Shown piece by piece: positions 1 to 64,000 of a stretch of DNA of 64,000 bases (its first letter is position 1; each line of letters opens with the position of its first letter). The notes under the pieces were generated by a model, which was not told the origin of the DNA, ran no database searches, and worked only from the letters and a program-made list of their open reading frames with translations. The position numbers were made by a program, and so were the translations under genes. Source of the stretch: Raillietiella orientalis (Eukaryota); the NCBI GenBank assembly GCA_036172245.1, contig JAYWIR010000010.1, positions 2,604,001-2,668,000 on the forward strand. The letters run 5' to 3'.

Positions 1-1416
1 CTCGGAGCTATAATGATTCAATAAGAGCCGGAGATTTTCCATTATCCTCTTATATCTATTATCTATCTATGGCTATAGTTCTCCGAGGTATTCAGTTAAT
101 TTATACATATCGGACTCCTTCGCAAACACTGTTCTACCTTACATTTAAACCATACATTTAAGCTCTGAATAAAGTCATGGAATTTAATTAAATTCCAACT
201 ACTTTGAAGGTTGAAACATTTTTTTTGATGTGTATATTTCCAAATGCTGATGCTATACGAACCAACAATATTACCTACAACTTTTAGTAGTGATTACTCT
301 AAATTTTCTGTTCGCTGAGCTATCTCATGATATTCCTACGTATGTTGAAACCGACTTAATGATGTCATAATGATGATTTTTGAAGTCGCTAATGTTCCCC
401 TGTCCACAGTTGAAGCAAGAGATCCGATCGCTAGAAAATAATCATAACCTTGTTCAAAATAAAACAGTTTGAAAAAATCTTGTGCTCTTTGGAATACAGA
501 CTACAGCTTGCCGCAGGGATTTTCTTGGAAATTATATCCTTAGCAAAAAATACTGGAAGAGTAAATTGTAAATTCTTCTTCACACAATTATCAATCAGGT
601 TTCATATGATGGAAAACTCTTTAAAAATTGCCTGAGATTTCGGTGCTGATCTATTTTTTTTCCTCTTTGGAATTGGGAGTACCCTTTCACTTAACTTTTG
701 CTTCGAACAAAAATCCTGTTTGATTTCCATTGGAGATATTATGGTGAAAACCACCTCCGATGTTCAGTGAATTACTCAGTCACCTCAAATTGCGCTACCG
801 GGACGAATATAAAAACTTCAACTGCTATATATATTGACCGCTACCTTATCCATACGTCAACTTTCCCAACTGATGCTACCACCCTATTGCATTTGAGTCC
901 TCAATCCTTATATACACACATATCCACCTTATATCCATTCATAAAGGTGCTTCAAGTATTGCTATTTATTACTGAATTTCACTGACTAGTCAGCCTTTTG
1001 TTACCTTGATTTCGTCGGCAAATTTCATCGCATATTTCCAGCACTCTATGCCGAAATTAACTGCCTGCGCGCCGACTCCAGTGGAAACTTTGATTTTATG
1101 TTCAAAGAAATGAGTTGCCTTCCGCTCTTAATATGAAACTCAACACTTCAAACTATCAGACTCCTGACTATCATGAATTTTTTGTTCGACTCACGCTAAA
1201 CTTAATGAATCAAAATATGGATAAAAATTGATTGTACCCCACATCAAAGCGGCACATCGAGATGATAATTTCGTTGTAAACTTTTCAACTGTTAGCATAG
1301 ACTCATTGTCTCTGCTACGACGTAGTCTGCGGAAGATACTCCAGATGATCTAGCTAGGGACCTCTCTACATTGGCAAACGTGAGCACCACTGCATCCTCA
1401 ATTCTCGAACGAAAGG

Positions 1417-1715
1417 TTGCGAGAACCTGTCTCAACGAGACAATCTGACTACAGCAAAGTTCCTTTAGCTATCCGGAAGATAGAGAGAGAGATCCGCGAA
1501 GCATCGTATGTCATACAAAAAAAGGAAATCCCTGTTAGTAGCCTGGAAATGAGAATAAGAAACTGTATCGTCGTGGTTTGCTCTGAACGACTATGTAGCA
1601 CCAGCTCCGGGATTTCTAAAATGTTTCCAACTTACCATTAAAGTGGAAACGGTATCTCTGCACCTGCGCTTACTTTGCTCATGTGCAATGAATGTCATCT
1701 CGAACTATTTACATC
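1417..1715 (+). mobile_element. Possible decayed piggyBac-like transposase C-terminal Cys-rich remnant
   Basis: The ORF 1417-1641 frame, read past its stop, gives RNCIVVVCS...TYH*...PALTLLMCNECH, loosely like the piggyBac Cys-rich domain (RxCxxC...TxYxCxxC...PxLC). No termini found. Confidence 0.2.
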
Positions 1716-2486
1716 CCTTAGAGGCACATACCCTATAACGTAATGCACCAGTTATCTCCAAATGCAAACTAAGATGTGTGACTTAGCATTATTGGTTTAT
1801 GGGAACGTTTTTTTAAAACTAATTTCTCACCAATACTCCATAAAGGGATTCCATAAAACTGCAATCTGCAACTCGTAATCATAAAAATCAATTTGCCTCG
1901 CAATCGACTCCTCTCTTTTCGCAATCATGGAAAAATTCCAACCACAAAAAAAAAAAGTTCGTACGCTTTTTCCTTGTTGAAAAAGACTTCATGAGCAAAG
2001 GAGTCTAACGCTTCAAGGGTGCAAAACTTATTTGCAATTTGGTGTTTGGTGAATTCACATTTGCAAAAGAAATTGTGTGATAAGAGATGCCATCGGCGGA
2101 GGTCTACTTTAAGGGCACTTATCGTGATGAATTATAAAACTTGAACGACAAAGATTTCCAGCATTTCATATGGGGCAGTTCTTTAGTTTTGCACAAACTA
2201 AAGCAGCAAATTAATTATGAATAATAAACATAGGAAACTATATTACTGTCATCACTCCAAGAAACACTACGGAAACTAAAAACACAAAAGTGTTATAAAT
2301 TTCTGGGTTCCTACTTGATGATTACACAGACTGTCTTTCTTTCAAACACATATTTAAACTAAAGTTTACTCTAGCTTCAACTTAGAAATATATTATGCTC
2401 AAAATACAATCATATGTATGTATATTTTTAAAATACAATCATTACATTCATTTTTTCTGTTGAAAGCAAATCACTATCTGATGACT

Positions 2487-5400
2487 TCATAAATAATTCC
2501 ATTCTGATGATCCCAAACCTCTTGATGATATCATTTTCCGTGCAATTTCCATAGGTATGTCATGACTCAGCCATAATTGGTGCAATTTTCTGTATTGTTC
2601 AACATTCAAATATAATGGATAGCCTCTTTTTAAACCAACATCTGTTTCTCCATACTCATCCAAATAGGGTGCAGGGCAAAAACAACCTAAAGCATCAAGT
2701 TATTAGTTTAGTAAAATGTCTATGATTTTTTTTTGCATCTGTGCATACTCTACCTTTAAAAACAGAAGCCAAAAGAATCAATTTGCATTCACGTATTCGT
2801 AAAAATATGCCTACACCACCACCACATAAGTATGCATGATAAGTGCAAGCTCCTACAAGCACGCCTTTCAATTCTTTTTGACAGCAATAACTCTAAGAGG
2901 AAAATTGGAAAGATGAATTATGCAGTGCACTCTCACCTGTGAACAAAGTACTTGTCCACAAACTAAACACATTGTGGGGGTGCGAGAATTTTCCCCATTA
3001 CTGTTTGGGCATAGGAATACTGATACTTCATTGATAAGAGTACTATAATCATAAGGTAAAGGTATCAGTTGATTTACTTTTAAGGGATACTGCACCAACT
3101 GCCACTTGCATTCCATGACACTATCACATTTTTTCCATATTTGGCAGGTCCAAGATTTAACTAAGAATATAATATCCTTGCATGTCAATAATGTTTGAAA
3201 GATATTGGTCATTCCCAAGTATGCTAACATGTTACCATATGTGTCACCACCTGGACTACATAAATCAGGTGGCACAGGAACTCCAGTTATATGATGCCAA
3301 AGAATACAAACACATCTTAAAAATGGAAGGATGGCTGTTTTTACATGATTATACAAAAACCCAGAATTGATGCAAGGTTTTTCCCAAATAGTTTCATATA
3401 AAATGGCTAGGTAAGATGCATCATTAGCATCAAGTTCATTACATTCCACATCCATAAACATATCTTCTGTGTTACATACCAAAATCTGAACTACATGCAT
3501 TAGAGTACATAACTGTGTGAGAACTAAATCAAGAGAATCTCCCTGAGGTAAACTATGCTTTGGCAGCATACAGCGTATAGAGCATACTGCACATACAAGA
3601 ATACCAAAAGCATCATGTTCTAACAAATGAGTTCCATCTCCTTCACCCATCATTAATAAACTCAGCAGAGTAAGACAGTGACTTCGTGAGACCTCTGGGT
3701 TAGGACCAACAATAGCCAATGTTCCACAAGCCCGCACCATAGCACCTAGAGCTTCATGAAGCCTTGATGAAGTTCCTCCAAATAAGGCCAAATTTTGCTC
3801 TCGCTGTAGCCATTCGTGTGCTAAAATGGTGTAAGCACAAGCTTGCCATGTTGCCAGAGATGCATTCTGATTGTCAGCAATCTGTCTTACATTCATTCCT
3901 TCTGAAAGATTGCACTTTGCAAATCCAGATATTACTGAAGGGAACTGAAGAGGAAAAACAACTTCTTCAATAGGATAAGTACCCAGTCTGTGCAGAGATA
4001 ACAAAACTTCAGGATTGCTAATGTGATATACAGCATGAGAAGGGAATTTTGCATCTGAAGTACCATACAACATTAATTGTTTACTTTGGCTCAATTGGGA
4101 AAAAACACTCAGCCAATCTTCAACAGATGGTGTTGATACATTTTCAAAATGGCAAGATTGCGGTAAAAATAAGGGAATTACAGAATTACTGAGTGTATCA
4201 CACAAAGGGCACAAAAATTCCTGCATATTGGATGAAGAAAGTTGATCTCTACGCACTGATGCCACGCTATAGTAATTACTCCAACAGTCTTCATGTAAAA
4301 CATGTCCACAAGTATTAATATGTGAAGCACAAATGAGATCCGCTTTCAAGAACAAGCTAGGCGGATTCGATAAATGACCTCTTTTCTGTGACAAAACAGT
4401 GGAGCACTGCACCAAAGCACACATTACAAGGGTTCGTGATTGACAAGATAGAAGTTGTTCCTCTTGGCATAAGATACATGTGTATTTGGTATCAGAGAAT
4501 TGCTGAAAACTCCTTTGGGGATTAAGAGCTTTCAACTGATTAATTTCAGAAGTTTTCAGTATTAACTCTGAAGCATTAATTTTCTCATCAATGCTCTCTG
4601 AAGTTACTTTAGACAGAATTCTAAAATAGTTAAAGCTTACCTTCCTCAAAGTGATGTGCATTTTCTTTCATGAAAGTTTGTTGCATAGCAGACATCTGGG
4701 CCAAAATACGTGCTTTGCGAGCCTTTACTAAATCAGCTCTTCTCTTTTTTTCTGCCTGGATACCTACATCTAGCTGATTGGATACATTGGCATTCTCACA
4801 GGAGTTCATATCCTCTGTTACCATCACCTATAAACTAATTCGTTTTAAAATTTCAGAAATTAATCCTAACCTGCTGCAGTTGCTTCAACGTCCACATAGT
4901 AAAGTCACTGTGCATATTAGTACGGGAAGATGATAACACTCTTTCCAGAAGTTGAGGCAAATTCCAAATTCGTGCTTTTTCACAAAAAACACTTGGATTT
5001 TCATGCAATGCATAATTAATAAGATAGAGAGCGCGATGCAACTGAGATTCTGTGACTAAAGATGCATCTGGACTTGCCATGCACCTGAGAACCTTGCAGA
5101 GCAAACTACATACAGTATCACAATGAAGAAGTCTTGTAACTCCTGCATATGCAGGGTTAAATGGAGGTAAAGAAGGAGGTACACAGAATGTTTGGCCAGT
5201 AGTCTCTTTAAGGCGCTTACACTGACTTTGCTCAGCTCGGGATTGCTCTTCTCGAGAATAGTGGTAGAAATACATGTCAAACTGACTATAGTATTCAGCT
5301 CGCAGGGAATACTTGCCACAACCCATCTTATTAGCAGGTTTCACAAAATCTGCCACTTTATTAATGGTGTCTTCTACAGCAAACAAACGATGTGTATGGC

Positions 5401-7976
5401 TAGGCAATACCTTAATAAGGTGCGAATGGCTCATAGGTTCAATGCATAATTGGTGAATAATTTCTTTCTGTAGAGCTTCTTCTGCTGATACTATACCTAC
5501 ACCAATCTGATGGCGTTCACCCACCAATGTTATAAGCAGTCCAAGAAACTCTTCTGCTAACAGTGCTAGCATTTTATGCGATTCTTCATCAATACAGGCA
5601 GTGCCATTTTCAAGGTCATCTTTGGCCCAGAGCATTAAGCCAAATCGATTTAAAACTTGTACAACAAATTCATCTGGATCCATCAGAGATGCCATAGCTT
5701 GTAGCAATATTATATCACGATCTAACATCTCTTTGCGAAACCGTACGTTTCGATAGAAATAAATTTGGTTTAAAATGGAAAACCCATTGCGTTTCCACAT
5801 TCCAGCCTGAACCTGTGCTACCAATACTTGTGCTCGTAATGCTGGCTCTACTAACTCCATAGGAGTAGGCTTGTGTTTGATATTGAACTCAATGTCATTG
5901 TGAGCCAGTCCATGAGCACTAAGATGAGGATGCAAAGCAGCCAAGAATCTAGTCAAAGGAGCATGGATGGACACTGGTTGACTTGATACATCATATGCCA
6001 GACAAGAAACACTCTTCTTTGTCAAAGTGACTGTGATCCATGCACAGCATGATTCATGCTCAGCACTCAGGCAACGTAGTACAGCACGGTATACCTTCAG
6101 CAATACAATGCGATCTGAAGCACACCATTCCACTATGAGGCTTATCACAGAAGATAGTTTGATCTGGATGTTGAATGCAGTCTCCCAATCTGGTTCGAAC
6201 TCTAGATGCAGCTCCACCTGTCTTACTGCAGCATCCATGTTCTAGATTAGTCCCAGGTTATCGGAACTTAGCCAATGAAGGCTACCTGCATCATTGACAA
6301 AATTTTCAGGAGCTGAGTCACGCCAGACAGGAACCCTCGACGCAGTTCATTTGTCCATGGATTGGGCAGCACACTCAAAATGTGTTCCACATCAAACAAA
6401 GATAGCAATGCTCGTCGAAAAGAGTTGAAGACAGGATGGCGCCCAAAACTCAGACGATTCTCAGCATTGCAATAATGGACACATTCGGCTAATAATATTT
6501 GTAATAAAACAGCAAGAACATTCTCTTCAGCCATGAGCTGATGGGCTAAAGTTGGAACAGTATACACCTGCACCAGCTGGGATGTCACAGATACAGAGTA
6601 GTCATGGTCATCTTCAATAAAATCACTCATTATTTTGCCATAATGACGGGTGAATAACTGCGCAAAAAGCTTTTTCCCCTCTGGTTCTGTCATAAAACCA
6701 GTAATAAACAACCGCTGCCACTGTAGCCGTGCCCCTTTCCAGAATTTTGTGTCAGATAATAATACAGACTCAAGTAAAGTAATGCTATTTTCCTTACTGG
6801 TGCACTGGGTAAATGCTTCCCTCAGGGGTTGGCAAAGATGAACACACAAACCCAACAGTTTTTGCAGCCAGGCAAGTAATTTAAGAACAAACATCTGATG
6901 CATCAACATAAGCACTGATGTAACTGCAACTTTTAAGGGTCGGCCAACAGCACGACCAGTCTGCCTTTCCACTGCAAGTTTTACATCTGTGCAATTCTGC
7001 TGATTTGCAACTTTCACCACACAGCGTCCTTCTCGATCAGTTGCTGTGGCCAATTCTACAGCTTCTTTGTGGGTGCATCCAACTGCTTGCATCAACACCT
7101 GAATTACTTGTTCATAGGTGTGTGTCTCATCATTGTAAAGAACTGTTGCATAATTCTTAGCATTACAGTCTAAATCCCATGATGCTGGATGTAAATCAGC
7201 TGGTAGATCAGCAGCAGAGTAGCAAGTAAGCATTTCATAGCTGTAACGAAGCACACAAGTAAAAATAACTGTACAACGACTTAGCAAATTCTGAAGCAAA
7301 GGATCATTAATAGATTTATCATCCGAAGTTATCTTAGCAGCATGTATGGTGCACCATGGACTTTGTTTCCATGCTTCTACATCTCCACAATCACACATGC
7401 CATTACCATTTGAAGTCCGCATCTTGTACCTGGAGAAAGTTTTGTGGGAACATACATATGTAATTTTATATAAACCTGTGGTGTCTATGTTCACTATTAT
7501 GAAAACAAGAAGAACACAGCACACAAGTTTGATCCAATGCACAGTCTTGACAACTATAAGTAGGTTCACCATCACAAAGTAGCATGCCACAAGCTGAAGG
7601 ATTGGTATTGAAATTCTGAAGTTTCTGAAATTTGCATTCCCAATAAAAGTAATAGACAATTATGTGATAGTAATTAGGCTTCTAGAGATACGTCTTTAAT
7701 TACCTCAAAAGTAACTTTGGGTTTCCCTTGACATATGAATTGTTCCAAAGGATCAAGAAGAAATTCTGTTATACTATCTTCATTATTAACTGTGTTAACA
7801 GAATCTGTTGACTGAGCACTTGTCATGAAAAACTGTGGTACTTGGATCTTCCAATATGATCTCAGCAAAGATTCCTTAAATTTTCCTTCTCGATAATATT
7901 GTGACCAATACTCCATGACAGCTGATGGATTATTAATCAAATTGTTCCCAGAATATATTTCATCAGGATTCTCCAT
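2487..7976 (-). CDS. UBR2: E3 ubiquitin-protein ligase UBR1/UBR2-type (N-recognin, Arg/N-degron pathway), 8 coding exons
   Basis: Exons 7976-7704, 7624-7476, 7429-6286, 6241-4871, 4827-4641, 4597-2937, 2892-2754, 2686-2487; all GT-AG and frame-consistent. UBR box ([60 protein letters not shown]; exon 2 is not in the ORF-track frame), ClpS-like domain (VLYNDETHTYEQVI), RING-H2 (CILC..CGHVLHEDC..CPLC), C-terminal PYLDEYGETDVGLKRG. UBR1 versus UBR2 cannot be distinguished. Confidence 0.95.
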
Positions 7977-10900
7977 TGGTAGTTGATGCTCGGGTATTTT
8001 TTTTATGGAGCTCCAATATTCATAAGCATGTTAATCTGGATTACTATAAAAAGAAATCTTGAAAAAATAGATTTTTATATAGCTCACTTATTTGAATAAT
8101 GAAACAATGCCAAAATACTTTAAAACATATATTACAATTTAGAAAAACTCAAGATTAAACATTAAAGTGAAATTTAATTATTCTACTGATAAAAGTCTGA
8201 CTGAAGAGTAAAGCATTAATCTGATGCACTTTATTTAACATTGTGGTGGTATGACTAAAAAACATGAAATATATACACAAATCCAACAAATCATTGCAAT
8301 GTAATGATGCATTGGCAGCATATGAATTTTTCAAATTTTTGGGGACAAAATGCTGAAAATTCCCAGGAATAATTTACTTTGATAATTAGAAGTTTTATAA
8401 CAAATTTTCAAATAGCAGCAACAATATTACGTTTTATCTGCATTAGGTCAAACATCTGTTACAAACTTGAACAGTGAAGAGGCAAAATACTTAATATATA
8501 TGGTCCAAACATTTGGTATAATTTAAATACGTAATTCTAGTTGATTACATATAACGGTTAATCAATTGCACTCATATTGATATAACACAGTTACGTAGTA
8601 GGATTAAACACTTATGCTGATTAATTAAAATGTTTACATGCAATCTTCCGTTAAGTTCTGAATATGTTACAATTAAGGCTGTTCTTTACATAACAGAGCT
8701 TAATTAGTATCTGCAACTTGAAATTCACTTATGCATTGATAAATAAAATTATACAAGAGTTGCTAGCTATTAATTTTCAATTTTACTTTAATTACATGTA
8801 GGCATCTTTTTTCCTATGAACAACCATCTGATGTTTAAAGAAAAATTTAAAACAAATAGCATTTCCCAATAGCCTACACATTGAAAAGTTAATACTTGAT
8901 TCAAGCACGCTTCCACAAATATAGACTTAAAACTTCAAAAATACTGTCTTATCAATTTTTCATTAACGAAGGCAATTTGAAAAATGTATTCTTCAAAGTA
9001 ATTACTACAGCCACAATACAATAGATTCTCATGCATGATGCAGGCCTTTTTTTGTCAGTTCTTTAGCAACAAAACAGTCTTTTTTCGTTGCTTGTAAATG
9101 AGTTACATACTAACTGATAATACGATCTTCAAAATAAGGTCCGCTGAAACATATCATGCCGTTGTCTTCCAAATTAAGTATGCGAACATTTCATAATACA
9201 TATCCAGACTCGATTAGAATTTATCCGTACAATGCAGAATGCATTCGTTAGTACATTTGAACACGAAAGATGCTAACACAGGTTTTTAAGAAATATTACG
9301 TAATTGGCTTGCATAGACTGTTGTTTCGAATGAGGAAGTTCTGATGCCATTTAATTTGTTTGAAACGCACTCCGAAAATGGGTTCACAATATATAACATT
9401 CAAGACAGTTGTTTCAATTTACCAGTTTATCACGTACACGAGGGACCACGAACACTCTTGCTGTTAACATTTTCTTATACAATTTCCAATGAATGATTCA
9501 ACCGAACTGATTTACGGTGACAGTGTGCATTTGTTATATTCGGAACACGAACCTGTCTAGGAAGAATATTTTTAAACAAAAGCTATTCTCACATATTTAC
9601 ATCTGCATGAGGGAAACAAAAAAGACAAAGACGACCGTGGACTACACTTTAACGCGAGGATATGCTTAATTTATTTGACTCACGAGGCTCAATGCACAAT
9701 TCATGTGAAGCTTTATTTGCAGCTCTCCCATTTCCCACCGCATCACTTACAAAGACAGCACAGATTAACGAAAAATCAGCTGATGTTTAGAATTTTTAGG
9801 CATGGCAATCCACATCCATGCATTTGGTGGAGCACTATGTGATCCCTAAATGCACTCGTTCGGGGAAATAAGAAGGAGAGCAAAAAATTTGGCAACAATA
9901 ATTTATCGACAAAGTTGCTGAAACAATTAGTAATGACAAAAATAATTACTAATCATAATCTAAAAACAGTGTTTGTCGCAAAGTGATCCATCCGTCAGTG
10001 AGATCACTGAAGATGAGCCGTAATGATCAACTTCAAAGAAGTCGAAAAACTTTTTGGAGTTATTCTTTTTGATAATCATTCTCGTTTTTCGCTCACTTTT
10101 GTTCGTAGTGCAACAGTCGCAACTAAATTATGTACGAAACCCCTTATGCAATTGGATTTTTAAATAATGACGTAACCACGGAAATATCATTTCATCCTCA
10201 TAATTGAGTTTTCCTTTCGGTCTACGATCGAGTTTATCTTCACATAAGATACGTTTTCTACAGCAACACATTCAAAATATCTCATACAGACACAACTGGG
10301 GACATTGGCGGTAACGAGCAAGTAAATACGTAGCGAACCCCCAACCGTACGTACGTACTGTTCTAAATAGATTTGTCTCTGTGCGTACATGCGTATACGT
10401 AGTTTCTGAGAGCAATAATGCGCATACGCATGTACAAATAGATGCAGATTGAAAACACGCAAACTTGCTGATAACCAAATATATATATATACATATCTGT
10501 GCACCACAAATTTGCATGTAAGCACCGTTAATGTCATAAACCTTGCATAACCATATACACAAATTGTGCCTGATTGTTAATTCAAAGATCAAAATGCATA
10601 AGATCCAGTCATCAGGAAAGTCCTTTAAAAGCATTTCCATCCCTCATCAATAGAAAATCGTAGATGCTTTTCAAAATCACTCCCCTGAACAAAACAGAAA
10701 TTCTTGAAATCTGCAAATTACATATTTTTATCAAATAGCATTTTCAAGTACCATCTATGTATGTTGCCAAATTTCATCATGACATTGATCTAATATGGAA
10801 TTGGTATTATTTCATTCGCATGCAGTTGACGAAACATGCGTATGATTTCATATTTTAATAAATGAATTCCGTTAATTTCTCTCCAGCAACCGACAATCGC

Positions 10901-11289
10901 TCGAGCCAAGTGTTAATAGTGCAGTGGTTCTTTGAAATCCACATGATGATAGGTCCAAGTTTCTTTCTGCTATGTAGCAAGAAACGAATGAAGATTTACT
11001 TTTCGTTTTCTCTCTTGTTTTGATTCAAGTGAGTGTCCATCAAACAGTGATGCGACCTGAGAGTGAGCTATGTTTTTTCAATTCTAGAGATTTCACATCT
11101 TAAAATTATATAACTGAATATACCTCGAAATCTTAAGACAGAGGAACGTCCAAAATTTTTTCTTAGAAGAAAGGTGTGTGCTTTCGAATCCCACGATACA
11201 TGACCGCGGTAGGAACGATTATTACTCTTTTCCATGTAGAAGGTGAACGATGCGCAGTTTGGCAACTTGTGTGAACACCACTTTCTGTT

Positions 11290-11909
11290 TCCCGCCCGGG
11301 TGCGCCGGGGAGTTTCTTGCTAAACTATCCGGGAATGGGGTTCCCGGACAAAATACACAGAAGAAACGAAGGGGGGAATCCCCGACACGCAGGTCGGTAA
11401 ACCGAAAGTCCGGAACGGGAGGGAGAGGACTCAAATACACATATAAAAAATAGAAATAAAGATATGGGGAGGGTAGGGGACAGGTATCTTTGGCTTCGGC
11501 CTTCCTTTCCTTCAGAACCGGCGGTGGAGGCCGGAGATCTCCTTCCTCACGTCTTCTGGAAGATGAGGTGACCTGGCAGTCGACATCATGTTGTTGTCGG
11601 CTATTCCGGTGGCCTGACGAAGAATGGCCAGCTTCTCCAGCTCTCGGTGGGCCTTGTCGATGGCGCGGGTGCAACAGACCGTTCCGATGACAGCACGTAA
11701 GGACGGCCCGCCTGGCGTGAAGAAGCGGCACATCAAATCCCTTGCGGTGTCCTCCTGGTGCAGGAGAGCTGAGGCCAGCCTCCGCCACAGTCCTTGGAGG
11801 GCACCGCAGTCCAAGAGCAGGTGCGGGAGAGTTTCCACTTCCCTGCAGCGTTTACAGTTCGGGGAGACATCTACCCCGGAAACACGGTTCGTCCGCTTGT
11901 TGGAGTGAA
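11290..11909 (-). mobile_element. 5'-truncated non-LTR retrotransposon (end of ORF2 with CCHC zinc knuckle plus 3' UTR), L1/Tx1-like
   Basis: Minus-strand frame reads PNCKRCREVETLPHLLLDC (CCHC motif of LINE ORF2) and stops at 11512. GC-rich. Flanked by a 16-bp duplication AACACCAC(T/C)TTCTGTT at 11274-11289 and 11910-11925. Confidence 0.85.
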
Positions 11910-12949
11910 AACACCACCTTCTGTTCCGAACAGAAGAGGGACAGACTACCGTGCAGGGTCTGCAGCTTACTAGCAATGGTAGTTACTGCTCTTTGCTGAG
12001 AAAGCGAAACTGGCCATCGTCATGAACCACGAAATAATCTTTGAGTCTCCGTTTTTGTTTTCCTTGACGGCTTATTTGGGGATAGAACGCAGCGTTAGGT
12101 GTGTGAAAAGGAACACTTCTCTCATGTGTCATAGAAAATCTCATTCTTGCGATGCAAAGGGTCCGCAGCGCCTCACAAAAGGGTGGAAGCATAGAGGAAT
12201 CATCACTCACTGTCGAAATTACGCGTTCTTGCGAGGCTGCAAATCACCACCCTCCTGAAGAGTAAAGATTTCGATTTCATGTTAAAGCAGAGCTTTCCAC
12301 GGGATGCAACAGCTTTTGCTCTCTCGTCTTCCAGTACAAAGTAAAAGGAGCTACCTCTGCAACCGTAATTTGAAATTAAGACCCTTCTGCACTGACGAAT
12401 GATGAGGATGACGACCACGACGATATGCATACAACAGCATGTCTTTCTTTATATCAGTTTATAACGAAATCAAGCGAACTTTTCCACCGAACTTCCCCGG
12501 AAAAGACTGATTTGGAAGTGCCATTTTCTCCTTATCCTAATGAACCCAAGACAGTGGATGCTGAGGTAATTCCATGTTACTGTTTTGCGACTCACGAAGA
12601 CTCATACGCAGAGATAAACATTTCATGGAAAACATTCATCAGTACTGAAGTTTTCACCATGTCCGCTGTCTCCGATGGTTTCCTACCTAAAGCCATATCC
12701 ATACTTCCACAGCTTCCACGTCGTGAAGACTGCCACAGGCGGAGCCATGTAATAGTCTATGATGTGTTTCTAAAGCACTTCCTTGCAAGTCATGACGGTT
12801 TACATCTATTGCCGGTTAGGACAGTTGTACACATGGCACCTATTTCACCTCGCATTCTCATAGTGACACCATGACCTATTTGCTGTGCTGCATGATCGTC
12901 TTGAAGATTTTAGTCGGCTTCATCCAGCTGATAGCTCGGACGAAATGTA

Positions 12950-15900
12950 TGATATATCTTACGGTATAGCGTGAGATACGTCGTTCGGGCACAATGCGTG
13001 AGTCTGATTCAGTCTGTCTGCGCCCTGGGAACCTCGATTTACCTAGAGATTTCATCACCTTGGGGATCCGAAACGACTCTTTCCTTTGTCTTGCCTCCAA
13101 CTCTGTCACCGATTTTTCAATGGAAAAGTGGGCAAAAGCGAAAAGGGCAGAAGCGATCGGTTCTTCAGATTGTAAGTAAGAAAAGCTACAAAGATGAAGC
13201 GTGCATGGGGGTAAAGGGTCACAAACGGAAAAAAGGGTTGGAATCATCAAGACCTAGAAGTGTGTTATTCATAGTGGGAAGTCATCAACAGACTATTTTC
13301 AGTTACGTTCTGAAGAGTTCTGTTCCTGGCAGACCACGAAACAGTTTGCTTTTCCAACGAAATCTGCATGGGAAGTGATGGTCTCGGCTCCTTTCAAGGC
13401 CACTGGAATCAAACTTTTTTTTTTTTTCAACATCAACAACTGTTTGTGGCTAGAGGGGAAAAGACAGTTCGTTGTGAACTCGACCGTTTCACTGAATATC
13501 GGTCAACTCGTTTCGTTGTAACTCGGGTGAACGAAAACTCAAGTCAAGTGCTTCTACCGTCCAGTCTCATAGCTTGATCGGCTAGAACAATCTCGAAGCT
13601 GAATCTCCTCGAGCAGCATCAATCCCTAAAAAGGTGCAAAAATGCTATAAAGGGTGCCTGAGATAAGAAAAAACACTTGACGGAGGCTGGAAGGGATACA
13701 CTTGATCAAAACTTCGTGTATTCTTTTAAACAGGAAAGGTCTCTTCGAATTTCCTACAAGGCCGCAGTGAATTCTGATAGATCAAATGCCATCATGCTCT
13801 GCAAGACTTTTCCTGGTTTGTCACCCTTTTTTAAACTCTATTTTCGAGTATATCAGATGCACCCATCATCTCTCGAAGTCCAGGTAAATGAAAATAACAA
13901 CAGCTATTTATAATTCCACATACATAACCAAAGACATCTATCAATTGAAGCAACAGTGGTCTGCATTCGAGCCTTTCGATCTCTGATACGAACTTAACTC
14001 TCTGATACGTGTAGGAGCGAGTTTTCTCATCCTAATGGAACGGAGACAATGATGAGCTGAAGAGATGATGCTGAAGAGCTTCCATGTAACTGCTATGAGA
14101 CTCAGAAGGCTTATACACAGAGACAAAACATCCCATAGAGAACGTTCACCAGAGCAGAATTTTTTCACTCACAAATTCACTCTTCAATGTCTTTGATGGT
14201 TTTCGCCATCCCTCAAATCTTTTACAACGATCATGGAGAAAACGATTGCCTCCAGCTATTCATCCAAATCTGGGAAGTCTTACTATTTTGATGACTATTA
14301 TGGAACCTCCTGCAGCCAATTCAATACGCTGCTGCATTCTTTGCATTCCACCTTTGAATCTTAATTACAGCCCTCCTCAGGTCTCTCGGCTCATGTCAAA
14401 ACCTTAACGGCTTCCTTATGTAGGTAGAGCTTTGATACTGGTCAACGCTCACCGGAAGCTTTTCCTGATTTCCTGCCTCGAGGTTGCTCTCTGTTCGGGT
14501 CACTGCTCTTTCGGAGGGTAGAGAAAGCTGTTTTTCCGTCGAGGAAATGTCGCAAATGCCGCCGTCCCAGCGATCATCACAGCACTTTCCCTTTTGATCA
14601 CTTGGAACATTCAGTCCCTATGGGGAGCACGTTTCACTTTCATGACTTCTCAGCATGGAAATGGACCAAAATTCTTTAACTAATCTTTTCAGCACGCTTG
14701 TGAGGCGTGTCTGAGTAGATTCTTCGAATATCGTCCTCAAATCCCTCATTGTAGCAGCTCTTCTCTTTCATTTTCTGTACGGTCTTTTAAAAAATCTTCC
14801 TGTTTTGGCATCCTCTACCATTCTCGGCATTCTTGCCGAAGCCTGCATTGCCAAGTGGAAACTCCCAGCAGAATCGAGTTCCTTCAACAACGTCAAAAAG
14901 GAACCACCTTTCCGAGATATCCAACATCCTCTGTGCCAGATCCACGAACGTAAGACTTTCTCAAACACTGTCTGGTCTCCAAGATTCACGAACTGATTCT
15001 GAAAGACCACAAAAAAGGTATTTGGACAGTTCGCGGTCCTCTTCTCAGCACCCTTCACATCTAGAACTGATGCTGATGAGATGTATCCAATCACGTCTTT
15101 ACTTGTGCAATTCAGCTCCGATTCGTCCCCTCTCCCTCGGTGGCGACAAAGAAACGCAATGGGAACATTTTTCTTGTTTGCTCACGGTCATGAACTTGCT
15201 TACTGAGATTACAGTCGTTGCTTACTGAGATTACAGAGCATTTAGTGGAGTTCATCCCACATCCTAATTGCACCGAGCCTTAAATCTTCCTCAAATTCAA
15301 CATCATGTAGCAGATGAAGAGATGCCTGAGCCTACCAAGAGTAACAGCTTGTGAATACAGCTAACTCCCATACGACTCGTTCAAAGTCAACCCCATCAGG
15401 AGTCACATCTGCATAGCAAAGAGCCGGTGGTCATCCTCTGCGTCCCTGCCTATTCGAAGGCAGCGACCCAAAAGCGTTAGAAGAGGCCACGACGAGGAAG
15501 AGTACGTCCCGGGGAGCGACCCTGACCTCATCTCCAGAGAAGCGACCGCCTTCACCACGAGTGATGTGTCCTCCTGGTGATGGGATCCCCTTGCGTACGA
15601 GTTCCAGGAAAACAACGAGGTCCTCAAGAAGCTCAAGGCCTCACACAGCAGAGCTGAACACTTAAAAAAGGAGATCGTGTTCAGCAATAGCCGGGAGATT
15701 CGCTGGAAATACCGAATAGACCACAGTAACGATCCTACAAAAGACCAACAGGAACGAACACAGGAGGAGGTGAAGCTTGGAAAATGGGGAAGTTTCCGCG
15801 TCCCGGGCATCCACTTCGCCACCAAAAACGGATGTTTCCCTCTGCATGACTTTGTAGGCTTCATGGAAAACTTAGCTTGATGACTCACGGCTGGATGATC

Positions 15901-16200
15901 TGATGCCCTCTGGGATTGTGCCTGACGGGGGAACCTGCAACCTACATGAGATCTAGATACGTACAGGAGTTTCTTTGGTGGATGACCGTTGCTTCTCGAG
16001 GGGATCCTCGTACAAGTATGAGGTGAGAGCACCGCTTCATGAAACTGTGGTGGTGGCGGAGGTGATTTTCAGAGTACATTTAAAAGCTGTAAAACCTATT
16101 ATTTGGTACAGCTACGAGGAAGAAGGGGCAGTGGCAGTCGGGCAGATCCTTGGGGGGAGGGGGAGGGGGGAGGAACTTTATTCCTAGATGGGTTTTGGAT
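12950..16200 (+). mobile_element. Heavily decayed LINE (ORF1/ORF2 relic); boundaries approximate
   Basis: Knuckle-like ACMGVKGHKRKK near 13200; RT-like FRDIQHPLCQIHERKTFS near 14910; GHPLRPCLF at 15429-15455 (resembles QGCPLSPxLF); many stops and frameshifts. Confidence 0.45.
15196..15236. repeat. Local tandem duplication of TTGCTTACTGAGATTACAG (19 bp x2, 3-bp gap)
   Basis: Exact copies at 15196-15214 and 15218-15236. Confidence 0.9.
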
Positions 16201-16461
16201 GCCCTGTATAAGTAGAACGGGTCTTCCTGTGATGTCCCACTCCGGTCTAGCTCCGGTCTAGTCTTTCGATTTCGCCCTTCTCCGGCCTCTGAGTTGAACC
16301 CTGCCTCTGGCTGATGTGTCGAAGAGGCAAAGGATGGCAGCACCAACGCTGACTCTGTTCTCTTCCAAAGGGTCAGTGCCGCTGCCATCGACGAGTCGCG
16401 ATTAGCAGGGTTGCCACAGGAAGTCCCCTCGTTAAGATCATGTTCTCAAGTTCTTTGCTGT

Positions 16462-16581
16462 TTCTCGCCCGGGTGCGCCGGGGCGTTTCTTGCTAAACTA
16501 TCCAGGAACAGAGTTCCCGGACAAAGGACACAGAAGAAACGAAGGGGGGGAATCCCCGACACGCAGGTCGGTAAACCGAAA
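16462..16581 (-). mobile_element. 120-bp retroposed copy of the 3' terminus of the 11290-11909 LINE family
   Basis: Aligns to about 11290-11407 with 8 substitutions and one indel; flanked by a perfect 14-bp duplication AAGTTCTTTGCTGT at 16448-16461 and 16582-16595. Confidence 0.88.
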
Positions 16582-17299
16582 AAGTTCTTTGCTGTAACAG
16601 AAGCGTTCTGCCCGATCTGCTCATTCGCGAAGCGCTGATGCCCACTGGTGTGGATATCTTTTGCGATTAGGTCGAACAAGAAAGCAAGTCTACCAAAAAA
16701 TAAGGAAATTTCATTTCTCTTTTTCGTTGCTATGAGAATCTGCGCTAAGCTGTTTTGTTGAGTTGAGGAGTACTTCTTGCATGCAGAACACTTGTGTGCA
16801 CATCCGTGCACATTTCCACGGTTTACATTTACGTCAGCATAAAAAAAGACGGTTTCGTAGAAAGGTTTTTGTATCTTGGCTAACGAAACAATTGGTTCTA
16901 TAAACCTGGTTGGGACAATCTGCACTTCTTTTTTTTTTTTTTTTTTTTTCCATCCCATTTTAATGACTTCTTGCAAATGACACATTCCTTTATGATGATA
17001 AATCTTGGCAGTAGATTTTGCGATGACACGGTGAGCGGCGACGAAACAATTCGAAGACCGGGAGGTCCAATGAGGTTCGGCCTGCAAGTCACGTGACTTC
17101 CCGCGTGGAAACAAAACAAAGTACTCGAAGAAATGTTAAAAGTCTTCCGGCAACAGTTTCTGCTGAAGAGTTTCTGCACCATAGGTTGTAACAAACATGC
17201 TTCCCCATATTGTGGGTTTTGTAAACCAAATGGCTGGAGTTAAATTTTCTGGAGGAATCGACAAGCAGAACTAGATCTTTGAAATCAGTTAATGGGTGT

Positions 17300-19450
17300 C
17301 AGCTGAAGTGAGTTACGTGCATCCCTTCCTCAAACTTGAGTCCAGTCGGGAACCTTTCAGTGCCATACATGATACGTGGTATCAAAGAAACACCGGAGAT
17401 CAGATAGTTATTAAAATTCAGGAATAGACAAAGACCACAGCGATGTCTTTCGGCTGTTGTTGTCCCTATGAACTTGAAGAACTGCTTTTATTACGGTGAT
17501 CTTGGGGTAGCTTTTTAAGAGAGAAAGCATCGTATTTGTAAAAGCTACATTACCACTAAGGAAGCATTCGAAGCTCATTCTTCATTATCCTCTATCTGCA
17601 TCTTTGTCGTAACTAATTCGTACAACTGTATTCTGCTATTACTGTCTTTTATTGATTTTGTACATTTTTTCTCTAGTAAGGATGACTACGCCGCTATAAT
17701 AAATAAAAATGGATCAAAAAAGAAATCCTGGATAACTAATTGCTCTAATGAGAAGCCGGAAAAGAGACTTGCGCTCCCCTAGGGGTTGTTTTAGTTGTGT
17801 CTTAACACTATACCAGGCAGTTTCTTTCAGAATTCTTTCATTTTTTTCTTTCCGACTGCTTTCCCAAAATTCATCTGAGAAACCTAGCCTACTGAGGAAA
17901 GGTCCATCGTTTCTATAGGAAGCGGATCAGCTCATCCCAGATCTTCTAAGGCACTCCTCGAAAGCAAAAACTCCGCAAGTCCCTTTTCCAGTGAAAACTT
18001 CGAAGAACTGATTCAACTGTCGGAAGGGAACTCTTCCTTCTAATTTTGGGAGCCTCCCCAGTCCCCACGGCCTGTGGGGCACGATGCTTACGTCCGACAT
18101 AGGAAGTAGCATTCCTAAGACGTCTTACTGTAGAATTAATAACAGTCGAAGGGAACTGACTCCGGGACACCCATACGGCCCCATCCTCTGCATTTTCCCA
18201 CAGTTTTCCTAGTTGACGCGTCTTCAGGAGAGCTCCTCCCAAGTGGCTCAGGGGGGGAACAGCCTTCATCTGTGAATGAGATTGCAATGACCTCGACCCC
18301 AGAAACACTAGCCATGGAGATGACTGCGAAAAGAGAAGCACGTCCAACGGAGAGAAGGTTTACTCCTGGAGGCAATTTCGAGAATGGTTGGCAGGAAATC
18401 AGTTCCTCTAATCAGCATTTTTCTCGTTTACCTTTAGGAAAGACCAGCCCCTCCTTGAAGAAAAAAGAAAAGGACCTGCTCCCGAAAATGGAGAGGTCCT
18501 TGATGCCGTGGTTCGTCTTCAAAGCCCCGTTGATGCCACATCCGAGCAATTACTTCAAGATCCACCTATCACAAGCTGCTCGGCCTCTTCCTGACAGCTT
18601 GCGTTCGTTCTGTTTCTTTCATTTGGTTGGCACGCTGCAAGGGGCCCCACTCTCTTGCTCGCCTACCTTCACCTGCTTTCAAAGGACGCACATTCTTTTT
18701 AAAGGAACCAACGATAAAGCATTTTTATCCTCTCCGCGAATCTGTTTTTGATGTAACAATTCGATCCGCCACTCTTTGCCTTCCTTGGTCAAAAGGTATA
18801 TCATTGTGTCTCGGAATATCTTTGAGGTGTGCAAGTGCAATCTCCAAAGCTTTTCATAGTGTATTTGCATGTTTTGAAAACATCCTGGGATAACATTCGC
18901 TCCTCCGCGTACTGAGGTGCCTAAACGTATGCATAAAGTAAGTGCGAAGGGTCAGCTGGAAAGTTATTCAGAAAGAGCTTTTCTCATTACCTTCGCGGAA
19001 GGATTTCAAATTTCTTATCTCAATAACGTTTCGGCTTCCATGGGAGCGAATTTTCAGGAAACAAGGATACGTCTTTCAGATATGATCTCGACGGAGTCGT
19101 TTTTTTGCTATGACGATAGACACAGGCGAGCTGCATAAGTGCACCTTTTCTGCTTTCACTCTCTGCAGTAGTAATCTAGAACACTGGACTTGGAAAGATC
19201 TGGTGCTTCTCATTAAAAACAAGATGTGTGCAAAACAAAAGTCTTCAGTGGAGATTACGGGTTAGCTGGATGCCTTTGTACACAGAACTCATGGCTTTCT
19301 TGACAGACTATCAAATACTGGTGAAATCTTGCTTGCTCAGTAAAACCAGGGAAGAATAGGCTGCTTCAGAGAAGCCAGTTCTGGCATCGAGAAATGTTGA
19401 GCAACAGTAGGGAAGAGGAGACTGAACATGCTTTCGGAGGTGCAATCTCT
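17300..19450 (-). mobile_element. Decayed LINE reverse-transcriptase fragment; boundaries approximate
   Basis: Minus-strand remnants GRAACDRWILK near 18570 (EKAFDRV-like) and GKREKC*L near 18420 (GxRQGCPL-like), in the same order as in the 33839-37400 element. Confidence 0.4.
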
Positions 19451-19599
19451 TCGAGAGCATCAATAAAATGAAATCACCAGCAATTCTGAATTTTCACTCT
19501 GTCCATTCCCTTTCTCTTCGCCTCTGCTACGCTCATGATAAGTTTTTCCAACAGCCGTTACGGATTTCCGCTCAGCAAACTGCAGAAGTCTGATATTAA

Positions 19600-20313
19600 G
19601 CCATGGATACAGGAAAGACGTCTGGGACAAAACAAATGAAAGTTGGTTGTATACTGCTAACCAGAAATCCCTGAGAGCCGTCGCCACTGGACGAGGGGAA
19701 TCCTGGCTCCGGACTGTGCCAGGTGCGATGAGAGGGAAACCACGCCACACCTGCTTTTTGAGTGCGATGCCTTCCAAAGTGTTCGAGGACGTTTGGCTGC
19801 GTCCCTGGACTCACAGAGACAACGCGATAAACCTGCTGAGACGTCTCTTCATTCGCGGCAGAATGTCGCCTGCGGCGTCGATCGCAGTTCCGTGCTGCTT
19901 ACGCGGGGTCGTGGCAATCTAGAATCCACGATGAAACAGAGGCCGGACGACAAGAGGCGCCATCCTGATGGTGGTCTCCTTTTTGGGGAAGACTACGAGA
20001 TGACCGCATCTCGCTCGGCATGAGGAAGGATTCGCCGACATCCTGGAAAGGACGCAGAGAACTCCAGGAGTATATCTGTGCCCCAAATATTCTCAATTAC
20101 AAGTTTTCTTGTTATTTATTTTTTGTTTACCCCTCCCCCCTTATTTTCCCCGTGCAAGCCCCTCGAGGCAATCAGCTTGCGAGCAAGAACTTGGACTCTT
20201 ACCGACGTAGTGGGATTACAATTCCACTACGTTGTTACTGACTGTTTACTTGTAAATATGTACTTTTTTTTTTTTTTTTTACAAGAGACCCCCCTGCGTG
20301 ACCGGGTGAAAAC
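19600..20313 (+). mobile_element. 3' part of a LINE related to the 11290-11909 element
   Basis: PDCARCDERETTPHLLFEC (about 19709-19766) is homologous to PNCKRCREVETLPHLLLDC; after a frameshift HRDNAINLLRRLF resembles HQEDTARDLMCRFF. The 3' UTR shares TTACCGAC and the terminal CAAGA.AC.CCC..GCG...CCGGG...AAAC segment. Confidence 0.8.
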
Positions 20314-23300
20314 TCATTAGCAATAGCAATATCCTAATTTTCAGTGTGGCAGGCAATACCAAATGGCAGGAATCTCGTATTCGGAAATGGCTGAACAAGT
20401 GTAAGAGGAAATTGCAGAGTGTGTAATTGATGTGTAAAACGAAAAAGGTGTTTTCATATTCCATTACTGATGTACACCCGCGTAACCCTCTCTTTCAAAG
20501 ATGTGCAAGAACTCGAAGAGAAGCAGAGCACACGAGCAGCAAGGAGTGCCGAATCTACGAGCAGAAATCCCTTCTCACGGTTTCCTAGCAGCATCGGGGT
20601 TATCTCCCACCATGCGTCTGCTCGCACCTAACATCCTCTCCGCTGACTGTGGCGAGGCGGAGATGGCTTTCAGAATGCTTTCGAACGAACTGCCCACTTT
20701 CACAGTCCGTCCGAGGGAACTGACAACAGTTTCCCTTGCATCACTTTTCAATCCAATCTAATCTAATTCGTTTTTCATCTCCATCGGATTGCTTTTCCTT
20801 ATTTCTCCCTAAGCGGACGATCGTTAGTCACGAAATTGAGTTCCCCAAGAACTCGGTCGTGTTCCAACGAGGAATTCACTTACGTCTGGTGTCGATGAGG
20901 TAGAAAGAGGACAGGCGCTCTCCCGGAGATCGGGTACTCTATGAAAAAAGATTTACGTGTCCCAATTACCGGATCCATTTTTGATACGACCACAGGCGTG
21001 CCTGAAGTTTGCTCCCCGCTTGAGGAGGAAGAGTGCAGAATGGAAAGAGGAGAATTTAATTGCACGTGGTTTGATAAGACAAAACTTAGGAAATGTTTCA
21101 TGAAACCGTTTGAGGGACACTTATGATGGACGAGGTTCTGCCAGCACGAACTTGTGCCTTACAGATTAAAGCACATCTTCAATTCCCTCTCGAAGATATA
21201 AATTGCTTGTGTCAGATCTGAGAGACAACGCCGTCTGATAAAAACTCAAGTTATAAGAGCGAAGAGGCTAATTATAGGATTGTAGCTTAATTGAACTGTC
21301 ACCTAAGGTTAAGAGGACTAATGAGGCTTCCGAGAGTGCAATTCATATGAAGATTTATTCACACGTCTTCATGTGTTGGACGACGATCAATTTGCTGGAA
21401 TAAGCATAGGGCTGAAAGAAATCTTTAAAGTAGCTCCAATCTTTGGAGATGGTTGCACCTGAGCAACCGCTTGATTTAATTGGAAAGCAGATAATATAAA
21501 ACAATTCTGTGGAAAACAGGTGGTCGAAAAAATTACTGGGCGGTACGTCATAGTGGATCGGAATGAGAGAACAGCCGGAAGAGCAACTGCGCCGCAGCAT
21601 CTTTCAGACCGAAGGCTGGGACGAAATGCGGGAGCCGCACGCCACGACCGCCTCAACGTGACCCAGACTGGCGGTCTCCTCTCCAACGACCTCCTCACCG
21701 ATGACCAAATGTCACGGTGTTTTAGGTGTAAATTCGTTCGAAACTTCTTTCGTTCTGCTCTTACACATGTCGGAAAGTGAACGCTCCCCTCGACTAAAAA
21801 TGTTCGTTTCCGCTTCCTGATTTCCCTTTGAAAAGCAAAGGGAAATTAGGTATTTGCTAGGTTCTTATCAAGAAACTAAGACTATTTCAAGAGACAAAAA
21901 AAAATCTTCTGGATTTACAAGGCTCGAATGTGCATGTACCGACAACCATGAGTGACACGTGCAGTTGGATGTTAAACACACAAGGAATTTCTCAATGCTC
22001 AGTTCACGCTGTCTTTCCGTTTGAAGGCATGCAGCCTACGTCATGACCTTCATTTCAGAAACTGTTCTGGAAGACAGAAAAATTATCTCGCAATTATCCA
22101 ATTAGATACGGGGAACCACACCGCACCGATCTCATGGATGTGCTCACAGTTTACGATTTTCCAGTTTCGCGCTCTGGCGATATTCCAACTATTCCCGATA
22201 AACACTGCAGTTTTCGAAATGAAAACACGGCACAATCGTGGTCACTCGAAATTTTGGTGAGCACCCTTCCGATTCCAGGCGGATGAAATCTCCGGCTGGG
22301 AGGGGAAGGGAGAACGGTAGCCGCAGGACTCTCCGCGGTCTCTTCCGGGGATCCACCTGGCGGCGGAAAACGGAACTGATTTCCCCCATCCCTGCGCGGA
22401 GCGCGCGCCCACGCTTTGACCTCAGCCAAATAAGGGCGAGGAGTCTTCTTCCGGTTACGTCGATGTGAGCTGACGACAAAACTGCACTTTTTTTTTTTTC
22501 CTGATAATTCTGGGAAGTAGATTAATTAAGCCAATGAACATACACCAACCTAATCACGGATTCGGAAAAGGTGGCGACGGTACCAAATCAACCACCTCGC
22601 CCAAAGTATGGGACAATGCAAAATCATGAACGAATCGGAAAGCGACTTCCAACGTAACGTACACTACCAACGGAAAAAAGGTGCGAAATGAACAAAATAA
22701 CAAATGCTTGGCAGTTTCTGGGGTCCCACGGAAATAAATAAATATGGACACGATAAGCGCGTACGCCCTGTACTAACATAATAGTTATAATCAAAGCCGA
22801 GAATTTTGTCGAAACAAAAAAAAAAAAAAAACCTGACCATATACATTGCTTTCGGAAAATGGTGACATTTTATGAAACTGACGAAACTTTAAACGTGTCA
22901 GGTTTATCGTGTTTTGCTATCAAAATCGAAATGCTTTCAATCAACTATTGGTACGTCAATTGTGACAAATCATACAGACATTTACCCAAATATGGCTTAT
23001 CTCATTAACCTTGGGGATCTGCAATAAATCGGACAAAAACATGCAATCAACCAAATTAAACAATTTAAAGAATCAAAATATGGAAATTGGATACATTCAG
23101 ATGCTTTATTGGCTGTGCCAGCAAAATTCCAAATTACAGTCAGGGATTCAAATGCATCAACTTGAATTCTGAACATGATTATATTATTATGGAAATAACT
23201 ATCATGGCATAATTGGTTAAGTAACCAAGACGTTAAGACACTACTGCTTATTCACCACTGCAAAATAAAATTTCAGCTACCCTTGGAATGGTTCTTTTTG

Positions 23301-23547
23301 ATTGAATCCAAATTTAATGATATCTCATCTTCAGTACATACATAGTTCATGCTTTATTCTTTTTCTTATTCTTTTTTTTTTCCAAAAATACATTAAAAAT
23401 ATGTGATATAGTCTAGAAATGTTTTGAAAATCTTCATCAATTAAGTATATTCTGACTTGTATTGTACACAAACTAACACTGTAAACAAATATGAAAAACA
23501 TAAATTGCAAATCATTTTATTTTTCCAAGAAATTTTGCTAATCACAG

Positions 23548-26500
23548 TCACATGATGGTGCACAATCCTGATAGCTCTTTACCACGGAGTTTGGGAGGCA
23601 ATTCTGTAAGTTTTCTTCCTACAAGACGGGGTTTTGTAAGAGGATCAATGGGTCGGACAGTAATGGGCTTATCGAGATCCATTGTATTACTCTCTGGTAA
23701 AGATGAAGAACTGGACAAAGAACTTCCTTGTTCAGAACGCACCTTTATTGGTACTGCCAAATTGATTCTAATCTTTGTATTCTTGGAAAAAGCATCACAT
23801 GGACTAGGTGGTTCCAGTTCCACATTCCCATCAATACCACTTGAGACTATACGTTTTGTGGTGTCAGGAACCAATTCTGACAACTTAAACAAAGATGTTT
23901 CCTTATTTGGATCACTACACACACTAGTTTCTTTTTGCTGGGTAGTTGGTGAAATACCTGCTTCCATGGTACCCTCCTGGACAACATCCACAGAAAGTTT
24001 ATCATCTGAAGGTTTCTGGTCATTGCACTCCAAGGGAACAGTCTGGACAATCACTGAATCCCTAACACTAGCTGTACACACATCACTCATTAGTTCATCA
24101 CTCTGTACACAACTGACAACTACACTAGCTACATTTTCTTGATTTTTTGGAATGTGATGTTCAGATGGACTTGATGGCTTTAATGGTTCTCCCTGATCAA
24201 TGTTGTCATGCTGTTCTACATTTGGATCTGCACATTCTGAAGTTTCCAAAACAGGTTCAGAGCCTCCTAATGCAGAATTCAAAGGTGGCTGAAATCCTTC
24301 TGTGGTGGAATCTCCATAAGACAAAGGAGCTGCTTTGGCCAAATCACAAACTTTGGATTCTGTACATTCCTGCTGACTCCCACTGTTGGCTGTGTTCAAT
24401 TCTGCTGAGTCATCAGGCGATGAAACTTCTGGGGAACCTTTTGGCACTTCACACTCTAACACAGATTCTTCTTTCACAGAACTCATAACAAGCTGACTTT
24501 CATCATTACTAGCAGGAATTATCTCATCAGAAACAGATGCTGTTTGTGATTGCACTTCCATATTTTCTGTGGAATCACTTATGTTTGAAAACACTAAATC
24601 TAAGCCAGGAGGGCAATCTGGCATGGGCTTTATGGAGGCTTCTTGTTCTGCACTTTCTCCTGGTGGCATATCTTGAATACCACTTGCCAAGGAGGCTTGA
24701 TAGTCTTCAAAGCATGCAGGATGATAAGTATGACCATCAACACGCACAGTATCTCGCAAATGCCATTCTTCCAAATCTCGATGATAAAATTGTTCAAATG
24801 GCTCATAACATACAGCACACCGGTTTTCTTCCTCACTCTCACCAACATGTACTGAACTTGGTAATGAAGGTGTTTCCATATCTTGATCAACAGCTTCTTG
24901 CTGTTGTTCAAACCAGGAACGTGCACGCTCCTCAAGATCCTCGATCTCTTCGTATTGAATCCAGTCAGATACAGCATAAAACCAGCGCCGAGACTGCACC
25001 CTTCGAGCAGTGTCCTTCTCACGCTTATTCTTTCGGAAGTGCCAGTCTAAGTGAGGTCCATAGAGTTCTGCTTGTTCTGTGGGGAAACGAATGCCACAAG
25101 CAGAACATTGGATACCTCGATACAGGGATTTAATGCAAGCCAAGCTGCGTCTAAATAAACATGATATGCTACAAAGTTCACTACGTGTGTTACTTACGTT
25201 TTAAAGCGCTCTGACGAAAAATCTATTTCATTCATTGATTGCTCATCCTCTTCTGCAGATGGAGTCTCTTTCTGGGTTGATGGCAGCAGTCCAGCAGCAA
25301 CTAGACGGTTGTAAAGTTCAGCAATATTGGTTGGTGCTGATACTGGAGATGTAACATTAACACCATTAGTATGATATTCTGTTAAAGCAGGAACATCTGG
25401 GCCACGCACTGGAGGCAACAGACTAGACAATAAATCAAATGATGCAAGAGTAGGAGACACTTGTCCTCTTGGATGTCTACGTGTCTCTCTCTCATATGGA
25501 GGAGGAGCACGTGTACCCATGATAGGAAGAGCTGGCTCATAAGAAGGCCTGCTATCCTCAGATGGGCGACATAAGTCTTCATGCCGATATACAGGACGAG
25601 CCCTCAGTACAGCTGATGCAGAAAGCATACTTTTAAGGCGAACCTGGCCAGGAACTACATCCCTTGGAAGTGGAGGAAAGCGCACTGTGTGTGGCTGCCC
25701 ATCTAATTCAACAGGAAGAGCAGGCCCACCAAATTGAATTCCAAAATACGGACGATCATTTAAAATCAGAGTTTGTAATGCATCAGCAAACTGGAGAACT
25801 ACAGGAGCAGTCCCCAGCTCAAATCGCTGAGCCTGAGCATCCAAAAAAACAGGAACAGCCCATTTTTCATCTACCAACATTTGCATACGCGCTATCACAA
25901 GATCAGAACGGCGTGTTTCACCAATGCGAACAATTGGTGGTGGACCTTCAAGTCGAGCCGCCCTCTGTTTGCCACCCACAGTGACACGAACTGCATCCCC
26001 ACCAAAGAAACACTCATATCCCGTGCCATCAATGCACAATTCACGAGTAGGAACACCCAACCGCAGCTGATGGATGCGACCATCAATGTTATATTCACGA
26101 TATGCATCATTCAGTGCACAAGGGCAATGGAAACGCTCATCAATTATCACAGTCCTTACACCATCTTCAAAAGTAAGGTCCCGTGGATCATCCCAATCAA
26201 GGAAGACAATTGCAGCATCTCCGTAGAATCTCACAACACGAGCTACTCCATCAATTTGTAGTTGTTTCTCTTGATCAAATGACACAAGAGGAGAAGGAGC
26301 ACGCCCATGAGCAAGAGCCAAAAGTGTTCCATCCAATGTGGATGCTTCTCCAGGAGGTACAGCCAATGTCCAATCATTACCATGGTGGAATTGTGCCTGC
26401 AACTGCTGAACCTCACGAAGGTGTTGCAACTGCTCCAGTTGGGCCACTTGTTGCAACAGCATATCATACTGCTCCAAAGAAAGCATGCGTGCAGCAACTT

Positions 26501-28675
26501 GCTCTTGGGCTTCGGCTAAAATGGCTCTCATATCAAAGTGTTGCATATTAGGTTGTCCAATAGGCAAGTGTGTAAGGGGGGGTGAAGTGGCCCGTTGCAA
26601 CAATGATCGGCGACGCTCAGACGGATCTTCTGGTAATGGGACATACAATAAAGGACGTCCTAAGCCATCAGTCTGGGATCGATTCTGACTATGAAGAATT
26701 ACTTCACTGGGAGTAGGAGTTGGTAGAAGAGCTGGGCGCATGTCAATGTCTTTCACGTCATCATAAAATGAGCGGCAGGATACCAAAGAATTTGAGCCAT
26801 TTAGAGGAAGATAGCTCATTTGATTTTTTTCCTTGTATTTGGCCCAACTTGTTTGTGATGGACTATCTCTGTCTTCTGAAAGCTTTTTATGGCCAGGCAA
26901 TTGCCGTAAATCCACATCCTCCTTGCCAAATAATCTAAAAAAAAAAATCCAAACATATACCAAACCATACATCCCAAACTAACTCATTCATTAGTTCTTC
27001 ACGGGTTCGCTTTGTTCCAGGTTCATCGTCTCCTACATCAGCACTTCGTTTGTTTTTTGAAGGTGACAGAATTGGACGAAGATCAACATCATGACAGAGG
27101 TTTCCATCTGACTGTCCTTTATTTGGAACTGGTGCCACATCCTGCATAGGGGAATCTTCCACTTCCGCTTCATTACGACCTCGAACATTTCGTGCTCCTT
27201 TAAATTTCACTAGGCCTTTACGCTCGATTTTATCTAATGGTGGATTCTCAGCAGGATGAGACTTTCCCCACAAATGAGTATCTGCAGAGTGAGTAGGACG
27301 TGGTGTGAAATGGGCTTTGTTTGCCTGTTCCGATTCTGAGTCATCATGCTGAACTAAGAGTAAAACAAAATATACACTAATAGCTGCAACTCATTTCTAT
27401 AAATTTACGTTAGTACCTGTTTCCTTAAAAGGTGTAGCATTCAGCTGCTCACAGTTGGGAACTGAATTATTTTTGGAAGGTGCTCTCTCGCTAACGGATG
27501 ATGTACTCCTCGAGATTTCAAGTTTAGTTTGCTCTTTTAGATCTTTCAATTGCTCCCTCAATTGTGCTGCTACTTCACGATTTTTCTCTTCGCGCTTCAA
27601 ATCCTCTTCAGTTTGCCTAAGACGGCCCACCAATCTTGGATCACGATGTGATCTTTCAGCTTTATTTAACACTTTATTTTCCGCCGTTGGCTGTGTTTTC
27701 GGAGTAAGATTTGTGACATTTGTATCCTGATTTACATTGCGTAAATCTGTATCCTGAGATTTCTTCAGAAAAATCTGACAATCTTCCAACAATCCAATGC
27801 ATACCTGAACAACTGCAGCTGGTGCTGAAGCATTATTTGTTGGCTCAGTTGTAGGAGTCGTCGTTGTTTCAGTTTGTCTGTGCCGTGCCTGTAAGCCTAA
27901 TAACTCCATTTCCATTTCTACTTTTTTTGTCTGAAGATCTAGTAGCTCCTTTTGTTTGTGCAAGGCAGCTTCTGCACTAGCACCTTCCCCATTAAGCAAC
28001 TCTAATCGAATCTTCTGCTGCTGCAGCTCCAGCAGCTCTAAACGCTTTTTTAATAATTCTTCCCTCATCTGTTCATCAGATGGCTCTGGAGAAGGAGCAG
28101 GAGCACCTGGAGCTTTCAAAAATCGTGGATTCACATGTATACTAGTTGGAGCTGGCGCAGTAATTGGCCAAGCTGGATCAACTGCATTCACTCGGACATC
28201 AATAGCATACAACTTTTTAGATGGAAATACTTCATTCCATGTCTGACGTAATTTAAACATGCTAGCACGTGTTTTTTCATCGACCTAAAGTTGCAATGTG
28301 CACATTTATGCATTTTTGTCTTGGAATCCAGTAAACCTACTAACCTTTTCAAACACAGCACAAAAAGTGGATACTATGTTCTGAGTAAAAAGGGTAAGAT
28401 AAGTACCACCAATGTTTTTTACAATGGAATCCACCAAATACAAAACAGGCAATTTAACTTCAGGCTTAACCTAATAAGAGATACTTATGAATAAATAAAC
28501 CATTTCACCACAGGGTGCTGACCTTCAATAAATGTCGCTCCACTGTTTGCACAATAGCAGGGGCATGCTGGGCATTTTCTTCTGCTAGCATTGTTAACAT
28601 GTTTATTAAGGGTTTGCTATTGACACTTAAATCAGATAGTGATGATGCATATTCTGATGCAAAGTCGTCGCCCAT
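23548..28675 (-). CDS. PCF11: Pre-mRNA cleavage factor II subunit Pcf11 (CID, coiled coil, central invertebrate-type region, two zinc fingers, long acidic tail)
   Basis: Exons 28675-28523, 28470-28345, 28284-27805, 27753-27417, 27353-26984, 26934-25198, 25150-23548 (the 27804-27754 intron is inferred and in frame). CID: EYASSLSDLSVNSKPLINMLTMLAEEN..KLPVLYLVDSIVKN..FKLRQTW..DPAWPI. Zinc fingers CSACGIRF..HLDWHFRKN, SRRWF, CAVCYEPFEQFY..WHL..YHPAC. An in-frame upstream ATG at 28774 is an alternative start. Confidence 0.95.
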
Positions 28676-31600
28676 GATAGGCTGTGGTGTTGGAGTAGTA
28701 ACACTAGCCAATAAAAAGCCACGACACTGGCACTCTTTCACCAAGCCATTAGATGCCACAAGTGAAGTAAGCATGCAGCGAGCCAACAATTGAATTCCAT
28801 ACACAATCTAGAATTTATATGATCCACTTAGCTGATCTGGAGGTAGATCTTCTATGAACTTGAAGTATTGCAAATCTCTCTTATATTGCGCCAGACAAAA
28901 TAACTGCCTCCCCCCTATTGCTGCCCCCCCAGAGATTTAAATTCTTATTGTCAAACCCTTATTTATTGGAAATGTGTTGTGTTTTTAACAGTAATTAAAG
29001 ATGATGCATCTTATGCTTTCCATGGAGGGCTGGATGCTAAACATATGGGCACACCTTAAGAATCTGCATAAAAATTCAAACGTAAATGTGAAGTGGGGTT
29101 TAATGTTGCTCTTAAGTACCCACTGCACCCAAACACTATATCCTACCCCATTCAAATCTAGTCTAGAAATTTTTGTGTTGGCAACAGGCATCCTGATATG
29201 GGTACGTTTATTGAAATAAAATGCTGATTCAAATCAAAATCCCCTTATCCCTTTTGGCATATTTGACATGTCAATACAACCAAAGATGCCAGCTGGAATG
29301 CCAGAACAATGTTTTATGGAGATTCTTCCAAGCATCTTTGTTCATGGTGAACAAAAGTCCACAGGATGCAGGTAACCCATGCCCTTATTATGATCTAAAG
29401 AAATATACACAGAAAAGATACAACAATGTATCAAGAAATCGGTGCTGGGACATCTTCATTCAAGCATGCAGATCAGTATACAGTTACAACTTATTAATGT
29501 ATATGCTCTATACATCTGAAATTCTTTCAACAAAACAATTCACATGTAACTAGGAAAATTGCATAAATATAATTACCAATACTTTTTGTGTATCCTTAAA
29601 TCATTGCACACGTTCTTGACAATTAAAGAAAAAATTATGTAACAATTGCATATTTTTGGAAAATTACCTTACTACATTTAAAAATAAAACTTTTTTTAAA
29701 AATTCTGAATAGAAGGTTTATTTACTGTACAATGGGGGGGGAGGGGAGAAAATAGTGGATAATGCAAAAGAATCTACAAATTTACATTTCTAACTGCAAA
29801 GAAATCAGTGATGATTAAGGTAACAAGTACTGACACAGGCACACAATGAATAAAAGCAACATAAACATACGGAGGAGGCTCAACAGCTATGTGGCTTAGC
29901 AACATTAGCTGCTGATGCCAGATAAAATCATTATCTTGATTGCAAACATAGCCCACAGTAGCTTACAACAAATCATAAAAAATAATACTGCAGCGGGATG
30001 CAAACAATTTGAACCAAAGCATAGACTTTACAAAACAGAAAATGCACCAAATGCAATTATGCATGGAGATAAATACATAAAGAATTAAATGCTTAGAACT
30101 TAAATACCTAAAATTCGTTAAAACCACAAAATAGCAATAGTACCAGTACTCAAATGATAATTTTTAAAAATCTATTAAAAATATGAAGACAAAGGAAAAA
30201 AATCAAATCTACGAAAAAATGAAAAAACTGACATGACTAAGATAAAAACGCAAAACCACTAAAGGCCGAAATGTCATGAAAGATCAATTTTTATAAACAG
30301 CTTTCCAATATAAAGTGTTTCCTAATAATCATTTACGCTCGAACCTTTCCTTGTGAGCTTGTAAAAACTACAAACTCGTGAACAAATACTTAACTCTGAA
30401 AAATACTGAATATGACAAACAAGGCCTCAAAATTGCAAAGAATGCATGGGTTTCAATTACTAGTGTCTTCCTGTAATTCTTCCACTGTCTCAAAAATGGG
30501 AGGTACTCATCACAATGAAATCTTGAATCTTTACCTGTTCTATTGATGCTTTTTTTTCAAAAATTAAACATGCCAATTCACAAATACCTGTTTCTGTTTA
30601 TGATTACTTGACTTAATATTGTTCTGTGAAAATAAGCTCAGAAATCTTTCTACATTTTTAACACATTTTGTAGATTCCTGGGTGGAAATCTTACACTTTT
30701 CAACCAGTCTTCTACTTCTCAGTTAATAAAATGCAAAAATTATATCAGCACACAATCACTTATAATTGAATATATATTTGAATTTCAAGCTGAAGCAAAT
30801 GAATGACTATCCTTAATTAAAAATGAATTAAAAGTTTTTTATTCTCTGTTGACCAACTAGTACAAACAATCTAGTACCATTCTTATGTAATTTTTTTTAT
30901 TTCTATAACTGCATTTCCACCTAGAAATTTCTATTATAATCCAGATTTTTCCTGTTATCACAAACTAGCACATTCAAGTCAGATTACAAGTTAGAACAAT
31001 TTTCCAACAAAAGTTCTGCTTCAACAATGAGTGCAGATAGCACCACTTATCACATAATTAAGACACAGAACTCTTCCTTTGATGAAATTGACTGTTAATA
31101 TCAGTGAAATTACTTTCTACAAACTTGCTACCTACAATAATGGGAATACATTTGTACCCTTTCCTCTCAAACAAATTCTCGTTTTATTCTTGAAAAGATG
31201 AATCTTACATCCGCACCTTACATTAAATCTTCATTCTCTTTTCTTTCTTTCTATTTCTTGACTTGATAGTTATGATCATGATCCTTTTTTTTATCCCATT
31301 CTTTAACGACTTACTTTTTCAGACTCAGAAAATATCCTTGAAAACAACTTAATTTTTGTCAAGCACTAAACATTTCCATGTTATTGCATGTCTAGACAAT
31401 CTCAAGTTTTCATTCTTCAACTTAGATTTCAGATTCCAACTACAGATGAAAAACTCAAGTACTCAGTTTTCCTTATATACCCACAAAACAAGTGACCTAT
31501 ATCTACCTCCAACTAATTTTAAATACGAAAAAAATTTGTCTAACAGTTCACAGTAGAAAAAGCAATCTTTATTATGCACATACGAAATTGCACATCAATC

Positions 31601-32472
31601 AAAATTTGCCATACAATTCTGATAAATAAAGACGCAAAAGCAAACAGCATAAACGCTACAAATTGTATAAATACTGTATAAGAAACTGTAAAAGTAAATA
31701 TGCTAAATACGAAAACAAACGTTAAATGAGTGCATGACGCAGGTAAACAATTATCCGCGAAGTATCACACGGTGATATAACAATAGCAACACAACAAAAA
31801 AAAGTACTTGAATGGGACATTACCGATACGAAAAGCACGAAGTTTGAACTCTACAATTTCAGAACCAGTTTTCACACTGCCACTAATGGAAGCACGATGC
31901 ACGATGTATTCAACGCATCGCTGAGTTTTCACACGTCATGGTGACCTATTAGGCATATTAATGCACGAATCACACTACAAAACAAGGCAATTCCTAAGAC
32001 ATCTACTAGAAAATAGAGATCCCAACGCGCTAGTCCGTTTCATATGTGCCCTTTCTTTTTAAATGCTCCTTTAAGAGCGACGTAAACTTTTTTTAATTAA
32101 TACAGTGCACCTCGTTGGTTATCCGTATCACATGATCGCAGGAAAATTCAAATCATTCACTATCTTGATATATTTACGGAATACAAACCAGAAACTAAGC
32201 ATTTACACAAAGCTACACACAATTAAAATGCACATATGCTGCGGAGGGGCATTTTTTCCAATATTTGTCAATAGTAACACATGCAAACAAATTTCTACAA
32301 AGTACAAATTTAACACAGTAATAGTCCTTAACCATAACCAATTGATGGGAAACTCATCTCACCTTGTAAGACAGTTTATCTTACCTTAAAAAAATACAGA
32401 CGTAAGCAGAAAATTCCAAAGTCACTAATTCTATTTTTCCAGACAGCAGGACTGCCCAACTATATATTATAA

Positions 32473-32485
32473 CAAAAATGGCGAC
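32473..32485. promoter_or_regulatory. YY1/Pho-type motif (CAAAAATGGCGAC) in the likely PCF11 first-exon/promoter region
   Basis: Matches the AAAATGGCG core; about 90 bp upstream (minus strand) of a strong donor AAG|GTAAGA at 32384. Confidence 0.4.
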
Positions 32486-33838
32486 AGTCACCTTACTTGC
32501 AATGCATCCCTAACAAGCATACCAGTTACAAATCATATATAAGTTATAAGAATAATCTGAACTTTTTTGCTGTTTTGCTTTATCCTTAGGTGCTGTTAGC
32601 ACCTTATAAATAATGTACTTTCATATCAATGGATAAATTCATAGCAATATGGATCCACAAAAGTGTGTTCAACTGCAAATAAAACTACGGCAATAGTTGT
32701 ATCAAATTGGATGTTTATTAAAATGATTTTTGTAAGTTGAGACAGATGCAAAAATTACCTCAACACCATCATACCTAATTTATTGATTTCTATGATGTTG
32801 TTTTTTCGAAAAAATTAAAAAAAGGCAATTGATTCAATATAGTTAATGTAATAGACATATGGGCTAAAGCATAGGAACTTCCATAAATAATTCACGAATG
32901 AATAATAACACAAAAAATAGCAATGATTCAAAAATGAAATGTGAGGAATCAAAACTTACTACCTAAATGATATGTAGAATTTAAATGCATGTCTTTTTTA
33001 AACATTGCTACTTTTTTTGACTAATAGCTGTTGAAATACGAAGCAAAATTGATGTATTGTTTCCATGTTATTCATGAAACGTAAAATAATCCCTTGACTA
33101 ATTTTCAAGATTTATGGATTTTTTAGCATGCACATATGCACATATGATTTTAGGTTTGAATGATTCAGCATCTATACAGAAATGAAAAAAGAGGTTCTTT
33201 TATTTCCTAAAGTCGAACCTGAATCATTCTTTTTTTCTTAGGAGACCAACTATTTCAAATGATAGCAATTGTCATCTTTGTTATGGTTTATCGGTACAAA
33301 GGTAATCACACAATGCACTTTAGATCCTAAAGTTCTAAAACATGGTTGCCTTTTTCCGTGAATTCCGTTCCTTTTATTCTGTTCCTATTTAATTTTTGTC
33401 TCTCATATCTTTTACCTACTCTGATTTACTATATTTCTTTCTGTTTTATCTTTCGTTTTTATTCCATTTCTTTTTAAACGATTTGTAGTTCTCCAAGATT
33501 GAAACTATTGATTTCAAATAGTAACAACATTGGTTTGTCATGCAGAAACTTGTAATCTACCTTCTTAGCAAAAATATAAAAAATACGCTCATTAAATCAG
33601 TAAATAATATCTTTGCAGAGTATAATCTATGAGAGCTGATCGATCTGAATTAATGCATGCAACAGCAGCAGTAGTGATAGACTAGTTTACTGATTGTATA
33701 ATGGTGTTTCAAGATTGGTTACAGGGTATATAGGAATATGTAAGAAGACACACGTAAGAATCGAGTAAACATCAGTACTGAACGCACAAAAATTCCTCTT
33801 TAATGTGCATATTTCTTACGCATACTGCTACAAGAAGG

Positions 33839-36800
33839 TTTTTTTTTTTTTATTGTATTTATTTTCGATTAGTTTCCGGAAAAATACAGCATTTGGTTTC
33901 CTAGGTCTGTTGGAAATTTTGTTTTTGTTTTACAATGATATAAATGCTTTCATCCACTTGTCATCAAGTGATATTCCCTCTATGCAAACGAGCAACAAGA
34001 AAATCCAGATGGAAAGGCAATCAGGATGGATAACAGCTAAGAGGAAGAAGAAAGACCCTGAAGGGGGGGGGAGGGGGGGAAAATAACTGTTGGCTCAACA
34101 AATTTTGAATTTAACGTCGCAGTCTTGAAAGCTAGGTCCAATTCCCTGTAAAGCGTTGGTAAATCGCGGTATTGATGCATCAGACTCTGGAATGGAGGAA
34201 TTTGCAAAGAAGAGCGAACGCTTTATGTAAGAACGAATAACTGCGTAATCCTTGTATTACATTAATGTACTTGAAAAAAGAAGAAATAAAACTGGACTTT
34301 CTCCGTTCTACTCCTTGCTATTGTAGTTGGAAAGCACAAACTTCTGGACGTTGCTGTTCTCTTGGAGGGTCTTTCTGAATCTGACCTACCTAGAATAAGA
34401 TCGATTCTCTCTGATGCGTCTCCGAGATGAAGGACTTTCTGAGACTCCTTCCGACTGGTCACATCTGAGCAAAGTGACCTTCCCAGTTCTCGAAGAGGTC
34501 TTCTCTATATGATGTGTACAAGGCCTCTCACCGCTAGGAAGCCGCAGAAACTGTTCGTGGAATCCCTCGCCGTTGCAAGATCTTTGGAAACAGAAAAGAT
34601 GCTCATCATTTATTTTTAAATTCGTTTTCAAGGAAATCTGGGATGCTAAGGAAGGTGCTGAATGCTGAGATTGTTTGTTTTCGTAGGAACATTATTGGCA
34701 ATAATAACAACTCCAAAAAACAGATTCTCCGGAAGAAAGTGTTCTTTCAGAAACAGATGGAAACCATAACCGTTGAGGCAGCATCTTGCGGTCCTCCAAT
34801 CTTGTAAGATCGAACTCCTGATTCGAAGACAGAGAATGAGAATGCATGGAGAAACAACTTAGAAATAAGCATCTTGTAAATACTTCGTACTTCGTTCCCC
34901 TGCAAGCTTGCTACAACATCAAGGCTGACTGATCCAGTGTTCCAGAGAATCTGCGGGTGCTGCTGTAGCAGGGTAGTTAACACAGGTCGGATGAAAAGGT
35001 CTCTAGGATGCGTAAGACTCTTGGTCGAACACGAGCAGGTGGGGTCCAAATCAAAGGGGAACGGAAGAGTTCATGATCTCAAATCATGATATTCTCTTAG
35101 GACACTGGAACCTCTGAAAGACTCCTTCATTTGCACCTGCCATCTCTTAGAGGAAGATCGTCGTCCCATCGCGATGCTTGCACACACCTCTTCGGCTAGC
35201 AGTCACTCAGATCGATGGCGGTGCTGACCTCGCCTGGCCGAAGGACTCATCGATTCATGAGAAAGGGTCATGAGGAATCGTTTCGGTCGCCGCTGCTCTG
35301 TACCAGATGGATCTGCGGAAGATCGGAAGGAAACAAATGATATACTAGTCCACCATGGAGACGCTGTACCTCAGCAGCAGAGAGAAGCACTGGAAAAATG
35401 GCCACAGATATGAGAGCTTCGAAAAGAGTCTCTGAAAGGCGTCTTTTCTTGCCCGAGAATGGAGCAATAGAGCCTCTTTCCCAGAGGCTCCATTGCTCCA
35501 TCTCCGATGTCTCCCCAGGAGAGACAGCGCACCTGTGCGAACTTTAGGGGAGGAAGGGACATGGCACCATGGACTACGAAAGGAACATCTCTCCCGAGAC
35601 CTATCTGGAAACCAGCGCATCCGTCTCGGCCAAGTAAAGGAAGGATATTCTGGAAACTACTCCCAGAAGGGGAGCAGGAGCGGTTGCTGTAGAGCGTTTT
35701 GTGTAAGGAGTTCGGAAAAAGGCCAACTCTTGCGACACTTCTAAAGAGGAATGGAGATTCCTGCCAAGCCTGGAACGGTGATCATTAACGCATCGATCCC
35801 CATGGGAAACCGGAGTCTGCTTCCAGCTGCGTTCTGTTCCGGGACTCATTTGCCGTGGGCGCCTGCTCTTCCCCGACTGCGAGTCGGCATAAACATGACT
35901 AAGGGAGACAGGCGGAAACCTATCATCCCACTCCCATCTCTAAGGACCACTCCCTTCTTCGAAAGGTGACCTTCGAGTTCCCGGAGGAGTTCCAGGAATG
36001 TGCAGCTCCCCAGGGAGAAGGCTAAGCAGGCTGTCTTGCGTTTTCTCTGAGCGAGCACCCTCTCTCCCCTCTTTCCTCACAGCCATCACTGACTCCCTTC
36101 TCGCATCACTCAGACATGCCTGTATGGTCTCGAGCATCCAGGAGACATCATCATTCACCGGTTCTCACTGCGAGAGTAGGCGGGTGCTTTTCGACCCTAG
36201 TGCCCGAGGCAGGAATGGGTCACGTGCCACTCAGTCTGAAACTTGTTTCGCATGGGGGGTTTGGATGCGTGTTTTCCTGCACCCAACGTGTGTACCCTTA
36301 CTATTTTCTCCGTTCATCTCTTCTGTCGAACGTTTCGACCTGAGTCACAGAAAAATTTTTCTGCAACGGTTTTCCCTTGGGGAAACCCAAGCTTCTTTTA
36401 TAACTCTGTTCGTTTCCATGCGGATGGCGTAGAAACGACGAAAGATGTGGACATGATGTTTCAGTGGTGCATGGGTAGAAAGGTAGAACAAAACACTTTT
36501 CTTCAGGTCTTGAGAACGCTATAGGGAGGAATTAATTACTGCCATGAAGTCGAGTGGGGTGGTCCATGCATAAGTTCGAAATCTCACACAAAATCGTGGA
36601 TCCTTTCCCGTGAGTCGCTATCTGTTAAGCAGGATACGGTCTCTTCGTGCCTTGACTTCAATTCCAAAGACGCTCCTGCACACCAGTCGAGGAGCACTTT
36701 TTGATCGAATATCAAGTACAAAGCATGTGGGGCAACTCCATATCAAGCACAAAACAGATCTTGCCCTGTCATCATCGAATCCATGTAAATTGTTTTTTTA

Positions 36801-37400
36801 TACTCATGGACTCTGACCAAAGTCAGGTTGTGAGGATCCCTCCCAGAGGATTGTCATCCTCTGGGAGTGATGGTGAAACTCATGATCACCGATTTCTGAC
36901 TTCTTGAGGAAAATTCAGTTCCTAATACACGCTAGTTGATTTGTCTGCTTTTCAGATGGTTGTCATGTGAATTATCATTCATTACAATCGTACCTATCCC
37001 ACTTTTATGATGCCGTATTTTTTTTTGCTATAAATGCAACATAAACATATCATTTTAGAAACAGTTACTGGGAGACTCATCAGTTCGGTCGGTCCGAAGG
37101 GGAACTTTCTCCAAAGATCCCCGTTTTCTACCTTTCCATTACTGCAAGTTGTAAACTGGGAAACTTCCCAGATAGGAAGATTACTCATTCCCTGTGGGTA
37201 TGCCACCAACTCATTGACTTCCTATTTCATTTTAACAAAATGTCGTAGTTTTCTTGTTGACTTTTATTTTTTGAATGCGTTCCTCGTCTTCTCCGCTCCA
37301 GCTTTTGTCCACACAACGGCAGACGAGATCCATTGAAACATTAGACTTCCAAATCTCATGCGGATAACAAGACGATGGAAGACTGAAATTCTAGATTCTT
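33839..37400 (-). mobile_element. Decayed L1/Tx1-like LINE ORF2 with poly(A) tail; 5' boundary approximate
   Basis: Minus strand: NDDVSWMLETIQ...SEKTQDSLLSLL (RT region), SGMIGFRLSPLVMF near 35900 (GxRQGCPLSPLLF-like), VRSIYKML, LPSGER, a C-rich tract at 34063-34079, then AATAAA signals and an A13 run at 33839-33851. Confidence 0.65.
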
Positions 37401-40400
37401 CCATTCTGGGAGAATCACATTTAATATGAATCGTTATATCTTCACATACTACTCCTTTTTAAATTTTCTCGCTTTCTTTTCTTCCTTGCTTTTCCTTTTG
37501 ACTTGCACTATCAGTTACTATGAAACCCTTTAAAAGACTAATCATCACCTCATTACAAAGATATTTGGTATCATAGCATTGACCAACAAGGCTTTATAAA
37601 TTCTTCTAAAGGTCAGCTCATCATAAGTCATAAAAGTCCATCTGGTCAGTCATATATCTTGGAACTGACAAAACGGGAGACCACCTGCTGACAATGAAGT
37701 CTAAAACGAACTTCACTCAGTGCCACTGTGGAAAGATCGCGCTTTGAACAAGCAATCTGGGTTGCCATATCCTCTAAGCATCAAATGATCTTAGAGGAGT
37801 ATGTGAAAAAAAATATTTCTCAATCTCCTCTTTATTGTGGGAAGCTCAATTTGTATTTTATATTCCTTTAGTTGCATCCCTCCACCAAGATGAAGGTGCT
37901 TGTTTCTTTTTAAACAAAGTTTGCAAAAGAAATTATTTGGTCTTTCTGCCATGTTAACTAGAGTGAACGTGTATTGAAACATTTAACGGCAGTTTCACTA
38001 CCCGGAGCTTTTATTTCTGGGAATTGAAGCATAGCACTATATATGGAGTTGTCTTTTTGATCTTCATCTAATTAAGAATATCACTTCAAAAGACATCTAT
38101 TTAAGACCCATTTTGGAAAAGTTTCCAGTCATAATAGGCTCATAGAATACTTTCTTCTTTGAGGGAAATTTACATAGAGCATCATAGAGCTGCGGAGCGT
38201 GATAATATTTATTGGTATGGAGAAAAGGTCAAGTGTTGGTTTGTTAACTTTCGTGTTTTGTTTTGAAACTTTCATTAAATAATGCATGAGAAGTGTTGTT
38301 TTAGAAACGGCTCAGAGGAAACTCGCAATACCATTGACTACAATTAGGGTTTCAATGGCCTTTAGAACATGGATTCTGTTTTCTCCTAGATTTCAAGTTT
38401 GCTTGCTTGCAAATTGAATTTGGGCATCTAATTCGGGAATGTGATCGACTGTTTCTGGACGTCTTATTCTATGTTGCATGCATAAGGATGTTTCCACTTC
38501 ACAGCCTGAATAAATTGCATTTCTATAAAACCGCATTTGTTTCACGAGGCAGCGTTAACAGGGCACTTAAAAATATGTTATGCAATCTCACTACTCCCCA
38601 GATGAACACATTGGCTGGCGGTCGAGCATGCCTACATGCTCGACTGGTTTACAGAAATTTTGTGTCTTCAGCCGAAGGAACTGTCACTAGCTTTTAATAC
38701 CATGCTGTAATTAGCTGTCATTAGGGTTCCATCTCGTACTGCCATTAGCTCTTAATTGAGATTCTCATTATTCACGTGTGGATGGAATTCAGATGGAATT
38801 TCAACGGCACTGCTATAGACACCTCAGCTTGCTTTGTTATGAACTTTTGCGTTATACATTTGAATGAATAAAGGCTTAAATCTTTTCCGTATTACATTTT
38901 TGCATTCCGAATATTTTGTAATGATGTGTGTATTATGATTAATTGGGAATTATTTGGAATGTAAAGCATATATATCTACGTACTAAATAATTTTTCTCAA
39001 CAGTAATGTATCTTTGCATCTGATTGTGATCAAATATGTGGGTGATTTGCATGATAGAAAACTTTCAGATTTCTCCTTGAGATGATCCTCCTAGGTAATA
39101 CAGTCTCAGATATGACAGAGATCGAAATTTTGTGTTTTCTATTTCAGGAATCTTAAAATCAGATAATGACATAGATTTCTTTGTGGGTACGGTTACGAAG
39201 CGGAGTGGCATTTTCCAAATTCATCTAGTACAACCAAGATTTTACATTACAAATCGGTCTTTAGAGATGAAAACAGTACAATGAAACAAAAAAACGATAG
39301 ATTTTATTGAGCTCTGCTTTAGATCTGTATCCAAATAATAATGAATGAAATGATTGCAGTTAATAAAATGAATCTCATTGATATATTTGGCACAAATTAT
39401 ATATCCCATTACAAATATGAATATAGGCGCAAACTTATAAGCTATTTAAATTATAAATATAGTGAACCATGACAACTATACATGCAGATTTGTAAAATGC
39501 TATATAACATTAAATTGATTTTTTATATAATATGGTATTATGTTATATATTATTGCAATATGCCAGTCAGATGCAGTGCCAAATAATATCCAACAGGCAG
39601 GCATCATTTACATGTTACAACGTTTTTGCTTAAATTCTACATATAAATAATGGAGCATCAAAACAAAAGTTTTGATTCAAATTCTAAATTCGTTCTCCAC
39701 AAATCCGATACTTCCAGTCTTGTCGCAGGAATCTAAAAGCCACGTACGCATAATCATAAGATATTGGCATTCTTGAAAGAGATTTCATAGGAGACATCAT
39801 CCAGTCGCTACGAGATAGTCGGATTCGTTTTTTCGGTGAAGCCTGGGGTTGCTGCCATCAAATCCTCACTGTTGCGATTAGCACGAGAAATGCGTTTAAC
39901 CGTAACTATTTGTAGACACATTGCGAATCGATCTGTAGATAACTGTATTGGAGCAATTAGTTGCTTTTTGGAGAGTAATCGATGGCATTAACTAAAAATG
40001 AACAAAGCATGAGCCTTGTTTCTAAAATTAACCAAACTTTTGCATTAATCGGGCATTCTGCAAGTACTTTCAATTTCTAATCAAATGGTAACACTATATA
40101 GCAGTCTCGTTTGTGCAGTCAACAGGCGAAAAACATTAAGTACGTGATCATACTTATTTCGTTGCCGTATATTTAAAAGTGCTTAGCAAGTAATTCTGGC
40201 CGTCCGTGTCGATTTGTAAGCTTTTGTTCTACAATTCTCGGTCACCTGACTGCAGAAATCATCAATAGTATAATCTCAAATACCATGTCAAGTCACTAAT
40301 TAATATAGTTGTAGAATCAATCGCTCCGTGAGTCAAACTAAAGTGAGGCCAGTTTCAAATTTGCTCTTTAGAGCATTGCAGATTGTTAAAATACAACAAA

Positions 40401-40449
40401 TAGATGTGAAAATACATAGTCAGGAGTAAGCCCTATTTTCAGAAGAGCA

Positions 40450-41516
40450 ATGTTAAAGAAAGCAGTAACCAATTGCAAGTTGAAACACTTAAATCGAAAG
40501 AAAGGAATCCATAAAGAAAGTGTTCAGCATGTGAAACCTTTGAGAGCAGAATCAAAGACTGGAAAGCAGTTGGCTAGTAATGCACACAAGATGAAGGATT
40601 CTAGACCTGCATTATTGAGGGTTAGAAAAAGGCCTCTGAAGGGCAAATGGATTAAAAAAAAAGGGATTAATGCAAAAACAAAAGAAACAACTGAAGGTAT
40701 GGATACAAAAGGTTGGGGCGCATCATGCTATTAACATTTATAGGCAGTCTATGCTTTAAAAAAAACAAAGCTTTCCAGACATCAGGTTATGAAACTGCCA
40801 TATGTCGCCTTCAGGCAGCTAAATTTAGAATGTTGAATGAAAAGATGCATCTTCAGAGCAGTGCAGAAAACTTTAATATGTTTCAACAAAATCCTGATTT
40901 ACTTAGTTCGTATCATCAAAGTTACCAGCATCAGTTATCTCAGTGGCCTGTAAATCCACTGCATGCTGTCATTGAATGTGTAAAAAAAATGTATGTAAAG
41001 CTTTCATTTTCTACACAAAGCTTATCTGTGTAGGCCAAAGAAATGGAGAGTGGCAGATTTTGGTTGTGGTGAAGCTAAACTAGCTGCAAGTGTACCTCAA
41101 GAAGTTGTGTCCCTAGATATGTTTGCCCTGAATTCTCATGTGACTGTTTGCAACATGAGTCATACACCTTTGACATCTGAAAGTATGGATGTAGTAATTT
41201 TCTGTCTTTCCTTATTGGGCACTGATCTTGCAGATGTCATAAGAGAAGCTAACAGAGTACTACGCAAAGGGTAAGGAGCTTTATGTGAATTTAATTCTCA
41301 CCTTTTTGTAGAGGGCTTCTCAAAGTAATTGAAGTATCTAGTCGTTTTGAGAATATCCGTAAGTTCCTGAATACTATGAAGATGTTAGGTTTTCAACTAA
41401 AGAAAAAGTCCGTTTCAAATACTGTGTTTCTTTTTCAAGATTTCATCAAATGTTCAGACCCAAAGTCAATAATTCCATCCCTTGTTTTGAAGCCATGTTT
41501 GTATAAAAAAAGATGA
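40450..41516 (+). CDS. RRP8: Ribosomal RNA-processing protein 8 / nucleomethylin (SAM-dependent rRNA m1A methyltransferase)
   Basis: Exons 40450-40696, 40744-40990, 41034-41270, 41312-41516 (introns 47, 43, 41 nt). Motifs KFRMLNEKM, WPVNPL, VADFGCGEAKLA, FCLSLLGT, EANRVLRKGGLLKVIEVSSRF and terminal LKPCLYKKR*. AATAAA near 41655. Confidence 0.93.
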
Positions 41517-42559
41517 TTCTGCGGGATTCTAATTGAATATAAAAGACAGTGGCTCTGAGTAAATTCACTTTGATTAGCAAATTAAGGTGGCAGTCGTGAA
41601 TGATATTCGTGATATTTGAACCTAACTTGTATTGTAGCGAGAACTGTCTATTTTAATAAATTATTTTTGTCATTTGTATGTCATACTTGTGTTTTTGGAA
41701 TTTCAAGCCCATTGAGTGTTATTTCATTAAAAAAACAAAAAAACTTACAGTTGACCTTTAACTTTAAAAGCGATGGAATTCTACATCTGAAGATCATGCA
41801 AGTTGACGGGGTGACAATCATTAATATAATCATAAGCATTAAAGTTATCACCTATTGTTATTAAGCTGGCATGTCCTATGAGAAAACTAGGAAATGCCAG
41901 GAGTTAACATCGTACTAGTTGCCTGCGCAAGTTTAACAGGTGGTGGTTCCTTTGCGGATCTACCTCAATGGGAAACTTTCATCAAGTATATATTTTGACT
42001 AGTAGTTATTTTCAGTGTGCGAGTCAGTGAGGAATAGTGAGCACTTGGAAGTGAGAAGAAACAATTAAGCGAGCAGGAATCACAAAAAACCGTAAAATGA
42101 ATAGGAATTAATCAAGCACCGTAAACAGATTTGCATAAAAAAGTTTCAGTGGGATGAAGCCTACCAGAGTGTAATCTTCACAGGGAATCGAAAAAATCAT
42201 TAAGGTGTTATGGATATTATGAGAAATTTATCATTCCATTTTGAGTCATCAACATCAAAGAGAAAAATTATGCAAATCTGAAAATAAAATGAACGTTATT
42301 CCTTTATTGCAAAAGTTGTGCAATCGCTCAATTGTAATTGTATTGAAGAAAACCCATGTACAATGTATTGCCAGTAGAATTGCCAGGCAACGATGCCATG
42401 AGAGTCCCCAAGTGCATAAAGTGCCCCAATGGCTTACCCACAAATAAAATAACTGAAAACTTATTTCTGGAAATACCATCATTGCTCAGATAATATATAT
42501 GGAGCCGTTTTCAAAAGCTAACACTTGAGAGAACTAACCATAAATGAAGTGATGCAAAT

Positions 42560-44451
42560 GACCTGATGCTGGGCCTAACCGACATTCAGAAAACATTCGA
42601 ATCGGTACTTCACAAAATGCTCCTCAGAATTCTGGAAAAATTGGACTTTTCATGGAAATTCTGCGAATCAGTGAAATCCTCGGAGGAGGCCAACTTTTGC
42701 ATCTGCATCAACCGAGGAGAAAACACCAACTATCCGAATGGAGCAGGAGTCCACCAGGTGATGCCCTGAGCTCTATGCTTTGCTTCCTCTCCGTGGAGGC
42801 GATGGTAACCCTTGTCACCTAAGGCAACAAGGACATTCTATTTGGACAAGGGTCCATCATGACAGAGAGAGAAAGAATAGAAAGCGTGTCTATTCATCAC
42901 GAGCTGATGCACTCTGGAATAGAACTGAAGATCAACCACGATAAGTCAAGCTATTCATCATGGGAATCCCGAATCACTACGCTAATTTTCAACGGATTCA
43001 GGCTAGTCGACATCTAGTACCTTCGCCTATGCTTTGGAGATGCTTCTTCGTCATTGTGGATTCAATGGCGCAGATCTAGAAGGAACCAGCCAATTACTGA
43101 AGGAGAGCACCAACGTGTTGAACAGGGTCTTTTTACCTTAGGTCCTGTTCGGTGCGATTATCGTATACTGTGCTTCTACCGTATACCTGAGACGGTAGGC
43201 AGACAACTGGACAACGTCCAGAGGTTCGCTATTGTAAAAGAAAACGAAGCCACTTGTGCTGAGAGGAAGGTATCACTGAAATGCGGGATCTCGCAAACTT
43301 CACCAAGCTCGAAGACCTCTTAAAACTGATGTACAATCACCAGTTGGGGTGAATGACCACACATTTTAAGGCTCAATAACGGAACACATGCATGATATGA
43401 GGCCGCACTCACCGAGAAAAGAGGACATTGGGCAGAATGGATCCGACACGGCTGGGGGAAAATCTCTCCAACACTGCGGGATTGAATGTAGTGCTAAAGG
43501 CAAAGAAATATGAGGAGCTTGTCATGGTGGTACCTCTTTTCATCTGTATCTCATAAGCAACGGAGAAATGGCTTTCAATAAGACCAGAACTTACCATCAG
43601 AGATTTAAGCAGCTCTCGATAAGCGACTTCCTCAAAACGAGGCCGTTCAAGTAAAGACACAGATTCATGGTTCAGAGTTCAGAGATCTGTGGCAAGGCCG
43701 GAGCTCGGCATGGACTAAGGTTGGCCTCAGAGCCCCGAAAGGTTATGTGAACACCATAAAGGCCGAGGAAGCCTTGGAACCAAAAGTGTAAGGTATGGAT
43801 TGGTGATCCTCAATCCACTGTCGATTGGGACTACCTTTTGGGGTCCAAGATGACATCTGGATGTTTTATTATGAAGAGATTCTGTGCGGCACGAGGATCC
43901 GACATTGATTGGAGAATACGAGAACACCTGCAGAACATCAGAAGACTTGTTCCATATCTTCACCTGCCGGATCCTTGTCCACAACCGGAAAGCGATAAAG
44001 CAAGCAACTAGCCTCGGGAAGTGTAAAGGGAACTTTTTGAAGGACAAGGGAGTGTTCCGAAGTGCAATTCCGTGGTGAGGGCTTCCATTGCTCACATTAC
44101 CCAGAGTATCCTCATAAGGAGGACCAAACTCCAGAAAGGTGTACAAAGGGCTGCGAAGAACATCTTAATGGCACGATTGAAAAGGAAGATTGTCATAAGT
44201 GACTGTGATAGGGTCCTGATTTACCGCAACATTTTAGAATAGACCCGACTGTCAGTTCTACAGTTATTCACAGAATAATTTCCAGGTGCAAGACGATAGA
44301 AAGACATGATGCAAGTTCGAAGTTAATCGCTGTCAACACATGCAAACAGGAAATATTCTTGTCATATCGGTTTATTTTAAATGTTATGTATTTAATTTAA
44401 AGAATTTGATAATCTATTGTAAAATGATGGGCGCACGTTCAGAAAAAAAAA
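42560..44451 (+). mobile_element. 5'-truncated decayed L1/Tx1-like LINE (RT to zinc knuckle, short A tail)
   Basis: DIQKTFESVLHKMLLRILEKLDF (D-KAFDSV-H motif), GVHQ/GDALSSML across a frameshift near 42757 (QGDxLS), CRTSEDLFHIFTC near 43930, A9 at 44443-44451. Confidence 0.8.
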
Positions 44452-44542
44452 TTCCTGTCCTAGACTAGAACTTCAAAACAAATAGCATTTACTTATATCA
44501 CTTAATTATTACCATACTGCCACTGGCTGTTTCAGCCATATA

Positions 44543-44562
44543 TTAGGTTAGGTTATGTTAGG
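44543..44562 (+). repeat. Short interstitial (TTAGG)-type tract
   Basis: TTAGG TTAGG TTATG TTAGG; TTAGG is the common arthropod telomeric unit. Confidence 0.6.
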
Positions 44563-45427
44563 TTGCTTTTATAAAGAGTAAGTCCACTAATGTGAGAAGA
44601 ATAAAAATTGGGGTAATGTTCAGATGTTTGTCGTATGATGTTTGTCGTATGTCGTGTTTTTAATTTGTTCCAGAAATTCATACTCAGGACTCTTCTCAAT
44701 TAACCAATGTAATGATATACATCATGGTGAACTCATAGCACATACAGATTTCTCAAAATGACATCGTTTCCTTCTTTTCGAATTATCCACACAAGTGGGA
44801 ATGAATTTCCAAGGCTAATTACAGGTAGACTTTGTTACACAATGTCAGTTTCGCTAACTGACAAGTCAAAAGATCCTATGTGGGGATTTTTTTTTGATAT
44901 TTGGAATCACTAGGATGAAGACCTCTGACCGAGTGAACACCCACACGGACGACCGTTAGCACAGCAGCATTGCACAAATGCTGTTTTAAAGGCAAAGAAT
45001 GGTTTCTTATCGTAACTTTCGTCATGGATACCAGATTTTAGATATGAAATTGGCAATGAGTATTGTGTTTTCTATTAATTCTATGTAAGTTTGATGAAAA
45101 CAAGTGTCATGCGACTTCAATGGAATACGCACTTCCCGGTGTCTATTTATAAAATCAAATCACTTAATTGAAGTTTCTGATAATTTAGGCATGCTTCCAA
45201 ATGTTTATTTTAATTATAGTTTAAAAATGATATCTATTAAATTAAATGACGCATTTCAAAATAGGCCTAGAATTTTTAACTTAAGCCACGCAAATCAGAT
45301 CGTCAATTACGACCTGTACTTCAGTACTCCTTGTGATTCCTTGGCACATTTGTGTGAATATATATTTATGCATTTCATGTTTTCTACACTTTGAGTGATT
45401 AAAAACGGGTGTGCAAAATACAATGCA

Positions 45428-46805
45428 TTAAAAGTCCATTTTATTCGGTGTGCTGCAAATTGCTTCAAAAGGTGCTGAACCAGTTCTGGATAAATTTGGT
45501 GGCAGATGTAATTTCTTTAAAAGAAGAAAAGTAATGCACTTCATAGATAAGGCACAGACCTCAACTGTGAGTCCTCTGCTTCGCACCCTGATTCCAAGTT
45601 CCAAACTCTCTGGTATGTAAGGTAAAAAACTCTCTCTAAAAGTTAATTTCGGAAGATGTAGCAGTGCTTGGTAATCCGGAAATGATGGGTTTTCAGGCCA
45701 TAGCTGTAATATTGAATCTGCTAAAGCTCTACACTGGCTAACTAATCCAGGTTGCAAAATTCCAGTAGGCAATGTAATGAAACATACACTTCTTGATTCA
45801 CTGAGTAAAGCTTTTAAAAGATACAAAAATGTTAAGAGACAGCATGGAGAACTATTTTCATCTTCCCAAACTGGGGAACCCAAAGATGAAAGCAGAATTC
45901 TCAATACTCTAGGTTTTTCTTCACCAGAACTAAATGAGAATGCAGATTCTTGTAACTTTGCTTTCAAAGATTGAAGCAGCATCCAATATGAAGCATACAA
46001 ATTGCTACTTGGTTCATCTGTAATGAAATAAATCACTTAAATTCAACACAAAAGATAACACACTTAAAGTTCTGATGATCAGGCTGCTTCCATAATGTGA
46101 TAGCAGCATTTTTAATTTGATTGGGATCTAAAGTTTTACTTAAATCAAATCCAAGTTTTTTATGGTGCATGGACGCATTTAGTGAGGCATGTTCAGTTTG
46201 ATGTTGATACTGCCATGCTATCTTCATTTGCACATTTAGATCCCCACACATTGCTTCTCTTTGAATAGACTCCGAAGTATTTGATGATAGCCATGTTTTA
46301 TTATCTACTGGTGCAGGTATTTTGTCAATCTTAAAACATATGTCATTGCACTGTCTTTTTGCATCATTCCATAATCTTACTAAGTTCTGAGGATCATCAT
46401 CAAGATTTGCAACAAACAAACAATGATTTTGCACAACGCCTTCAGCTAAATAATGCTGTGCTATAAGCGAAGCATATTGATTGTCTGCATCTTCCTCTGA
46501 AAAGTTAAATCAACAACAACAAACTACAGTTTGTTACTGACCTAGAAGTACCAGATTTTTTATTGGCATTCCACCTCCTACGAAATCATATTAAGTACAA
46601 AACTATAGCATACTTCAGCTATTATAAATGAAGCACTAATATTTAAGTTAAAACCATTGGTATTCACTTAAGAATGCATACCAATATAATAATCCAGTGA
46701 TGGAATTCCTGAAGAAATTTGGTAAGAGGCATTAAAAATGGAATGGTACATCCCAGGGACATGACAGGTTTTTTGTCCAGCTTTTTGAAAACTGATTGAG
46801 TCCAT
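45428..46805 (-). CDS. ELP4: Elongator complex protein 4
   Basis: Exons 46805-46682, 46577-46542, 46496-46381, 46329-46062, 46017-45560, 45514-45428. Motifs ISSGIPSLDYYIGGGMP, LVLLEED, YLAEGV, MKIAWQY, FDLSK, VLRILLSSLGSPVW, FLYLLKALL, VEKLHLPP, terminal DF*. Confidence 0.92.
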
Positions 46806-48288
46806 GATTTCGCCACGGTTAATCTATCACGTCTCCATCGATTTTAACTTAATGCCATTAGATAACTTCAACTTGAGTTCCCGGCGCATACTTTGTGTGG
46901 GATGCTACATCTTCCATTCAAGTTTGCTTTCTGAAACAGAATTGCCAAGAAAAATACAAGATAATCCTTTTAGGCCCAATAATTCTAAAATGCTTATTAA
47001 AAGTAATTGAAAGGAATATTCGACAGCAATTTGCCCATTATTTTATTTCTTCAAAGTCTGGAATCCAAGGAAATAAATCATGACTTTTTCAAGTGTTTGT
47101 TTCATTCTAATGAAGTGTTGGCAAACATCTGTTTCGTCACAGAATTGGATATCTATTCCGTATATTTCTTTGGAGCTCCCTTTTAATCTTTGTCATATTT
47201 TCCATGAAGACTTGTCAGATTAAACCTTTTTCAGTGTATTTAAATTTAAATTGTTTCATGTATCTGAATGTTTTTAAGCTTATTAAGCATATAGTAGTCA
47301 ACATTCCAATGAGCGTAAAGTCATTTATTCGTATCTTTCATAAGTATGTTTGCGTTTAGTTAAGCAGCTTCTGCTATTTACGAATTCAATTACTCTGGCG
47401 AATTGAAATTCATTGGTTTCTAAATTTAATGATTAAATAAGTATTGAACAGAAATAGTTTTCTGTATTTGTATTTTCGAAATCTTGGATAATCGTCCTTT
47501 TCTTTTATTGGAGTTTACTGGGTCCATAATTAGGTGTTTACTTAACCTCACTTATTAATAATCACTCTAGAGAGGCAAAGTCAATATCGACAAGTTCTTA
47601 TTATTCTAGAATAATCAAATGATTCGTGCCCTTTTTCTCGAGCAGCTTATGAACATTACTGACGAAACGGAGCATGTCGCTATTTTTGTTTTAACTGCGT
47701 TTCAAAACGGCACAGAGCAGTTTTATAAAGTGTATTCAAAAGAGCTGTTTTGATTCCCAACAAATGCACTATTAATGTTTAAGGGGATACGGCGATCGAA
47801 ATACCTTGTGCGTCCTCATTAAAGCGAAAGACCGCTAGAAATTCTTTTTCATCGTATGTCATTATTATGGTATTGTGTTGATCGGAGCGGCCATTGCAGA
47901 AACGAGGCAATGTCTCGAGTAGAGGAAAGAAACGATGCTTTGCGCTTTTCACTTTTCTTGGACCTTTGTATACAATGTTGAGGACGTCAACACTCAAGAG
48001 TCAAACATTAAAATATGAGCCATTTTCCGCATCGCAGTTATTTGTGTAATACTGAAAAACAAAGCTAACGGAAGCTGAGTATTATTTGAAGTAATTCGAC
48101 GCTCATCCACTTATGGTACGCGAAGCAGATGGAAGTTTGAATTTCCAGAGAGACTACGAAAGACTGAAGACTCCTGCCAAGGGCGAAAAGACTTGACCAT
48201 CCAATGCTCAAATATATCCCTTGAGATACGATACGTACGTCGGAGGAACAGAATACATCCGTGGTATGAAGAGGCGTGGTTCCTTGGT

Positions 48289-48301
48289 CAAAAATGGCGA
48301 C
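48289..48301. promoter_or_regulatory. YY1/Pho-type motif (CAAAAATGGCGAC) between divergent ELP4 and MCMDC2
   Basis: Same 13-mer as 32473-32485, in the 2.6-kb head-to-head interval. Confidence 0.35.
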
Positions 48302-49462
48302 CGCTGATGCTTTTCATGGAACAAATGTTCCTTAGAGGATGAGGAGGTTATCGAAACGCACTAAGCTGCTTGCTGCGGAGAACATACGGAATCCATTATG
48401 ATATTGGAATTAAGTGAAGTGTGTGATCAGATGCTGAGAATATTCGTAGTGGTAGCTTTGCAAGCATATTTGTTGGAACATGCTTGAATGTAATTGAAGT
48501 TTTGATCGAGTGGGGAGCGCATGATCCCTTCTCAAGAAGGGATCCTTCTGTTTCTTCTTCTTATGCAATCCATCCAAGGGTTTGTCAAATCAGAGTTCGC
48601 GTTAGAAAAATCGAGATGTAATGGATGTCGGTGTTTTCATTAATCGTGAACGCCGCGCAAGGATTATACGAGGATTAAACAGTGGCACGTTTGGATTCAA
48701 AATGATCTCAGCGTCTTGCTGTTTCTCCACGTTAAATGCATCGCGAGTGGTAATAATCTTTATGTTTAGATTTCATTATGTTTGGGAATTCATGGAAAAG
48801 AGATGACATCTGTTTAGTAATAGTCATGATAGTTTCCCAACGTTAACTTGCCTTTTTTATGCACATCCCTGCCAACTATGGAATTCGAAAGGTTGTTGCA
48901 ATAAATTTGTTTGTGATCTTTACGAATTCTTTGCAAACATCATTTCAGTGGAATTTCGTAAGTCTTTGCAATCTAATACAAATCCATATATTGCTCCATT
49001 ATTTTACTTTTTGGCACTTCACATTCTTGAACAGGTGATTAGTAGTTATGCCAATGTTTATGTGATTATTACGAATTATCTAATATCCCAATTCAGAGGT
49101 AAGGATATGCATTACTCCGTAATGAATCACAAATCACCAACAAAACCGACGGTCTTTGCATAATAAAGCATTTTCTCAGTTAATCCTTTTCCAGAAAAAA
49201 ATACGTTAGCTTATGATACTTCCAATTTTTTTCTTATTTTTAAAAAATCCCGGAAGCACTCTTGAAAAGTTTACAAGCATATTACTCGTTGCTTCCTTCA
49301 GATGGCTTCAGTTTGAGACTTATTTGAGAACTAGACTTTCAGACAAGGAAATGCATACGAATAAACAACCTACATTTATGTATTCCATTCCACTGAGAGT
49401 GTGCTTGAGATTATCCTGTGTCTTTCCTCTTTCTTAGGTTGATAACTTTTGTAGTTTCTATT

Positions 49463-52400
49463 ATGGAAAACGCGAATTGGAAGCTAAAAGAAGCCTGTGT
49501 ATATTTTCTGAATTCAGTTGATTATTTCGAAAGGGTTCGGAAGGAATTTATGTTCCATCCATTTTCGCCTTCTTCGAAAGTATATCGTTTTGTAATTCAC
49601 GTGGATCCTCTGGAGCTTCTTCAGGACTATGGTATGCATCATTCTCTGTCATTTTTTTTTTGTACTACGTCCGTAATAATCAAATCATCCAATAAAATCA
49701 ATTCTTTTGAAATTTCAGTGAATCTTGGAATCATTGTTCTAACAGATGCTTTAAGAAGCAAATCAATTTTCCAGGAAGTCATTTACACAGCTATAACAGT
49801 GTTAGGGCTGAATCGTCTACTGGAACTGAACCAAGTCAATGTGATTATTCGTTTGTTAAAATTGCCTCCAATTGAATACTTCTCCCTCCTTTCAATTAAA
49901 CGTGAGCCTTTCAAACCAGAAACTTATCGATATGGGACGATCACAGGATGCATATTCTCTATTTCTAACAAAATGGATTACACGTAAGCCATAGACATAG
50001 AAAATAAAAGGAAACAGTAGTGAACGTAATCAGGATACATTCCACATGTTTTTTTATGTTTGCCAACTCATAAAGTAAACGCCTTTTGTGATTTCACGTG
50101 ATTTCACTGATTTTCACGTGATCCGTTCAAACAAGTGTTTTGGTACATATCTGGGGGAATGGAACTCAGTTCACGACGATAAAAGAATTTAGGACTTAGT
50201 TAACATTAGAGAAGTGTAGACAAACATGCTCATTGCTTTCGTTTATCCTACGCAAAAAGAGCTCCCAGCAAGTGCTTTCAATGGAATTCTCTAGCGCATA
50301 CTATTCACACTACGTGTGCATGTTTTTGTTTTTTTTTCCGAACGTTTAAAATTTCGTGCGTTGCTGCATCCCTGTTAACGTACTGACACAGGTCAGACTT
50401 TTCGATTGCAGGGAAAAGCGCCACGCTTAAGGGATAGACGTTTCGGAGAATGAGGCTGTAAGTGGAGATGAATGCGAACCTATCTTGTTCGGATCAAGAC
50501 GTAGCAAAAGACTCCCAGAAACTCCGTGCTTCCTTTGCGTAATTAAAAAGAATAAGTCCGAATGCTCAGAAGGTTTGTCATTTGAAAGTTTTCCATTGAA
50601 AATGTGTCCAACTGGACTGCCACTGCGTCTGATGGCTTTGAAGGTTTTTCCTTTTTGATTCAGCTGTTTCAAACTCCCAGCTGTAGCCATATTGAGATTC
50701 TCTTGGTCTTTTGGAAGGAAGAGAAAATAATGCTTGATAGATAGAAAAGTTCTTTTCTAGATATTCTACAAAAGCATAAAAGTGTTGATCGAGGAAAGCA
50801 AAGGTTTCCGAAAGTCTTTTTTCTTCCTCCTTACGTTTTTCAAGGTTGTTCCGAGCCCTATCCGATCCGTGCTCTACTTCTAGAATTCGGTATCGTTTGA
50901 GATCGTCTAATTTCTAGATCGAGCCTTCACCCCAGGTGGGGAAACGTTTCATAGCATACTCTTCTTTATGGACTTTTGCACACATGCGTTTGCAGAGAAG
51001 TGTGTGCGTTCTCAGTTTCTTCCCACTGCCTTAACAGAAAGGAAGACGGTGGACCTTTCTTTAGCAGCAACGAAGAACTCGCAACATTTTGCCTGCCATT
51101 TTCTTCGAACGAGACGTATCAAAACTTTCGGAATGAAAAATGCTTCATACTCGTGGTTTAGCTGAACAGTTCTGTTTATCTCTTTGGTCGACCATTCGTT
51201 TTCTTTTTTTTTGCTTGCATTTTCATTGCAAGAAGCAGGGAGAAATACAAAAGCATAAGAAATTCTCTTAGTTTTCGTGGTTCGCGTTCAACGTATGAGC
51301 ATATGAGTGCGAAATGTGATAATAAAAACAGTCACTGTTCTTGAATTTGCGATTTCCCCGTGGTTCGTCTTAGTGAGCTTCCTTGTAACCACTCTTTGTC
51401 CTCATGAAAGCAGCGACGAAGGAACAGATTTGCAAGAAGTTTTCTGGAAATAACAACCACATATTCGACTTGACTGAGTGATAAAATATAAACTTTCGAA
51501 TTTGGTTCTGAGAAAATATGCACGTGGCATAACTAAATGAATATTTTCGATGCAGAATCTTATTCAGCACATCGAGGCCCCACATCATGTCCACGTTTGC
51601 GTGATTGCTCAACTTTTTCAAGTCCGTTCAGGCTCGTTGATGCTGGAAACGGAAAACTGTTCATGCCAGATGAAATGCTAAAAAGCTTCATTCGTCCGAG
51701 AATTTCATCTCTGAAAATGATTTCGCTGAAATCTTCGCGCTGAAAGCCGTTGTGCAATTTTTACCTATAAATTTGAACACTTCGGTTGCGAATTTAGGGA
51801 AGAAGAAAAGGAAACGAAAAGAAGCTTCTAACTGTGACTGCTCATAAACTTTCCCATAATGATTGTGAAATTCCAGTCGACCAATTGGGATCGAAGTGTT
51901 AGTCAATGAATGTATGGTTCCATGGCTTCAAGAAAGCAAAAGCTATATCGAAAATTGTATAAGAATATCATATTTCTTTCTTTAAACCATTGTATGTAAT
52001 GTATTCTTATACATCAATTTAATTTGAGGTTTGCGCCACTTGACAATTCCAGTACCAAATTTGATAGAATGCATAATTAATAAAATGCCTGTTCGCTGAC
52101 ATGATTCTATCTTTTAAACTTGAAATTTTTATAAGAGCTGTCGTTTCGCAATAAAGCTGGCTTTCCAGAGCAAAGTTGCGAAAAATCCTCAGAACCTTAA
52201 TTTTTGCATCCAAAGTTCATTTCCCTGCCTTGATAAAGTCATAATGGGTTGCTAATCGACCAAAGCATGTAAATAATTGCATCTGCGAATATAAATCATT
52301 AACTTAGAACTAGGTACACTGATCGATCTCAGTTAATGATCGATATCGACATCAGTGCAAGAACGAATAGGTCCATCTTCGCTCCCGATGAATCTTAGAT

Positions 52401-55400
52401 TGCTTTTTTCCTTTTCTTTTTTTTTCTTTTTTTACTTGATTTCGTTTCAGACAAAGCGCCAATTTTTACTGCACCAGTATGGAGTGCCAATTAGCGAATA
52501 ATTATCAACATATTCGGATTCACATCCCTTGCTTTTCCGAGCATCAAACGATGAAACACTGCTTCAAATGTTCCTATTGTGGTTACATCCTAACGGAAGA
52601 TCCTTCATCCCGGATTATAGGATCTGCAGTAATAGTGAATGTTATGCCTTTTAACCGCAAAAATTGGAACTCGATGGAAAAAATATATTTTCGAGGTAGC
52701 AAAGTGATTGTGATCGAATCCCATTTGTTATTCAAAGATGATTTGGCTGAAAACCTGCATTTGGGTGCCAGATATGAAATCATATGCTTAATATTCAGTC
52801 ATTGGGAGAGCCATGTTCCCACAATGACAATAGAGGCAGTCTACACGAGATCAGTGCACGAAATATGGAGTAATCGACATCTCACGAACAACCCAATGCC
52901 CGAAAACATCCGAAAACTAAGAGATGACAGAAGAAGCTCTCCCTGGAGTTTCGTTATTAGTTTAGCTTCCGTTCTTGGATATCCCATGTTACCTTTGGGA
53001 GCCTACATCAACTTGAAGTTACTGCTTCTATTAAGTTTGGCGAGCCTCTCAGTAAGTGCAGAATATAATATATATTTAAAATATGCATTCTACTTGAGGC
53101 GTTGAATTCAAAAATTATCATTATGCAAGGGTTATTTCCATAGGTAAAAAGTCGTCATCAAGCTTACCGTCGATTTCAATGTAATTATTTCCTTTTGTTT
53201 TAATCAATTTTATGCGACACACATTCATGAGTAAATATATGATTGCAGAGGACTTTTCCAGAAAAAGACCTTGACTAACTGTTATCAAAAATCAAGCAGT
53301 CATTTCGTGATGGCTGCTAGGCATATCTCAGTCTTTTGATCCGAAATGAAACTAGAAACTAAAATAAACACGAAACTGCACTTTCTACCAAAATCCTGTC
53401 CAAAATCCGTCAGCTTTTCCGTCCATGTTTTCATGAGAATCAAGAAATCACGTGCTTTACCGAGTTATTCTCTGTGTCAACATACCCATCCACAATACCG
53501 TTTCGAAAATTTCGTCGATCCATCTTGGATCAAACTAAAGCAAAAACGTAGGTATTCTAGAAAAGCATAAATTAAAAAGTGAACTGCTTTATTTAAATTC
53601 ATTACATTACAATTACACTCCTTCATTCTGCCACGCCATTGACGCAGCAATTTTTGACATATTCATCGCAAAGTATAATGAAATTCCAAATCGCTATGAA
53701 CTCTGCTTGGCATTCATTCGAATTACTTCAGTGATGTTTCCTTCGTTTAAATTGTTCCAGGATCATAAAATATTCTTCTACACTTGAATACTTCTTAACG
53801 CTCATGAAGTTTTACACCTGGAGTTTTTCTTGAATTTCCTTGAAACTTTCCCAAAGACTTTTTTCTATTCATTCAGATATTTTTGAATTTGGCACCTCCC
53901 AGTCTTTTCAGTCGGACACCGAACTTCTTTCTTTTGATGCCAAAATGTATTACTGATTACTTCCTCACTCCTAAAAAATTCTTTGCTTCTCTATCATCAG
54001 ATAGCTTCATTTATTAGATAATTTCATGCTTTTTTATTAGATGCTATTGGAAACCCTGAGCTTACATTGGATTGTATGGAGAGCACCATGACTCATTGGT
54101 TATCATGTAAGCAGTGATTTCGTGTGCTTTCTGCCATATACGTAGGTTCAGGCCCCTTTTTCTTTTGCTTCAATCGAATCAAAGATAGGTACATCGCTGA
54201 GTGCTAAGCATCAGTCGATGACTGATGAACGGCGATGGGATCTATGGGAAAATAACAAATGCAACTTTTTGCGTAGAACTCAAAGAAAATAGAGCTCTGT
54301 GCTTCACCGGTGTCAGAAATTCGCACCCGTTATTAATTATCACACTGCTACTTATTTTGTGCGCTAAAGGGTCACTAATAAAATCTTTTCCATGAAAAGT
54401 TTTCTTCGCGTACTTTTGGCATTATCCTGTTTCATCATTCACGAAAACCAGTGGATTTATATTTAGCTTTATTAATTTTCATAGTCATCATAGCCATCCA
54501 TTTTCTTTTGCGTCTGTTTTTTTAAAAGCACACTTGGTGTGTGAAAATTCTTTCCATCATATGCTTTGGAAAAAATTCGGCAGCTCATTAATTTTCGCTC
54601 TAAAAAAGGGGGGGGGGGGGAACGCTTCATTTAAGTGTTGAGTGTCGCAGAAAGCTTTTATGAGAATTTCCTTTCCAAGAATGCAACCTGCAATCGTGAG
54701 ATGCAGTCGAATTTAAAAGTTTCGATGCTGAAACAGCTGCTTTGTAAACAACCCGTGCTTGCCACAGCTGCAGTATCATTCCAGACAGAGCTTTGGCTTT
54801 CCGTCATGATTTTCGATTCAGAAACAGAACTTGTGAAAGAGATCATTAAATACGCTCTGACGATCTGTCCACATTTCGTCGACCACAACGTCCTTAACTC
54901 CCTCACCGGATCGTTGCTCAAAGAGGTGTACGGACCCCAAACGTACTGCATCCAAAGTGGGAGCATCTCCCTAGCAACGAGTGGAATCTGCTACATTGAC
55001 AGTGTCCAGAAACTGAAGAAGGAAGCAATTACGGACCTGATACGAGGTGAGGTGCCACGTTTCAACATGGGTTTCATTCGGACAAAAACCCTTTTGTGCA
55101 GTTCTGGCAAACCGTCAGGTCATGTTCGATTTGCCTAGTGAACACGGTGGCAACAGGATGCACTTTCCACTGCTTTCTGCAATTTGGGTTTGCTGTGACA
55201 TGTCTCTTGCATCTCCTTCTGAAAAGTTCTTAATAGATTCTTTGGCCGAGTAGCTATATTTTTGCCTTTTTTTTTCTTTTCTTGTACACGATTAACGCAT
55301 ACCCATTTTAGCGTTTTTGATGTCGTAGCTGTTAATAAGATGATCGAAAATACCGAAGATGAATTAACTTCGCATATTTTACATCAGTTTTGTGAGGAAG

Positions 55401-58400
55401 CTGGTTCTAAGACACCGCTAATAAAACGCGAGGATTATATTAAGGTGCGTAGAAAATCTGTTATTAATATGAGGACAGACATACAATTTTTCATATACTT
55501 TTCGGTGGAAGTTTCGTACTTAATACTGAGGTGCAAATCTCCATGAGAGTCTACAAGCGCGAATAGCCATGTAAATTGTTCGTTTTTGTAAGATTTGCAC
55601 AGAATTTCTTTTACAATCGTGTATGAAGCAAGAGGAATGCTAGATTGCCATTTGCAGATAACCATATCAAATAAAACTTCATCAGTGACAATGGATATCA
55701 GGATGAGATCAGGATATCAGGATCACGAGAATGGATGATTTCGAATACATAGACATCATAATCGAAAATACTGATCACCTCTTTCTTGTTCTAGGTTTGC
55801 TTATCTTCTTACAAGCATCAAAGCAATAGGTCAGAGTGTGCTAATATAGGGCTGGCATTAATGCGTTCCAAAGTCCGTTCCATCATCTGCATGAAATGAT
55901 CTCAGGATTTTCTCCTCCTAGTTTGCAAGAGTCGCATCCAAGAGAGTGGTTCAAAATGATACTTTACATTCCTGTCTTAACCATTAAGGTTCACGAAGTC
56001 AGAGCGACGAAAACACAAAACAAGCACACGTGTAGTAAAGTGTTGGATACACAATGATGAGTAACATGCCTCTCCCAGATAACTGCATTTCCGAATTCCA
56101 TTAATTTTTTTCAAGAGTCGAAGGTGTTATGGGAACCCTACATCTTAAACGATACACAGGTTTTGCATTTGATTTTAGAAAGTTAAGAATTTAGTTTCTA
56201 TTCGCGGTGTTATTGAGGGAGTAATACTTGGCAGTATTCAGCAGACGACAACCTCTGGAATCCCCGAGAATACGTTCAGTAGCATTGTGTTGTATATTAC
56301 TGATGTAATGTATAAGCGTATTTCAACTTGAAGAACAAACAAAAATGGTGATACTTTGTACATTTTGTACGATCACCGCTAATCAATATGTTGCAACAGA
56401 GAACCCTTGTTGAGATTGAACACATAGCGAAAGCATGATCGGAATTTTCATGTTATAATAGCTCCATGCTCAACTTGCCAGTTCCAAACATGGATCTTCT
56501 GCAACTTGTGTATCTGCATTCAAGGGATTTTTTTCGCTACATCTGATCCCATTTATTCATATTACGAAATAATTGGCAGGTTAGGTTATAAAGTTCTATC
56601 GAATCTTGGCATCGTCGAGAAATATGCTGGATAATTCATAATTTTTGAAGAGTCCGAGTTCGGACTCATCAAAACTGAACTGATACGGATATGATCTGAT
56701 ATCAGATAAAGCATTTATGTTAAAGAAGTCTGATTCATAAACTATAATAATTAATCATTTCAGCTATTGCAGATGTTGCCACCTGGGCGTCTGAGGATCT
56801 CCCCAGAGGCAAAATCATTGCTACAAAAGTATTATGTTGCAAGTAGAAGAGTTCGTTGCACAAAAACAGATAGGACAGAGTTCCAAGTCCATGCCATTAA
56901 AACCTTGTAGGTGCATTTTAAATTAAAGAAAATTAACGGAATCTCTACTGCGAACCGTAATCGTAAAGAAAAGAGCGATTTACTGAGATCGATTTCCAAA
57001 TTTGCTTCGAAGAAACTCACTATTGATTTATGCAAATTCAATCATCTATACCATTCATCTTTTTATCTCTTTTAACTCTTCTTTCTGAGATTCCTATTTT
57101 CCTATGAGGGGCGAGAGTTGCCATCATTTGTTCTCAAAATGAGCACATTTTTAACCATACGTTCGCCTCGTTGGTCTTTTACTAGAAAGGTCAAAGATAG
57201 AAGGGTTCTATCTCTGACTTTAACAGGATCTTCGGAGAGAAAGTTTCTTTCTCTTCCTGATTTTTTACAAAGTATCCCTTTTTGAATTTTGAATTTTTTT
57301 CGAGAAGCTCAAATTTGATTATGAGGATCTCCATCGCGAATCCGTTTTCGTTCGTCTTCAAAGCAATTTGAGCTCCTGAAATTTGCCTCTTTGAAAGCAA
57401 CTGTACTGAATGCAGACTATCAGCAGGAAAGTGTCAAATGATGCTAACTTTGAATTGTTGATCAGATCTGTATCTAAGCCGAACATTCCAATGAAATTTT
57501 CCAAAATCTTTCTAAAGAAGCAAACTATCGTGAATTCATGATCCATTTGTGGAAAGGCCTGCTAATTACCGGTAGCTTTTCCATAAAACGGGTTTGAAAG
57601 GCATTCAAAGAAATAAGAGTGTGAACAACGACGAGCATAATGCGAAATGATTCTTAGCAGTCCTGCAAAAGTGAAGAATCATCTGTGATGACTTGAATCA
57701 GGCTGACTCGAATGTACCGGACAGAATGGTGGAGAATTTGGGAAAATGGAGAATTTATGGGGGAAAGTTTAGCACGGCAAGATATCCGCTTCGTTTAGCG
57801 AAAGAATTCTTTTCCCAAATAAGTTGTCTTGCTAACACTTCTGCAATTCGCAGTTTTTAAGAAGGATTTCCAGTTGTTATGGAAAAAGCTGCTTTTATGG
57901 AAACTTCAAGGGATCAGCCAAAGGGTTCTTTCAGTCTCTGCTTTCCACTGCTTCTTGAAACTACAACCATTCCTTCCCTCTCGCTTTCTCCCCAGAGGGT
58001 TTCTTGAAATTTTTTTCGGGATAAATGCTGAAAGGAGTTCCAAAATCATGAACAGAATACAGAACAGATTAAAAAAATGCTTTTCCCCAAATTGAATAAT
58101 TTCCAAACCGAAAGTGACAAACACCATTATGGATGAGAAGCCGAATAAATTCAAGTCTTCAAGATTAGAAGAACGATAATGTGATTTCTAACAGACAACA
58201 AGACATAATGATGAGCAATAGTTATCGGCAAAGGATGAAGGCGGCTCTTCCATTCGAGGGAATGATGAGTAACTGTTTTCGAATAATGCATGCACGTAGG
58301 AAAAGAGTTTTGGGCTCGAAACGGACTCGAAAAAAGAGGTCCAGCTATGTGCAAAAGTGGTTATAACTTAGTATGGTTTCATGCAGTCCGTTCCATTTCG

Positions 58401-60521
58401 GTCCATTGAGAAGATTCAGATTATACGAGGCGTAAGGATCAAAGTTGGATGTATCCGTAGCAAACGGTGGAATCCACATGAAGCATGAATGAGGAATGGA
58501 GAACATTTTTTTGATACACAGGACTGATTTTCTCGAAAACCAGGACACACGTTCTTAGGTTTCGGAAGAATTACGAGGCAGGAATGGTTCTTCATTACCG
58601 TGAGAAATGCAGGACTCGATTAAGAATTCCATGTTGCTGTTTTTTTTTTTTTTTTTTTCCTACCAGGAGAGGATAAGAACATATAGGGCAGAGAATGGTT
58701 GAGTCTTTTGAGTCCTTTTGTACAAGGTGATTGCAATTTTTTAAACGTCTGCTTCACTCTATCTCTGTAAAGCAGTACATGCTTTTGCATTTCTGTCACT
58801 TTTCACAGTGAGGGATAAGTCTCAAAGTGTTCAAACAAATCATCGATATATGCCTTGGAAACTTACTCTCATAGGATTTGTTTATCCGAGAAAAAGGATT
58901 CTGAGAGATCCCTCAGAATGGGGGCTTGTAACTGAAGCACTGTGCTAAGATAACGTATGAAGGGATTTTCTTTTTTTCTACAATTTTTGAACCGATGGAA
59001 ATTAACGTTGGGCCAATTGCGATGATGATGGACAAGCTGGCGATTACGAATCTCGACTTCCTCTTTCTTACCGGAGTGTGTGTATGGAAAAAGCACAGCT
59101 ATGCTCATTTCATATACATATATCTCCTCGTTATCTCTGGACTACAGCCATGGGTTTTTCTTGTAGATCTTCAGCAACTGTCGATTCGGTTGTTTTCATC
59201 TGGTGTTATTACAGCTGTCGATGCCTCGTGCAAATCGTTCTTAAATTTTGTTTTATTCCAATTGGGTGCTCGTGATTTGCTCTTGAAGGATAAAGCAGTT
59301 ATAAAGACTAAAAACTAACAAAGATAAGTCTTAGAGAGTCTGACAAGCACAGTTTGTGAGAATCCCGATATGGTACTTATTTGTGAATGTTAAGCTCATT
59401 CTCCAGCGCATTTGGAAACAAATATATACGAGCAGTTTCACTTCACTCTTTCCATTAAGTGCATGGCACTGGCAAATTTCATCATGATCAGAAGGATGCT
59501 CAAAAACATCTGCTCTGTTGAGTTCGAACGGTAAGCAATTTCTGAATCAAATTAATTTATGTGGCGCAAAGGTCTTCATTGCATCCTGGTTTTCGTGAGG
59601 ATTTGGGAACAAAGGGTATGATGATGGATCCTGTAGTGTGTTCACCACCATAGGGGCAATGACACAACAACGCACTCTTTGATTTGGGTTGCAACCCTTT
59701 TCTAGAAGACACCGTCGCTTCACAAATGCCGTTTTCGTCGTTTTGCTTGTATCAGAAAGGTCGAAAGCGCACTAATTTTATGGTGATTGCAGAATGAGTC
59801 TCGCAGAAAGCCACGCCAAACTGATGCTCAAGGACGAAGTCAAAGTAGAGGACTCCATCTTCGCAATATATTTTTATGAAGAGTTTCTGTCATCAAGATA
59901 TGGCTATTCTCCCTTAGGAGTTCAGCCTGTTACGCACATTCCTTCCAGGATCTTTCAAAGTTACATCGGATTGCAAGTAAAAATTCTGCACAGTTTTTTT
60001 TTCTCCCTCTCCCTCCCCCTCTCTCTAAGAACACCTTATTACCATTTTTGTCAAATTTCGTTCAACTTTCTCACACACTGTATCGAGAAGCAGAACTCAA
60101 GTTTGAATTGCAAAAGATTTCCCGTTGAATCTTCTTTATGGGATCGATGCACGATTGCTGCAGACTCCCATCATTCCAATGACTCGAAAAAAAATTCTCG
60201 GAATTGTATTTCAGATAGGCATTTACTCTATCATCTTATCAAATTGAAGGAATAATTTCAGGAGAATTTCTTCTTCTTCTCTCTCTCTCTCTCTCTCTCC
60301 TTGTTTCGGAAATGTTTTCTAAGATAAACTGTAATTACTGATTTGAAATTAGTCATGTAATTTTGAAAATTGGCTGCATACATGGCTATTTTTCATTTTC
60401 GGAAACATAATATATTTTATTTTCCTTTCAGAACGATGAGAAGCTGTGGAACTTTCATGGAAGTTTGAAAACGTTCCTAGAGACACACGTTGGAGATTTC
60501 AATTCTTCTTGGATAGAGTGA
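49463..60521 (+). CDS. MCMDC2: MCM domain-containing protein 2 (meiotic recombination factor, mei-217/mei-218 related), 9 coding exons
   Basis: Exons 49463-49631, 49719-49983, 52451-53051, 54680-55046, 55102-55249, 55312-55444, 56764-56906, 59793-59976, 60432-60521; GT-AG and frame-consistent. Diagnostic segments LKEACVYFL, VYRFVIHVDP, YQHIRIHIP, CSYCGYILTED, SSPWSF, GAYINLKLLLLLSL, IQSGSISLATSGICYID, KYYVASRRVR, SLAESHAKL. Exons 7 and 9 are absent from the ORF track. Confidence 0.9.
60278..60299. repeat. (CT)n microsatellite in the last MCMDC2 intron
   Basis: About 11 TC units directly visible. Confidence 0.9.
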
Positions 60522-62299
60522 GAACAGAGTTGCGTGTATTCCACTTTTCGAATTCATTCCAGCAGAAAAACGGATTCGAAAAGTAGAATGAACATAATGC
60601 TGATCTCATTCTTCTATCATTCGAAAGTCTAGATCAAAAACGCACACTCGCACACGGCATTTTATTTTAATAAAATATGCACAGTGTGAGCAGAGAAGTA
60701 CGAAATGCATTAAAATTACATGAATCAGAGCGACGCGCTTATTAATGTTTCCCACGAAGGCAGTCAGTCTCCTAAGGGCAAAGTGGGCTTCTTGCACAGC
60801 TGATGTAAACTTTGGAAAATTCATCTTCAGTGACGAGATCCAATTTTGTCTCGTGAGCTTCTATGTGTCAAACATTGCTTCCAATCGGTGACCTTTCCAT
60901 TTCAACTTGGTCAATAGCAAAAAGACTCCGAGAGTTATATCAACGGTTAAGCTCTTGGTCCCGTTTTTAGATGAAAACTCCATACAAGCTCCTTTTAGAT
61001 TGAAGGCGCACTGTCATGCAAAGTCCGCTAGCGTTTCGGATCTGCTGACTTCAAACGTCAGATTTTTTTTTTACTCATATAAATGGTCAGTACCTCTACG
61101 TGTGATGGTGGCAGTCTACCTTCTCATAGAATGATTCGTCTTTTCCAATGCATAAGTCCTGAAAACGAATTTGTTGACCATGGTCAACTGATTGATTACC
61201 ATTCTGCCTCTTCGTCTCTATCGATCAACCGCCATAGTTAACAACTTTTTCTTTCCGTTCTCAGTTTTCATAATCAACCATTCTCTACGTTCAGTAACTA
61301 GCAAATGCCTATTTCTCGTCAAATGGCATACATCGTCATACATAGACCACCACCGCAACCATTCCAATGAATTTAAAAGACAATCGATAACGGTTAGCTG
61401 AGCGAATTCTATTAGGTCAAATCCGGTAGCATTCGATCAGCTTTTTAGGATTTCCGAATCAGCATCCGAATTCCATCTTCTTTGTTTCCTCGTGCCATGC
61501 TCCCCGAATTTCCTCAAACGTTTTATCGCAATTAAAACAGTCTACGGACCTTCTGATGACCCTTTTGTTCTTATCGGTCGGATTACGACCTGCCTTAAAG
61601 CACCACAGCAATCTTACTTTATGATTCGCATCCTTACTTCATTGATGAGCTAACACTGATCTTCAATCCTACCATTCGAATTTTCCGTTTTCTCTTAGTC
61701 TAATATATGGAATAATCACACTCTTCCGATGTGAAACTTATCACGATGCCTAAATCAGTTCATATGCAAGAATTTTATACACCTTGGCAAAGGCCAACCT
61801 TGTTCATCTCAAATCTCAAATCATGTCAGCCTCCCAGCCGATGCAGCAACTTAATGACACTTTTTATTTTAACAAAGTGTAAATGTCAGTTTTTCCAGTA
61901 CACATATATACTCGAAATTGGAAACAATTTTTTTCTATATTTTCAGAAAAATGATTTTTATCATTGTACTTAAACGCTCCTTTTATTCAACAGTAATTAT
62001 GCATTAATAATCTGAAGATTCAGGGCATTATGTCAATCAAAACACATTCTTCAAGATCTCTCAAGATATTCTTATAATTATTATACTAAACATCAAGTAT
62101 TAAACAACGTTTCATTATTTAGTAATTAATTAATAAGACACATTATATAGTATAATTTAATGACTATGTTTAATGAAATTAAGTATCAGTTTTTTCACAA
62201 ATTAACATTGCAAATTGAATATAATAAAAAAAATTTGAATCTTAAATCAATAGAGTATGTGGATGGAGTTGATCTTAAGGGTGCGGAGTCTTGCTGTGG

Positions 62300-63100
62300 C
62301 CGACAACTGGCAGGTGTCTTGGAGACAGAACTGGTGTATGAAATATGTGGTTAGCAAGAACAGATTTATTTTGCATATATTGGGGTACACACACACAAAA
62401 AAAAAAAGGATCGAAAGCCGAAGTCTTCATGTCTTTCCAATCTTGTCGAGGGGACATCCCGGTTCATTCTTAAGAAGCAACGCTGTCCGATTCAAAACTG
62501 CTGGAGAAGACGAGGTGCCATCTATTCCATAATCGGTTTGCACCAAGCAATTCATTGCCAAATTGCCCAAGCTCTTCCTATTGATGCTGCCGCAAGATTT
62601 ACAAGCTTGATCTGCTTTTGATTTCTTATCAACTTCCCTTAATTCATTGACAAAGTTGCCAGTAATACTCCAGGGTGTGATGGATCTGATGTCCATCTAG
62701 TAACTGTTTTTGTCTGCCAATGAACCCTTCATTGTGCACTTGATGTCTATCCTGAAATGGAAAGGGAGATTCAAAGTTTCGTGGAATGGCAGAATTCGAA
62801 AGCTTCAAGATCAATTTCTTTTTGGTATTTCTATTTGGCAGTGGTTTATGACCACAAAACTGGTCATGTGCCTGTTATGGGGTTTATTAGTCCCATTTGC
62901 TCATGGAAGGGAAACTGTAGTCTCTTCTATGCACCCTGGTTTCTCGGGAGAATGGCACACGAAAGGAGTAACATACACTTAACCCAAGGATAGACTGCGG
63001 ACTCTGGGATTTTCGAGACATCAGCAGCAGATAAAGAAAAAATTCTCATGCATGCTTTTTCGCTCGCTGTCCGCCTAAGGTCAAACAGTTGGACAGAATT
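62300..63100 (-). mobile_element. Possible decayed LINE ORF2 fragment
   Basis: INRKSLGNLAMNCLVQTDYGI loosely resembles the post-RT RVSxxxLxxPKxxGGLG region of L1/Tx1; otherwise degenerate. Confidence 0.25.
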
Positions 63101-64000
63101 ATGGGTTTCACATCAAATGGCCTACAGTGAGAGTGGGTTTAGAAAATAAGAATGCTGGCCTCCCTTTCCGTAAGGGCTTATTTCTGCAAGGCAAAGCAAG
63201 AATGCCCCTCTGTAGTACCCTAAATTCAGTTTGAGTTCGGAACCCTGATCATTCTAGATTCAGTTGATCTCCATCACTGCCGAATGGAACCGCGCAAGAT
63301 GCCCTTCGGCAAGATTCAATGGTAGCAAAAGACAGTCCTCCTACAGTGGCGAAACATGCTGGTTCCTTTTCATTGCTGGTGTGCAGTTTATTTGTCGTGT
63401 TCAGTTGAAAAGACAGGTGACTTCATTCCAAAAATTCCAGTTTTCAGAGAAATACGAATCCGGTTATGCTCATCCGGTTATATATTCAAATACGAATCCG
63501 GTCAAACATGGGCACCCTTCTGGTCAGCGTATTTTCTAGCCTAAAGTGTTTTAGGAAGCTATCAGCAAAAATGCACGTGGAAAAGCAACACTCAATATTT
63601 TCCCCATTTCCAGATTTTGGAAAGAAGACTTCAAACTTGGTGCTGTCGCGTCGTCAACACGTTATCAGCACGTAGGGATGCAATTACGCAAAACGCAAAT
63701 TCAAGGAGAACACGTGCTCACGCGAAGAGTGTCTCGTTCCTGCGAAGAAGTGCCGCTCCATGCAACGATGTGGACTACTTAGTGCCTGACCTGGGAAGAG
63801 CCATCCCGGGATTGCCTTCCGAAGGACACTCTTCCACTCTTCTCTTATATTTTAGAACCCAATGTGAAGGATTCGCTCATCACCGAGTGAGCTGTAGTGA
63901 TGGTCCGGAAACCACCAGTGAGAAATGAAATCTCTTGCCCTATTTTGAGAGTGTCAGATTGTCTTGGACCCCTTGAAACAGTGTGATACTCAACATGATT

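Follow-up and report, generated by a model that had tools for sequence, protein, structure and literature searches.

The Pcf11 protein of arthropods ends in a conserved 28-residue module that probably contains a functional farnesylation signal as part of a longer linear motif. The module was recognized in a 64,000-nucleotide stretch of the Raillietiella orientalis genome (contig JAYWIR010000010.1, positions 2,604,001 to 2,668,000, hereafter the window), where the minus-strand gene for Pcf11 terminates in the CaaX box Cys-Thr-Ile-Met.

Pcf11 is an RNA polymerase II termination factor, which forms cleavage factor II together with Clp1 and acts on chromatin with RNA polymerase II. Termination by RNA polymerase II and the choice of poly(A) site both depend on it as a rate-limiting factor, and it has been studied intensively. 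The proposal of the first-pass annotation that the gene encodes Pcf11 was borne out by the Pfam families Pcf11_helical, Clp1_ID, Pcf11_C and zf_PCFS4 as well as by tblastn, and the minus-strand gene is an arthropod Pcf11. For the CID region, residues 1-150 of horseshoe-crab, centipede and mantis-shrimp Pcf11 match positions 28675-28087 (tblastn, E 1e-44 to 1e-51), and the Pfam CID model gives 23.4 bits on the 54-residue frame holding exon 2, just under its cut-off of 23.9 because only a fragment was scanned. The Pcf11 alpha-helical domain (PF20845) reaches 43.9 bits with a cut-off of 27, and the Clp1-interaction domain and the two zinc fingers (PF11526, 34.1 bits; PF21936, 31 bits; PF23228, 28.1 bits) all exceed their cut-offs. 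No zinc ligand varies across 48 sequences, and the zinc-finger core weakly matches the yeast Pcf11 zinc-finger structures 2nax and 5m9z. The N-terminal CID, the Pcf11 helical domain and the Clp1-interaction domain between two zinc fingers are features that the window Pcf11 has in common with the yeast and vertebrate proteins.

The gene model (Table 1) was built from tblastn matches of four full-length arthropod Pcf11 proteins to the window, frame analysis, splice sites and Pfam, and the borders of exons 3-5 are approximate only. The junction across the last intron yields ...SSERFK-T-RSLACIKSLYRGIQCSACG, a sequence that runs collinear with Diploptera Pcf11. According to the first-pass annotation, the PCF11 reading frame ends in CTIM about 380 mostly acidic residues past the second zinc finger. 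The reverse complement of 23548-23640 indeed reads ...LVGRKLTELPPKLRGKELSGLCTIM followed by TGA, with CTIM encoded by the codons 23551-23562, and 387 residues were counted past zinc finger 2 (YHPAC), made up of the 359-residue linker and the 28-residue tail.

Table 1. Coordinates of the Pcf11 gene and its features in the window
Feature	Position	Strand	Remarks
Pcf11 gene, start codon to stop codon	23548..28675	minus	ATG at 28675, stop at 23548-23550; at least 6 coding exons
Exon 1	28523..28675	minus	MGDDFASEY...ERHLLK, 51 codons, donor AAG/GTCAGC; CID domain begins here
Exon 2	28345..28470	minus	42 codons of the CID domain; acceptor TTAG/, donor AAG/GTTAGT
Last intron	25151..25197	minus	47 nt, GTAAGT...TTTAG, phase 2
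Last exon	23548..25150	minus	Open without interruption between zinc finger 1 and the stop
Zinc finger 1, Clp1-interaction domain and zinc finger 2	24712..25149	minus	146 residues; Pfam
Acidic, disordered, fast-evolving linker	23635..24711	minus	359 residues; 63 D/E vs 22 K/R
Conserved linker island SSGIDGNVEL	23815..23844	minus	~95 residues before the end; alignment
Conserved linker island KIRINLAVP	23749..23775	minus	Consensus KIKINISKPL
28-residue C-terminal module KPRLVGRKLTELPPKLRGKELSGLCTIM	23551..23634	minus	Ungapped alignment from the C-terminus, 56/151
CaaX box Cys-Thr-Ile-Met, predicted farnesylation site	23551..23562	minus	Translation
Stop codon TGA	23548..23550	minus	All tail-bearing orthologues end at the same position
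AATAAA, 27 nt 3' of the stop	23516..23521	minus	Compatible with a poly(A) signal, not evidence for one

The tail shares one uninterrupted frame with the Clp1-interaction domain and zinc finger 2 (PF11526, PF21936 and PF23228), from which it is reached without splicing. The hexamer AATAAA downstream of the stop is no more frequent in the window than chance predicts (200 vs 188 expected) and was therefore not taken to mark the transcript end. That frequency is a point in keeping with the view of CTIM as a chance CaaX or an artefact of the gene model, caused by a wrong terminal exon or by read-through, but the frame shared with the zinc fingers and a stop located where 55 independently annotated homologues also end effectively refute such an origin.

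The tail was surveyed in the window protein and the best 150 of its 1,573 homologues (n = 151), and 56 of these sequences share the ungapped 28-residue C-terminal module KPxLxGxxLxxLPPVxKGxELSGLC[S/T]IM, a part of this tail set having been selected with a pattern in which the Cys was specified, making it circular for that residue. The circularity was removed for both the Cys and the spacing by a Cys-free upstream pattern, G-x-E-x-[ST]-[GA]-[LM] at no more than 15 residues from the end, which recovered 56 sequences, every one of them (56/56) continuing with Cys and exactly three further residues. Conservation of this Cys among orthologues, the test that had been set beforehand in the first-pass annotation, was found in all 56 module carriers, where it is exactly the fourth residue from the end, never replaced and never followed by a C-terminal extension. 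Judged from these alignments, the CTIM tail is far above chance and is not a fortuitous CaaX. Counted from the last residue as 0, further positions are kept at fixed spacing, namely G at -10, E at -8 (Glu in 53/56, Asp in 3/56), S/T at -6, G at -5 and L at -4, with LPPV and KP lying further upstream.

Against 47 arthropod orthologues, which were picked for bearing the tail, the mean identity of the window protein is 0.53 for the module (0.76 for its last 11 residues), 0.49 for the zinc-finger core and 0.11 for the linker. Two islands inside the linker reach mean identities of 0.43 (SSGIDGNVEL) and 0.40 (KIRINLAVP) against the same 47 sequences. The pattern of the SSGIDGNVEL island matches 19/56 tail-bearing sequences, in 17 of them at 92-158 residues from the C-terminus and in the others at -243 and -1359. 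When the window protein was compared with cockroach Pcf11 by BLAST, only the core and the tail could be aligned. The occurrence of the CaaX box in all four arthropod subphyla and its retention as tight as that of the zinc ligands imply a selected function.

The CaaX boxes of the 56 sequences comprise CSIM (36), CTIM (7), CSVM (4), CCIM (4) and one each of CCLM, CSLM, CAIM, CVIC and CVII, the last belonging to a spider orthologue. The a1 position varies freely (S 41, T 7, C 5, V 2, A 1), a2 is restricted to I (50), V (4) and L (2), and X is Met in 54/56, with Cys and Ile once each and neither Leu nor Phe. On the evidence of aligned sequences, the substitution pattern at the arthropod Pcf11 C-terminus obeys the CaaX rules; Kim et al. 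2023 described a1 as tolerant and a2 and X as restricted, with Ile positively selected at a2 and Met at X (PMC10320760). The terminal CTIM, having Ile at a2 and Met at X, is a canonical farnesyltransferase-type CaaX box as originally suspected, and both CTIM and CSIM score as substrates in the yeast CXXX screens. In supplement S4 of the same study, the Ydj1 HM values are 3.83 for CTIM and 3.76 for CSIM, the authors' cut-off being 3, and the Ras HM values are 19.2 and 17.6, respectively (PMC10320760). The Ydj1 enrichment values of CTIM (0.63) and CSIM (0.56) resemble those of the canonical cleaved boxes CVIA (0.41) and CVLS (0.49) (PMC10320760). Additionally, human farnesyltransferase fully modified CSIM and CAIM in a yeast reporter and human Rce1 cleaved a-factor-CSIM (PMC11152559), all of these substrate screens having been carried out with yeast and human enzymes rather than arthropod ones. 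Met-ending boxes are partly modified without farnesyltransferase, CSIM to ~50% by human GGTase-I in yeast (PMC11152559), and this activity, like the CVII box of the spider orthologue, would suit a lipid that is mainly geranylgeranyl added by GGTase-I, not farnesyl; such an assignment is very improbable, given the Met at X in 54/56, the complete lack of Leu and Phe at this position and the full modification of CSIM by farnesyltransferase (PMC11152559).

All 19 tail-bearing homologues with a name are arthropods, and Hexapoda, Crustacea, Myriapoda and Chelicerata are all represented. Drosophila melanogaster Pcf11 ends in ...ETSGLCSIM, and the CSIM end is found in 67/67 further dipteran and 9/9 hymenopteran matches, so the SGLCSIM ends of insect Pcf11 mentioned in the first-pass annotation are real. 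Among the best 150 matches, the nine named non-arthropods (9/9) are without the tail, and no nematode, tardigrade, onychophoran or priapulid was among the sequences seen. Different from the arthropod proteins, Pcf11 of vertebrates, hemichordates, molluscs and nemerteans, as far as matches were looked up, bears neither a C-terminal Cys-a-a-X nor the 28-residue module; the earlier remark that no CaaX is known on human or yeast Pcf11 thus holds for the vertebrate matches. Vertebrate-like Pcf11 stops ~75-97 residues past zinc finger 2, whereas the arthropod form adds an acidic linker of 33-528 residues and the module. The other 95 of the 151 sequences are tail-less, and many of those with an arthropod as nearest named relative are incomplete or break off at what look like exon borders. 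Some tail-less arthropod models stop at ...NSG, ...SSIDGDL or ...EYTLK-, where a final micro-exon may have been overlooked, and two predicted horseshoe-crab isoforms skip the tail. Tail loss in some arthropod lineages may therefore exist, the taxon labels, which were taken from the nearest named BLAST relative, being too rough to separate true losses from truncated predictions. Word-index searches proved too narrow for a census, as the window tail retrieved only the cockroach protein among longer proteins and a wasp tail retrieved Hymenoptera only.

The conservation of ~24 residues upstream of the CaaX box goes beyond what farnesyltransferase needs, suggesting that the tail is probably a composite motif instead of a simple lipid anchor. 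The same surplus of conservation (G at -10, E at -8 and SGL) means that the Cys could belong to a non-lipid docking motif, in which the 28-residue module might dock into a pocket for carboxy-termini, PDZ-type or other, on a 3'-end partner and the Cys would stay unprenylated in vivo. We consider this lipid-free docking unlikely, although several observations fit it. The 24 upstream residues at fixed spacing are not required by farnesyltransferase, the last three residues conform to [S/T]-x-hydrophobic-COOH in 48/56 sequences (C, V or A at -2 in the other 8, Met last in 54/56), and four vertebrate-like clusters end in a conserved hydrophobic C-terminus without Cys (...SAIIF, ...GAIIF, ...SAIVF and ...SAIIY). 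Moreover, a conserved CaaX-like Cys can be prenylation-independent or out of context, as described by Maurer-Stroh et al. 2007 (PMC1847700). The class I PDZ pattern fits loosely but leaves the invariant Cys unaccounted for. Against docking, the Cys never changes while position -2 can be S, T, C, V or A, and all of the resulting variants make good CaaX boxes in their own right (CSIM, CAIM, CSVM, CCIM, CVIC, CVII). On a protein synthesized in the cytosol, a freely accessible CSIM would also be hard to shield from farnesyltransferase, because CSIM was fully modified in the reporter (PMC11152559).

Structure prediction by AlphaFold2 gave pLDDT values of 92-97 for the zinc fingers and ~37-49 for the linker, with residues 501-520, which cover part of the module, rising to 68-81 amid an otherwise disordered region. 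A similar rise over part of the module was obtained when the 34-residue tail was folded alone, indicating a local or alignment signal rather than a predicted contact. The last 13 residues (pLDDT 42-56) have no predicted secondary structure, and the C-terminal end of Pcf11 is predicted by these models to be flexible and accessible. A complex prediction of the zinc-finger core (residues 1-168) with the tail (490-533) scored 0.00 with alignments unused, which speaks neither for nor against an intramolecular contact, and a search of the ESM Atlas with the tail returned no usable match.

The tail of the window protein is basic, with seven Lys/Arg in 28 residues and a net charge of +5. Across the family, the last 28 residues have a mean net charge of +2.2 (range -1 to +5), with 0 or negative values in 10/56 sequences, so the basic patch that the first-pass annotation regarded as a second membrane signal is present in the window tail but is not kept in the family. 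The 56 tail-bearing sequences have neither a polybasic stretch nor a second-Cys signal in common beside the CaaX box, and the linker adjoining the module has a median net charge of -52; the lack of such a signal together with the strongly acidic linker argues against stable membrane binding. The window tail resembles a K-Ras4B-type anchor in its farnesyl-type CaaX ending in Met and in its seven Lys/Arg, but the Pcf11 family differs in that the basic character is not conserved and an invariant acidic residue occupies -8. The Pcf11 tail is unlikely to be a strong constitutive anchor like that of K-Ras, and the anchoring at the inner nuclear membrane and the coupling to export put forward in the first-pass annotation are pure inference.

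Lamin Dm0 and Kugelkern of Drosophila, which set a precedent for farnesylated nuclear proteins, likewise end in a CaaX box, and in flies their action on the nuclear membrane requires farnesylation, GFP-NLS-CaaX alone also being active (PMC2947476). They may be compared with Pcf11 as functional analogues without homology, since the only Pfam families matched by the last exon are those of Pcf11, and Pcf11 differs from these proteins in the long acidic linker that lies between its tail and its body. Prelamin A shares its CSIM box with 36/56 Pcf11 sequences and lamin B its CAIM box with 1/56, the upstream context being unrelated and Pcf11 having neither an intermediate-filament rod nor an Ig fold. 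Prelamin A, with the box that is commonest in Pcf11, is cut 15 residues from its C-terminus after farnesylation (PMC11152559), and the conserved KP, L and LPPV of the Pcf11 module could mark a processing site. Transient prenylation of this kind, with the lipid directing maturation or targeting before an upstream cut leaves mature Pcf11 lipid-free, is nevertheless very improbable, as nothing in the data requires cleavage. Pex19, Spindly, CENP-E and CENP-F resemble Pcf11 in being soluble non-GTPase proteins with a CaaX box, and in these proteins farnesyl serves as an interaction element. For instance, the farnesyl group of Spindly binds the RZZ complex. Farnesylation of Pex19 is critical for client binding (PMC11152559).

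Conservation among orthologues, which is a criterion of PRENbase, extends for the Pcf11 motif over 56/151 sequences and four arthropod subphyla. Judged from the literature listings, no paper links Pcf11 to prenylation or shows its lipidation, though PRENbase may contain an insect cluster. The word 'Pcf11' is absent from the main texts of PMC3362292 and PMC1847700, and the literature search likewise brought up no core 3'-end processing factor that carries a lipid.

From the conserved tail we infer the modification and processing of Pcf11 and all functions downstream of them. If the farnesylation signal is used, protein farnesyltransferase would add farnesyl to the Cys of the tail, an Rce1- or Ste24-type protease would remove -TIM, and the new C-terminal Cys would be carboxymethylated, giving Pcf11 a hydrophobic end on a long flexible tether. 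Since the upstream residues are kept at fixed spacing, the lipidated end would probably act as a composite ligand of lipid and peptide, which might be read by a partner protein or might mediate weak and reversible attachment to the inner nuclear membrane. As a tentative and rather doubtful extension, a fraction of Pcf11-Clp1 in arthropods might be held through the farnesylated and carboxymethylated C-terminus, on an acidic leash of ~250-500 residues, to the inner nuclear membrane, the pore region or a farnesyl-reading partner, whereby the mevalonate pathway and farnesyltransferase could tune termination and poly(A)-site choice. Were this true, the core 3'-end machinery would have a lipid switch that vertebrates are without, and blocking farnesyltransferase, or changing the Cys to Ser, in Drosophila would lead to read-through transcription and shifts in alternative polyadenylation.

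Because the same tail is present in Drosophila melanogaster Pcf11, its function is testable at once with standard fly tools. Even if the Cys turned out not to be lipidated, the tail would still be a newly defined and deeply conserved linear motif of Pcf11. Its sequence conservation points to a putative, so far unrecognized lipid-dependent control of Pcf11; if the lipid is real, isoprenoid metabolism would be linked to mRNA 3'-end formation, a chromatin-associated factor would join the short list of farnesylated nuclear proteins, and an arthropod-specific feature of an essential gene would have been identified.

The first-pass reading that Pcf11 in the window ends in CTIM and a stop was borne out by translation of the minus strand. 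The tail shares one frame with Pfam domains of Pcf11: the C-terminal zinc finger matches PF21936 at 31 bits and PF23228 at 28.1 bits, and the Clp1-interaction domain matches PF11526 at 34.1 bits, each exceeding its cut-off. In frames farther upstream, Pfam finds the Pcf11 helical domain together with a CID fragment that, from a 54-residue piece, scores 23.4 bits against a cut-off of 23.9. Since these domains lie in their frames and four arthropod Pcf11 proteins, each full-length, align in collinear order between 28675 and 23551, the gene extent could be assigned, with clean GT...AG sites at exon 1, exon 2 and the last intron, the last of which sets the start of the last exon. At 47 nt this intron is close to the lower size limit of spliceosomal introns. 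The stretch beyond the second zinc finger, earlier estimated at about 380 mostly acidic residues, was counted as 387, consisting of a linker of 359 (63 D/E, 22 K/R) and a tail, or module, of 28.

Coordinates of the Pcf11 gene and of other features in the window
Feature	Position	Strand	Remark
Pcf11 gene, ATG to stop	28675-23548	minus	exon 3-5 borders approximate
Frame without stops	25200-23548	minus	tail is its end
Last intron, 47 nt	25197-25151	minus	GTAAGT...TTTAG, phase 2
Last exon	25150-23548	minus	from last intron
C-terminal coding end LVGRKLTELPPKLRGKELSGLCTIM, then TGA	23548-23640	minus	translation
CTIM codons	23551-23562	minus	
Stop codon TGA	23548-23550	minus	
Antisense frame, 212 residues	23504-24142	plus	over last Pcf11 exon; probably a shadow frame
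Antisense frame, 206 residues	24513-25133	plus	over last Pcf11 exon; probably a shadow frame
Overlapping medium-length frames	~16400-22500	both	probably decayed transposon sequence
Cys/His-rich ...HLLFECDAF... frame	19661-20023	plus	
Three long frames	2868-7659	minus	look like one UBR1/N-recognin-type E3 ubiquitin ligase gene
PAXNEB frame (Elp4-like Elongator subunit)	45428-46036	minus	E 1e-20

Several other features were observed in the window. The two antisense frames, without other support, are probably shadows of the coding strand. In the stretch immediately past the 3' end of Pcf11, many frames overlap at a GC of up to 0.51, and the ...HLLFECDAF... stretch there is presumably of the type found in non-LTR retrotransposon ORF2 C-termini. 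The three long frames bear UBR-box, ClpS-like, UBR1 winged-helix and PRT6_C domains.

Searched with phmmer against 1.84 billion cluster representatives, the last-exon frame had 1,573 matches at E <= 0.001; the best 150 of these were analysed together with the window (n=151). C-x-x-x-end was present in 61 of these 151 sequences; five such ends were unrelated and came from truncated models, and the remaining 56 share one homologous tail, which, counted from the C-terminus, aligned without gaps as K(-27) P(-26) x L x G x x [L/F](-19) x x L P P V x K G(-10) x E(-8) [L/T] [S/T] [G/A] L C [S/T/C/V/A] [I/V/L] M. Because the initial selection pattern contained Cys, the test was redone with upstream residues alone. 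A search for G-x-E-x-[ST]-[GA]-[LM] in the last 15 residues selected 56 of the 151 sequences, and Cys plus exactly three residues followed in 56/56; the farther anchor P-P-V-x-K-G-x-E was followed by exactly eight more residues, with Cys at -4, in 39/39. The -4 Cys, whose conservation was to be checked by aligning orthologue C-termini, is thus held in every sequence with the upstream module, and neither a C-terminal extension nor a Cys replacement was found among the 56 tail-bearing orthologues from the window and the best 150 of 1,573 matches. The boxes comprise CSIM (36), CTIM (7), CSVM (4), CCIM (4) and one each of CCLM, CSLM, CAIM, CVIC and CVII. An artefact of the gene model was ruled out by the continuous frame and the stop position shared with homologues.

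Taxon names were obtained for 30 representatives and for matches from further tail searches. All 19 named tail-bearing homologues are arthropods (3 more had no name and 33 lay outside the look-up), covering Hexapoda (Rhodnius, Cimex, Cacopsylla, Megalurothrips, Nicrophorus, Diachasma, Diploptera, Phlebotomus, Wyeomyia, Bactrocera, Teleopsis, Drosophila), Crustacea (Oratosquilla, Cyprideis, Amphibalanus), Myriapoda (Strigamia) and Chelicerata (Tachypleus, Parasteatoda, Tropilaelaps). Nine of the ten long tail-less representatives looked up are non-arthropods (a hemichordate, a fish, a coelacanth, a newt, four molluscs and a nemertean), and the remaining one, from a dragonfly, is flagged as a partial model; the sampling covers arthropods and these named non-arthropods. 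CSIM closes every one of the 67 dipteran proteins retrieved with the Drosophila tail, and SGLCSIM each of the nine hymenopteran proteins (query included) retrieved with the wasp tail; together with ...KPALRNATLKRTKKVQNGIETSGLCSIM at the terminus of both D. melanogaster isoforms (1,839 and 1,945 residues), these bear out the SGLCSIM ends of insect Pcf11 mentioned in the first-pass reading. The cockroach terminus, KPRLVGRKLTELPPVMKGTELSGLCTIM, is near-identical to the window tail, and BLAST aligned the two proteins over the zinc-finger core and the last ~100 residues alone.

Among the 95 tail-less sequences of the 151, 38 end fewer than 60 residues past zinc finger 2 and fragments are common. 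Several that have an arthropod as closest named relative stop at apparent exon borders (...NSG, ...SSIDGDL, ...EYTLK-), and these may equally be missed terminal exons, genuine tail-less isoforms or lineage losses. One model (P0065) ends at ...PPGEEPQLEYTLK-D, exactly at the border of the 28-residue module, suggesting that some lineages encode the module in a small exon of its own; as two predicted horseshoe-crab isoforms (Tachypleus X4 and X5; P0170, P0172) also lack the tail and end elsewhere, tail-less Pcf11 could arise by alternative splicing. The 90% cluster of P0089 (Cacopsylla/Diaphorina) mixes psyllid Pcf11 models with others annotated as short-chain acyl-CoA dehydrogenase, and a 2,488-residue model among the latter ends in the Pcf11 tail, which probably reflects fusion of neighbouring genes in transcript or gene models.

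The window's last exon was aligned with 47 orthologues selected for having the tail, which makes the Cys column circular and leaves the linker contrast unaffected: mean identity to the window was 0.49 in the zinc-finger/Clp1-binding core, 0.11 in the linker, 0.53 in the terminal module and 0.76 in the last 11 residues. Besides the CaaX Cys, the columns that never vary in this alignment belong to the zinc fingers and the Clp1 domain. Across tail-bearers the linker spans 33-528 residues, with medians of 255 residues for length and -52 for net charge, and insects and some crustaceans share the islands SSIDGNVEL, KIKINISKPL and LPPGEE at ~95, ~75 and ~40 residues from the end; chelicerates have FRPPTPDPRF where others have KPxLxG. 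AlphaFold2 with the alignment gave pLDDT of 92-97 over the zinc fingers, 37-49 along the linker, 68-81 at residues 501-520, 56 at 521-530 and <50 at the last three, and a 34-residue tail folded alone (72, 77, 60, 53) had no regular structure; these predictions suggest that the module is an extended linear motif, flexible at its end, rather than a domain. The ESM Atlas yielded no usable match for the tail.

Hydrophobic-K-x-E motifs (VKTE, IKEE, VKQE, IKTE), which we take to match the SUMO-consensus form, recur in arthropod and vertebrate Pcf11 linkers, frequently as F-x-x-V-x-[VI]-K-x-E ~125 residues before the arthropod C-terminus. Vertebrate-like clusters (P0070, P0081, P0083, P0086) end ~76-78 residues past zinc finger 2, and their conserved hydrophobic terminus is a different one, ...E[SGT]Q..[SG]AI[IV][FY], preceded by a VKLE/VKVKAES-like strand resembling the arthropod/chelicerate island KIKINI/IVMKVKAESI. 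The KIKINI island may be the counterpart of the vertebrate end, and the CaaX module may be an arthropod addition.

The fit of the box was judged against published exhaustive CXXX screens with yeast and human enzymes. Kim et al. 2023 assayed all 8,000 CXXX boxes in yeast (PMC10320760); a1 was highly tolerant, a2 and X were restricted, and Ras-based data gave a positive pattern for Ile at a2 and Met at X, the same pattern as the variation across the 56 tails. The supplement lists CTIM with Ydj1 HM 3.83 (cut-off 3), Ras HM 19.2 and Ydj1 enrichment 0.63, and CSIM with 3.76, 17.6 and 0.56, respectively; the canonical cleaved boxes CVIA and CVLS have Ydj1 enrichments of 0.41 and 0.49 (PMC10320760). 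According to Hildebrandt et al. 2024, human farnesyltransferase fully modifies CSIM and CAIM, and human Rce1 cleaves a-factor-CSIM (PMC11152559). GGTase-I modifies both boxes partly when farnesyltransferase is absent (PMC11152559), and geranylgeranylation of the Pcf11 tail is considered highly improbable. Transfer of these results to arthropods would rest on general conservation of the CaaX pathway (PMC10320760). Pcf11 ends in a canonical and deeply conserved CaaX box that is predicted to be accessible, and functional farnesylation of its tail is probable. The serious rival, a lipid-free C-terminal docking motif, accounts for the long upstream conservation, and [S/T]-x-hydrophobic-COOH loosely fits 48 of the 56 tails, but it leaves unexplained both the invariant Cys beside a variable a1 and how an exposed CSIM would escape farnesyltransferase, and we regard it as unlikely.

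Farnesylation would be followed by removal of -aaX and by methylation, leaving a lipidated end carried on a long acidic tether; transient prenylation with subsequent upstream cleavage, as in prelamin A, seems very unlikely. The first-pass annotation had proposed a lipid anchor, for example at the inner nuclear membrane, next to a basic patch. Kugelkern and lamin Dm0 in fly offer a precedent, as their action on the nuclear membrane needs farnesylation; GFP-NLS-CaaX by itself is active, though weakly, and vesicle binding of farnesylated peptides is partial (PMC2947476). The basic patch holds for the window tail (net charge +5) and not for the family (mean +2.2; 0 or negative in 10/56). As this patch is unconserved, Glu at -8 is near-invariant across the 56 tails and the adjoining linker is highly acidic, the sequences argue against a strong constitutive membrane anchor. 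The conserved G-x-E-L-S-G-L and LPPV positions also exceed the ~12 C-terminal residues spanned by the PrePS physicochemical model (PMC1847700). On both grounds a composite lipid-plus-peptide ligand is favoured, with the tail perhaps read by a partner protein or used for reversible peripheral attachment. Protein binding that depends on farnesyl is a known phenomenon (PMC1847700), as for Pex19 (PMC11152559).

Literature listings gave no report linking PCF11 or CG10228 (fly) with prenylation, and the main texts of the fly prenyl-protease paper and of the PRENbase paper (PMC1847700) do not mention Pcf11; PRENbase, which ranks conserved CaaX clusters, may already include this one. A role of farnesylation in tethering the 3'-end machinery or controlling it in space is a tentative and rather doubtful suggestion. 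Pcf11 is put forward as a new candidate CaaX protein, the interest of which lies in which protein carries the box.
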